Of a stretch of DNA of 32,000 bases, positions 1 to 32,000 are shown piece by piece. The DNA comes from Trichlorobacter lovleyi SZ. GTDB taxonomy: Bacteria; Desulfobacterota; Desulfuromonadia; Geobacterales; Pseudopelobacteraceae. The stretch covers positions 3,510,001 to 3,542,000 of the forward strand of contig NC_010814.1 of NCBI RefSeq assembly GCF_000020385.1, given 5' to 3'. Each line of letters starts with the position of its first letter. Within the stretch, counting starts at the first letter, position 1. A program made the position numbers and the translations under genes. The notes beneath the pieces were generated by a model. It did not search any database and was not told where the DNA came from. It saw nothing but the letters and a program-made list of their open reading frames with translations.

Positions 1-941
1 TGGTTAATCATGGTGAACGCAAGCGCATCCACCTCATCAAGGTACCCCTGCAGTGTTGTGTCGCGCATGGTGAGTGTGGCCCCAAGCTCACCGGTTGTGG
101 GGGCAATGGTCGCTGCAGCACCACCCCCGGCAGGAGTCACCTGGACTGAAAGCCGGGCACTACCGTCCGGCAGGGTTGTGCCACTGTTCACCAGAGAAAA
201 ACTACCGGCAGACGAGCCGCTGACCAGTGAGTAGGTACCGGTTGCATCAGTATAGCTGACATCCGTGGAGCCATCACTGTTTTCAGTAAAGCTGACCGCA
301 AGTTTCTCCGAAAGCTGCCGCACCAGATAATCCCGTTGATCCCGCATTTCATTGGCATTGCCACTTACCAGCTCTGTCAACTTTATCTGACCGTTCAGCC
401 GGGCAATGTCGGACAGCATGTTGTTCATTTCATCGGTCAGTGGTTGCAGGGACTCGTTCTGGGTCGTAATTGCATCGCTGACAGTGCCGGCAGCGTAATG
501 AAACTGGTCAGCCAGGGCCTGCCCCTGATTGAGGACTGCCTGCCGCTCGGCATTGCCGCTCGGATTCACCGACAGGTCCTGCCAGGAACTGAAATAGTCG
601 GAGATGGCTGCCCCCAGACCATCAAGTGCAACCTCATTAAAAATCGGCTCTATCTGCTGAAGTACCTCTGATTTTTTGGAATCGTAACCGGATGTAGTAC
701 TTGCATTAACCAGCTGCTTCTGCAGTAGTGCATCATAGTACCGCTCAACGGCTGCGACGTTGACACCTGAACCCAGTGGAAAACCGTTGTGAGTGGAAGC
801 CTCTGCAGTTTCAAGTACGATACGCTGGCGGGAATAACCGGGGGTGTTTACGTTGGCGATATTTTCACTCACCACCTCCGTAGCAACCTGGTATACCCTC
901 ATACCGGTTGTGCCAATTTGTAGTACCGCGCTGAGTCCCAT
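1..941 (-). CDS. flgK: Flagellar hook-associated protein 1 (FlgK), N-terminal ~313 codons. The 3' end runs off the window. It is not in the supplied ORF track because no stop codon lies in-window.
   Basis: Hand translation from ATG 941..939 gives MGLSAVLQIGTTGMRVYQVATEVVSENIANVNTPGYSRQRIVLETAEAS...FPLGSGVNVAAVERYYDALLQ. It carries the axial-protein N-terminal motif NIANVNTPGYSRQ. The frame appeared open to position 1 on a quick hand read; only about the first 75 codons (941..720) were checked base by base. GGGAGG lies 6 nt upstream, and the start is 1 nt after the flgN stop. Confidence 0.85.
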   Translation of the reverse strand, partial: MGLSAVLQIGTTGMRVYQVATEVVSENIANVNTPGYSRQRIVLETAEASTHNGFPLGSGVNVAAVERYYDALLQKQLVNASTTSGYDSKKSEVLQQIEPIFNEVALDGLGAAISDYFSSWQDLSVNPSGNAERQAVLNQGQALADQFHYAAGTVSDAITTQNESLQPLTDEMNNMLSDIARLNGQIKLTELVSGNANEMRDQRDYLVRQLSEKLAVSFTENSDGSTDVSYTDATGTYSLVSGSSAGSFSLVNSGTTLPDGSARLSVQVTPAGGGAAATIAPTTGELGATLTMRDTTLQGYLDEVDALAFTMIN

Positions 942-942
942 C

Positions 943-1440
943 TCAGGCCTCCCTGTTGATCATGACCGCACCGCTTTGCGTGTTGTTGAGATAGGTTCCC
1001 CGCACCCCATAGGTATTCGAGGTATTCAGAATTCTTAAAATAAAGCTGAGCGATTCATTCACCACACCCAAAAAACGCTCCAGCATACCCCGATTCTGGT
1101 TTGCCACTACGGAAACCGCCGAACCGGTCTGTTTCACAGCCTGCTGCAACGGCTCAACCCGCGCCCTCATGGACGCCGGCATTTTTTCCAGCATCTCGCT
1201 CAACGTTACCGAGGGAGGCATACCAAGCTGACCCGCTGTCTCCGTCAAGGCTGCACGCAGGTTTTCCGCAATTGTGCGTTGCCGCGCGATTAACAGCTCC
1301 TTTTGGTTGTTCAGCACCTCCATCAGCGGGGTGTCAAGGTTCGCAATTGCTTTTTGCTCATCATTGAGCGTCTTTTGAAGTTCATTCAGGACCATTAACT
1401 GTTCCGATAAAATATCAGTCAAACGGTTCGCTGTTGCCAT
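943..1440 (-). CDS. flgN: FlgN-family flagellar export chaperone (putative)
   Basis: Helical, Leu/Gln-rich protein of ~165 aa (MATANRLTDILSEQLMVLNELQKTLNDEQKAIANLD...). It sits directly upstream of flgK, the usual flgN position. I re-called the start at ATG 1440 (GAGGAG 7 nt upstream) rather than the track start at 1494, which overlaps flgJ. Confidence 0.6.
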   Translation of the reverse strand: MATANRLTDILSEQLMVLNELQKTLNDEQKAIANLDTPLMEVLNNQKELLIARQRTIAENLRAALTETAGQLGMPPSVTLSEMLEKMPASMRARVEPLQQAVKQTGSAVSVVANQNRGMLERFLGVVNESLSFILRILNTSNTYGVRGTYLNNTQSGAVMINREA

Positions 1441-1441
1441 G

Positions 1442-1828
1442 TTACTGCTCCTCACCTGCCGTCCCGCCCCCTTTTTTCTGAGCTGGAACGGCATAACGTT
1501 TCAACAACTCTTTTTCCACCATCGAGGCAATACTGTTGGTCCCACCCCGTTTGGCTGCGGCGGCGGCATACTCCTGATCAAGCATATAACGATAGGTTTC
1601 TTCCGCTTTGCCGCCACCGGTCAGCTTGTCTTCCGGCACCGTAGCCCGCATTGATTTGAGCATCATACCGGTAAAAAGCGCTTCAAAATCCTGAGAGATC
1701 TTTTTCAACTTCTTTCGCTCGGCATCAGTAAGCTGATGAGCCGACAGCTTGGCCCGTGAGCCCAGCTGCTCTGCCTGTTTGTCCTGCACCAGCAGATCCG
1801 GTGCTATGGTCAGTGTACTGTCCATCAT
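1442..1828 (-). CDS. flgJ: Rod-binding protein, a single-domain FlgJ with no peptidoglycan hydrolase domain
   Basis: The core DFEALFTGMMLKSMR matches the FlgJ N-terminal rod-binding motif. It is only 128 aa and follows flgI, as flgJ does in canonical clusters. Confidence 0.75.
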   Translation of the reverse strand: MMDSTLTIAPDLLVQDKQAEQLGSRAKLSAHQLTDAERKKLKKISQDFEALFTGMMLKSMRATVPEDKLTGGGKAEETYRYMLDQEYAAAAAKRGGTNSIASMVEKELLKRYAVPAQKKGGGTAGEEQ

Positions 1829-1866
1829 AATTACCCTATCGGTCGTTCAGAGAGCTTCCTGAACAG

Positions 1867-2958
1867 TTAGATAATCACCAACTCTGCCTGCAGTGCTCCG
1901 GCAGCCTTGATCGACTGCAAAATGGAGATCAGGTCACGTGGGGTAACCCCCAGCAGGTTCAGCCCCCGGACGACGTCGCCGATCGTATTCCCATCCGGCA
2001 GCACAGACAGCCGGTTCTTTTCTTCCTGCACCTTCAGCTCGGTGCGGGGCACCTCTTTGGTCTCCCCCTTTGCGAGCAGTTTCGGTTGCACCACCTTTGG
2101 CGTTTCCTTAACCGTCAGGGTCAGGTTGCCATGGGAAACAGCAACACTTGAGATCTTGACCTTGTCACCCATGACAATCGTACCGGTCCGTTCATTCACG
2201 ACGACCCGTGCCGGCTGATCCTGTGTCACTTCAAGGTTTTCCAGCTGGGCGATAAACTCCACCGGACGATTGGCAAAGTCGTCAGGAATCTGCACTGTGA
2301 CGGAACCGCCGTCACTGCTACTGGCGGCTTCTTTAAAGTTCTTGTTAATTGCAGCGACTATCCGTGAAGCGGTGGTGAAGTCGGATTGAGCCAGATTCAG
2401 ACGCAGGCTGCGCTTTCCGGCCAGCACGTTGGGCAGTTCCCGTTCAACCAAGGCACCGGCAGGTATGCGACCTGCTGTTGGATGGTTTTTCGTTGCCGAA
2501 GCCCCCTGGCCGGCAAAAGCAAAGGAGTTGGTCAGGATGGACCCCTGGGCAACGGCATAAACCTGATTATCAGCACCTTTCAGGGGTGTCATGATCAAGG
2601 TGCCACCGGCAATGGTTTTGGCATCTCCGAGAGACGAAACCAATACATCAAGCTTGGTACCCTGCTTGGCAAAAGGCGGCAGGGTAGCGGTTACCATGAC
2701 CGCTGCAACGTTCTTGACCTTGACGTCACTACGGTTAATCGTGACTCCCATCCGTTCCAGCATACTTACCAGAGACTGCACCGGAAACTTGGTCTGATCA
2801 CTGTCACCGGAGCCGTTCAGTCCCACAACCAGCCCGTACCCCACCAGCTGGTTGTCCCGCACACCGTCAAAGGCGGCAATATCTTTAATCCGCGAGGCAT
2901 GAGCAGTCAGGGGCAACGTAACAATAAAAAGCAGGATAGACGCAACTATTCGTTTCAT
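1867..2958 (-). CDS. flgI: Flagellar P-ring protein FlgI
   Basis: 363 aa with a signal peptide (...LPLTAHA/SRIKDIA). It contains VGYGLVVGLNGSGD and ends in ...IKAAGALQAELVII, both FlgI hallmarks. Confidence 0.95.
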   Translation of the reverse strand: MKRIVASILLFIVTLPLTAHASRIKDIAAFDGVRDNQLVGYGLVVGLNGSGDSDQTKFPVQSLVSMLERMGVTINRSDVKVKNVAAVMVTATLPPFAKQGTKLDVLVSSLGDAKTIAGGTLIMTPLKGADNQVYAVAQGSILTNSFAFAGQGASATKNHPTAGRIPAGALVERELPNVLAGKRSLRLNLAQSDFTTASRIVAAINKNFKEAASSSDGGSVTVQIPDDFANRPVEFIAQLENLEVTQDQPARVVVNERTGTIVMGDKVKISSVAVSHGNLTLTVKETPKVVQPKLLAKGETKEVPRTELKVQEEKNRLSVLPDGNTIGDVVRGLNLLGVTPRDLISILQSIKAAGALQAELVII

Positions 2959-2967
2959 GATGTCACC

Positions 2968-3642
2968 TTAAAATGGCCAGAGTTTATCCAGCACGTTCAT
3001 CAACCAGCCCGGCTTCTGTCGGTCGGAGATGATCCCCTCTCCTGCATAACTGATCTGGGCATCAGCAACATAGATAGAGTTGATGGTATTTTCTGCTGTT
3101 ATATCCCGCTGGCGGATAGTGCCTTTCACGGTCACAATCTGGTCCTCGTTATTTACCCTGACATTGCGGCGACCCTCAATCTTCAGGTTGCTGTTCGGTA
3201 ACACGTCGATCACTTTGGCCGAAATTGTTGCACTGAGCGTCTCTTTCCGTGAGGTTGACCCGCTGCCATCAAATTTTGAGCTGGCACTGGCGTTCAGCAG
3301 TTTTGAGAGATCGGCAAAGTTACTGGTAATAATCTTTGATTCCTCAAGCCCCAGCATATTCGGGATACCGGCGCTGATTTGAGAAGAGCGTCCGGTGGCC
3401 GTGGCGGCCTGTTTACTGGCGCTGGCGGTTTCAGTCACGATAATAGTAACAATATCGCCGACCCGGCGCGCCTTGCCATCCTCGGTCAGACCGATTGAAG
3501 AGGCCTGCCAGATCGAACCGTTACTGTAGTTGGGGGCTGGTGATTTGAGTTGCTGATCAAAGGAGGGACTCACCACCTCTGTCTGCTGGACGACACAACC
3601 GGACAGCAACAGGCCCGAAAGTGCAACAAGATACCATTTCAT
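2968..3642 (-). CDS. flgH: Flagellar L-ring lipoprotein FlgH
   Basis: MKWYLVALSGLLLSGC carries a lipobox, followed by the conserved GSIWQ...RRVGDIVTIIV...ISYAGEG region. I chose the start at ATG 3642 so that it does not overlap the flgA stop at 3656. Confidence 0.9.
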   Translation of the reverse strand: MKWYLVALSGLLLSGCVVQQTEVVSPSFDQQLKSPAPNYSNGSIWQASSIGLTEDGKARRVGDIVTIIVTETASASKQAATATGRSSQISAGIPNMLGLEESKIITSNFADLSKLLNASASSKFDGSGSTSRKETLSATISAKVIDVLPNSNLKIEGRRNVRVNNEDQIVTVKGTIRQRDITAENTINSIYVADAQISYAGEGIISDRQKPGWLMNVLDKLWPF

Positions 3643-3655
3643 CGATTTCTCCCGT

Positions 3656-4387
3656 CTAAAAGCCAACTTCAACGGTTGAGGCGTCCACAACCCGGGCAGG
3701 GATTTCCTTATTGGAAACCAGATTCTGCACCCTGATCAGCTCTCCGACACCACCGGCACTCCTGGCCCGGCCAGACACCGTTATTCTGACGCCTGCATTT
3801 TCCGCTATAATCGTCACCAACTGACCACTGACAACAACCGGCACACTGACCAGCTGGTTACTCCTGATTGGTGTCCCGGCACGCACCGTTATACGCAGCT
3901 TCTTGCCTACGGCATCGGTAATGTTTTTGACCGGCAAACCGCCTGCCTGTGCCAGATCCTGTTTTTGAAGTTGCAGATCCGCTTCGGTCAGTACGGTACC
4001 GGCAAGCAGTTGACGACTCGCTGTCACCATCTCGGTTTGTGCATCAATCAACAGCCGTAATGAAAGATTTTTCTCGACAACACCGTTCACCCGTACCACC
4101 AGAACAACGCTTGTCGCTCCCCAGCCGTCCCAGCCGGCCGGAGCAATCAGTTCAAGGTCACGGACGCCGCTTGAAACCTTGATCCCTGACGGTACGGCTA
4201 GACGCCGGATTGACGTCTCCCAGCCACGTCCTTCCAGCTTTTCTGCCAGAAAACGCTCAACTACGGCCCTGATTTCCTGTTCCGGCAACGGCACCTGTCT
4301 TGTCGATGAGGCCTGACAATGCACTATTGTTGCGAGCCAGGTGAGCACAACCATCAAACCAGCTGTTAGCAGCTTACTGAGACGCAT
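3656..4387 (-). CDS. flgA: Flagellar P-ring assembly chaperone FlgA
   Basis: It has a signal-like N-terminus and a SAF/FlgA-type C-terminus (GQLVTIIAENAGVRITVSGRARSAGGVGELIRVQNLVSNKEIPARV). It lies between flgG and flgH. Confidence 0.85.
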   Translation of the reverse strand: MRLSKLLTAGLMVVLTWLATIVHCQASSTRQVPLPEQEIRAVVERFLAEKLEGRGWETSIRRLAVPSGIKVSSGVRDLELIAPAGWDGWGATSVVLVVRVNGVVEKNLSLRLLIDAQTEMVTASRQLLAGTVLTEADLQLQKQDLAQAGGLPVKNITDAVGKKLRITVRAGTPIRSNQLVSVPVVVSGQLVTIIAENAGVRITVSGRARSAGGVGELIRVQNLVSNKEIPARVVDASTVEVGF

Positions 4388-4390
4388 CTG

Positions 4391-5179
4391 TTACCGCTTC
4401 AGGTTATTGGCAAGCTGCAGCATTTCATCAGACGTGGTGATCGCCTTTGAATTCGCCTCATAAGCCCGCTGGCCGATAATCATATTGACCATCTCTGTAG
4501 CCACATCGACGTTACTCATCTCAAGAAAACCCTGGGTGATCGTCCCCAGACCGGTTTGTCCCGGTGTACCGGTGGTGGCGTTTCCGGAGGCGTCGGTCTG
4601 CTGGTAGAAGTTTTTACCCATGGATGAGAGCCCGGCCGGGTTGGTAAAATTGGCAATCTGGATATTACCGACCGTAGAGGCGGTGGACTGTCCCGACTGC
4701 ACTGCCGATACGGTGCCATCGGTGCCGATCGTAATTTTGGTTGAATTGTTGGGGATGACAATCTCCGGCAGCATCGGATAGCCCTCAGGGGTCACCACCC
4801 GTCCGTTGCTGTCCATCTTGAAGGCACCTGCCCTGGAGTAGGCGGTACTGCCATCGGGCATCTGGATCTGGAAAAAGCCGTCCCCCTCAATAGCCATATC
4901 AAGTTGCCCACCGGTATTTGAAAAATCACCCGGTGTAAACTGCTTGGAAACGGCGGCCAGTTTGGAACCCATACCAAACTGGATCCCGACCGGGATCTGG
5001 GCTGCGTTGGTTGAGGGTGAGCCGGGATTCTGGACCGTCTGATACATCAAATCCTGGAAATCGGCGCGGCTTTTCTTGAAGCCGGTGGTATTGACGTTGG
5101 CCAGGTTGTTGGCAATGACGTTAATATTCTGAGTCTGGGTATTCATGCCGGACGCTGCGGTCCATAGTGATCTCATCAT
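4391..5179 (-). CDS. flgG: Distal rod protein FlgG
   Basis: The N-terminus is MMRSLWTAASGMNTQTQNINVIANNLANVNTTGFKKSR and the C-terminus is LEMSNVDVATEMVNMIIGQRAYEANSKAITTSDEMLQ. It is 262 aa, a typical FlgG length. Confidence 0.95.
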   Translation of the reverse strand: MMRSLWTAASGMNTQTQNINVIANNLANVNTTGFKKSRADFQDLMYQTVQNPGSPSTNAAQIPVGIQFGMGSKLAAVSKQFTPGDFSNTGGQLDMAIEGDGFFQIQMPDGSTAYSRAGAFKMDSNGRVVTPEGYPMLPEIVIPNNSTKITIGTDGTVSAVQSGQSTASTVGNIQIANFTNPAGLSSMGKNFYQQTDASGNATTGTPGQTGLGTITQGFLEMSNVDVATEMVNMIIGQRAYEANSKAITTSDEMLQLANNLKR

Positions 5180-5201
5180 GGCTTAGTACTCCTTGGTAGT
5201 A

Positions 5202-5978
5202 TTAGACTCGTGCCAGGTCGTTGACAGCCTTGGCAGCCATATCATCAAAACTGCGCACCACACGTTGACAGGTTTCAAAGTAGCGGCTGGCATCCACCAT
5301 CTGCACCATCTCCGCAATAGTATTAACATTGGATTGCTCCAGCGCCCCCTGAGCTACCGTGGTCAGCGGCCCGGCGGCCTGAACAGCGGTCCCGGCCGCC
5401 GGAACAAACAGTGTACTTGCAGTTTTGGTCAGCTGGTACGGTTTGGGGAAATCAAAGAGGGCCAGATTGGCCACCGGTTCACCATTGATCGTGATCCCCC
5501 CCTGGCTATCAACCACCGGCCTGCCTCCGCCGTCCTGACCTGCAACATCGATTCTGATCGGTTGTCCATCTTCGGGGCGCTCACCCGCCTTGGACAGCAC
5601 CTGATATCCATCTGCCGTTATCAGGGTACCGTCACTGGCAAGCCGGAAATTGCCCTGACGGGTATAGGCAACGCCTTCGGGTGTCCGTACGACAAAAAAG
5701 CCGTCCCCTTGCAGGGCAACATCGAGGGTGTTACCCGTCTGCACCAGGGTACCAGCAGAATAGTCGGTCAGCATCCGCTCCTGCAGCAGTACCGGATCAG
5801 CAGTCTGGCTCGGAGGGACAGCAGGGGGATTCCGGTTACCTGCCAGCACAGATTCAAAGGCCAGCCGGTCCTGTTTGAACCCGTTTGTCGAGGCATTTGC
5901 CAGATTTGAAGAAATCACGTCCAGGCGCTTCATGGCAGCCAGGTTGCCGGATAATGCCGAATACATACCACTGTTCAT
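5202..5978 (-). CDS. flgF: Proximal rod protein FlgF (FlgF/FlgG paralogue)
   Basis: It has axial-protein termini (MNSGMYSALSGNLAAMKRLDVISSNLANASTNGFK ... LEQSNVNTIAEMVQMVDASRYFE). It lies immediately upstream of flgG. Confidence 0.85.
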   Translation of the reverse strand: MNSGMYSALSGNLAAMKRLDVISSNLANASTNGFKQDRLAFESVLAGNRNPPAVPPSQTADPVLLQERMLTDYSAGTLVQTGNTLDVALQGDGFFVVRTPEGVAYTRQGNFRLASDGTLITADGYQVLSKAGERPEDGQPIRIDVAGQDGGGRPVVDSQGGITINGEPVANLALFDFPKPYQLTKTASTLFVPAAGTAVQAAGPLTTVAQGALEQSNVNTIAEMVQMVDASRYFETCQRVVRSFDDMAAKAVNDLARV

Positions 5979-6002
5979 CGTATACCTCCTCTACCGTCGC
6001 CG

Positions 6003-6755
6003 CTAGGGGCGAAACGGTTTAAGCTTTCCCTTCAGTCTGATCATGGCCTGACTCAGTATCTGGCAGATACGGGACTCGGTTAATCCCAGCACGGCCCCGA
6101 TCTCTTTCAGGTTGAGCTCTTCGTAGTAGTACAGGGTGACAGCCAGACGTTCCTTTTCAGGCAATGACTCTATTGCACTGCCCAGGGCCTGGGCCGCCTG
6201 TCCAGCCATAACCTGGCACTGGGGGCCCTTATTCTCATCATCACCCAGAATATCAGCGAGACTTAACGGATGGCCTTCATCATCATCCCAGCTGTCATCA
6301 ATGCTGATAAAACTGAATTCATGAATCTCATCTAGCAGACCGTAATAGTCATCCAAGCTGATCTGCAGCGCTTCCGCCATTTCCCGCCCGGTCGGATTCC
6401 GCCCCAGTTGATGTTCCTGACGATGCATCTCCCGCTCAACCATTTTACACTTGTCCCGCATGGTGCGGCTCAAGGGATCACAGGCTCTCAATTCATCCAG
6501 GATCGCCCCCCTGATGTGCTGTTCGGCAAAGGTCTTGAACTGAACGCCCCGTCCCGGGTCATAGCGGTCCGCAGCATGAATCAGGCCGATAACCGCCGCA
6601 CTGGCAAGATCTTGCGGATCGATATGAGACGGCAACTGAGCGGTGAAACGGTTAACCAGATAGCGAACCAGCGGCAGATGAGATGTGATCATGGTCTCAC
6701 GCAGCTGGTGGCTTCGTTCTCCGACCTGTTCTTCATAGGCCCTGAGCCTGCTCAT
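6003..6755 (-). CDS. fliA: Flagellar sigma factor FliA (sigma-28)
   Basis: It has a sigma-70-family layout, with region 2 (LPLVRYLVNRF..., DLASAAVIGLIHAADRYD) and a region 4.2 HTH (ELNLKEIGAVLGLTESRICQILSQA). It follows flhF-flhG, and its start overlaps the flhG stop by 4 nt. Confidence 0.9.
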   Translation of the reverse strand: MSRLRAYEEQVGERSHQLRETMITSHLPLVRYLVNRFTAQLPSHIDPQDLASAAVIGLIHAADRYDPGRGVQFKTFAEQHIRGAILDELRACDPLSRTMRDKCKMVEREMHRQEHQLGRNPTGREMAEALQISLDDYYGLLDEIHEFSFISIDDSWDDDEGHPLSLADILGDDENKGPQCQVMAGQAAQALGSAIESLPEKERLAVTLYYYEELNLKEIGAVLGLTESRICQILSQAMIRLKGKLKPFRP

Positions 6756-7681
6756 ACCCCACCTCCCCCCGGCCCTTCTAGGTAGCGCCGGAAGAAGAAC
6801 TGGATATTGCCTTTCAAACGGGTTTGGCGTGAATTTTCAATGACCCGCCTGGCCAGGGTTGTAAAACAGTTTGATGCCTCGGAATCCGGATAGAGCTCAT
6901 AGACGGCCTTTTGTTTTTTCACCGAGTCGATCAAACGCTCATCCCGGACAACGCATCCCAGATAGTCCAGCGAGATGTCCAGAAATCGTCCCGCCACATT
7001 GGCCAGTTTCCGAAAAACCTCCAGAGCGTCTTCACTGTCGCGTGCCATATTGATCAGCACCTTGAAGTGATGTTCGGAATAACGTGTGGCCAGCAGCTTG
7101 ATCAAGGCATAGACATCAGTAATGGAAGTCGGCTCAGGAGTCACCACGACCAGGATTTCCTGAGCCGCAACGGTAAAGTACGTCACATTCTCCGAGATAC
7201 CTGCCTCGGTATCAATGATCATGATGTCGAACTCTTCTTCCAGCATGTCCAGCTCATCCAGCAGCTTCAACTTTTCATGCTGCCCCAGACTGGTATACTC
7301 CTGAACCCCGGAACCAGCCGGGATCAGTTTGATGCTGGGAGTCACCTCGACAATGATCTCCGCCAGGCTCTTTTCACCTGACAGGACATGATTAAGGTTG
7401 TACTGCGGTGAAAGCCCCAGCAGTACGTCCAGATTTCCCACCCCCAGGTCACCATCAATAATGAGAACCTTCTTGCCCTGTGCCGCCAGCGCCATGGCAA
7501 GATTGGCCACGACGTTACTTTTACCTACGCCGCCTTTACCGCTGGTGACTGAGATGACCCTGATCCCCTGCTGGTCTGTCAGTTGAGCCGGGGCCGCAGC
7601 ATTCTGGCTATTCTGCTTTGCAGTTCTGGCCATCTGACGGAGGGTATCGGCCTGATCGCCGGTTCCGCGCACTGCACTCAT
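6752..7681 (-). CDS. flhG: MinD/ParA-type ATPase FlhG (FleN/YlxH), a regulator of flagellar number
   Basis: It has a deviant Walker A (SGKGGVGKS). The N-terminal GDQADTLRQM matches the DQAxxLR FlhF-activating motif. The C-terminal GNIQFFFRRYL is an amphipathic-helix-like tail. The junction with flhF is a 4-nt overlap (flhF stop 7678..7680, flhG start codon 7681..7679). Confidence 0.9.
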   Translation of the reverse strand: MSAVRGTGDQADTLRQMARTAKQNSQNAAAPAQLTDQQGIRVISVTSGKGGVGKSNVVANLAMALAAQGKKVLIIDGDLGVGNLDVLLGLSPQYNLNHVLSGEKSLAEIIVEVTPSIKLIPAGSGVQEYTSLGQHEKLKLLDELDMLEEEFDIMIIDTEAGISENVTYFTVAAQEILVVVTPEPTSITDVYALIKLLATRYSEHHFKVLINMARDSEDALEVFRKLANVAGRFLDISLDYLGCVVRDERLIDSVKKQKAVYELYPDSEASNCFTTLARRVIENSRQTRLKGNIQFFFRRYLEGPGGGGV

Positions 7682-9003
7682 TGCGCACCCTCCTTCAGGA
7701 TTAGTTCTGCCAGCTTTTCCGATGTTGCAACCTCAATGTCCTCCGGAACCCGTTGGCCCGTGGTGAAGTACGCGATCTGCAGATTTGCCTTCAAAAGCAG
7801 ATTGACAATACAGCCGACACTTTCGCACTCATCAAGTTTTGTGAACACCACTTTACTGATCGGGAAAATACTAAAGCGATTAAGTATTTCTTCCAACTCA
7901 CGGTCTTTGGTGGTAGCCGAAAGGCAGAGATAAATATCTGACTGTATGGTTGTCTCCAGAAAACCTTTCATTTCTTCCAGTTTGTCTGAATCCTTGTGAC
8001 TACGACCGGCAGTATCTATCAGAATCAGATCGCAATCGGCATGACGCTCCACCGCCCGCTCCAGCTCTTTGGGTGTTGAAGCTACTTCAAGCGGGATCCC
8101 CATGATCTTGGTGTACGTCTTCAGTTGTTCCACTGCTCCAACCCGAAAGATATCCATGGTGATCAACGCGACCTTGTTACCGCGATTCAGGGCATACATG
8201 GCTGCCAATTTGGCCGTTGTGGTAGTCTTGCCGACGCCGGTCGGTCCAACCAGGGCGATAATCCGGGGAGCATTTTTTTTCATGCGCAAGGTGCCGGCAA
8301 AACGGATCAAGCGCCCAAAAGCCTCACCCAGGCGGCCTTTCAGGGTCTCCTCTCCCTGTCCCATCGGCAGGGTATTCACCGTCTCAAGGATCTTGCCCTG
8401 CAGATCAGGTTCAATTCCCTGACGTTCCAGTTCACGAGCCAGCGGCGGCTTTTCAGTGGGGAGATCCGCTCCTGTAGTGGCCCCCTGGGGCGTCGCATCA
8501 GGCCACTGCACAGACTTGATGCCTCCCTCCTGACTCCTGACCAGTGTGTTTAACAACATTTTTTTGATCTCTTCCAGATCTTGACGAGGGATATTGTTCA
8601 GATTAATCCCGCCATCGCCCCCCTTACCCTGCTGTTCTGCAGGTGTTGAAATCTGTTCACTCTGGCGTTGACGCAGCTCCTCATCCCGCTTGGCCATGAC
8701 CTCAACTTTTTCACGCAGATCACGCAGTTCCCTGGCCAAGGGTGCCAACATGGAGTTTTCAAACTCTTCTTTGGTGGTCCGCTCCCTTTCCGGACGCTCA
8801 CGTAGCGGCTGCGGTGCTGGAGCTACCGGACGATGAGGATCAATAGCAGCGGTTACCTTGACCACCTGTTTACTGAAGAAGCCCAGTATCCCTCCCTGCT
8901 TCTCCTTTTTTGTGGACAGAATCATCGCATCGGGCCCCAGTTCAGCCTTAACCAGCCGCAGGGCCTCTGCCATAGTTGGAGCTTGAAAGGTTTTAACCAG
9001 CAT
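7678..9003 (-). CDS. flhF: SRP-type GTPase FlhF
   Basis: The G-motifs are GPTGVGKTTT, LIDTAGRS and FTKLDE. It has a basic/acidic B-domain. It lies after flhA, with an 11-nt overlap. Confidence 0.9.
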   Translation of the reverse strand: MLVKTFQAPTMAEALRLVKAELGPDAMILSTKKEKQGGILGFFSKQVVKVTAAIDPHRPVAPAPQPLRERPERERTTKEEFENSMLAPLARELRDLREKVEVMAKRDEELRQRQSEQISTPAEQQGKGGDGGINLNNIPRQDLEEIKKMLLNTLVRSQEGGIKSVQWPDATPQGATTGADLPTEKPPLARELERQGIEPDLQGKILETVNTLPMGQGEETLKGRLGEAFGRLIRFAGTLRMKKNAPRIIALVGPTGVGKTTTTAKLAAMYALNRGNKVALITMDIFRVGAVEQLKTYTKIMGIPLEVASTPKELERAVERHADCDLILIDTAGRSHKDSDKLEEMKGFLETTIQSDIYLCLSATTKDRELEEILNRFSIFPISKVVFTKLDECESVGCIVNLLLKANLQIAYFTTGQRVPEDIEVATSEKLAELILKEGAQ

Positions 9004-11083
9004 GGAACGTCACCACTCCTAATGACTGAATTTTGACATTTTGGGGAATTTCGTTATGGGACAGCACGGCGACATGGGGGACAAAACGCTCGATCATTTT
9101 TTTGACATGGCGGCGAATTGAAGGTGATGCCAGTATTACCGGTTGAGCACCATACATGCCAAAACGGTCAACCATACCGCGCACAGACGCAATAATCTGC
9201 TGGGCAGAGCCCGGCTCGATCGCCAGGTAGCTGCCCTGATCAGAAGGCTGGATCGCCTCGGCGATGGCGTCTTCCACCTCCCGATCAATGGTCACCAGAT
9301 ACAATGTATCCTCATCAAGCTTGAACTGATCGACTATGAAACGTCCCAGCGCCTGCCGCACGAACTCAGTCAGCACATCCGGGTCTTTGGTAAGTGCGGA
9401 ATAGTCGGCAAGGCTTTCCAGAATAGTACGCATATCCCGGATGGAAACCCCCTCCTTCAGAAGGTTCTTCACAACCCGCAGCACCACGCCCAGACCGAGT
9501 TGCCCCGGAATCAGCTCGTCCACCACTTTGGGGGCTGTTACGGCGACATTATCCAGCAGCTGTTGCAGTTCCTGGCGACCGACCAGATCTTGGGCATAAC
9601 GGCGGATAGTTTCACTGATATGGGTTGCAATAACCGTTGTGCTGTCCACCACAGTGTAGCCATTGACCTGCGCCTGCTCCCGGTCTTCACTGCGGATCCA
9701 GACCGCCGGGAGGCCGAAGACCGGCTCCTTGGCCGTCGGTCCGGGCAGCTGGGCCATGACAGCCCCGGAATCCATGGCTAGATACTGGCCGGACATCTCA
9801 CTGCCGCCCACCCTGGCGCCACGAATCAGGATATTGTATTCATACGGTTTCAGCTGCAGATTGTCGTGGATATGAATCGGCGGCACCACAAAACCCATCT
9901 TTTGCGCAAACTGCCGCCGGATTGAGCGGATGCGCTCAAGCAGTTCCCCATCCTGGGCGGCGTCAACCATCGGCACCAGACCATAGCCTACCTCAAGCTC
10001 AAGGGTATCCAGCGGACGAATAGCAGAGGCCTGATCCTGCGATTCCTCCTCCCCGGCTGCCTCTGCGGCAGCCGCCTCCTCTTCCACCACCTGAGCCATT
10101 TCGCGGGACATCCGCCCAACAAGCCACGCTATGCCGGACAGCAGCAGAAACGCAAAATGTGGCAGACCGGGGATTAGCGCAAACAGAAACATGACCCCTG
10201 AAACAACATAAAATGCCTTGGGATAATTCAGGAACTGGCCGGTAACTTCCTGACCGAAGTTATTTTCATCGGCAGTACGCGTCACAATAATACCGGCGGC
10301 GGTTGAGATGATCAGGGCAGGTATCTGGGCCACCAGCCCTTCGCCGATGGTCAGCAGGGTATAGTTGGTCAAGGCCACATCAAGCGCCAGGCCCTGCTGC
10401 CAGACACCAATAATCAAGCCACCGAAAATATTGACCAGCATGATCAGGATACCGGCTACCGCATCTCCGCGGACAAATTTGCTGGCACCATCCATGGCGC
10501 CATAGAATTCCGATTCACGCCGGACCTTTTCACGACGTTTCCTGGCCTCTTTTTCCGTCAAAAAACCGGCTGACAAGTCGGCATCAATCGCCATCTGCTT
10601 TCCGGGCATGGCATCCAGGGTAAAACGAGCCGAGACTTCAGCAACACGCCCGGCACCCTTGGTAATAACCACAAAGTTAATAATAACCAGAATCAGGAAC
10701 ATAACGGCACCGACCACATAGTTCCCCCCCACGACAAAGGAACCGAAGGCCTTGATGACCGCACCGGCAGCCTCGACCCCCTCCCGTCCATGCATCAGGA
10801 TCAGACGGGTTGAGGCCACGTTCAAGGCAAGACGGAAAAGGGTGGTCACCAGCAAAACAGAGGGGAAAACCGAAAAATCAAGGGGATGCAGGGTATACAG
10901 ACAGACCAGCAGAATGGCAAGGGCAATGGTTATATTGGCCGCAAGAAAGATATCCAGCACAAAAGCCGGCAGGGGGATGATCATCAACGCCAGGACGCCA
11001 ATCAGCGCCAACGCAACGTAGATATCAGAATTTTTTCTAAAGCTGCTCAGCTCAAGAGCCTGTACAGAAGTTCCGTTTGCCAT
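8993..11083 (-). CDS. flhA: Flagellar type III export gate protein FlhA
   Basis: 696 aa with an N-terminal polytopic membrane domain (FHIPEP-like: RFTLDAMPGKQMAIDADL, GAMDGASKFVRGDA). It also has a large cytoplasmic C-domain. Confidence 0.97.
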   Translation of the reverse strand: MANGTSVQALELSSFRKNSDIYVALALIGVLALMIIPLPAFVLDIFLAANITIALAILLVCLYTLHPLDFSVFPSVLLVTTLFRLALNVASTRLILMHGREGVEAAGAVIKAFGSFVVGGNYVVGAVMFLILVIINFVVITKGAGRVAEVSARFTLDAMPGKQMAIDADLSAGFLTEKEARKRREKVRRESEFYGAMDGASKFVRGDAVAGILIMLVNIFGGLIIGVWQQGLALDVALTNYTLLTIGEGLVAQIPALIISTAAGIIVTRTADENNFGQEVTGQFLNYPKAFYVVSGVMFLFALIPGLPHFAFLLLSGIAWLVGRMSREMAQVVEEEAAAAEAAGEEESQDQASAIRPLDTLELEVGYGLVPMVDAAQDGELLERIRSIRRQFAQKMGFVVPPIHIHDNLQLKPYEYNILIRGARVGGSEMSGQYLAMDSGAVMAQLPGPTAKEPVFGLPAVWIRSEDREQAQVNGYTVVDSTTVIATHISETIRRYAQDLVGRQELQQLLDNVAVTAPKVVDELIPGQLGLGVVLRVVKNLLKEGVSIRDMRTILESLADYSALTKDPDVLTEFVRQALGRFIVDQFKLDEDTLYLVTIDREVEDAIAEAIQPSDQGSYLAIEPGSAQQIIASVRGMVDRFGMYGAQPVILASPSIRRHVKKMIERFVPHVAVLSHNEIPQNVKIQSLGVVTFHAG

Positions 11084-11323
11084 GATGATGACAGTTCCTT
11101 ACGGCCGTTACGGCCATCTAGATCAGGAGCAGCCGATACCACCCCGTGTCTCACCATGCAGATTCCATGCCGTCAAAATTCGGTCACAACCACATTGACA
11201 CCAACAACAAGCATTTGTTTTTTCAACAGGTTAGCAACACTTACAACAATACCGACAACAGCATCTAGTCATTATTTTGACCGAGACTAAATTCTGACAC
11301 CGGCCCAGCCGCTCTTGAATGCC

Positions 11324-12397
11324 TTACATGGCTCCTTTAAGCCGATAGACATAGGCCAACACTTCGGCAACAGCCGCATAGAGCGATTCGGGAATTTCCT
11401 GATTTTCTGCGACCTGATCATACAACTCACGTGCAAGAAAGCGGTTTTCCACCAGTGTCACCTTGTGCTCGCGGGCCATCTCCTTGATAGCCAGCGCCAT
11501 CTCATCAGCTCCTTTTGCGATTACCATCGGCGCAACCATCCTGCTGCGGTCATACTTTAATGCAACCGCAAAGTGAGTCGGGTTGGTAATTACCACATCG
11601 GCAGTTGGAATGATCTTGGTCAAACGCCGGCGCGCCGCCTGGAACTGCAACCTCTTGATCTTTCCTTTGATCTCGGGATTACCCTCCATATCCTTGGTTT
11701 CGTCTTTCACCTCCTGCTTGGTCATCTTGAGGTTCTCGATATAGCGCCACTTGACGTAAGCCATATCCAGAATCGAGATGACGATCATGATACCACAGGT
11801 ATGGGTTACAATCTTGAACGCCACATGCCCGGTATAGGACAGGATACCGTTGACGTCTGACTCTGCCAGAACGGTAATGTTCTGTAGTTCGTCCCGCAGC
11901 ACCTGATAGGCAATCCAGCCGATCACAAAGATCTTGATCAAAGATTTCAGGATTTCAACCAGGGCCTCCTTGTTGAACAACTTACCAAAACCGCTGATAA
12001 AATTAAGCTTACTGATATCAAAAGTAATCCTGCCCCATTGAAAATCCAGCCTGCCGTTATCCTGGACGATATGTGCAAGTATACCCGTACTCATGACTGC
12101 CAGAATAACCGGCGCGAGCAACATGAACAACACACCGAAAATACGGAGCATCATGGTGTAGACGTTTTGCTCTGTCAGCTCAAAAGTTCCAATCTGTGAA
12201 TACACCTGCACGGTGGTGCTTTTCAGACCGTTCATCAGGTAGCTGCCCAGCAGGTAGAGCACCACAATACCAGCCAGCAATGTAAAACTCTGGCTCAGCA
12301 TCTGCGAAGAGGGAGGAGCCCCCTTTTCTCTGGCCTTCTCCAGCCTTCGCCCGGTAGGTTGTTCTGTCTTGGAGTGTTTGTCGTCGTCTTCTGCCAG
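11324..12397 (-). CDS. flhB: Flagellar export switch protein FlhB. The start is non-canonical and uncertain: CTG at 12397..12395 is proposed.
   Basis: The NPTH autocleavage site is present (VITNPTHFAVALKY). The conserved FlhB N-terminus AEDDDKHSKTEQPTGRRLEKAREKG is encoded in frame upstream of the first ATG (12301). No ATG, GTG or TTG occurs between that region and the in-frame fliR TGA. A GGGGGGA Shine-Dalgarno lies 6 nt before the CTG. Confidence 0.85.
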   Translation of the reverse strand: MAEDDDKHSKTEQPTGRRLEKAREKGAPPSSQMLSQSFTLLAGIVVLYLLGSYLMNGLKSTTVQVYSQIGTFELTEQNVYTMMLRIFGVLFMLLAPVILAVMSTGILAHIVQDNGRLDFQWGRITFDISKLNFISGFGKLFNKEALVEILKSLIKIFVIGWIAYQVLRDELQNITVLAESDVNGILSYTGHVAFKIVTHTCGIMIVISILDMAYVKWRYIENLKMTKQEVKDETKDMEGNPEIKGKIKRLQFQAARRRLTKIIPTADVVITNPTHFAVALKYDRSRMVAPMVIAKGADEMALAIKEMAREHKVTLVENRFLARELYDQVAENQEIPESLYAAVAEVLAYVYRLKGAM

Positions 12398-12400
12398 GGA

Positions 12401-13198
12401 TCATCCCCCCTTTCCAAGCAGCCTGAAGATCATGGCAACCTGATTGGCCAGATTACCAAACGAGAGCTCCAGCACATGAAAAAAGAGCAACAGGGTCATG
12501 CCCAGCACCATGAAACCAAGGCCAATATTGAGCGGAAAGCTGACCATAAACACGTTCATCTGAGGAAAGGCTCGCGCCATAATACCCAACACAACGCTGG
12601 TGAGCAGCAAGGCGACCATAACCGGTGCCGCCAGCCTGATCCCCAGAATGAAGACCTCCGAGGTGGCATTTACAAGAAAGTGAATCAGCGCCTCACTCAT
12701 TTTCCAGCCTCCCAACGGAATAACCGTAAAGCTGTCAACAATGGCACTGATAAAGACATGATGGATATTGAGAGAGAGAAAAAAAAGGGTCGCTAGCAAG
12801 CTCTGCACTACAGACATGATCTGTGTCTGGGTGCCCATGGACGGGTCAAGTACCGATGAGATGCTGAACCCCATCTGAAGACCGATGATCTGCCCGCTGA
12901 ACTCGACAGCAGCAAAGATGATCTGGGTAATGAAGGCCAAGGTCAACCCGATCAACATTTCCCGCATGACCAACAGCCCCAGGGTAAAGGCATCACCGGG
13001 CAACGGCGGGGGAGTTATCTTCAAAACAGGCAGACAGACCAGGGTAATGGCAAGGACAGCCGCTATCTTGATACGGGTGGGCAGTCGTTTACCCCCAAAT
13101 ACCGGCAGGGCGGCAAACAGACCTCCTATCCGGCATAATATCAGTGCAAACAGGAAAACATCCGACTGGCTCGGCAGGGGGGAGACAAACGGAAACAT
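12401..13198 (-). CDS. fliR: Flagellar export gate protein FliR
   Basis: 265-aa polytopic membrane protein (MFPFVSPLPSQSDVFLFALILCRIGGLFAALPVFG...). It lies between fliQ and flhB. Confidence 0.9.
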   Translation of the reverse strand: MFPFVSPLPSQSDVFLFALILCRIGGLFAALPVFGGKRLPTRIKIAAVLAITLVCLPVLKITPPPLPGDAFTLGLLVMREMLIGLTLAFITQIIFAAVEFSGQIIGLQMGFSISSVLDPSMGTQTQIMSVVQSLLATLFFLSLNIHHVFISAIVDSFTVIPLGGWKMSEALIHFLVNATSEVFILGIRLAAPVMVALLLTSVVLGIMARAFPQMNVFMVSFPLNIGLGFMVLGMTLLLFFHVLELSFGNLANQVAMIFRLLGKGG

Positions 13199-13204
13199 GA
13201 CGCT

Positions 13205-13474
13205 CTAACGCCGCATCACGGCAATCAGCGCATACACTTCTCGGGTAAAGTCGCTCATATAGCTCATCATCCAGGGAAAGAAGATGATAACTGCCACCAT
13301 AACGGCGACAATCTTAGGGGCGAAAGCAAGAGTGGCCTCATTGATGGAGGTAACAGCCTGAAATACACTGATGGCGAGTCCGACCACCAGACTGAACAGC
13401 AGCAACGGTGCCGACAGCAGCAAGGTAGCTTCAAAGCTTCTACGGGCCAGTTGTACGACCAGCTCGGGGGTCAT
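13205..13474 (-). CDS. fliQ: Flagellar export gate protein FliQ
   Basis: 89 aa with two TM segments. The sequence MTPELVVQLARRSFEATLLLSAPLLL...AVTSINEATLAFAPKI is a typical FliQ sequence. Confidence 0.95.
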   Translation of the reverse strand: MTPELVVQLARRSFEATLLLSAPLLLFSLVVGLAISVFQAVTSINEATLAFAPKIVAVMVAVIIFFPWMMSYMSDFTREVYALIAVMRR

Positions 13475-13486
13475 GGCATGTCCTTT

Positions 13487-14281
13487 CTATCCAAAACTCT
13501 TGACCAGAGAGCTGATCACCAGTCCCCACCCGTCAACCAACACAAAGAGCAGAATTTTGAACGGTAACGATATCATCACCGGCGGTAACATCATCATACC
13601 CATTGACATCAGCACCGAGGCGACCACCATGTCAACCACAATAAAAGGGATATAAATCAGAAAACCGATCTGAAACGCGGTGCGCAGTTCCGAGATCATG
13701 AAGGCAGGCACAATGGTAAGAGTAGGAATATCGTCGGCATTTTTGGGGCGAGCCTGTTTTGAAAGACTGACAAACAGCCCCAGATCCTTTTCCCGTGTCT
13801 GGGAAAGCATGAATTTCCGGACCGGCTGCACCGCCTTTTCAAACGCCTGCTCCTGAGAAAGGGTACCGGCCTTATAGGGTTGGTAGGCGTCACGGTTAAC
13901 CTGTTGCCAAACCGGCGTCATGATAAAGAAGGTCAAAAACAGGGACAGGGCCAGAATGATCTGGTTTGAAGGCGCCTGCTGGGTACCCAGAGCGGTACGA
14001 AGAAACGAAAGCACGACGACGATACGGGTAAAGGAGGTCGTCATGATCAACAGGCTGGGAGCCAGCGAAAGTACCGTAAGCAGCAGAAAGATCTGGATGG
14101 TGGTTGCTACTTCTGCAGGCTTTGTGGCGGTACCGACACCGATATTGAGCGATGGCAGCGGTACCGGTGCCGCTGCCGCAATGGCTACGCTTCCGGCGAT
14201 GACTGCAGCCAGCAGCAGAAGCGTCATCCTGAATCTTTTAGCTATAGAAAAGGTCATGGGGTATCCAGATGCGGTATGCAC
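13487..14281 (-). CDS. fliP: Flagellar export gate protein FliP
   Basis: It contains the conserved FliP blocks TSFTRIVVVLSFLRTALGTQQAPSNQI, AFQIGFLIYIPFIVVDMVVASVLMSMGMMMLPP and LPFKILLFVLVDGW. The track start is a GTG; ATG 14257 (MTFSIAKRF...) is an alternative start. Confidence 0.93.
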   Translation of the reverse strand: MHTASGYPMTFSIAKRFRMTLLLLAAVIAGSVAIAAAAPVPLPSLNIGVGTATKPAEVATTIQIFLLLTVLSLAPSLLIMTTSFTRIVVVLSFLRTALGTQQAPSNQIILALSLFLTFFIMTPVWQQVNRDAYQPYKAGTLSQEQAFEKAVQPVRKFMLSQTREKDLGLFVSLSKQARPKNADDIPTLTIVPAFMISELRTAFQIGFLIYIPFIVVDMVVASVLMSMGMMMLPPVMISLPFKILLFVLVDGWGLVISSLVKSFG

Positions 14282-14294
14282 GCTGAAACATTTT

Positions 14295-14729
14295 TTAGCT
14301 ACGTAAAGCTGCCCGCTTCAACAGTGCCAAAAAAGACGGCCGCACAGAAGGTTCTTCAACGATTTCGATTTCCTCAAGCATATTAATCTGTTTTACCAGC
14401 GCCAAGTGTTCACCACTGCTTGACAGCAACAGATATTCTCCTGCCACCTCAATCAGTATTAGGGCTTTGCGAGGCCCCATCGCCCGTACTTCAAGCACCC
14501 GGATATGTTGATTACCAGGGCGCAGTGCTGGGATCTTGCGCATGAGACGGGTAGAAGCATAATAGGTCAGCAAGATCAAACCGACAACCAGCATCAGTGC
14601 CGCAACCATCTGCAGGAAGCTGGAGAGAAATCCAAAACCGCCTTCCCCTGCCTGCCCGACTGCCCCCTGTGCTACAACCGGAAAAAACGTCGCACACGAC
14701 GTCAGCCACAGGGTAGCTGCTCTGATCAC
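14295..14729 (-). CDS. fliO: FliO/FliZ-type flagellar biosynthesis protein (single TM)
   Basis: It has a single hydrophobic helix (LQMVAALMLVVGLILLTYYA) followed by IRVLEVRAMGPRKALILIEVAGEYLLLS, the usual FliO core. It lies between fliN and fliP. The start is a GTG that overlaps the fliN TGA (GTGA). Confidence 0.65.
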   Translation of the reverse strand: MIRAATLWLTSCATFFPVVAQGAVGQAGEGGFGFLSSFLQMVAALMLVVGLILLTYYASTRLMRKIPALRPGNQHIRVLEVRAMGPRKALILIEVAGEYLLLSSSGEHLALVKQINMLEEIEIVEEPSVRPSFLALLKRAALRS

Positions 14730-15025
14730 AAAATTTTCTCCACACGTTCATTAGGACTGACAATATCAACCAGCCGTACACCGAATTTTTCGTTGACCAC
14801 CACCGCCTCGCCGCGTGCAACCAGCTTTGAGTTGACAAAAATATCCAACGGCTCGCCTGCAAGCTTGGTCAGTTCGACCACCGCCCCCTGGTTTAACTGC
14901 AGGATATCCTTGACAAGCAACTTGGTTCGTCCCAGCTCTACCGTTACCTGAAGCGGAATATCAAGTATGAACTCCAGATTCTTCTTTTCCTGTTCAGCCT
15001 CTGTGGCATCAGACTTGTCGTTCAC
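14726..15025 (-). CDS. fliN: Flagellar C-ring protein FliN (SpoA domain)
   Basis: The sequence (V)NDKSDATEAEQEKKNLEFILDIPLQVTVELGRTKLLVKDILQLNQGAVVELTKLAGEPLDIFVNSKLVARGEAVVVNEKFGVRL is a FliN SpoA domain. I re-called the start at GTG 15025 (GGGGAG 5 nt upstream). The track extension to 15181 lies inside fliM. Confidence 0.9.
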   Translation of the reverse strand: MNDKSDATEAEQEKKNLEFILDIPLQVTVELGRTKLLVKDILQLNQGAVVELTKLAGEPLDIFVNSKLVARGEAVVVNEKFGVRLVDIVSPNERVEKIL

Positions 15026-16010
15026 GTGTGCTCCCCTTGGTGGAGATAATATCACTGATCTGCATCGCCTTGTTACCGTGCCGGATGCCGGGAATCCCCT
15101 GATACTTCGGGACCCCCTCAACCTTGACCAACAACTCGCTGGTACATGGTTTATCCAGCATGATCGTGTCACCGACCTCAAGATCCAACAGCTCTCTCAA
15201 CGAGATGGTAGAGTTACCCAGTTCAACGCTGAGCTCCATCGGAGCATCCAGAATCTCCGATGAGAGGCGGTATGACCACTGCGGGTCAATCGCCATCAGG
15301 TCAAACTGCATCCCCTCTTTAAGTTTGTCGCGGATCGGTTCAATGGTCATGATCGGCACGACAAAGATCATCGTCCCGACATTTTCTTCAATATGGACCT
15401 TAACCGTCATGGTCACCACCTGATATTCAGGGGGAACAATCGTCACCAGACGCGGGTTCATCTCCATCCGCAGGAGACTTAGCTTGGCAGGATACAGCGG
15501 CGCCCAGGACTTTTCAAGATCAGCCAGCACATCAGCCAGCACCATCTCAACCAACCTGAGTTCCAATGTGGTAAAAAGACGGTTCAAAGCCAGTGCGGTA
15601 CGGCTGGTTCCTCCGAGCACACTATCGACAATTGCAAAAGCCAGAGAGCTGTCCATTGCTATCAGGGCAGCCCCCTTTAAGGGATCCAGCTTAAAAATAG
15701 CCATACAGACCGGAGATGGCAGGGTCTGCAAAAAATCATCAAACTTGTAGGAACGTGCCCCTACTTTTTTGATCTCCACTACCTTGCGAAGACGGTTTGA
15801 CAGCGTGATCCGGTTAAATCGGATGAAACCGTCATAGACTATATCAAGATTAGGAACAAAACCGCGGTAGGCCTCAGTATTGAAGAGATCATAGCTGACA
15901 GCAGTGCCTTCGGACTTGGAAAGTTCCTTTTCAGGTTCAATCCGTCCGTCAAAGACCGCATTCAGCAGGGCCTCAATCTCGGCTTTGGTGAGAATCTTCT
16001 CCATGGCCAC
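15009..16010 (-). CDS. fliM: Flagellar C-ring switch protein FliM
   Basis: The N-terminal LTKAEIEALLNAV matches the CheY-P-binding LSQxEIDxLL-type motif. It has a central CheC-like fold region and a C-terminal SpoA-like domain. It is 333 aa. Confidence 0.93.
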   Translation of the reverse strand: MAMEKILTKAEIEALLNAVFDGRIEPEKELSKSEGTAVSYDLFNTEAYRGFVPNLDIVYDGFIRFNRITLSNRLRKVVEIKKVGARSYKFDDFLQTLPSPVCMAIFKLDPLKGAALIAMDSSLAFAIVDSVLGGTSRTALALNRLFTTLELRLVEMVLADVLADLEKSWAPLYPAKLSLLRMEMNPRLVTIVPPEYQVVTMTVKVHIEENVGTMIFVVPIMTIEPIRDKLKEGMQFDLMAIDPQWSYRLSSEILDAPMELSVELGNSTISLRELLDLEVGDTIMLDKPCTSELLVKVEGVPKYQGIPGIRHGNKAMQISDIISTKGSTRERQV

Positions 16011-16027
16011 GCGACGTCCCCGATCAG

Positions 16028-16579
16028 TTACTGGACAACAAAATCAGTAAAATAGACCTTGCTGACCTTGCCCTGGGCAACGATCTTGCTGATTGCAGTC
16101 AGGATTTCCTCCCGCAACTGATTCTTACCCTGGACGTCCTGGACCTCCTGCAATGTTTTGGTCGTCAGAACCACCAGAATCGCATCCCGGATAGCAGCGA
16201 GACGTCCCTCCAACTCCGGCTTAACAGCCGCACTGACCATTTCAAGCTCAACTTTCACCTTAAGGTAGCGCAGTTCCTGACCGTCATAGATATTCACAAT
16301 GAATGGTTCCAGAGAAAAGACCGTTGAAACGCCCGGAGCGGCTGCGCCGCCATGCCCGCCTCCTGCAGCCGGTGGAGCTGCACCATGGCCTCCCTCGGCA
16401 ACCGGTGCGCCCTGTGCATCAGCCCCTTCTTTTTTCTTATCGCCTTTACCCATCATCATAAATACGACAACACCGGCGATAACCAGTACTAGCGCCGCTG
16501 CACCAATAATGATGAACAACTTTTTCTTGCTGCCGCCTTCCGCCGGGGCTTCGGCTGCCGCCTGCTCGTCTTTTGCCAT
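16028..16579 (-). CDS. fliL: Flagellar basal-body-associated protein FliL
   Basis: The start MAKDEQ... (ATG 16579, GGAGGA Shine-Dalgarno) is followed by a single TM (KKLFIIIGAAALVLVIAGVVVF) and an FliL core (FSLEPFIVNI...YLKVKVELE...IRDAILVVL...VYFTDFVVQ). The track's N-terminal extension was rejected. Confidence 0.85.
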   Translation of the reverse strand: MAKDEQAAAEAPAEGGSKKKLFIIIGAAALVLVIAGVVVFMMMGKGDKKKEGADAQGAPVAEGGHGAAPPAAGGGHGGAAAPGVSTVFSLEPFIVNIYDGQELRYLKVKVELEMVSAAVKPELEGRLAAIRDAILVVLTTKTLQEVQDVQGKNQLREEILTAISKIVAQGKVSKVYFTDFVVQ

Positions 16580-16698
16580 TCGATCCTCCGGTATAGACCT
16601 ACATGTAACTGATTCAGGCACTGCATTGCATTTGTAAAACGAAAACGAGGTTTTTGCAACCACTTGCCATCATTCTTCTGTATTGCTGATACAATTGT

Positions 16699-16738
16699 GC
16701 CCCCGCCCACCTGCAAACGAGTGCAGGCAAACGGGGGC
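16699..16738 (-). terminator. Stable compound stem-loop 30 nt downstream of the flgE stop. It could be a partial terminator/attenuator or a 3'-end stabiliser. There is no U-tract.
   Basis: Minus-strand RNA: GCCCCCG-uuug-CCUGCA-cucguu-UGCAGG-uggg-CGGGGGC. This is a 7-bp GC outer stem plus a 6-bp inner stem. It is followed by acaauugua rather than a U run. Confidence 0.35.
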
Positions 16739-16767
16739 TTCATCAGGTTATATTGAGCTAAGTATGA

Positions 16768-17658
16768 TTAACGCTTGAGGTTAAGTACCTCCTGAGTCAT
16801 TTCATCAGCAGTGGTAATCGTCTTTGAGTTTGCAGAATAGGCCCTTTGGGTCAGAATCATCTTGACCATTTCAGTTGCCATATCAACATTGCTTAACTCG
16901 AGATTGTTTGAAAGGATTTTTTCGTTCGTACCGTTTGATCTCGTTACAATAGGGGTACCTGATCCACCAACAGCGTTGCCGGTTGATTTAAACAGCGTTG
17001 AACCTACTTTTTCAAGCCCCGGCGGGTTTGGTATCCTGGCCGTACCAAGTCCAATCGCCCCGGTTGTCGTTGGAACCGGCACAACACCATTGCCGGCATA
17101 ATACACCTTTGAGCTGTTGCCGTTATTGTCAGCATACAGCAGCTGCAGGCGGCCTTGAGCATCAACTCCTGCTACTTTTTGAAAATCCAATACGTTGCCT
17201 GATGTGTCGGTATAGGTTGACACGAAAACCACTGGCTGCCTGTTTTCATCCAAGGCGACATAGCCGTCCGGGTTGATCAGCGACCGGTTGTTGCTGTCGA
17301 TCCGCAAGGCACCTGCACGACTGTAGTAGGCATCGGTCACGGCGATTGCAGCAGCAGCAGTTGTTCCAGGCACCGCAAAGGAGAAAAATTTATCCCCCTG
17401 AATCGCAAGGTCGGTAACAACCGTTGTACTTTCAAGCGAGCCCTGGGAGAACAGGTTGTCAACCTTCTGGATCTGCACCCCGCGGCCCACCTGCGAGTTA
17501 TTCCCGATAGGCGCGGAAAGCAGATCAGAAAACAGCATCCTCCCGCCTTTGAATCCTATGGTATTCGAGTTGGACAGATTGTTGCCAATCACGTTCAGAC
17601 CTTCGGCATTTGCAAGCAAACCACTTACGCCGGTAAACATCGCTCCTGTTATACTCAT
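16768..17658 (-). CDS. flgE: Flagellar hook protein FlgE (short form, 296 aa)
   Basis: The N-terminus is MSITGAMFTGVSGLLANAEGLNVIGNNLSNSNTIGFKGGR and the C-terminus is LELSNVDMATEMVKMILTQRAYSANSKTITTADEM. It lies after flgD and the TIGR02530-like gene and before fliL. Confidence 0.85.
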   Translation of the reverse strand: MSITGAMFTGVSGLLANAEGLNVIGNNLSNSNTIGFKGGRMLFSDLLSAPIGNNSQVGRGVQIQKVDNLFSQGSLESTTVVTDLAIQGDKFFSFAVPGTTAAAAIAVTDAYYSRAGALRIDSNNRSLINPDGYVALDENRQPVVFVSTYTDTSGNVLDFQKVAGVDAQGRLQLLYADNNGNSSKVYYAGNGVVPVPTTTGAIGLGTARIPNPPGLEKVGSTLFKSTGNAVGGSGTPIVTRSNGTNEKILSNNLELSNVDMATEMVKMILTQRAYSANSKTITTADEMTQEVLNLKR

Positions 17659-17750
17659 GACTTTTTCCTCTCTTGTTAGGTTTGCTCAAGACACCTCAGT
17701 CGGTCGGTATCTTGCGGGCTTCCTCACAGAGGGCCAGCCCGTTTCTTGAT

Positions 17751-18134
17751 TTATAGAATAACTGCTGAATCAATATTGGTAAAAACATTACCTTTCATCT
17801 GATTGCGATCCATGGCTGTCACCACAGTTCGATTTTTTACACTTACCACCAGCGCTGCCTCCCCCACCATAACCAGTGAGTCCTTGCCGCCTTTCTGGGC
17901 CACACTGTTTACCGCCCCTTCCAACTGTTGGAGTTGATCAGCACTGAAGCTGATATTACGGGCCTTAAGACGATCCTGAGCATGCTGGGAGAACCTGACC
18001 CCCTGGGTCTGATCCAGGACCTTTGAAAACGGGGTCTCGCCAACTGTTTGTGCTGCTTGCGGCTTGGCTGGTTGAGCCGGCTTGCCAACCGGCTGTGCCG
18101 GTCTTGGAAAATAGATCTGATCAATCGTGCTCAT
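17751..18134 (-). CDS. Small flagellar operon protein (TIGR02530-like, found between flgD and flgE in fla/che-type operons)
   Basis: 127 aa. The Pro/Gln/Ala-rich N-terminus is followed by VRFSQHAQDRLKARNISFSADQLQQLEGAV...LVVSVKNRTVVTAMD. This pattern and position are as I recall for the family. The ATG and the flgD TGA overlap as ATGA. Confidence 0.55.
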   Translation of the reverse strand: MSTIDQIYFPRPAQPVGKPAQPAKPQAAQTVGETPFSKVLDQTQGVRFSQHAQDRLKARNISFSADQLQQLEGAVNSVAQKGGKDSLVMVGEAALVVSVKNRTVVTAMDRNQMKGNVFTNIDSAVIL

Positions 18135-18802
18135 GCGGATTGAACTCTCATAACATCTGCAAACGGCACCAAAACAGCACCGATGGTGATATATGCCACA
18201 CCATTATCAAACGTGACACCGTCGGCCCGGCCTGTTGTGTAGGTAATGGCCTGCTGTGTCTCGCCTAACGCGTCGGTACCGCTGATCGAAAAGCTATACG
18301 CTCCTGCAGCCAGCACATTTCCCTGGGCATCCTTGCCATCCCACTGATAGGTTGCATCACCAACCTCCTGGGCCCCCAGATCAATCGTGCGTACAACCTG
18401 ACCTGACTCATTTTTAATGGTAAGCGTGGTACCTGTGGTAGCTGATGTTTTTTGATAACTCAGCGTTACCGGGTTGGTACCATCAAAGTTCAAACTATCT
18501 CCCAGCGCAACAATATCCTTACCAATCAGCCCCACGGAACTAAGGGCCAAACTGTTGCTTTGAGCGGTCAACAGATTATTTAATGCCGTTGCCGTATTGT
18601 ATGACTGCTCAACCTGGGTGAGCTGGGAAATTTGAGACAACATATCGTTCGTATCTTGCGGTGCGAGCGGATCCTGATATTGAATCTGCGCGATGAACAG
18701 CTTCAGAAAAGCATCCGTATCCATTCCAAACGTCTGCTTCATAGCATCAGAAGCTGCTGTTGCTGTTGAAGCTGACGTTACTCCACTAACCGTTGTTGAC
18801 AT
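18131..18802 (-). CDS. flgD: Hook capping/scaffold protein FlgD
   Basis: It contains the conserved FLKLFIAQIQYQDPLAPQDTNDMLSQISQLTQVEQ. It has a C-terminal Ig-like region (YQWDGKDAQGNVLAAGAYSF). Confidence 0.9.
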   Translation of the reverse strand: MSTTVSGVTSASTATAASDAMKQTFGMDTDAFLKLFIAQIQYQDPLAPQDTNDMLSQISQLTQVEQSYNTATALNNLLTAQSNSLALSSVGLIGKDIVALGDSLNFDGTNPVTLSYQKTSATTGTTLTIKNESGQVVRTIDLGAQEVGDATYQWDGKDAQGNVLAAGAYSFSISGTDALGETQQAITYTTGRADGVTFDNGVAYITIGAVLVPFADVMRVQSA

Positions 18803-18822
18803 CTCCTGGCTACCTCCTTTCG

Positions 18823-20631
18823 TTAGAATCGCACATCAAGTGTAGATTGATACTGCGCCTCAATATACCGTATCGGAATCTCGGCCGTCTCTCTAAACAG
18901 GTTTCTTTCAACGCCTGTAACTCGCTGAGATTGCTGCTGAAGCGCCACCTGCTGACGCCAGTCACGAGTCTGTTGTGACGCACCGCCTCCCAAACCGGTT
19001 GACACATCAAACGAATCCATCTTGATATTTTGCCGGGCCAGGGTCTCTCTGAGATCATCAGCCTGCTGAAGAAGCGTCTCGCGCACCCCGCGATTCTCAG
19101 CAACGATTTCAATTTTGACGCCCTGTTTGGCATCCATATGCATACTCAACTGAATATCTCCCAAATGTTCCGGAGACAGCCTGAATGTGACACTCTGGTC
19201 TCCGCCCTGCTCACGCCCAGATGGTTTCAGATGGGTCACCACTTGTCGAGCAACCTGATCACTAACAGCTGCTTTTTCGCTGTCAACTGCCGGTGTTTCA
19301 CCTGCATACCCCTGAACAGCCATGAGATTTGGCTGCACTGTCGCTCCAAACTGATGTGCGGTTCCCGGCTCTGACTGCCCATGCTGCATACCGGTTTCAT
19401 CCAGACTGCTTACTGCCAGGCCTGGTATAACAACGTCACTCTCGGTGGTCCGGGACATCAAGATCGCAGGCGTACTACCAGTTTCTCTGGTTTCTCCTGA
19501 CACCTGTAGCGCCTGTTGTCCGGCAGTGGTTTGATTTGTCATCTGCACCGGACGTCCATAAACCAGCCATGCAATTGGGGACTTTGTTGTTTGCTCAGCC
19601 TCTACCCTGGCTTGCGGCTGGACCTCTACCCTGGTTTGCGGCTGGACCTCTACCCTGGTCTGCGGCTGGGCCTCTACCCTGGTCTGCGGCTGGACCTCTA
19701 CCCTGGCTTGCGGCTGGACCTCTACCCTGGTTTGCGGCTGGACCTCTACCCTGGTTTGCGGCTGGACCTCTACCCTGGTCTGCGGCTGGGCCTCTACCCT
19801 GGTCTGCGGCTGGACCTCTACCCTGGCTTGCGGCTGGACCTCTACCCTGGCTTGCGGCTGGACCTCTACCCTGGCTTGCGGCTGGACCTCTACCCTGGCT
19901 TGCGGCTGGACCTCTACCCTGGCTTGCGGCTGGACCTCTACCCTGGCTTGCGGCTGGACCTCTACCCTGGCTTGCGGCTGGACCTCTACCCTGGCTTGCG
20001 GCTGGACCTCTACCCTGGCTTGCGGCTGGACCTCTACCCTGGCTTGCGGCTGGACCTCTACCCTGGCTTGCGGCTGGACCTCTACCCTGGCTTGCGGCTG
20101 GACCTCTACCCTGGCTTGCGGCTGGACCTCTACCCTGGCTTGCGGCTGGACCTCTACCCTGGCTTGCGGCTGGACCTCTACCCTGGCTTGCGGCTGGACC
20201 TCTACCCTGGCTTGCGGCTGGACCTCTACCCTGGCTTGCGGCTGGACCTCTACCCTGGCTTGCGGCTGGACCTCCATCTCAGCAATTACGCCAACCGGCA
20301 TCGTATCTGCCGCCAAAGCGTCAGTACTATTTACAGCAGCTGAGATGTGCGCATCTGGTGTTGCTAACAAGGAGGCCAGCATCTGAAGAATGGCGGGGTC
20401 AAGAGTCATACCATTCTGTTCCTGCCGCTTTAGATCAAAGTCTACCTCAACACTTCCGGCATCCTTTTCCGACAACAGAACATCCTGTTTTTGAGTCTCT
20501 TGCACAACTGACGTGAGGAGTTGATCAAACCCTGAATTTCTGGCTACCAGATCTATCTGGCTTGCCCCTTCCAACTGCATACCGGCTGCCTGTACAGCCG
20601 CCGGCATCATCATAATCTGTCCTGCATCCAT
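18823..20631 (-). CDS. fliK: Hook-length control protein FliK, containing a 224-aa tandem-repeat insert
   Basis: The C-terminal Flg_hook-type domain is VTFRLSPEHLGDIQLSMHMDAKQGVKIEIVAENRGVRETLLQQADDLRETLARQNI. The centre is Gln/Pro-rich. It lies between the YlxF-like gene and flgD. The Shine-Dalgarno is GGAAGGAGG. Confidence 0.85.
   Translation of the reverse strand: MDAGQIMMMPAAVQAAGMQLEGASQIDLVARNSGFDQLLTSVVQETQKQDVLLSEKDAGSVEVDFDLKRQEQNGMTLDPAILQMLASLLATPDAHISAAVNSTDALAADTMPVGVIAEMEVQPQARVEVQPQARVEVQPQARVEVQPQARVEVQPQARVEVQPQARVEVQPQARVEVQPQARVEVQPQARVEVQPQARVEVQPQARVEVQPQARVEVQPQARVEVQPQARVEVQPQARVEVQPQARVEVQPQARVEVQPQARVEVQPQARVEVQPQTRVEAQPQTRVEVQPQTRVEVQPQTRVEVQPQARVEVQPQTRVEAQPQTRVEVQPQTRVEVQPQARVEAEQTTKSPIAWLVYGRPVQMTNQTTAGQQALQVSGETRETGSTPAILMSRTTESDVVIPGLAVSSLDETGMQHGQSEPGTAHQFGATVQPNLMAVQGYAGETPAVDSEKAAVSDQVARQVVTHLKPSGREQGGDQSVTFRLSPEHLGDIQLSMHMDAKQGVKIEIVAENRGVRETLLQQADDLRETLARQNIKMDSFDVSTGLGGGASQQTRDWRQQVALQQQSQRVTGVERNLFRETAEIPIRYIEAQYQSTLDVRF
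19601..20272 (-). repeat. Tandem array of 28 x 24 bp (minus-strand unit GTCCAGCCGCAAGCCAGGGTAGAG = VQPQ[A/T]RVE), in frame within fliK
   Basis: Direct counting shows that units 19817..20272 (19 copies) are nucleotide-identical. Positions 19601..19840 form two 120-bp five-unit super-repeats that differ at one base (C 19611 vs T 19731). The variant units encode QTR and AQPQTR. Confidence 0.97.
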
Positions 20632-20681
20632 TGTCTCACCTCCTTCCTGTTAGAGTTTACGGGCATGCTGCCCTAGCACTC

Positions 20682-20709
20682 TTATCGGCAGAAGGTAAGG
20701 ACTCGTTGA
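20682..20709 (-). promoter_or_regulatory. Candidate sigma-28 (FliA) promoter upstream of fliK
   Basis: The minus strand reads TCAA-N16-GCCGATAA. The -10 element is a perfect 8/8 match to GCCGATAA (20689..20682). The -35 is TCAA rather than TAAA, and the spacer is 16 nt rather than 15. It lies in the 78-nt gap before fliK, about 50 nt upstream of the ATG. Confidence 0.4.
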
Positions 20710-21264
20710 CTACTTTTCGCCGCGCTTTCGCAGGTTCTCGTTTACCCAGCGAATGGTTCGCGGCTGATTAAGGTTGGGCACCAGCTTTGCAACAGTCTTG
20801 GTATCGAGCCGGTCCAGCAGCAGCTTGACCTCGTCCTCTTCCATCTTGTCCAGCAAATCAGCGGACTGAGCCGCCTTCATGGTCTTGAACAGCTTGACCA
20901 TTTTGGTAACCCGTTCACTCTGGGCCTGCTTGCGACGTTCTTCTTCAGCCTTCAACATTTCCTCATAACTCTTTTTTGTCTCTTCCATCGCCTTCAACTG
21001 GGCATCAATCCTGGCTCCCATCTTTTTCAGCTCTTCTTCTTTGGCAGCCAGTGCAGCTTCCTTTTCAGCCAGCTGTTGCCGTCGCGCCTCCTGAATCGCC
21101 CGTTCTTCACGGGCAGCACGGGTAGGCGGAACCGGGTCTCCCTGCGTCCCGGTCTGAGGGGTGCGGATCGGCTCTGTTGTGCCTTGCGATGCAGTGAGGG
21201 CAACAGTTGCAACGGTCCCCAGGCTGCATGCCATAGCTATAATTGATATCCAACGTTTGTTCAC
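20710..21264 (-). CDS. YlxF/MotE-like flagellar protein with a coiled coil and an MgtE-N-like C-terminal helical domain
   Basis: It has a hydrophobic N-terminus (WISIIAMACSLGTVATVALTA), a charged coiled coil (EERAIQEARRQQLAEKEAALAAKEEELKK) and the segment MVKLFKTMKAAQSADLLDKMEEDEVKLLLDRLDTKTVAKL. It occupies the fliJ-fliK slot that ylxF occupies in Bacillus. I re-called the start at GTG 21264 (AGGAG 7 nt upstream). Confidence 0.5.
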   Translation of the reverse strand: MNKRWISIIAMACSLGTVATVALTASQGTTEPIRTPQTGTQGDPVPPTRAAREERAIQEARRQQLAEKEAALAAKEEELKKMGARIDAQLKAMEETKKSYEEMLKAEEERRKQAQSERVTKMVKLFKTMKAAQSADLLDKMEEDEVKLLLDRLDTKTVAKLVPNLNQPRTIRWVNENLRKRGEK

Positions 21265-21268
21265 GGCA

Positions 21269-21712
21269 CTACTCCTGCCCTTTCTTCTGCGTGGCAATTT
21301 CATCCAGCAACAGGCCTTCTTTGTAGGCCTGCTCCTTACGAAACTCTTCTTTCCGTTTTTCTTTCAGGCGCTCCATTACTTTTTTTTCTTTGGTAGCCTG
21401 CACCAGATCCTCACGGCGGTCCTCAAGCACCCGGTCAAGAGTCTCAATCCGCCGTTGCTGTTCTTTCATTTCCTCCCGTTTACGCGCGAAAAAATCAGCA
21501 TAAAGCTGCATTTCATAGATTGAATTGATCTCCTGCTGACGTTGACTGAACTCTTCCGCCAGCTGGGCAGCCTCCGCTTTTTCCTGTTCCAGCTTATCTG
21601 CGGCAGCATCCAGATCCTGCTTGGCCAGGGCGAACTCCTGCTTGCGCAATTTCTCCAGCTCAGCTCTGTAGTTGAGAACCTGTTGTAGCTCAAACTGCTT
21701 TTTTGCCGCCAT
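21269..21712 (-). CDS. fliJ: Flagellar export chaperone/stalk protein FliJ
   Basis: 147-aa highly charged coiled coil (FELQQVLNYRAELEKLRKQEFALAKQDL...). It lies immediately after fliI. Confidence 0.8.
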   Translation of the reverse strand: MAAKKQFELQQVLNYRAELEKLRKQEFALAKQDLDAAADKLEQEKAEAAQLAEEFSQRQQEINSIYEMQLYADFFARKREEMKEQQRRIETLDRVLEDRREDLVQATKEKKVMERLKEKRKEEFRKEQAYKEGLLLDEIATQKKGQE

Positions 21713-21726
21713 CCCCGGCTCCCCTG

Positions 21727-23046
21727 CTAACTCTCAAAAATCCGTTGAAGTCCATCAACGGAGTCAGCCAGGGTTGCCGGATCGGCAACCGCCTGCTTCT
21801 GATAGGCAGTCATGGCATCGATCTTACGGATAGCCTGGTCAATCCCGGGGTTGCTGCCTGCTTTATAGGCTCCAATATTGATAAGGTCTTCAGACTGGCG
21901 GTAGGTTGCCAGAGTCTCTTTAAACTGCCCAGCCAGCTTCCGGTGCCGTTCATCAGCGACATCTGCCATGACCCTGCTCGCACTGGCCATGATGTCAATC
22001 GGCGGATAGATGTTACGGGCCGCCAGATCCCTTGAAAGGACAATATGACCGTCAAGAATACTACGCATGGCATCCGAGATCGGCTCATTAAAGTCGTCCC
22101 CTTCAACCAGCACAGTATAGAGTCCGGTAATACTTCCTTCGGGAAAGTTGCCGGTTCTCTCAAGCAATTTCGGCAGGGCAGCAAAGACGGAGGGGGTGTA
22201 TCCTTTGGTGGTGGGAGGTTCTCCAATTGCAAGACCCACCTCACGCATCGCCATTGCAAAGCGGGTGGCAGAGTCCATCATCATCAATACTTTTTTGCCT
22301 TGATCTTTGAAGTATTCCGCAATGGTGGTGGCCAGATAGGCCCCGCGCATCCTGACCAGCGGCGGTTGGTCAGAGGTCGCTACGACCACTACCGACTTGT
22401 GCAAGCCCTGTTCCTGCAGATCTTTTTCTACGAACTCCCGCAGTTCCCGCCCTCGTTCGCCAATCAGGGCGATCACATTGACATCGGCCTCAGTGTAGCG
22501 CGCAATCATACCCAGGAGGGTTGATTTCCCGACGCCGGAACCGGCCATGATGCCAACCCGCTGTCCCTGGCCACACGTTAAAAGGCCATTGATTGAACGG
22601 ATGCCCAGATCCAGGGGACGCCTGATCGGTGGACGCTTCATGGGATTAACCGGTGCCGCATAAATCGGATATTCCTCATCCAGATGCAGCGGCCCTTTGT
22701 CGTCTATCGGATTCCCCAGTCCGTCGATGACCCGTCCCAGCAACCCAGGCCCCACCCTGAGGGTTGCCTTGTCACGGCGCACCGCGATCAGGCTGTCCAG
22801 CCCCACCCCTCGCAGGTCCCCCAACGGCATTAAAAGGGTCTTGTTGTCGCGAAAACCCACCACCTCGGCGGGAATCGGAACTCCATCCTTGGGACGAATT
22901 TCACATATCGCTCCAACCGAGGTATCCGGACAGTAGCCCTCAATCACCAACCCGACAACCTGGGTTACCTTGCCATGCAAGCGGATCGGGTTAACCGATT
23001 CCACTGCCCGCAGGTACCTGCCCATATCTATTGTCCTGTTCGGCAT
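21727..23046 (-). CDS. fliI: Flagellum-specific ATPase FliI
   Basis: It has a Walker A (GSGVGKST) and a Walker B (KKVLMMMDSATR). It is F1-beta-like throughout and is 439 aa. Confidence 0.97.
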   Translation of the reverse strand: MPNRTIDMGRYLRAVESVNPIRLHGKVTQVVGLVIEGYCPDTSVGAICEIRPKDGVPIPAEVVGFRDNKTLLMPLGDLRGVGLDSLIAVRRDKATLRVGPGLLGRVIDGLGNPIDDKGPLHLDEEYPIYAAPVNPMKRPPIRRPLDLGIRSINGLLTCGQGQRVGIMAGSGVGKSTLLGMIARYTEADVNVIALIGERGRELREFVEKDLQEQGLHKSVVVVATSDQPPLVRMRGAYLATTIAEYFKDQGKKVLMMMDSATRFAMAMREVGLAIGEPPTTKGYTPSVFAALPKLLERTGNFPEGSITGLYTVLVEGDDFNEPISDAMRSILDGHIVLSRDLAARNIYPPIDIMASASRVMADVADERHRKLAGQFKETLATYRQSEDLINIGAYKAGSNPGIDQAIRKIDAMTAYQKQAVADPATLADSVDGLQRIFES

Positions 23047-23055
23047 TATGACGAC

Positions 23056-23829
23056 TTACTCCGCGCCTTGCGCTGCTTCACCCGCTGTACGTTCTTCCAG
23101 CAGGCGCCGGTAGACTTCTTCCAGCTGTGCCTCAAAACTTGCGTCCACCGTCCCTCGTCCTGTTTCAACCAGGCAACAGCCGATCTCCACCGTTGGATCA
23201 GGTTTCAGTACAAAACGGATCGTTGACAGCTCATTTTTCAGAGCGTCACTTTTACTGCTGCTCAGAAGGGCGTGGTCATCCGGATGCACACGGATAACCA
23301 GCTCATCCTGTTCATTAAGGTCCATCAGAGCGGATCTGATCAGACGCAGCACGGTCTGACGATCCTGGGCAACTTCCCGTGCAATCACTTTACGGGCAAC
23401 AGCAAGTGTCAGCGCCAGTAAATCATCTTCTGAATCACGCAACACTTTTTCACGCAATAGTTGCAGGTCTTCAGCTGCGGTGCGCAGTCCCTTGAACACA
23501 TTCAACAGCCCGCGTTCCGCTAGATTTTTACCATCCTGCAGTCCACGTTGGTAACTCTCTTCCTGATAGCGTTGCAGATCATCATCGGTAATGTAGCTAC
23601 CGGGCGGCGGGGGTGGTTCCAGAATCGGTTCTTCCGGCTGAGGCTTTGGTATCAGACTGCTTTTTTCACCCAGTTCTGACGGATCGAAAAGGGCCAAGGG
23701 GGTAAAATCTTCAGATTTTGTTGTAACGCGCGTTGTAGCCGGCACTCCGCCTTTCAGTATGTTCTGAAAGCTGAAACCGCCGATCTGCAGTTCTTCATCT
23801 CCGGCCTTGATAACCTTAGACGAGGACAT
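23056..23829 (-). CDS. fliH: Flagellar export protein FliH (FliI regulator)
   Basis: It has a FliH/YscL-type core (YQRGLQDGKNLAERG...LALTLAVARKVIAREVAQDRQTVLRLIRSAL...LVIRVHPDD). I re-called the start at ATG 23829 (MSSSKVIK), which overlaps the fliG end by 14 nt. The track extension was rejected. Confidence 0.8.
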   Translation of the reverse strand: MSSSKVIKAGDEELQIGGFSFQNILKGGVPATTRVTTKSEDFTPLALFDPSELGEKSSLIPKPQPEEPILEPPPPPGSYITDDDLQRYQEESYQRGLQDGKNLAERGLLNVFKGLRTAAEDLQLLREKVLRDSEDDLLALTLAVARKVIAREVAQDRQTVLRLIRSALMDLNEQDELVIRVHPDDHALLSSSKSDALKNELSTIRFVLKPDPTVEIGCCLVETGRGTVDASFEAQLEEVYRRLLEERTAGEAAQGAE

Positions 23830-24817
23830 CTTCGCTGCCCCGTCCACCAAGCACGATTTTGCCTTCTTCCTCCATCTTGCGTACAATTTTGATGATCTCT
23901 GACTGGGCCTTCTCAACGTCAGAAAGCCGTACCGGTCCCATAACCTCGAGGTCTTCCTTGATCATTTCTGCCGCACGGCTGGAGATGTTTTTGAATATCT
24001 TGTTTTTGACATCATCTGTTGAGGTTTTCATTGCAAGCGTCAACGTATCATTGGAGACCTCACGCATAATGGCCTGAATTGAACGGTCGTCCATGGCAAA
24101 GACGTCTTCAAAGGTAAACAGATGCTTGCGAATAACTTCAGCCAGAGGCGGACTGAGCACGTCCAGTTTTTCAAGAATCTGCTTTTCCTTGCTACGATCA
24201 AAGTGGTTGAACATATCAACAACTTTCTCAACACCACCCACCTTGTAGCGCTGAACTCCACCCATCGATTTGATCTCACGCTTCATAACCTCATCGATTT
24301 CCTGCAGAATCTCCGGCGACACCTGCTCAACATCGGCAATCCGCAGCACAACCTCAGCCTGTAGTTCCTGTGGCAGGGCAGCGATAATCTCACTGGTTTG
24401 TTTTGATTTCAGCTTAGCCAGGATCACGGCAATTGCCTGGGGGTGTTCCTGCGAGAGAAAGTTTGAAATGCTTTTGGGATCCATGGCAGAAAGAATATCC
24501 ACCAGATCGCCATAGCTGGAGGCCTGGAGCTCTTCCATCAGCATCTGGGCCTTGGCCGGTCCCAGCGCCTTTTCCAGAACCTTACGGACAAACTCGTCAC
24601 CCTGGGCAAAGATACCGGACTCTGGTGAGATAACCTCATTGAACTCTTCGACAACCTCACCAATGGTCTGACGGTTCACGTGGCCAAGGCCGGCCATACT
24701 CTTCGAGATCCGCTTGATCTCTTCATCCTCCATATGCTCATACACCTTGGCGGTGACATCTGCCCCAAGATAGAGCAGTAGAATTGCAGCTTTATCAGCA
24801 CCAGTCATGGCGATCAT
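23816..24817 (-). CDS. fliG: Flagellar rotor/switch protein FliG
   Basis: The sequence is MTGADKAAILLLYLGADVTAKVYEHMEDEEIKRIS... It has an EHPQ motif and an LFTFEDV (MFxF-type) hinge. It also has a C-terminal charged torque helix region. It is 333 aa. Confidence 0.95.
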   Translation of the reverse strand: MIAMTGADKAAILLLYLGADVTAKVYEHMEDEEIKRISKSMAGLGHVNRQTIGEVVEEFNEVISPESGIFAQGDEFVRKVLEKALGPAKAQMLMEELQASSYGDLVDILSAMDPKSISNFLSQEHPQAIAVILAKLKSKQTSEIIAALPQELQAEVVLRIADVEQVSPEILQEIDEVMKREIKSMGGVQRYKVGGVEKVVDMFNHFDRSKEKQILEKLDVLSPPLAEVIRKHLFTFEDVFAMDDRSIQAIMREVSNDTLTLAMKTSTDDVKNKIFKNISSRAAEMIKEDLEVMGPVRLSDVEKAQSEIIKIVRKMEEEGKIVLGGRGSEDVLV

Positions 24818-24826
24818 TCCCTCTCA

Positions 24827-26419
24827 TCATGAGCTTTCACCCAACCAGTTTTGTAGAATTTGCGCGACCTGATACGGATTCGTCTTGGCTTTTTCCATCA
24901 GCTCCTGCTGTTCTGCCATATGCATGGCCAGCTGTGCGCGCTCACTGGCTGACATCTTCTCCTGGGCATCCGGCACAATCGCCTCAAGAATGTCAGGACG
25001 GGCCGGACGGGCGGCACGCAGCGTGTTCAGCATCGGCTTGACCACGAACAGCATCAGTGCAAGGAAGCCCAAGGCAATCATCAGGTTTTTGAAAAGCGTC
25101 AGGAAGAACGGGTTCATCCACCACTTGGCACTTTCCGTTGAGCCTGCTGCCTCCCCTGCATCCTGAAACGCAATATTCTGGATACTGATTTGATCGCCCC
25201 GTTCCTGGTTGAACCCTACGGCCCCCTTAACCAGCGCCTCAATTTTCTGAAGTTCATCCGGCGAGCGGGGGACATATTTAGCCTTACCGGCTGCACCATC
25301 CTTACCGGGAGCTCCGGTTTCATACTTGCCGTCCACAAGAATGGCCACTGAGACCTTGCTGAGCGTGCCTACCGGTTCTACTGTACGCGAGGTCGAACGG
25401 CTTACCTCATAGTTAAGGGTTTCATCATTCTTGCTGCCGCCGCCAGCTGCACCACCCGCACCCGGAGCAGTCCTCCCCAGGTTGGTCTGAACTCCCGGCA
25501 CACCGGTTGAGACAGCTGAGCCTCCTGCCTTTTCTTCACTGCGCTGCTCGCTGCGTACAGCAATGGTCTCCGGATCAAATTTTTCTTCAACCCGCTCCAC
25601 CTGCTTGAAATCAAACGTCGCCGATACCCGTGCAACCGATTTGCCACCGCCGACCACGCGGTCCAGCAGGGTCTGAAGGCGTTCCTCCACGTTGCGCTCA
25701 TAACCACGCTGGGTTTCCTGCATTGCACTGGTGGCCTTGGCGCTGGCATCCGCCATGCCGTTGCCACCTTTGCTCAGAATTTTACCACGGCTGTCAAGCA
25801 CGGTCACGTTATCCGCATTCATCCCTTCGATCGAAGACGAAACGAGATGCACGACCCCCTGCACCTCATTATCCCGAAGGTTCTTGTTCCCTTTCATCTT
25901 CAACACAACCGATGCGGTTGGCGGCTTTTCAGCCTCCTTGAACAGGGTCTTTTCCGGAATAACCAGATGGACACGGGCCTGCTCAACCCCGCTGATCTGC
26001 GTAATGGTACGAGCCAGCTCACCCTGCAGCGCCCGCTGATAGTTCAGCTTTTGCACAAACTCGGTCATACCAAAATTTTTACGGTCAAAGATTTCAAACC
26101 CGACTCCGCCACCCTGAGGCAGTCCTTCCGACGCGAGTGAAAGCCGAAGTTCGTACACCTTGTCTGCCGGCACCATGATCCCCTTACCGTCAGGGGTAAT
26201 CTGGTACGGCGTCTTGGCTTCTTTCAACTTTTTGACAATTTCTCCAGCATCCTCACTGGCCAGATTGGTAAACAACGGGCGATAATCCGTCCGGTTGGCA
26301 AGCATAATCAGTAGCGCAAACGAAAGGAGGCAAGCCAACACCACGCCGCCTACCAGCAAACGCTTACCGGGGGCCAGCGCCATAAACGGCTCAACAATTC
26401 GCTTTAATCCTTCAGGCAT
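24827..26419 (-). CDS. fliF: MS-ring protein FliF
   Basis: 530 aa with an N-terminal TM and the YscJ/FliF block ELRLSLASEGLPQGGGVGFEIFD. It also has a second TM near the C-terminus and a FliG-binding tail. Confidence 0.95.
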   Translation of the reverse strand: MPEGLKRIVEPFMALAPGKRLLVGGVVLACLLSFALLIMLANRTDYRPLFTNLASEDAGEIVKKLKEAKTPYQITPDGKGIMVPADKVYELRLSLASEGLPQGGGVGFEIFDRKNFGMTEFVQKLNYQRALQGELARTITQISGVEQARVHLVIPEKTLFKEAEKPPTASVVLKMKGNKNLRDNEVQGVVHLVSSSIEGMNADNVTVLDSRGKILSKGGNGMADASAKATSAMQETQRGYERNVEERLQTLLDRVVGGGKSVARVSATFDFKQVERVEEKFDPETIAVRSEQRSEEKAGGSAVSTGVPGVQTNLGRTAPGAGGAAGGGSKNDETLNYEVSRSTSRTVEPVGTLSKVSVAILVDGKYETGAPGKDGAAGKAKYVPRSPDELQKIEALVKGAVGFNQERGDQISIQNIAFQDAGEAAGSTESAKWWMNPFFLTLFKNLMIALGFLALMLFVVKPMLNTLRAARPARPDILEAIVPDAQEKMSASERAQLAMHMAEQQELMEKAKTNPYQVAQILQNWLGESS

Positions 26420-26453
26420 GGCTATTCACACCTCTGTCGAAAAAGTACCATAA

Positions 26454-26753
26454 CTAGACCGGCATCCTCATCACTTCCTGATACGCCTCCAGCGCCTTGT
26501 TGCGCACCTGCGACATAAACAGAAACGACACGCTGGCCTTCTCTACTGCAATCATGGTTTCGTGCAGGTTACGATTTTCTCCGGTTGCAAGTTTCTGAAT
26601 TGCCTGGTCAGACTGTTGTGACAAATCGTTTACCTTGCCCACCAGCTCTTTGAAGAATTTACCAGCCCCATCTGCCACCGACGTGGAGGATGTATTTTTT
26701 TCAAGCGGAAAGGCTGTAGACATGCCGACACCACTGATACCGTTAATTTCCAT
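26454..26753 (-). CDS. fliE: Hook-basal body complex protein FliE
   Basis: 99 aa. The C-terminus [36 protein letters not shown] is typical of FliE. Confidence 0.9.
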
Positions 26754-26764
26754 AGCCTAAACTC

Positions 26765-27202
26765 CTATTTACTGATTTCAAGTGTCTTAAGCGCCATATT
26801 TTTGGCTGCCTGGGCCGACATGACATTTGCCTCGTAGACCCGGGTCGCCGTAATCATATCGGCCATCTCCTCCACCACATTTACGTTAGGAAGCGCTACA
26901 TACCCCTGGGGATTAGCATCAGGATGCGCGGGGTCATACTGCATACGGGGCGCACTCTTGTCCTCAACAATCTCAACCACATTAACCTCACGGACATGCC
27001 GGTCCGCTGCACCGCCAAGCGCCTTTCCAAAAGCATCAACCGGAGCGGTTGCGGCAAAAACCGCATCCTTACGCTTATACGGCCCTCCTTCAGGCGTGCG
27101 GGTCGTATTAACGTTAGCCAGGTTACTGGATATAAGGTTCATTCTGGTTCGTTCAGCGGTAAGTGCCGATGAGCTGGTATTCATCGCGGTAAAAAGATCC
27201 AT
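26765..27202 (-). CDS. flgC: Proximal rod protein FlgC
   Basis: The sequence is MDLFTAMNTSSSALTAERTRMNLISSNLANVNTTRTPEGGPYKRK ... NVNVVEEMADMITATRVYEANV. It has a 1-nt TAATG overlap with flgB. Confidence 0.95.
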   Translation of the reverse strand: MDLFTAMNTSSSALTAERTRMNLISSNLANVNTTRTPEGGPYKRKDAVFAATAPVDAFGKALGGAADRHVREVNVVEIVEDKSAPRMQYDPAHPDANPQGYVALPNVNVVEEMADMITATRVYEANVMSAQAAKNMALKTLEISK

Positions 27203-27642
27203 TATTTACCCTCCCTCAAAGCGGTACGCAGCCCTTCAAACTTTTTTGACAGCAACTGGACCGACGCATTAAACAACACCTGATTCTGCATCATCCGGCT
27301 CATCTCATTTTCCATCTCGACCGAATTGCCGTCGCGGCCCGGCGTCTTGGCCGGCGTTTCAACAACAGTTCCACGAACCTGGCTGATCCGTTCACCGCCG
27401 CCACGCAAGGGGATATGTGCAGGATGGGTAGTTGCTCCGGAGAACTGTGAATCTCCTCTGCGAGTCGTCGACTTCTTGACGGCAGATTGCAGCTGCTGTT
27501 CAAACTCCAGACTTTTAGGGGTATATCCAGGAGTCTCAGCATTGGCAATATTGGACGAAATCAGATTTTGATTGCGCGTACGCAGATCAATGCTCTTACC
27601 CAACACATCAATGGTAGTATTAAACAGTCCTTCGACAGGCAC
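27202..27642 (-). CDS. flgB: Proximal rod protein FlgB
   Basis: The start is a GTG with GGGAGGA 6 nt upstream. It contains LRTRNQNLISSNIANAETPGYTPK and the C-terminal NSVEMENEMSRMMQNQVLFNASVQLL. Confidence 0.93.
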   Translation of the reverse strand: MPVEGLFNTTIDVLGKSIDLRTRNQNLISSNIANAETPGYTPKSLEFEQQLQSAVKKSTTRRGDSQFSGATTHPAHIPLRGGGERISQVRGTVVETPAKTPGRDGNSVEMENEMSRMMQNQVLFNASVQLLSKKFEGLRTALREGK

Positions 27643-27691
27643 AACGAATCCTCCCTTCTGCGTTCAGCAGAATACAGACATTACAAAACTT

Positions 27692-27706
27692 TGCAATTTC
27701 TGTGCC
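27692..27706 (-). promoter_or_regulatory. Sigma-54 (RpoN) -24/-12 promoter upstream of flgB
   Basis: The minus strand reads aGGCACagaaaTTGCAaag. GG and GC are separated by exactly 10 nt, which matches TGGCAC-N5-TTGCW. The GC lies about 50 nt upstream of the flgB GTG, inside the 174-nt gap that follows the TPR gene. Confidence 0.6.
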
Positions 27707-27816
27707 TTACAGCAAACATGTGTAAACCAGGCAATATCAGGGGAGTTGCGGGGCGATTCACCCCAAAGCAGCCAGAGGAGCGTGTCGTTATTTTGACAAA
27801 TACATTTTTTTTGACG

Positions 27817-29961
27817 CTACTTTTTCTTTGACGGGGCCAAAGCAGGGCGGGAAAGTTTGTCATCTTCAAGGGCCTGGCGGGCAAGACGCTGCCAATCCGG
27901 ATCCTTGCCTTCATTCAGCACTCGCTCAAACAGGGTGCGAGCCTGCTGACTGCGACCGTCCAACGCAGCCAGCTCACCAAGTTTATAAAGAAACTGATCC
28001 TTACGCTCTTTTGAAACCGTCTTTAAACCGGCTTCCAGCAACACGGCAGCCGCACTGCGTTCTCCGAGCGCCTGACGGGAGCTTGCCGCAATGTAATAGG
28101 CATCCCCCATCAGAACAGGGACCTCTTTCATATCTTTGACAGCCGACAGATAGAGCTCCATTGCCTGGGCAGAGCGGGAATATTCCTTGCTGTCCCAGAG
28201 CGCGCGGCCTAAATAATAATAACTGGCCGGAAAGGCCGCCTGTTCCTGTTTATTCAGGAGCCAGGAAAGACCGGTCCGGACAGCCGGCAGCTCATGCGCA
28301 GCAAACTGAATTGCCCCCAAACGCTCACGAGCCCAGCGTGTCTGGGCATGGGCAGGGTTACGCTGCAAAAAACCCTGCAACACCTTGCGAGCCATCATGG
28401 TGTCACCCAGTAGTTCCGCCTGGTCAGCGATCTGCAGCGTCAAGTAGGGGACATTATCCCCACCTACCCACGGCCGCTCCAGCAAACCGCTGTATAACGC
28501 TATCAGATCCAGAGGCCGCCCGGCTTTTTCAAACGCTGCAGAGACGGCGGGCAAAAAACCGGGGTTCTTTACTGCCGTAGCCAGAAATTCTTGATTATCC
28601 GTTACCAATCGAATCAATCCAGCCGGATTATTAGCCCAGAGCACACCCTGAAACACCAGCGCAACCAGATCTTCGCGAATATCACGAATGACCGTACTGT
28701 ATACCCCGGTGGGAAAACGTTTCTGATAGGTTATTACTAAATCCAGCGCCGTGTCGGCCGGCCCGTTGATCGCTTCCAGCAGGGCATGCTTAAACGTGGT
28801 CTCTTCCCGCAAATCAAAATCGGCGGTGTTGGCGGCAATTTTAGCGTAGGTGGCACCTAATGCCTGATAATCATCAGGTGTAGCCTCAAGAAAAGCCCGA
28901 TCTGCCAGTTTCATGATGGCTATCTGGTGAGCCTTGTTATCCTTGAAAGCAGTGGAGACGTTATTGTAAATTGCCAGCGCATCTCCTTCGCCTCCCTGAC
29001 GGGCCAACACATCCGCCATACGGACCAGCAGTACCGGCGCATACTTTTTATCGGCATTGGAGGCAATCAGCCGTGCCAGCAGTTGCCGTCCGCCCGGCAG
29101 GTCTCCGCTACGGGCAATACTATCACCATAGTAAAACATGATAGCCGGGTTCATTGTCAGAAAGTCCTGCCATTGCCGGGCAGCCTCACGAAAGGTTTCC
29201 AGCGCCGGCCCATACTTCTGCAAACGGTACTGTGCCTCTGCCAGCCGGTAGAGCGCAAGCGGACGGATCCGGGACTGCCTGGCTGCAAACGGGGTAAAGG
29301 CATCTTCGGCAGCAGTCAGCTTACCCTTATAGAGCGCCCCTTCCGCAGCAAGAAACAGGCGTTGCTCATCATCCGGCAACAAGGCCTTGAGCAGGTTCCG
29401 GTCTGTAGGCACAAAAGGGATCTCCGGCTTGAGTGGAGGGTCAAAATTACTGAGTAGCTTTGCTGCACCATTCCTGATCCTCTCCCTGCCGGGCAGCGCA
29501 GGGTGGGCTGCTGAACCGCCAAAAAGCGGGCCGACATCCAGAGAAAGCGCCGGCAGACCGTCAACATGCACCATTCGCCAGCCGACGCGGTTGGCGGCAA
29601 TGGCAAAGGTCAACAGAGCGTCATTTCCGCGCTGAGAGACCAGCACCCCCCCGATATTGCTGTCTGAGTAGCGGCGCAATGACCTGAACGGTGCGCCGGA
29701 AGTATCGCTGAATCTGATCCTGAGCCGATTGCCAGGGATTCTTGATACCCTGAAATGTGGTTCTTCAGCCAACTTAACGGTGATACGGGTGAAGGAGGAT
29801 TTGGGACGGATCTCTATCCGGTGGATCTGATTCTGAATTAACGCATCAGCACGGCGTGGGGATACAATCAAGGCAAGGAGCAGACAGAGCAGCAGGGCAA
29901 CACTGCCATACGGTGCCCTACGCAGCTGGAGCGCTGCTATCAGACTGACGGCAATCGGCAT
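27817..29961 (-). CDS. Large secreted/envelope protein: signal-like N-terminus, AMIN-like beta domain and a long TPR-like helical-repeat region. Function unknown.
   Basis: 714-aa uninterrupted ORF. The N-terminal hydrophobic stretch is VALLLCLLLALIVSPRRADA. The segment IHRIEIRPKSSFTRITVKLAEEPHFRVSRIPGNRLRIRFSDT resembles an AMIN domain. There are many 34-aa-like A/Y/L-periodic helices (ALYRLAEAQYRLQKYGPALETFREAARQ; FLYKLGELAALDGRSQQARTLFERVL). The start overlaps the upstream gene by 22 nt. Confidence 0.75.
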   Translation of the reverse strand: MPIAVSLIAALQLRRAPYGSVALLLCLLLALIVSPRRADALIQNQIHRIEIRPKSSFTRITVKLAEEPHFRVSRIPGNRLRIRFSDTSGAPFRSLRRYSDSNIGGVLVSQRGNDALLTFAIAANRVGWRMVHVDGLPALSLDVGPLFGGSAAHPALPGRERIRNGAAKLLSNFDPPLKPEIPFVPTDRNLLKALLPDDEQRLFLAAEGALYKGKLTAAEDAFTPFAARQSRIRPLALYRLAEAQYRLQKYGPALETFREAARQWQDFLTMNPAIMFYYGDSIARSGDLPGGRQLLARLIASNADKKYAPVLLVRMADVLARQGGEGDALAIYNNVSTAFKDNKAHQIAIMKLADRAFLEATPDDYQALGATYAKIAANTADFDLREETTFKHALLEAINGPADTALDLVITYQKRFPTGVYSTVIRDIREDLVALVFQGVLWANNPAGLIRLVTDNQEFLATAVKNPGFLPAVSAAFEKAGRPLDLIALYSGLLERPWVGGDNVPYLTLQIADQAELLGDTMMARKVLQGFLQRNPAHAQTRWARERLGAIQFAAHELPAVRTGLSWLLNKQEQAAFPASYYYLGRALWDSKEYSRSAQAMELYLSAVKDMKEVPVLMGDAYYIAASSRQALGERSAAAVLLEAGLKTVSKERKDQFLYKLGELAALDGRSQQARTLFERVLNEGKDPDWQRLARQALEDDKLSRPALAPSKKK

Positions 29962-31034
29962 AACCGCTTCACCTTGCTGGCGATCTCATCAGGGTCACAA
30001 GGCTTGATGATGATATCCCGTGCGCCGTATTTAAGCGCTTTTAGCACGGCAGTACGGGTCCATCTCTGGGCACACATAATTATCGGTACCGGCTGGTCCT
30101 GGCGTAAGGCATTAATCTTGATACAAACCGCCAGTTCACGGTCGTCGGCATCCTGAGAGCCGATCACCACCAGCCGTACATTACCTTGCGAAAAGACCTC
30201 CTTGACATCTGCGTTCAGGGTTGATTCTGCCAGTTTGAAACCGGAAAACTTCAGCGATTCCAACAGTTGCGCACGTTCCTCATCGCTGTCTTCAAAGACA
30301 GCAATCATATCCTCACCGGTAGTACCGGCAATACCGCCAGCCTTGCGGAGCGGCACCTCCTCACCGGTTTCAGTCGAAATGCCGGATGCGACTACGGCAG
30401 GCTCTCCGGCCTGCTCTGCGGCAATTTCTTCGGCAGGAGCAGCCGGGGGGGCTTCAGGCGGCGGATCATACTGATTCCCAAGCTCGACCGGAATCAGCAC
30501 ATCCAGATGATGCATTTCCTGGCCTTCCATCTCCAGCCGGGAGCGAAACATCAGATAATCGCCATTAGGCAGGGGATCTTCATCAGTGAGCGGATCAATC
30601 TCGGGGACATACTTCTTTGAACCGAGCAGCTTCAGGTGTGCCTTACCGGAAAGGGAGCCCTGGAAGATCGAATTCATGGCTCCATTGATCATATTCCCAA
30701 TTTCGCCGAAGGCGTCGATGTCGTCAGGCTCAATGATGGACAGACGCTGTTTTTCCTTAATCCTCGGCGCCGGAATCCCTAACAGCAGACTACTCATCAA
30801 AATGGCATCCCGCAGATTGAAGACCAGATGGAACTGACCGGGATACTCTTCCCGCGATTCAACAGCCAGCACGAAAACGCCGTCATCAAGATCGCCAAAG
30901 TAGGCGGCCTTGCTAAAGGTCAAAGAATCCGTCAGGGTTGCAGTCAAACCCTGTCCCAACAGCATACCGGCCTCTTCACCGGCCTGCCGTAGAGCGGTCT
31001 CCAGCATTTCGTGCAGCTTTACATAACCATCCAT
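29940..31034 (-). CDS. Hybrid protein: an N-terminal CheX/CheC-like domain, a Pro/Ala/Glu linker and a C-terminal receiver-like (REC) domain with an apparently substituted phospho-acceptor
   Basis: The N-terminal half contains DAFGEIGNMINGA (D-x3-E-x2-N, the CheC/CheX active-site pattern). The linker is PPPEAPPAAPAEEIAAEQAGEP. The C-terminal part is MIAVFEDSDEE...VRLVVIGSQDADD...PIIMCAQ...IIIKP, which has the REC topology with K-P conserved. By manual alignment to CheY, the beta3 end reads VVIGS rather than ...D. ATG 31034 is preferred over the track's GTG 31085, which lies inside a hairpin. Confidence 0.65.
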   Translation of the reverse strand: MDGYVKLHEMLETALRQAGEEAGMLLGQGLTATLTDSLTFSKAAYFGDLDDGVFVLAVESREEYPGQFHLVFNLRDAILMSSLLLGIPAPRIKEKQRLSIIEPDDIDAFGEIGNMINGAMNSIFQGSLSGKAHLKLLGSKKYVPEIDPLTDEDPLPNGDYLMFRSRLEMEGQEMHHLDVLIPVELGNQYDPPPEAPPAAPAEEIAAEQAGEPAVVASGISTETGEEVPLRKAGGIAGTTGEDMIAVFEDSDEERAQLLESLKFSGFKLAESTLNADVKEVFSQGNVRLVVIGSQDADDRELAVCIKINALRQDQPVPIIMCAQRWTRTAVLKALKYGARDIIIKPCDPDEIASKVKRLCRLPSV

Positions 31035-31066
31035 CAGGGGCTCGCGGGAGATACAGAGTGAGCTGC

Positions 31067-31090
31067 ACGGGGTGCACCTTCGCACCCCGT
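31067..31090 (-). other. Perfect 9-bp GC-rich hairpin between cheX and the CheX/REC hybrid gene
   Basis: ACGGGGTGC-(6-nt loop)-GCACCCCGT, located 19 nt after the cheX TAA. It has no U-tract. It could be a weak terminator, a processing site or a stability element. Confidence 0.35.
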
Positions 31091-31108
31091 ACTAGCTAAA
31101 TCGGGGGA

Positions 31109-31627
31109 TTACTCTTCTTTCTTGAGGGTCAGACCAACCAGGAAGCGTTCACTGGCATCAACATTGAACGGAATTACCACACAATCGATGTCCGAAAGCG
31201 AGTTAACCGTGTAATCTTCGCCAGCAATCACCGTCGGAATGGAGAGTTTGACATCAAGCCCACCTTTGGAAAGAATCATTTTGACACTGCCACCCAGCAT
31301 ATTGGCAATCTCACCAATGGCGTCATTCAGGTCTTCTCCCCCCTCTTCAACCTCGCTCTCATCCATCCCCAGCATGGCGCCGGTGATTTTCTTCGCAAGG
31401 TGCATCGGGCAGTGCATGGAGATAACACCGGAATAGGTACCGGCAAAACCCACCATGCCGGTGATGCTGCATTTAAAATGGGTAATCGGCTCCTTGAGCG
31501 GAAAATCGTCGGCCGGCTCCATCATCACCATGGTGGAAAAAACTTCACGCGTGGCGTTGATAATGTACTCGGAAAGCTGCTGCTCCGAGAACTTGAGGCT
31601 ATCAGCAATCTCGGCATTCAGACTCAT
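31109..31627 (-). CDS. cheX: CheX-type CheY-P phosphatase (CheC/CheX family)
   Basis: 172 aa. It has a single DAIGEIANMLGG (D-x3-E-x2-N) motif followed by P 22 residues after the N. Its size and one-motif architecture fit CheX. It overlaps the cheY stop by 4 nt. Confidence 0.8.
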   Translation of the reverse strand: MSLNAEIADSLKFSEQQLSEYIINATREVFSTMVMMEPADDFPLKEPITHFKCSITGMVGFAGTYSGVISMHCPMHLAKKITGAMLGMDESEVEEGGEDLNDAIGEIANMLGGSVKMILSKGGLDVKLSIPTVIAGEDYTVNSLSDIDCVVIPFNVDASERFLVGLTLKKEE

Positions 31628-31992
31628 AGGAGTCCCCCAAGTTTTTCATTCAGCTGCTCAGGCGTAAAGGGTTTTTTGATGCTGTCCTTGGCACCGCTGG
31701 CAATGGCGTCGGCAATCACATCCTCGCCACCTTCAGTGGTTATCATGACGATCGGCATCGAGAACCCGTTGGCACGCACGGCCTTGACAAACTCGAGCCC
31801 ATCCATGTTGGGCATATTGATATCAGAAAGGATCAGGTCGACGGTTTTACCCGAAGTCTGCAGAACGTTCAGCCCTTCAATGCCGTCACCCCCCTCAAGA
31901 ATGTCGTCAACCGGCAGTCCTGCCTGACGTAGTGAGCGGGAAATTATCTTTCTCATAGTGGATGAATCGTCAACGATCAGGATGTTTGCCAT
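31624..31992 (-). CDS. cheY: CheY-like single-domain response regulator
   Basis: The sequence is MANILIVDDSSTMRKII...DLILSDINMPNMDGLEF...PIVMITTEG...IKKPF. It has the acidic pair DD, a phospho-acceptor D in LSDINMP, a T and a K-P, all present. It is 122 aa. Confidence 0.93.
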   Translation of the reverse strand: MANILIVDDSSTMRKIISRSLRQAGLPVDDILEGGDGIEGLNVLQTSGKTVDLILSDINMPNMDGLEFVKAVRANGFSMPIVMITTEGGEDVIADAIASGAKDSIKKPFTPEQLNEKLGGLL

Positions 31993-32000
31993 ATACCTGT

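Follow-up and report, generated by a model that had tools for sequence, protein, structure and literature searches.

The closest described precedent for natural variation of repeat number in a molecular ruler is YscP of Yersinia. Its repeat number varies in nature, motifs of 14, 25 and 46 amino acids giving proteins of 452, 515 and 538 residues, and needle length is linear with the size of the protein (PMC3469391). In Salmonella the hook-length control protein FliK was engineered to lengths between 363 and 785 amino acids, which yielded tightly controlled hooks of 42-135 nm with an increment of 0.2 nm per inserted residue, a value that comes from alpha-helical inserts; hooks of non-optimal length impair motility (PMC6126814). 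A domain map of FliK has also been published for Salmonella (PMC6972891). The molecular-ruler model so far rests mainly on such engineered insertions and deletions, and full-text literature searches brought up no account of tandem repeats varying naturally in FliK.

The window, which is the complete stretch of 32,000 nucleotides from Trichlorobacter lovleyi SZ analysed here, is one long flagellar gene cluster on the minus strand. Genes flgB/C, fliE to fliJ, a MgtE_N-like gene, fliK, flgD, a TIGR02530 gene and a flgE gene coding for 296 amino acids are followed by fliL to fliR, flhB, flhA, flhF, flhG, fliA, flgF to flgJ and flgN. The local order fliI-fliJ-(MgtE_N-like)-fliK-flgD-(TIGR02530)-flgE-fliL-fliM is the same in all related loci. 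Gene fliK (minus strand, 18823..20631) lies next to the hook cap gene flgD (minus strand, 18131..18802). Upstream of fliK are found a gene for a small flagellar operon protein with a weak match to MgtE_N (minus strand, 20710..21303), whose position is conserved in loci L008-L015, L018 and L021, and fliJ (minus strand, 21269..21712). FlgD, FliJ and the TIGR02530 protein are identical to the T. lovleyi SZ proteins ACD97003.1, ACD97006.1 and ACD97002.1, respectively. Exact look-ups with the FliK, FliI and MgtE_N-like proteins returned no matches, for FliI probably because the start codon was called elsewhere, the annotated gene coding for 432 amino acids and the ORF for 439. Strain SZ expresses its flagellar genes and regulates them (PMC11972089); the SZ genome paper makes no mention of flagella (PMC3403914).

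The fliK ORF codes for a protein of 602 amino acids. Its residues 473-549, encoded by positions 18985..19215 of the minus strand, match the Pfam family Flg_hook (PF02120) with an E-value of 5e-19 and 68 bits against a cut-off of 29.8, and correspond to the T3S4 substrate-specificity-switch domain. A profile of 34 homologues matches the structure of the Salmonella FliK carboxyl terminal domain (2rrl_A), and the best PDB matches of the AF2 model are 2RRL (E = 2.5e-5) and the switch domain of PscP (5CUK). The model has low overall confidence (mean pLDDT 46.5) and features an alpha/beta fold of moderate confidence over residues 480-571, with pLDDT values of 60-84 in the T3S4 region. The relatives of the SZ protein recovered in protein searches are FliK proteins of Geobacterales. 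Domain, fold and gene context thus bear out the original prediction that the gene codes for FliK and place the protein in the FliK/T3S4 family; its secretion and function in T. lovleyi are predicted.

Conservation among the Geobacterales proteins is concentrated at the two ends of FliK. The amino terminus MDAGQIMMMP and the motif F35-x-x-x-L39 are conserved across the 34 homologues, in which M1 and P10 are invariant and Q5, I6, M9, F35 and L39 nearly so. The spacing of F35 and L39 would fit the gate-recognition motif of early flagellar substrates. By analogy, residues 1-119 (minus strand, 20275..20631) are a putative export signal combined with a part binding the hook or its cap. The central regions are poorly conserved, with a mean column identity of 34%, and almost all conserved columns fall outside them. 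Most of the Geobacterales FliK proteins found have ~495-555 amino acids and a non-repetitive centre rich in Q, A, V and T. In the SZ protein a repeat array lies between residues 119 and 344 and is separated from the T3S4 domain by a linker of 129 residues. Since FliK deprived of the array would have 378 amino acids, compared to the ~495-555 of most relatives, the array seems to stand in for a large part of the usual central spacer.

Tandem Repeats Finder detects a sole strong array in the window, at 19599..20274, with a period of 24, 28.2 copies, 98% matches, no indels and a score of 1261. When 19601..20272 is cut into 24-mers it yields 28 units of four sequence types, present 21, 3, 2 and 2 times. 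Type A accounts for 21 of the 28 units and types B, C and D for the remaining seven, in the order A19 B C D D A B C D A. The unit length is a multiple of three and the units, placed head-to-tail with high identity, form a coding minisatellite. They translate to EVQPQ[A/T]RV, two of them having alanine instead of valine at position 2 (EAQPQTRV). The array makes up residues 120-343 of FliK, which represents 224 of its 602 amino acids (37%). The in-frame array of 28 24-bp units that had been reported inside FliK is therefore found by both procedures within the 602-residue ORF. Its boundaries had been placed at 19601..20272, two nucleotides off the codon frame, whose register is 19603..20274 on the minus strand; the shift is harmless and all other details listed with it were right.

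Units 1-19, at 19817..20272, are identical at the nucleotide level over 456 bp, as originally described. Together with adjoining partial units they form a perfect period-24 tract on the minus strand that sequence comparison delimits at 19805..20274. The two 120-bp super-repeats of five units each claimed from the sequence (minus strand, 19601..19720 and 19721..19840) were also recovered, and position 19611 is the single base at which they differ. The carboxyl side of the array ends in a degenerate unit coding EAEQTTKS (minus strand, 19579..19602). This boundary unit is kept at the same place in all relatives, as seen in the alignment with protein P0001 and in L016, L018 and L021. The AF2 model has pLDDT values of 38-52 across the array and no secondary structure there. 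Matches of the array to the Pfam families Bactofilin, UreD and PARP are artefacts of periodicity, no single stretch passing the threshold. A beta-solenoid reading of the array was dropped because of the nature of these matches and of the absence of strands in the AF2 model. The plus-strand ORFs 19516..20343 and 19536..20516, which cross the array, are not genes: they arise because the repeat lacks stop codons in these frames.

Related loci were pulled from public assemblies with the exact FlgD and FliJ proteins and their close variants. More than 60 contigs were read, of which about 30, assembled from short reads, were inspected at the sequence level, the informative ones originating from ENA, JGI, NCBI and Logan. 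A scan of genome contigs gave two loci only, SZ not being among them. Nearly all the short-read contigs inspected end at or within the array, reached from both sides, including contigs of 738, 335 and 171 kb. Those from the fliJ side enter the array by 28-430 nt, while most of those from the flgD side end 24-414 nt into it and one stops just short. The warning in the original prediction that short reads mishandle this array was thus apt. Array-bearing full-length FliK was absent from the large protein catalogue that was searched, and the interruption of contigs of up to 738 kb by the array accounts for this absence. Many strong matches to unrelated repeat proteins rich in Q, P, E and V were discarded as low-complexity hits, as those inspected cover only residues ~115-350 of FliK.

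Judging by the Logan and k141 contigs, assembly used word lengths of 31-141 nt, and the same contig breaks show that dozens of independent samples have an array exceeding this length. It is crossed completely in two assemblies. In L018 (JGI contig Ga0074199_1000001, 1.0 Mb) the array has 31 units of seven nucleotide types, with a longest identical run of 5, and in L021 (complete genome CP058409.1) it has 39 units in a FliK of 691 amino acids. Four other samples reproduce exactly the first 11-18 units of the amino terminal side (N-side) of L018. The SZ genome itself was obtained from 454 reads and Sanger reads averaging 949 bp, with a total coverage of 25-fold (PMC3403914), an average length at which one Sanger read is enough to cover the 672-bp array. 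The array itself is no artefact, and the SZ count of 28 rests on one finished assembly. The suspicion that this count had been mis-estimated is largely answered by the Sanger reads and by the two assemblies that resolve arrays of similar size.

Complete arrays are therefore available from three genomes of the T. lovleyi group, SZ, L018 and L021, with 28, 31 and 39 units and FliK proteins of 602, 627 and 691 amino acids, respectively. The flanks of SZ are 87-89% identical to those of L018 and L021, while identity within the arrays is 94-98%. Position 7 of the repeat is Arg in every unit of SZ and Lys in every unit of L018 and L021. Since all units of one lineage share lineage-specific substitutions, this pattern is one of concerted evolution, and the sequences indicate that the whole array was turned over since the lineages split. 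Differences are also found between much closer relatives. Among strains whose flanks are 99.3-99.7% identical, Ala-type units make up the N-side in SZ, L012-L014 and L015 and Thr-type units in L008/L009, and the N-side of L011 carries other synonymous variants.

The order of units on the carboxyl side (C-side) differs in every informative T. lovleyi strain compared. The strings end in ..DDABCDA in the SZ window, ..AAEDAEDDA in L022, ..DDDFFFFG in L023, ..HAAADDG in L024, ..ADDDA in L025, ..BCA in L001 and ..DABCDA in L002. Outside the array L001 has 3 mismatches to SZ in 7470 nt (99.96% identity), yet it lacks unit 27. L035 is ~99.9% identical to L018 and has one D unit fewer; combined with an N-side contig of the same sample, its sequence implies an array of ~30 units instead of 31. 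These single-unit differences come from the ends of contigs, the least reliable part of an assembly, but the junctions seen there are not derivable from the reference array. L002 was not counted as a change of copy number because it differs by a single base that makes unit 22 A-type instead of D-type, a difference that a point mutation, a conversion or the deletion of three units could explain.

A sister clade with ~80% nucleotide identity to SZ has a short array. P0001 contains two units (VEAPVQTR and VETPVQTR) in a FliK of 396 amino acids. Its source is a single SPAdes contig of very low coverage in which both flanks are joined within ~50 nt. L016, whose flank is 92% identical to that of P0001 at the nucleotide level, shows at least 5 units up to the point where its contig ends. 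The alignment of orthologues proposed in the original prediction thus reveals an array that is clade-specific and variable, with two units in the sister lineage and none in most other Geobacterales FliK proteins. All units seen are in frame, of 24 bp and occasionally 27 bp, L034 mixing units of 8 and 9 residues, and the motif E-x-Q-P-Q-x-[RK]-x is kept. Regarding the proposal that copy-number changes never break the reading frame, only in-frame changes were seen and the flanking functional parts are undisturbed in the loci compared.

The sequence comparisons show that copy number and composition of the array change much faster than the surrounding sequence. The recent turnover claimed from the SZ sequence is found again in the strain-specific order of units and in the one-unit differences at flank identities of at least 99.9%. 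The run of 19 identical units in SZ points to a recent expansion or homogenisation, and the five-unit super-repeat of SZ and the multi-unit motifs of L021 suggest that blocks have been duplicated in addition to single units. The pattern agrees with replication slippage and with unequal recombination or gene conversion among identical units, which would be the expected mechanisms. The stability of the N-side order in the L018 lineage, where 11-18 units are identical across four samples, indicates that the array is not wildly unstable and that its turnover is not extremely fast.

A real and fast-evolving in-frame minisatellite that provides most of the FliK spacer in T. lovleyi and its close relatives, kept in a mutation-selection balance, is probably the best explanation for these observations. 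Gain, loss and homogenisation of 24-bp units make the length of FliK differ between genomes. The array, which is predicted to be disordered and carries a proline in every stretch of 8 residues, should allow export, and it would separate the FliK amino terminal region from the carboxyl terminal T3S4 domain that flips FlhB. According to the established ruler mechanism, and by analogy to Salmonella and Yersinia, each added unit would delay switching and lengthen the hook, from which we infer that hook length scales with copy number in T. lovleyi. With the Salmonella calibration each unit would contribute ~1.6 nm (more if the chain is extended and not helical) and the whole array ~45 nm. As an illustration, extrapolation of the same calibration gives hooks of ~94, ~99 and ~112 nm for FliK proteins of 602, 627 and 691 amino acids and ~53 nm for that of 396 amino acids. 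A disordered, proline-containing repeat may scale differently from helical inserts or be partly slack. In the T. lovleyi group this balance would most likely centre on a long ruler with ~28-39 units. It would leave strains with standing variation in the length of their hooks, which falls short of a proven switch working on demand.

Different readings of the array were weighed against this mutation-selection balance. An assembler that produced the number of identical units, or the array as a whole, can hardly be credited: a perfect repeat of 456 bp is beyond the resolution of short reads and nearly all inspected short-read contigs do break there, but breaks in dozens of independent samples need a long array to be present, L018 and L021 resolve 31 and 39 units, the N-side units of L018 recur in four more samples, and SZ was sequenced with long Sanger reads. 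A second possibility is an adaptive contingency locus, in which copy-number changes at high frequency within clones would create a mixed set of hook lengths on which selection acts, as bet-hedging or for rapid tuning of motility. The 456-bp perfect tract is an ideal substrate for slippage or unequal exchange, single-unit differences separate strains at least 99.9% identical, every informative strain has its own unit order, and hook length affects motility performance in Salmonella (PMC6126814). Such a locus nevertheless seems unlikely here, the analogy being with classical contingency loci that switch a phenotype on and off whereas discrete states are not evident in the array; the N-side order is stable in four samples of the L018 lineage, and the three resolved arrays of the T. 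lovleyi group, all of 28-39 units, suggest a constrained optimum. Stabilising selection in favour of a long ruler would account for these high counts (28, 31 and 39) no worse than a freely turning dial does, and their range together with the stable N-side order favours a mutation-selection balance.

It is also rather improbable that the array is a functionally neutral, low-complexity spacer sized by mutation pressure, the hook being set elsewhere in FliK or loosely controlled. The AF2 prediction of disorder, the 34% mean column identity of central FliK across Geobacterales and a sister lineage that apparently functions with two units would agree with neutrality. Against it, in every system tested the length of the hook or needle responds linearly to insertions placed between the amino terminus and the T3S4 domain (PMC6126814, PMC3469391), the units seen are all in frame, the motif E-x-Q-P-Q-x-[RK]-x is retained, and a high copy number is maintained in three lineages. 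In favour of the ruler reading, at least four other Geobacterales FliK proteins have unrelated tandem repeats in the same central region: NQExTKV in ~11 copies in P0014, KTEAAP[A/V] in 9 copies in P0025, a repeat of ~79-105 amino acids in 3 copies in P0035 and one of 63 amino acids in ~5 copies in P0036. The presence of unrelated repeats at this position supports the idea that the length of the spacer would matter and not its sequence.

For the ruler model the T. lovleyi clade is a natural allelic series. It comprises arrays of 2, at least 5, 28, ~30, 31 and 39 units and FliK proteins from 396 to 691 amino acids with conserved ends, in which only the spacer changes. The series renders testable the ruler law for a disordered, proline-containing spacer, the extent of natural variation in hook length, and its effect on motility in a (probably polar) flagellate of sediments and bioreactors. 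T. lovleyi is of importance in these environments for dechlorination and nitrate ammonification. It is doubtful that T. lovleyi-like Geobacterales go further and have a heritable, quantitatively mutable hook length, changed in steps of ~1.6-3 nm by continual gain and loss of FliK units and selected through swimming and reorientation in sediment pores. If true, this would be a contingency locus of the size-variable kind, with the dimension of a nanomachine as the trait affected, and the independent repeats in other Geobacterales FliK proteins would suggest a general evolutionary route for ruler tuning.

Among known systems, YscP shares with the T. lovleyi protein the nature of a secreted type III secretion ruler, the carboxyl terminal T3S4 switch domain and internal repeats that vary between natural strains. 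YscP serves the injectisome while T. lovleyi FliK serves the flagellum. YscP has few copies of long units and a helical ruler, in contrast to the minisatellite of 28-39 copies of 8 amino acids, with a proline in every unit, that forms a spacer predicted to be disordered. The near-perfect nucleotide identity and the strain-by-strain reshuffling of the T. lovleyi array are unreported for YscP. Salmonella FliK belongs to the same family and has the same layout of amino terminal region, spacer and T3S4 domain; its wild type form has 405 amino acids without a tandem array and its length variants are man-made, whereas the T. lovleyi series is natural.

Further parallels lie outside this family. The length of the phage tape-measure protein sets that of a tubular assembly, and internal duplications or deletions alter it. 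The family, fold and mechanism are unrelated, and the tape measure stays in the tail tube during assembly instead of being an intermittent, secreted ruler. The Xr region of staphylococcal protein A, a 24-bp octapeptide repeat, and the Ser-Asp stalk of ClfA are in-frame VNTR spacers of surface proteins. They resemble the FliK array in having short, in-frame units of high identity, variable in number and order between strains, that make a spacer of which length and not sequence counts. In protein A and ClfA the repeats set the reach of a wall-anchored protein, while the FliK repeat sits in a secreted measuring device and, unlike theirs, its length would be copied into another polymer, the FlgE hook.

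The central region of FliK, the hook-length control protein, carries tandem repeats in four other Geobacterales homologues retrieved by protein search. These repeats are unrelated, with a matching location: NQExTKV in P0014 (~11 copies), KTEAAP[A/V] in P0025 (9 copies), a unit of ~79-105 amino acids in P0035 (3 copies) and one of 63 amino acids in P0036 (~5 copies). A FliK ruler spacer built from repeats seems to be recurrent within Geobacterales.

The length of the array unit can itself change, the frame being kept, as shown by the related contig L034, which mixes 24-bp and 27-bp units. Both kinds occur in this one strain (positions 1..260), the units coding for VEVQQQAK, VEVQPQTK and VEVQPQATK. 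Another relative, L021 (CP058409.1, positions 3322897-3331571), belongs to a complete genome labelled Trichlorobacter lovleyi. Its flagellar operon has only ~89% nucleotide identity to that of strain SZ and ~91-94% to that of the related locus L018; L021 and strain SZ are probably separate species.

Three very long metagenomic contigs, L028 (Ga0209749_1000005, 738 kb), L025 (DAIRQH010000001.1, 335 kb) and L034 (JBNLSA010000029.1, 171 kb), all terminate exactly within the fliK array. A protein search of a catalogue of 5.8 billion proteins found no full-length FliK from the T. lovleyi clade. The fliK array locus is a systematic blind spot of assemblies and gene catalogues alike.

Two long plus-strand ORFs run through the array, at positions 19516..20343 (275 amino acids) and 19536..20516 (326 amino acids). 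Neither is a gene: both frames stay open solely through the lack of a stop codon in the repeat unit when it is read there. The Pfam Bactofilin match on the FliK repeat was likewise discarded as an artefact of periodicity.

Elsewhere in the window, low-scoring tandem duplications are found in a flgF-like gene (21 bp x 2.1, positions 5364..5406) and close to the start of a gene coding a TPR protein (17 bp x 1.9, positions 27801..27833). For the MgtE_N-like gene, the longest ORF (20710..21303, minus strand) overlaps the end of fliJ (21269..21712, minus strand) by 35 nucleotides, and in related loci this gene is called from a later start, yielding a product of 184 amino acids. Its true start is probably downstream of position 21303.

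The hook-protein gene, 3' of flgD (16768..17658, minus strand), codes for a product of only 296 amino acids. Besides a weak match to D1, this protein shows the rod/hook motifs at its amino and carboxyl ends; it is a minimal hook subunit whose partner FliK is an unusually long ruler. The minus-strand segment 6752..9003 includes flhF, coding an SRP54-type GTPase, and an flhG-like gene for a MinD/ParA ATPase; fliA comes next. An flhF and flhG-like pair controls flagellar placement and number and is typical of polar flagellates, and it bears on how hook length might influence swimming.

Follow-up and report, generated by a model that had tools for sequence, protein, structure and literature searches.

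The 714-aa protein encoded next to flgB in Trichlorobacter lovleyi SZ is most probably what the Geobacterales have as PflA. PflA is a periplasmic structural protein of the motor; in Campylobacter jejuni and Helicobacter pylori it forms the proximal-disk spokes, which keep the force-generating units in place around the motor. Its gene lies in the 32,000-nucleotide stretch of contig NC_010814.1 analysed here (positions 3,510,001 to 3,542,000; 'the window'). The protein is already a listed PflA candidate and not a new kind of thing: Supplementary Table 5 of a 2025 preprint (PMC11870540) gives for this strain a 714-aa TPR-1, labelled 'potential PflA', and a 184-aa FlgY-1, with accessions nine apart. 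Both lengths and the nine-gene spacing match the window, and the listed protein is almost certainly the one described below. The first-pass annotation of this DNA had suggested that it may be 'undescribed' and 'lineage-specific'; neither holds, as the PflA architecture is published and the protein itself almost certainly tabulated, and the latter is right only in the restricted sense that, by sequence comparison, the family is confined to Geobacterales. Literature searches for cryo-ET of the Geobacter motor returned nothing relevant, and those that paired PflA with Geobacter retrieved unrelated papers only.

The open reading frame is as long and clean as first claimed, begins with ATG and occupies exactly the expected coordinates (stop codon included). 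It is a real gene, with 324 homologues, many of them full length and with identities down to about 45-50%. Homologues currently carry the name 'tetratricopeptide repeat protein' or, in several JGI annotations, 'TolA-binding protein'. Pfam and NCBIfam scans of the whole protein produced TPR matches and a sub-threshold YbgF match, with no AMIN and no flagellar family among them. The AF2 model is confident (pLDDT 85.8) and begins with a signal-peptide helix, followed by a beta domain of eight strands, a linker and a solenoid made up entirely of helices; these parts map onto the DNA as follows:

27817..29961, minus strand: pflA-like gene, 714 aa (ORF list; homologues; AF2 model; Foldseek top match 9hmf_K)
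29842..29961, minus strand: Sec-type signal peptide, residues 1-40, with predicted cleavage between ADA and L (rule-based prediction)
29530..29832, minus strand: N-terminal eight-strand beta domain, AMIN-like, residues 44-144 (DSSP strands on the AF2 model)
29401..29529, minus strand: linker with the invariant motif FDPPxKxxxPFxPTDR, residues 145-187 (alignment)
27862..29400, minus strand: TPR-type alpha-solenoid, residues 188-700 (AF2 secondary structure; Pfam TPR_16, TPR_6 and TPR_14)

The N-terminal hydrophobic segment, described at first pass as cleavable-looking, has recognizable n-, h- and c-regions: basic residues (R14, R15), a hydrophobic stretch (residues 19-33) and A-D-A before L41. 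A hydrophobic core together with the -3/-1 rule is conserved in 23 of 24 family members (Ala at -1, a small residue at -3; rule-based check), and periplasmic export via a cleavable signal peptide is predicted. A lipoprotein or pilotin (PilF/BamD-like) identity was rejected, given that the 24 members share no conserved lipobox Cys and that BamD was matched at merely E=0.025 (NCBIfam).

The segment that had been quoted as an AMIN-like module falls inside the all-beta domain of residues 44-144, which is modelled with eight main strands (pLDDT about 78-89), and to this extent the earlier call stands; the window's own copy, on the other hand, is unmatched by the Pfam AMIN model (PF11741). Eight of 15 family members matched that model at E<=10 (some in a shifted register), one of them at 22.8 bits, over the gathering cut-off of 20.5 bits, and the other seven under it (12.4 to 17.9 bits for the six with individual scores), so that by sequence the AMIN assignment is only marginal. 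When the N-terminal module was used as a profile in an exhaustive search, only 37 cluster representatives were recovered, of which all the full-length ones had the family's length (686-724 aa) and the four weakest (E>=4e-5) may be unrelated; no classical AMIN proteins and no PflA from other phyla were retrieved. In form the module is like the PilQ/AmiC domain, both being small beta-sandwiches built from antiparallel strand pairs and placed N-terminally in a periplasmic protein; it differs from that domain in these sequence comparisons.

Conservation is densest in the linker, where 15 of 43 positions are invariant and where the model has low pLDDT at residues 148-153; its position corresponds to that of the PflA loop that wraps PflB (PMC11870540, PMC12222027). 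The solenoid which follows holds about 28-31 helices (14-15 hairpins) and zero beta strands, and TPR_16, TPR_6 and TPR_14 all score over their Pfam cut-offs in the protein. The TPR-like helical repeats announced at first pass are therefore real, although they extend over roughly 510 aa (about 188-700) and not the 550 aa or so that had been estimated.

The top Foldseek match in the PDB was 9hmf_K, a chain of the C. jejuni motor periplasmic scaffold 9HMF (E=6.5e-15, probability 1.00), aligned over its full length (815 columns) and about 10,000-fold better than the second match, a generic TPR protein (E=1.5e-10). We infer that chain K is PflA from its length (773 residues) and mass: subtracting the PflB construct (79 kDa) from the PflAB dimer (167 kDa) gives about 88 kDa, which fits PflA without its signal peptide. 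A flexible solenoid should give low TM-scores, and those to 9hmf_K are indeed low (0.24/0.23, rmsd 38 Å); we consequently read the match as shared architecture and local 3Di similarity, not as rigid superposition. TPR arrays are prone to convergence. By sequence, the PDB searches (single sequence, full-length profile and N-terminal profile) yielded just YbgF, CpoB, designed TPRs or noise, and neither they nor the N-terminal profile search, which found only its own family, established a link to Campylobacterota PflA; this is to be expected, since PflA is reported in the literature as not conserved at the sequence level across taxa, and sequence homology does not belong to the working definition of PflA applied there.

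The two proteins have the same layout. PflA consists of a signal peptide, an N-terminal beta-sandwich with its strands in four antiparallel pairs (called 'PflA-AMIN' because it resembles the AMIN domains of PilQ), then a flexible loop, and finally 16-17 TPRs (PMC12222027, PMC11870540). The Geobacterales protein repeats this order, with a signal peptide, an AMIN-like beta-sandwich of eight strands, a linker and a TPR superhelix, at similar size (714 aa vs about 788 aa) and with about 14-15 hairpins in place of 16-17 TPRs. Apart from the lack of detectable sequence similarity, the differences are that the linker bears a family-specific invariant motif, that the window cluster is without PflB, PflC, PflD and FcpMNO genes, and that the gene is found in a chemotaxis context, adjoining flgB. 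The relevant neighbours are:

31624-31992, minus strand: cheY (Pfam Response_reg 2.8e-26)
31109-31627, minus strand: cheX (Pfam CheX 6.8e-27)
29940..31085, minus strand: upstream gene (364-381 aa) with a weak CheX-like N-terminal region and a receiver domain (Pfam; adjacency in all loci; gene calls)
27693..27706, minus strand: sigma-54-type promoter motif GGCACagaaaTTGC, upstream of flgB (exact match)
27202..27642, minus strand: flgB, first gene of the downstream rod/MS-ring operon (Pfam Flg_bb_rod)
20710..21264, minus strand: FlgY/FlbB/MotE-like gene, 184 aa, between fliJ and fliK (MgtE_N, collar_FlbB, gene call)
16028..16663, minus strand: fliL, whose product probably lies close to the scaffold once the motor is assembled

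An overlap of 22 nt with the preceding che-like gene was recovered as described (the ATG is at 29961, and the stop codon of the upstream gene ends at 29940), and cheX and cheY share a transcription unit with this upstream regulator gene. An exact GGCAC-N5-TTGC, one of two such matches in the window, is present at 27693-27706 on the minus strand, some 110 nt past the TPR stop (where the first-pass annotation had placed a sigma-54 promoter) and some 50 nt ahead of the GTG that starts flgB. Allowing one mismatch at most, the motif occurs in 51 of 75 related loci, and for the G. sulfurreducens flgB (GSU0407)-flgC operon a published table includes a predicted RpoN promoter (PMC2725144). Because this conserved promoter separates the two genes, the wording 'fused to the head of the flagellar operon' was imprecise: the TPR gene is outside the flgB operon and is the last gene of the upstream MCP-cheY-cheX-RR unit (RR, the upstream regulator). 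As a scan for intrinsic terminators came up empty in the interval from the TPR gene to flgB, transcription of the upstream unit could continue past the TPR gene. Synteny with flagellar genes in relatives, which had been named at first pass as a check on the motor reading, is invariant: the order RR-TPR-flgB-flgC-fliE-fliF-fliG is kept in all 75 related Geobacterales loci with enough flanking sequence to be counted, down to 45% identity. The gene is single-copy and close to flagellar genes, as are the putative PflA homologues outside Campylobacterota according to the preprint.

The flagellar cluster also contains a candidate partner. The 184-aa ORF matches MgtE_N (E=4.6e-4), and its best NCBIfam match is collar_FlbB (E=2.9e-6), at a sub-threshold 27 of 110 bits; by analogy with systems in which an FlgY-type gene co-occurs with PflA, we propose that its product may be the E-ring partner of PflA-type spokes. 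No PflB-like gene was found within the window, and for this reason the known job of the PflA linker, the binding of PflB, cannot carry over directly to the Geobacterales protein. Taken with the PflA fold match and the invariant flagellar synteny, the presence of the FlgY/FlbB-like gene upholds the earlier suggestion of a periplasmic motor or stator scaffold of the PflA/PflB kind.

The same observations could be accommodated, with a rather small probability in our judgement, by a flagellum-associated periplasmic TPR protein that holds no stators (e.g., an assembly chaperone, a peptidoglycan-remodelling adaptor for rod/P-ring insertion or a polar-positioning factor) and whose likeness to PflA reflects a common beta-sandwich and TPR design. 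Synteny indicates a flagellar role and not which one, the cluster is without a PflB partner, the TM-scores to PflA are low, and the AMIN domains of AmiC and PilQ, which the N-terminal module recalls, target proteins to peptidoglycan or septa. Against such a reading, PflA is specifically the best structural match (by four orders of magnitude), the FlgY/FlbB-like gene co-occurs as in the published pairing of E-ring and spoke, and the characterised relatives in three phyla (PflA, FlcA and MotC/MotK) are described as functionally tied to stator complexes.

That the protein would correspond to PflB (rim) or to the spirochete FlcA (collar) instead of PflA is very unlikely. Both are long periplasmic TPR proteins of the motor, and the preprint (PMC11870540) proposes FlcA/FlbB of Borrelia burgdorferi and MotC/MotK with MotE of alpha-proteobacteria as PflA-type (TPR) and FlgY-type (MgtE_N/ARM-like) homologues working with stators. 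The 184-aa ORF, with collar_FlbB as its best NCBIfam match, is in line with this proposed kinship, and a very weak NCBIfam FlcA_CTERM match (E=0.14) was registered for the TPR protein; the matches, however, are far under their cut-offs (10.6 of 300 bits for the FlcA model NF047371, in addition to the FlbB score given above), and motor architectures differ, with periplasmic flagella in spirochetes and different accessory sets in alpha-proteobacteria. The defining marks of PflB are a transmembrane segment and an antiparallel beta pair in mid-solenoid, whereas the model shows a signal peptide of the cleavable type, lacks any transmembrane segment and forms no strands past residue 144, hence no mid-solenoid beta pair, and on this account it appears PflA-like rather than PflB-like; moreover, the matched 9HMF chain has the length of PflA and not that of PflB.

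A generic Tol-Pal-type TPR protein (YbgF/CpoB, 'TolA-binding protein') that merely adjoins flagellar genes is highly improbable: the naming of several homologues by JGI, the NCBIfam tol_pal_ybgF match (59.5 bits, E=4.6e-16) and the PDB profile matches to YbgF (7.6e-4) and CpoB (0.011) speak for it, but the 59.5 bits fall below the 90.1-bit cut-off (TIGR02795) and span only residues 199-299 (the first TPRs, ~100 of 714 residues), YbgF/CpoB are far smaller and without an AMIN-like beta domain, and tol-pal genes are absent from the vicinity, where the context is one of flagellar and chemotaxis genes in invariant order. These matches are accounted for by the resemblance between the TPRs of YbgF and those of PflA/PflB, which Drobnic et al. 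regard as a possible evolutionary origin.

Returning to the Geobacterales protein as a PflA counterpart, the existence of the gene, its domain layout, the fold match and the synteny are established by the data above, whereas we infer its spoke geometry, partners and phenotype from PflA of C. jejuni, FlcA/FlbB of Borrelia and MotC/MotK-MotE of alpha-proteobacteria, taken as analogues. The protein would be exported by the Sec route and its signal peptide cleaved, after which the long TPR superhelices would be arranged as radial spokes around the MS-ring and rod, with the FlgY/FlbB-like protein, product of the gene between fliJ and fliK, forming a ring that retains their inner ends. The outer end of the spokes would carry the AMIN-like beta-sandwich and the invariant linker, which may bind a partner there (MotB, FliL, peptidoglycan or the TPR groove of a neighbouring subunit), and through this binding stator units would be fixed or stabilised. 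Loss of the gene would then be expected to leave cells flagellated but paralysed or weakly motile.

A more specific version, which we advance tentatively and consider unlikely as it stands, is that Geobacterales possess a minimal, PflB-independent spoke scaffold, in which the AMIN-like domain and the FDPPxKxxxPFxPTDR linker would anchor the outer end directly to peptidoglycan, MotB, FliL or the TPR groove of the next subunit, and whose supply would be separately controlled. If true, the translational coupling of the gene to the CheX-like/receiver hybrid regulator and its placement in the MCP-cheY-cheX unit, outside the sigma-54 flgB operon, could let scaffold supply, and through it stator recruitment or torque, vary apart from basal-body synthesis.

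According to the preprint's proposal (PMC11870540), roughly half of all flagellated species have single-copy PflA-like proteins, and both the PflA-type spoke and the FlgY-type E-ring are ancient and widespread; if this is so, the simple motor of E. coli and Salmonella would be the exception. Within this frame, a well-defined family without PflB would offer a clean system for examining the spoke's own role and the binding partner of the conserved linker, and hundreds of entries now annotated as 'tetratricopeptide repeat protein' or 'TolA-binding protein' could become putative flagellar scaffold proteins. For Geobacter and Trichlorobacter, in which motility and chemotaxis toward insoluble Fe(III) and electrodes are ecologically important, a locus that yields paralysed flagella would be of practical use in genetic work.

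The gene proposed by the first-pass annotation as a motor scaffold has the limits, the 22-nt overlap and the promoter distance claimed there. The features concerned are:

27817..29961, minus strand: TPR gene, ATG start, 714 aa, present in the ORF list
27693-27706, coding (minus) strand: sigma-54-type motif aGGCACagaaaTTGCa, an exact GGCAC-N5-TTGC about 110 nt past the TPR gene stop
20710..21264, minus strand: FlgY-like ORF of 184 aa between fliJ and fliK, with sub-threshold MgtE_N and collar_FlbB matches

The upstream ORF (29940..31085) terminates 22 nt within the TPR gene, and 174 non-coding nucleotides separate the stop of the latter from the flgB GTG at 27642. Since the terminator scan found no intrinsic terminator between the two genes, read-through from the TPR gene into flgB is possible. 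The exact GGCAC-N5-TTGC motif occurs twice in the 32-kb window, the second time on the non-coding strand (20777-20790, plus, antisense within the FlgY-like gene); this copy is probably a chance match, as at up to one mismatch the window holds 16 matches versus about 12 expected from shuffles. At the same stringency (<=1 mismatch) the motif was present in the TPR-flgB gap of 51 of 75 related loci, and a published table for Geobacter sulfurreducens assigns a predicted RpoN promoter to the flgB (GSU0407)-flgC operon (PMC2725144).

We detected 324 homologues of the TPR protein, annotated as ‘tetratricopeptide repeat protein’ or ‘TolA-binding protein’ and nothing else; those that bear an organism name belong to Trichlorobacter, Geobacter, Oryzomonas or unclassified Geobacteraceae/Deltaproteobacteria MAGs. 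The genomic surroundings were scanned in one genome per species (80 loci), and 79 of these were titled Geobacterales, Desulfuromonadales or unclassified Deltaproteobacteria/Proteobacteria (the other, L024, is labelled Pedobacter sp. and is probably a mis-binned contig). The conserved flagellar neighbourhood for which the first-pass annotation asked was found throughout: by tblastn with the window neighbours, the response regulator, TPR, FlgB, FlgC, FliE, FliF and FliG followed one another on a single strand in all 75 loci with enough flank. Except in a few distant loci, CheY and CheX precede the regulator, and the regulator-TPR spacing is short everywhere (-22 to approximately +105 nt). In the most divergent loci the TPR protein retains 45-50% identity, versus ~83-85% for FliG and ~72% for FlgC; it is therefore a fast-evolving yet never-lost member of the cluster.

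The AlphaFold2 model, built on an alignment of 24 family sequences (A1), reached a mean pLDDT of 85.8 (638 of 714 residues >=70) and shows the following parts:

residues 20-33: hydrophobic helix
residues 44-144: all-beta domain with eight main strands
residues 145-187: linker with one short helix
residues 188-700: unbroken alpha-solenoid of ~28-31 helices (14-15 hairpins), no strands
last 14 residues: disordered lysine-rich tail

The helical solenoid anticipated from the sequence is thus present, at ~510 aa instead of 550. The N-terminus has the make-up of a Sec/SPase I signal (basic residues, a 15-residue hydrophobic core and A-x-A before residue 41), with alanine at -1 in 23 of the 24 family members and no conserved lipobox cysteine among them; applied as rules, these features predict a soluble, periplasmic mature protein. 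Invariant positions are densest in the linker (15 of 43, versus 7 of 101 in the beta domain and 105 of 513 in the solenoid), which bears the motif F173-D-P-P-x-K-x-x-x-P-F-x-P-T-D-R188, and the first few TPRs (~188-330) are better conserved than the C-terminal ones. P0120, which comes from a groundwater Deltaproteobacteria MAG, is the sole member with a 24-residue mid-solenoid insertion (A1 columns ~464-487); the extra residues may form a genuine loop or stem from an assembly error or frameshift.

When the full-length model was compared with the PDB by Foldseek, the clear top match was chain K of 9HMF (‘Periplasmic scaffold of the Campylobacter jejuni flagellar motor’; E=6.5e-15), aligned across the whole of both proteins, and the next matches were generic eukaryotic TPR scaffolds (APC/C, Ski3, Ctr9, OGT) from 1.5e-10. 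The TM-score to chain K was low (0.24), as expected of long flexible solenoids, and the match reflects a common architecture with local similarity, not a rigid superposition. Drobnic et al. stripped the signal peptides before building 9HMF, a C-alpha model (PMC12222027). From length and mass its chain K (773 residues) is inferred to be PflA, since subtracting the 79-kDa PflB construct from the 167-kDa PflAB dimer leaves ~88 kDa, or ~773 residues. The PflA(16-163)-PflB complex was solved in a 2025 preprint, where the PflA sandwich was named ‘PflA-AMIN’ and likened to the AMIN domains of PilQ (PMC11870540).

The TPR protein has exactly the PflA layout of signal peptide, AMIN-like beta-sandwich, linker and TPR superhelix, and the first-pass guess of a motor scaffold was a good one; we consider a PflA-type scaffold the probable assignment. 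A flagellar role outside the spokes appears unlikely; the protein would then be a positioning factor or an adaptor for assembly or peptidoglycan remodelling, and its likeness to PflA would stem from common design alone. That the protein is of the PflB or FlcA type is highly improbable, as the defining features tested fail: it has neither the transmembrane segment nor the mid-solenoid beta pair by which the preprint defines PflB, and the NCBIfam FlcA score is negligible (10.6 bits versus a cut-off of 300). Scarcely credible is a generic YbgF/CpoB protein of the Tol-Pal system: it would account for the annotated names, but the score (NCBIfam YbgF at 59.5 bits versus 90.1, over residues 199-299 only), size, domain content and context all speak against it. 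PDB sequence searches returned YbgF/CpoB-type TPR domains only; YbgF-like TPRs have been considered a possible evolutionary source of PflA and PflB (Drobnic et al., PMC12222027), which accounts for the weak YbgF matches.

Pfam found TPR families only on the whole protein (TPR_16, TPR_6 and TPR_14 above cut-offs) and no AMIN match. With the N-terminal 161 residues scanned alone in 15 family members (E<=10), AMIN was matched by eight, of which the most divergent member (22.8 bits) was the sole one above the 20.5-bit cut-off; the remaining seven stayed below it (six individually scored, 12.4 to 17.9 bits), some in shifted register. The window copy gave no match; the ‘AMIN-like’ of the first-pass annotation is therefore a fold-level label, marginal by sequence. 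At E<=1e-3, an exhaustive HMMER search with the N-terminal profile (1.84 billion cluster representatives) retrieved no more than 37 proteins, and those of full length measure 686-724 aa. The module thus forms a tight sequence family restricted to one lineage.

The cluster likely encodes a FlgY/FlbB/MotE-type E-ring protein as well: the 184-aa ORF, in the position and of the family expected for FlgY, has a sub-threshold MgtE_N match (E=4.6e-4), and within NCBIfam it comes closest to the spirochete collar protein FlbB (E=2.9e-6, 27 bits versus 110); its precomputed Pfam record on public contigs contains no domain. FlgY was proposed to occur in 66% and single-copy PflA-like TPR proteins in ~52% of flagellated species, with Borrelia FlbB/FlcA and alpha-proteobacterial MotE/MotC/MotK as proposed members of these groups (PMC11870540). 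For T. lovleyi SZ the same source lists FlgY-1 (WP_012471329.1, 184 aa) and TPR-1 (WP_012471338.1, 714 aa), the latter being the only flagellum-linked TPR protein given there for the genome, and equivalent entries of 700-710 aa for Geobacter metallireducens, G. pickeringii, G. benzoatilyticus and Pelobacter propionicus. Because both lengths agree with the window's two genes and the accession offset of nine equals their nine-gene distance, the TPR protein is almost certainly the tabulated TPR-1, a candidate PflA; the label ‘undescribed’ must be dropped, as proteins of this kind were described in 2024-2025.

The remaining genes of the window form one unbroken flagellar cluster in the same orientation (the whole runs from flgN to cheY, minus strand): fliH, fliI, fliJ, the 184-aa ORF, fliK, flgD, a TIGR02530 gene, flgE, fliL, fliM, fliN, fliO, fliP, an unscanned gap at the usual fliQ position, fliR, flhB, flhA, flhF, flhG, fliA, flgF, flgG, flgA, flgH, flgI, flgJ-like and flgN. 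The window contains no second TPR gene and no motA or motB, so the stator genes must be elsewhere in the genome; the usual flbD-motA-motB-fliL stretch has shrunk to the TIGR02530/‘Flagellar_put’ gene (17751-18134), flgE and fliL. The fliK gene (18823-20631, minus) is long (602 aa), and its product has an internal region with a bactofilin-like match (34.1 bits for the whole protein, no single stretch passing) and low-complexity matches; this coincides with the 19-22 kb stretch, where GC is locally high (0.58) and AT skew strongly negative (-0.27).

The regulator gene (29940-31085, minus) encodes a hybrid of 364-381 aa, whose N-terminal region is weakly CheX-like and whose C-terminal receiver scores slightly under the Pfam cut-off (29.9 versus 30.2 bits). 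Every related locus preserves its pairing with the TPR gene, even the four (L063, L068, L069, L079) without cheY/cheX matches, which suggests a functional link between regulator and scaffold protein. On contigs with an identical protein the unit is MCP-cheY-cheX-regulator-TPR, with the MCP first, at a divergent boundary. Past the window end in the same genome (L081, 1-5900) an MCP gene lies upstream of cheY on the same strand, with a divergent 2-thiouracil desulfurase/DUF1722 gene beyond it and, on the strand opposite the MCP, a second chemotaxis-type cluster (receiver, CheC, PAS-GGDEF, CheA-CheW).

In C. jejuni, 17 PflA spokes radiate from the motor axis, their N-terminal domain and linker wrap PflB at the rim, and, jointly with FliL, the scaffold keeps 17 stator complexes on a wide radius (PMC12222027). 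By analogy, the TPR protein would be exported and its signal peptide cleaved, and the mature form would build radial periplasmic spokes, with the C-terminal end of the solenoid facing a FlgY-like ring around the MS-ring collar and the N-terminal sandwich and linker at the periphery, beside the stators and FliL; this detailed geometry is less certain than the PflA-type assignment. As the cluster contains no PflB-type gene and a single TPR protein is listed, the linker's job cannot be the one seen in C. jejuni; its candidate partners are MotB, FliL and the TPR groove of an adjacent spoke, and the AMIN-like domain may contact peptidoglycan. Our literature search found no cryo-ET or genetics on Geobacter motors; a deletion would be expected to yield cells that carry flagella but are paralysed or weakly motile.

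Some novelty lies in the variant architecture without PflB, in the invariant linker motif, and in the conserved coupling of the TPR gene with a CheX-like/receiver regulator, apart from the sigma-54 flgB operon.
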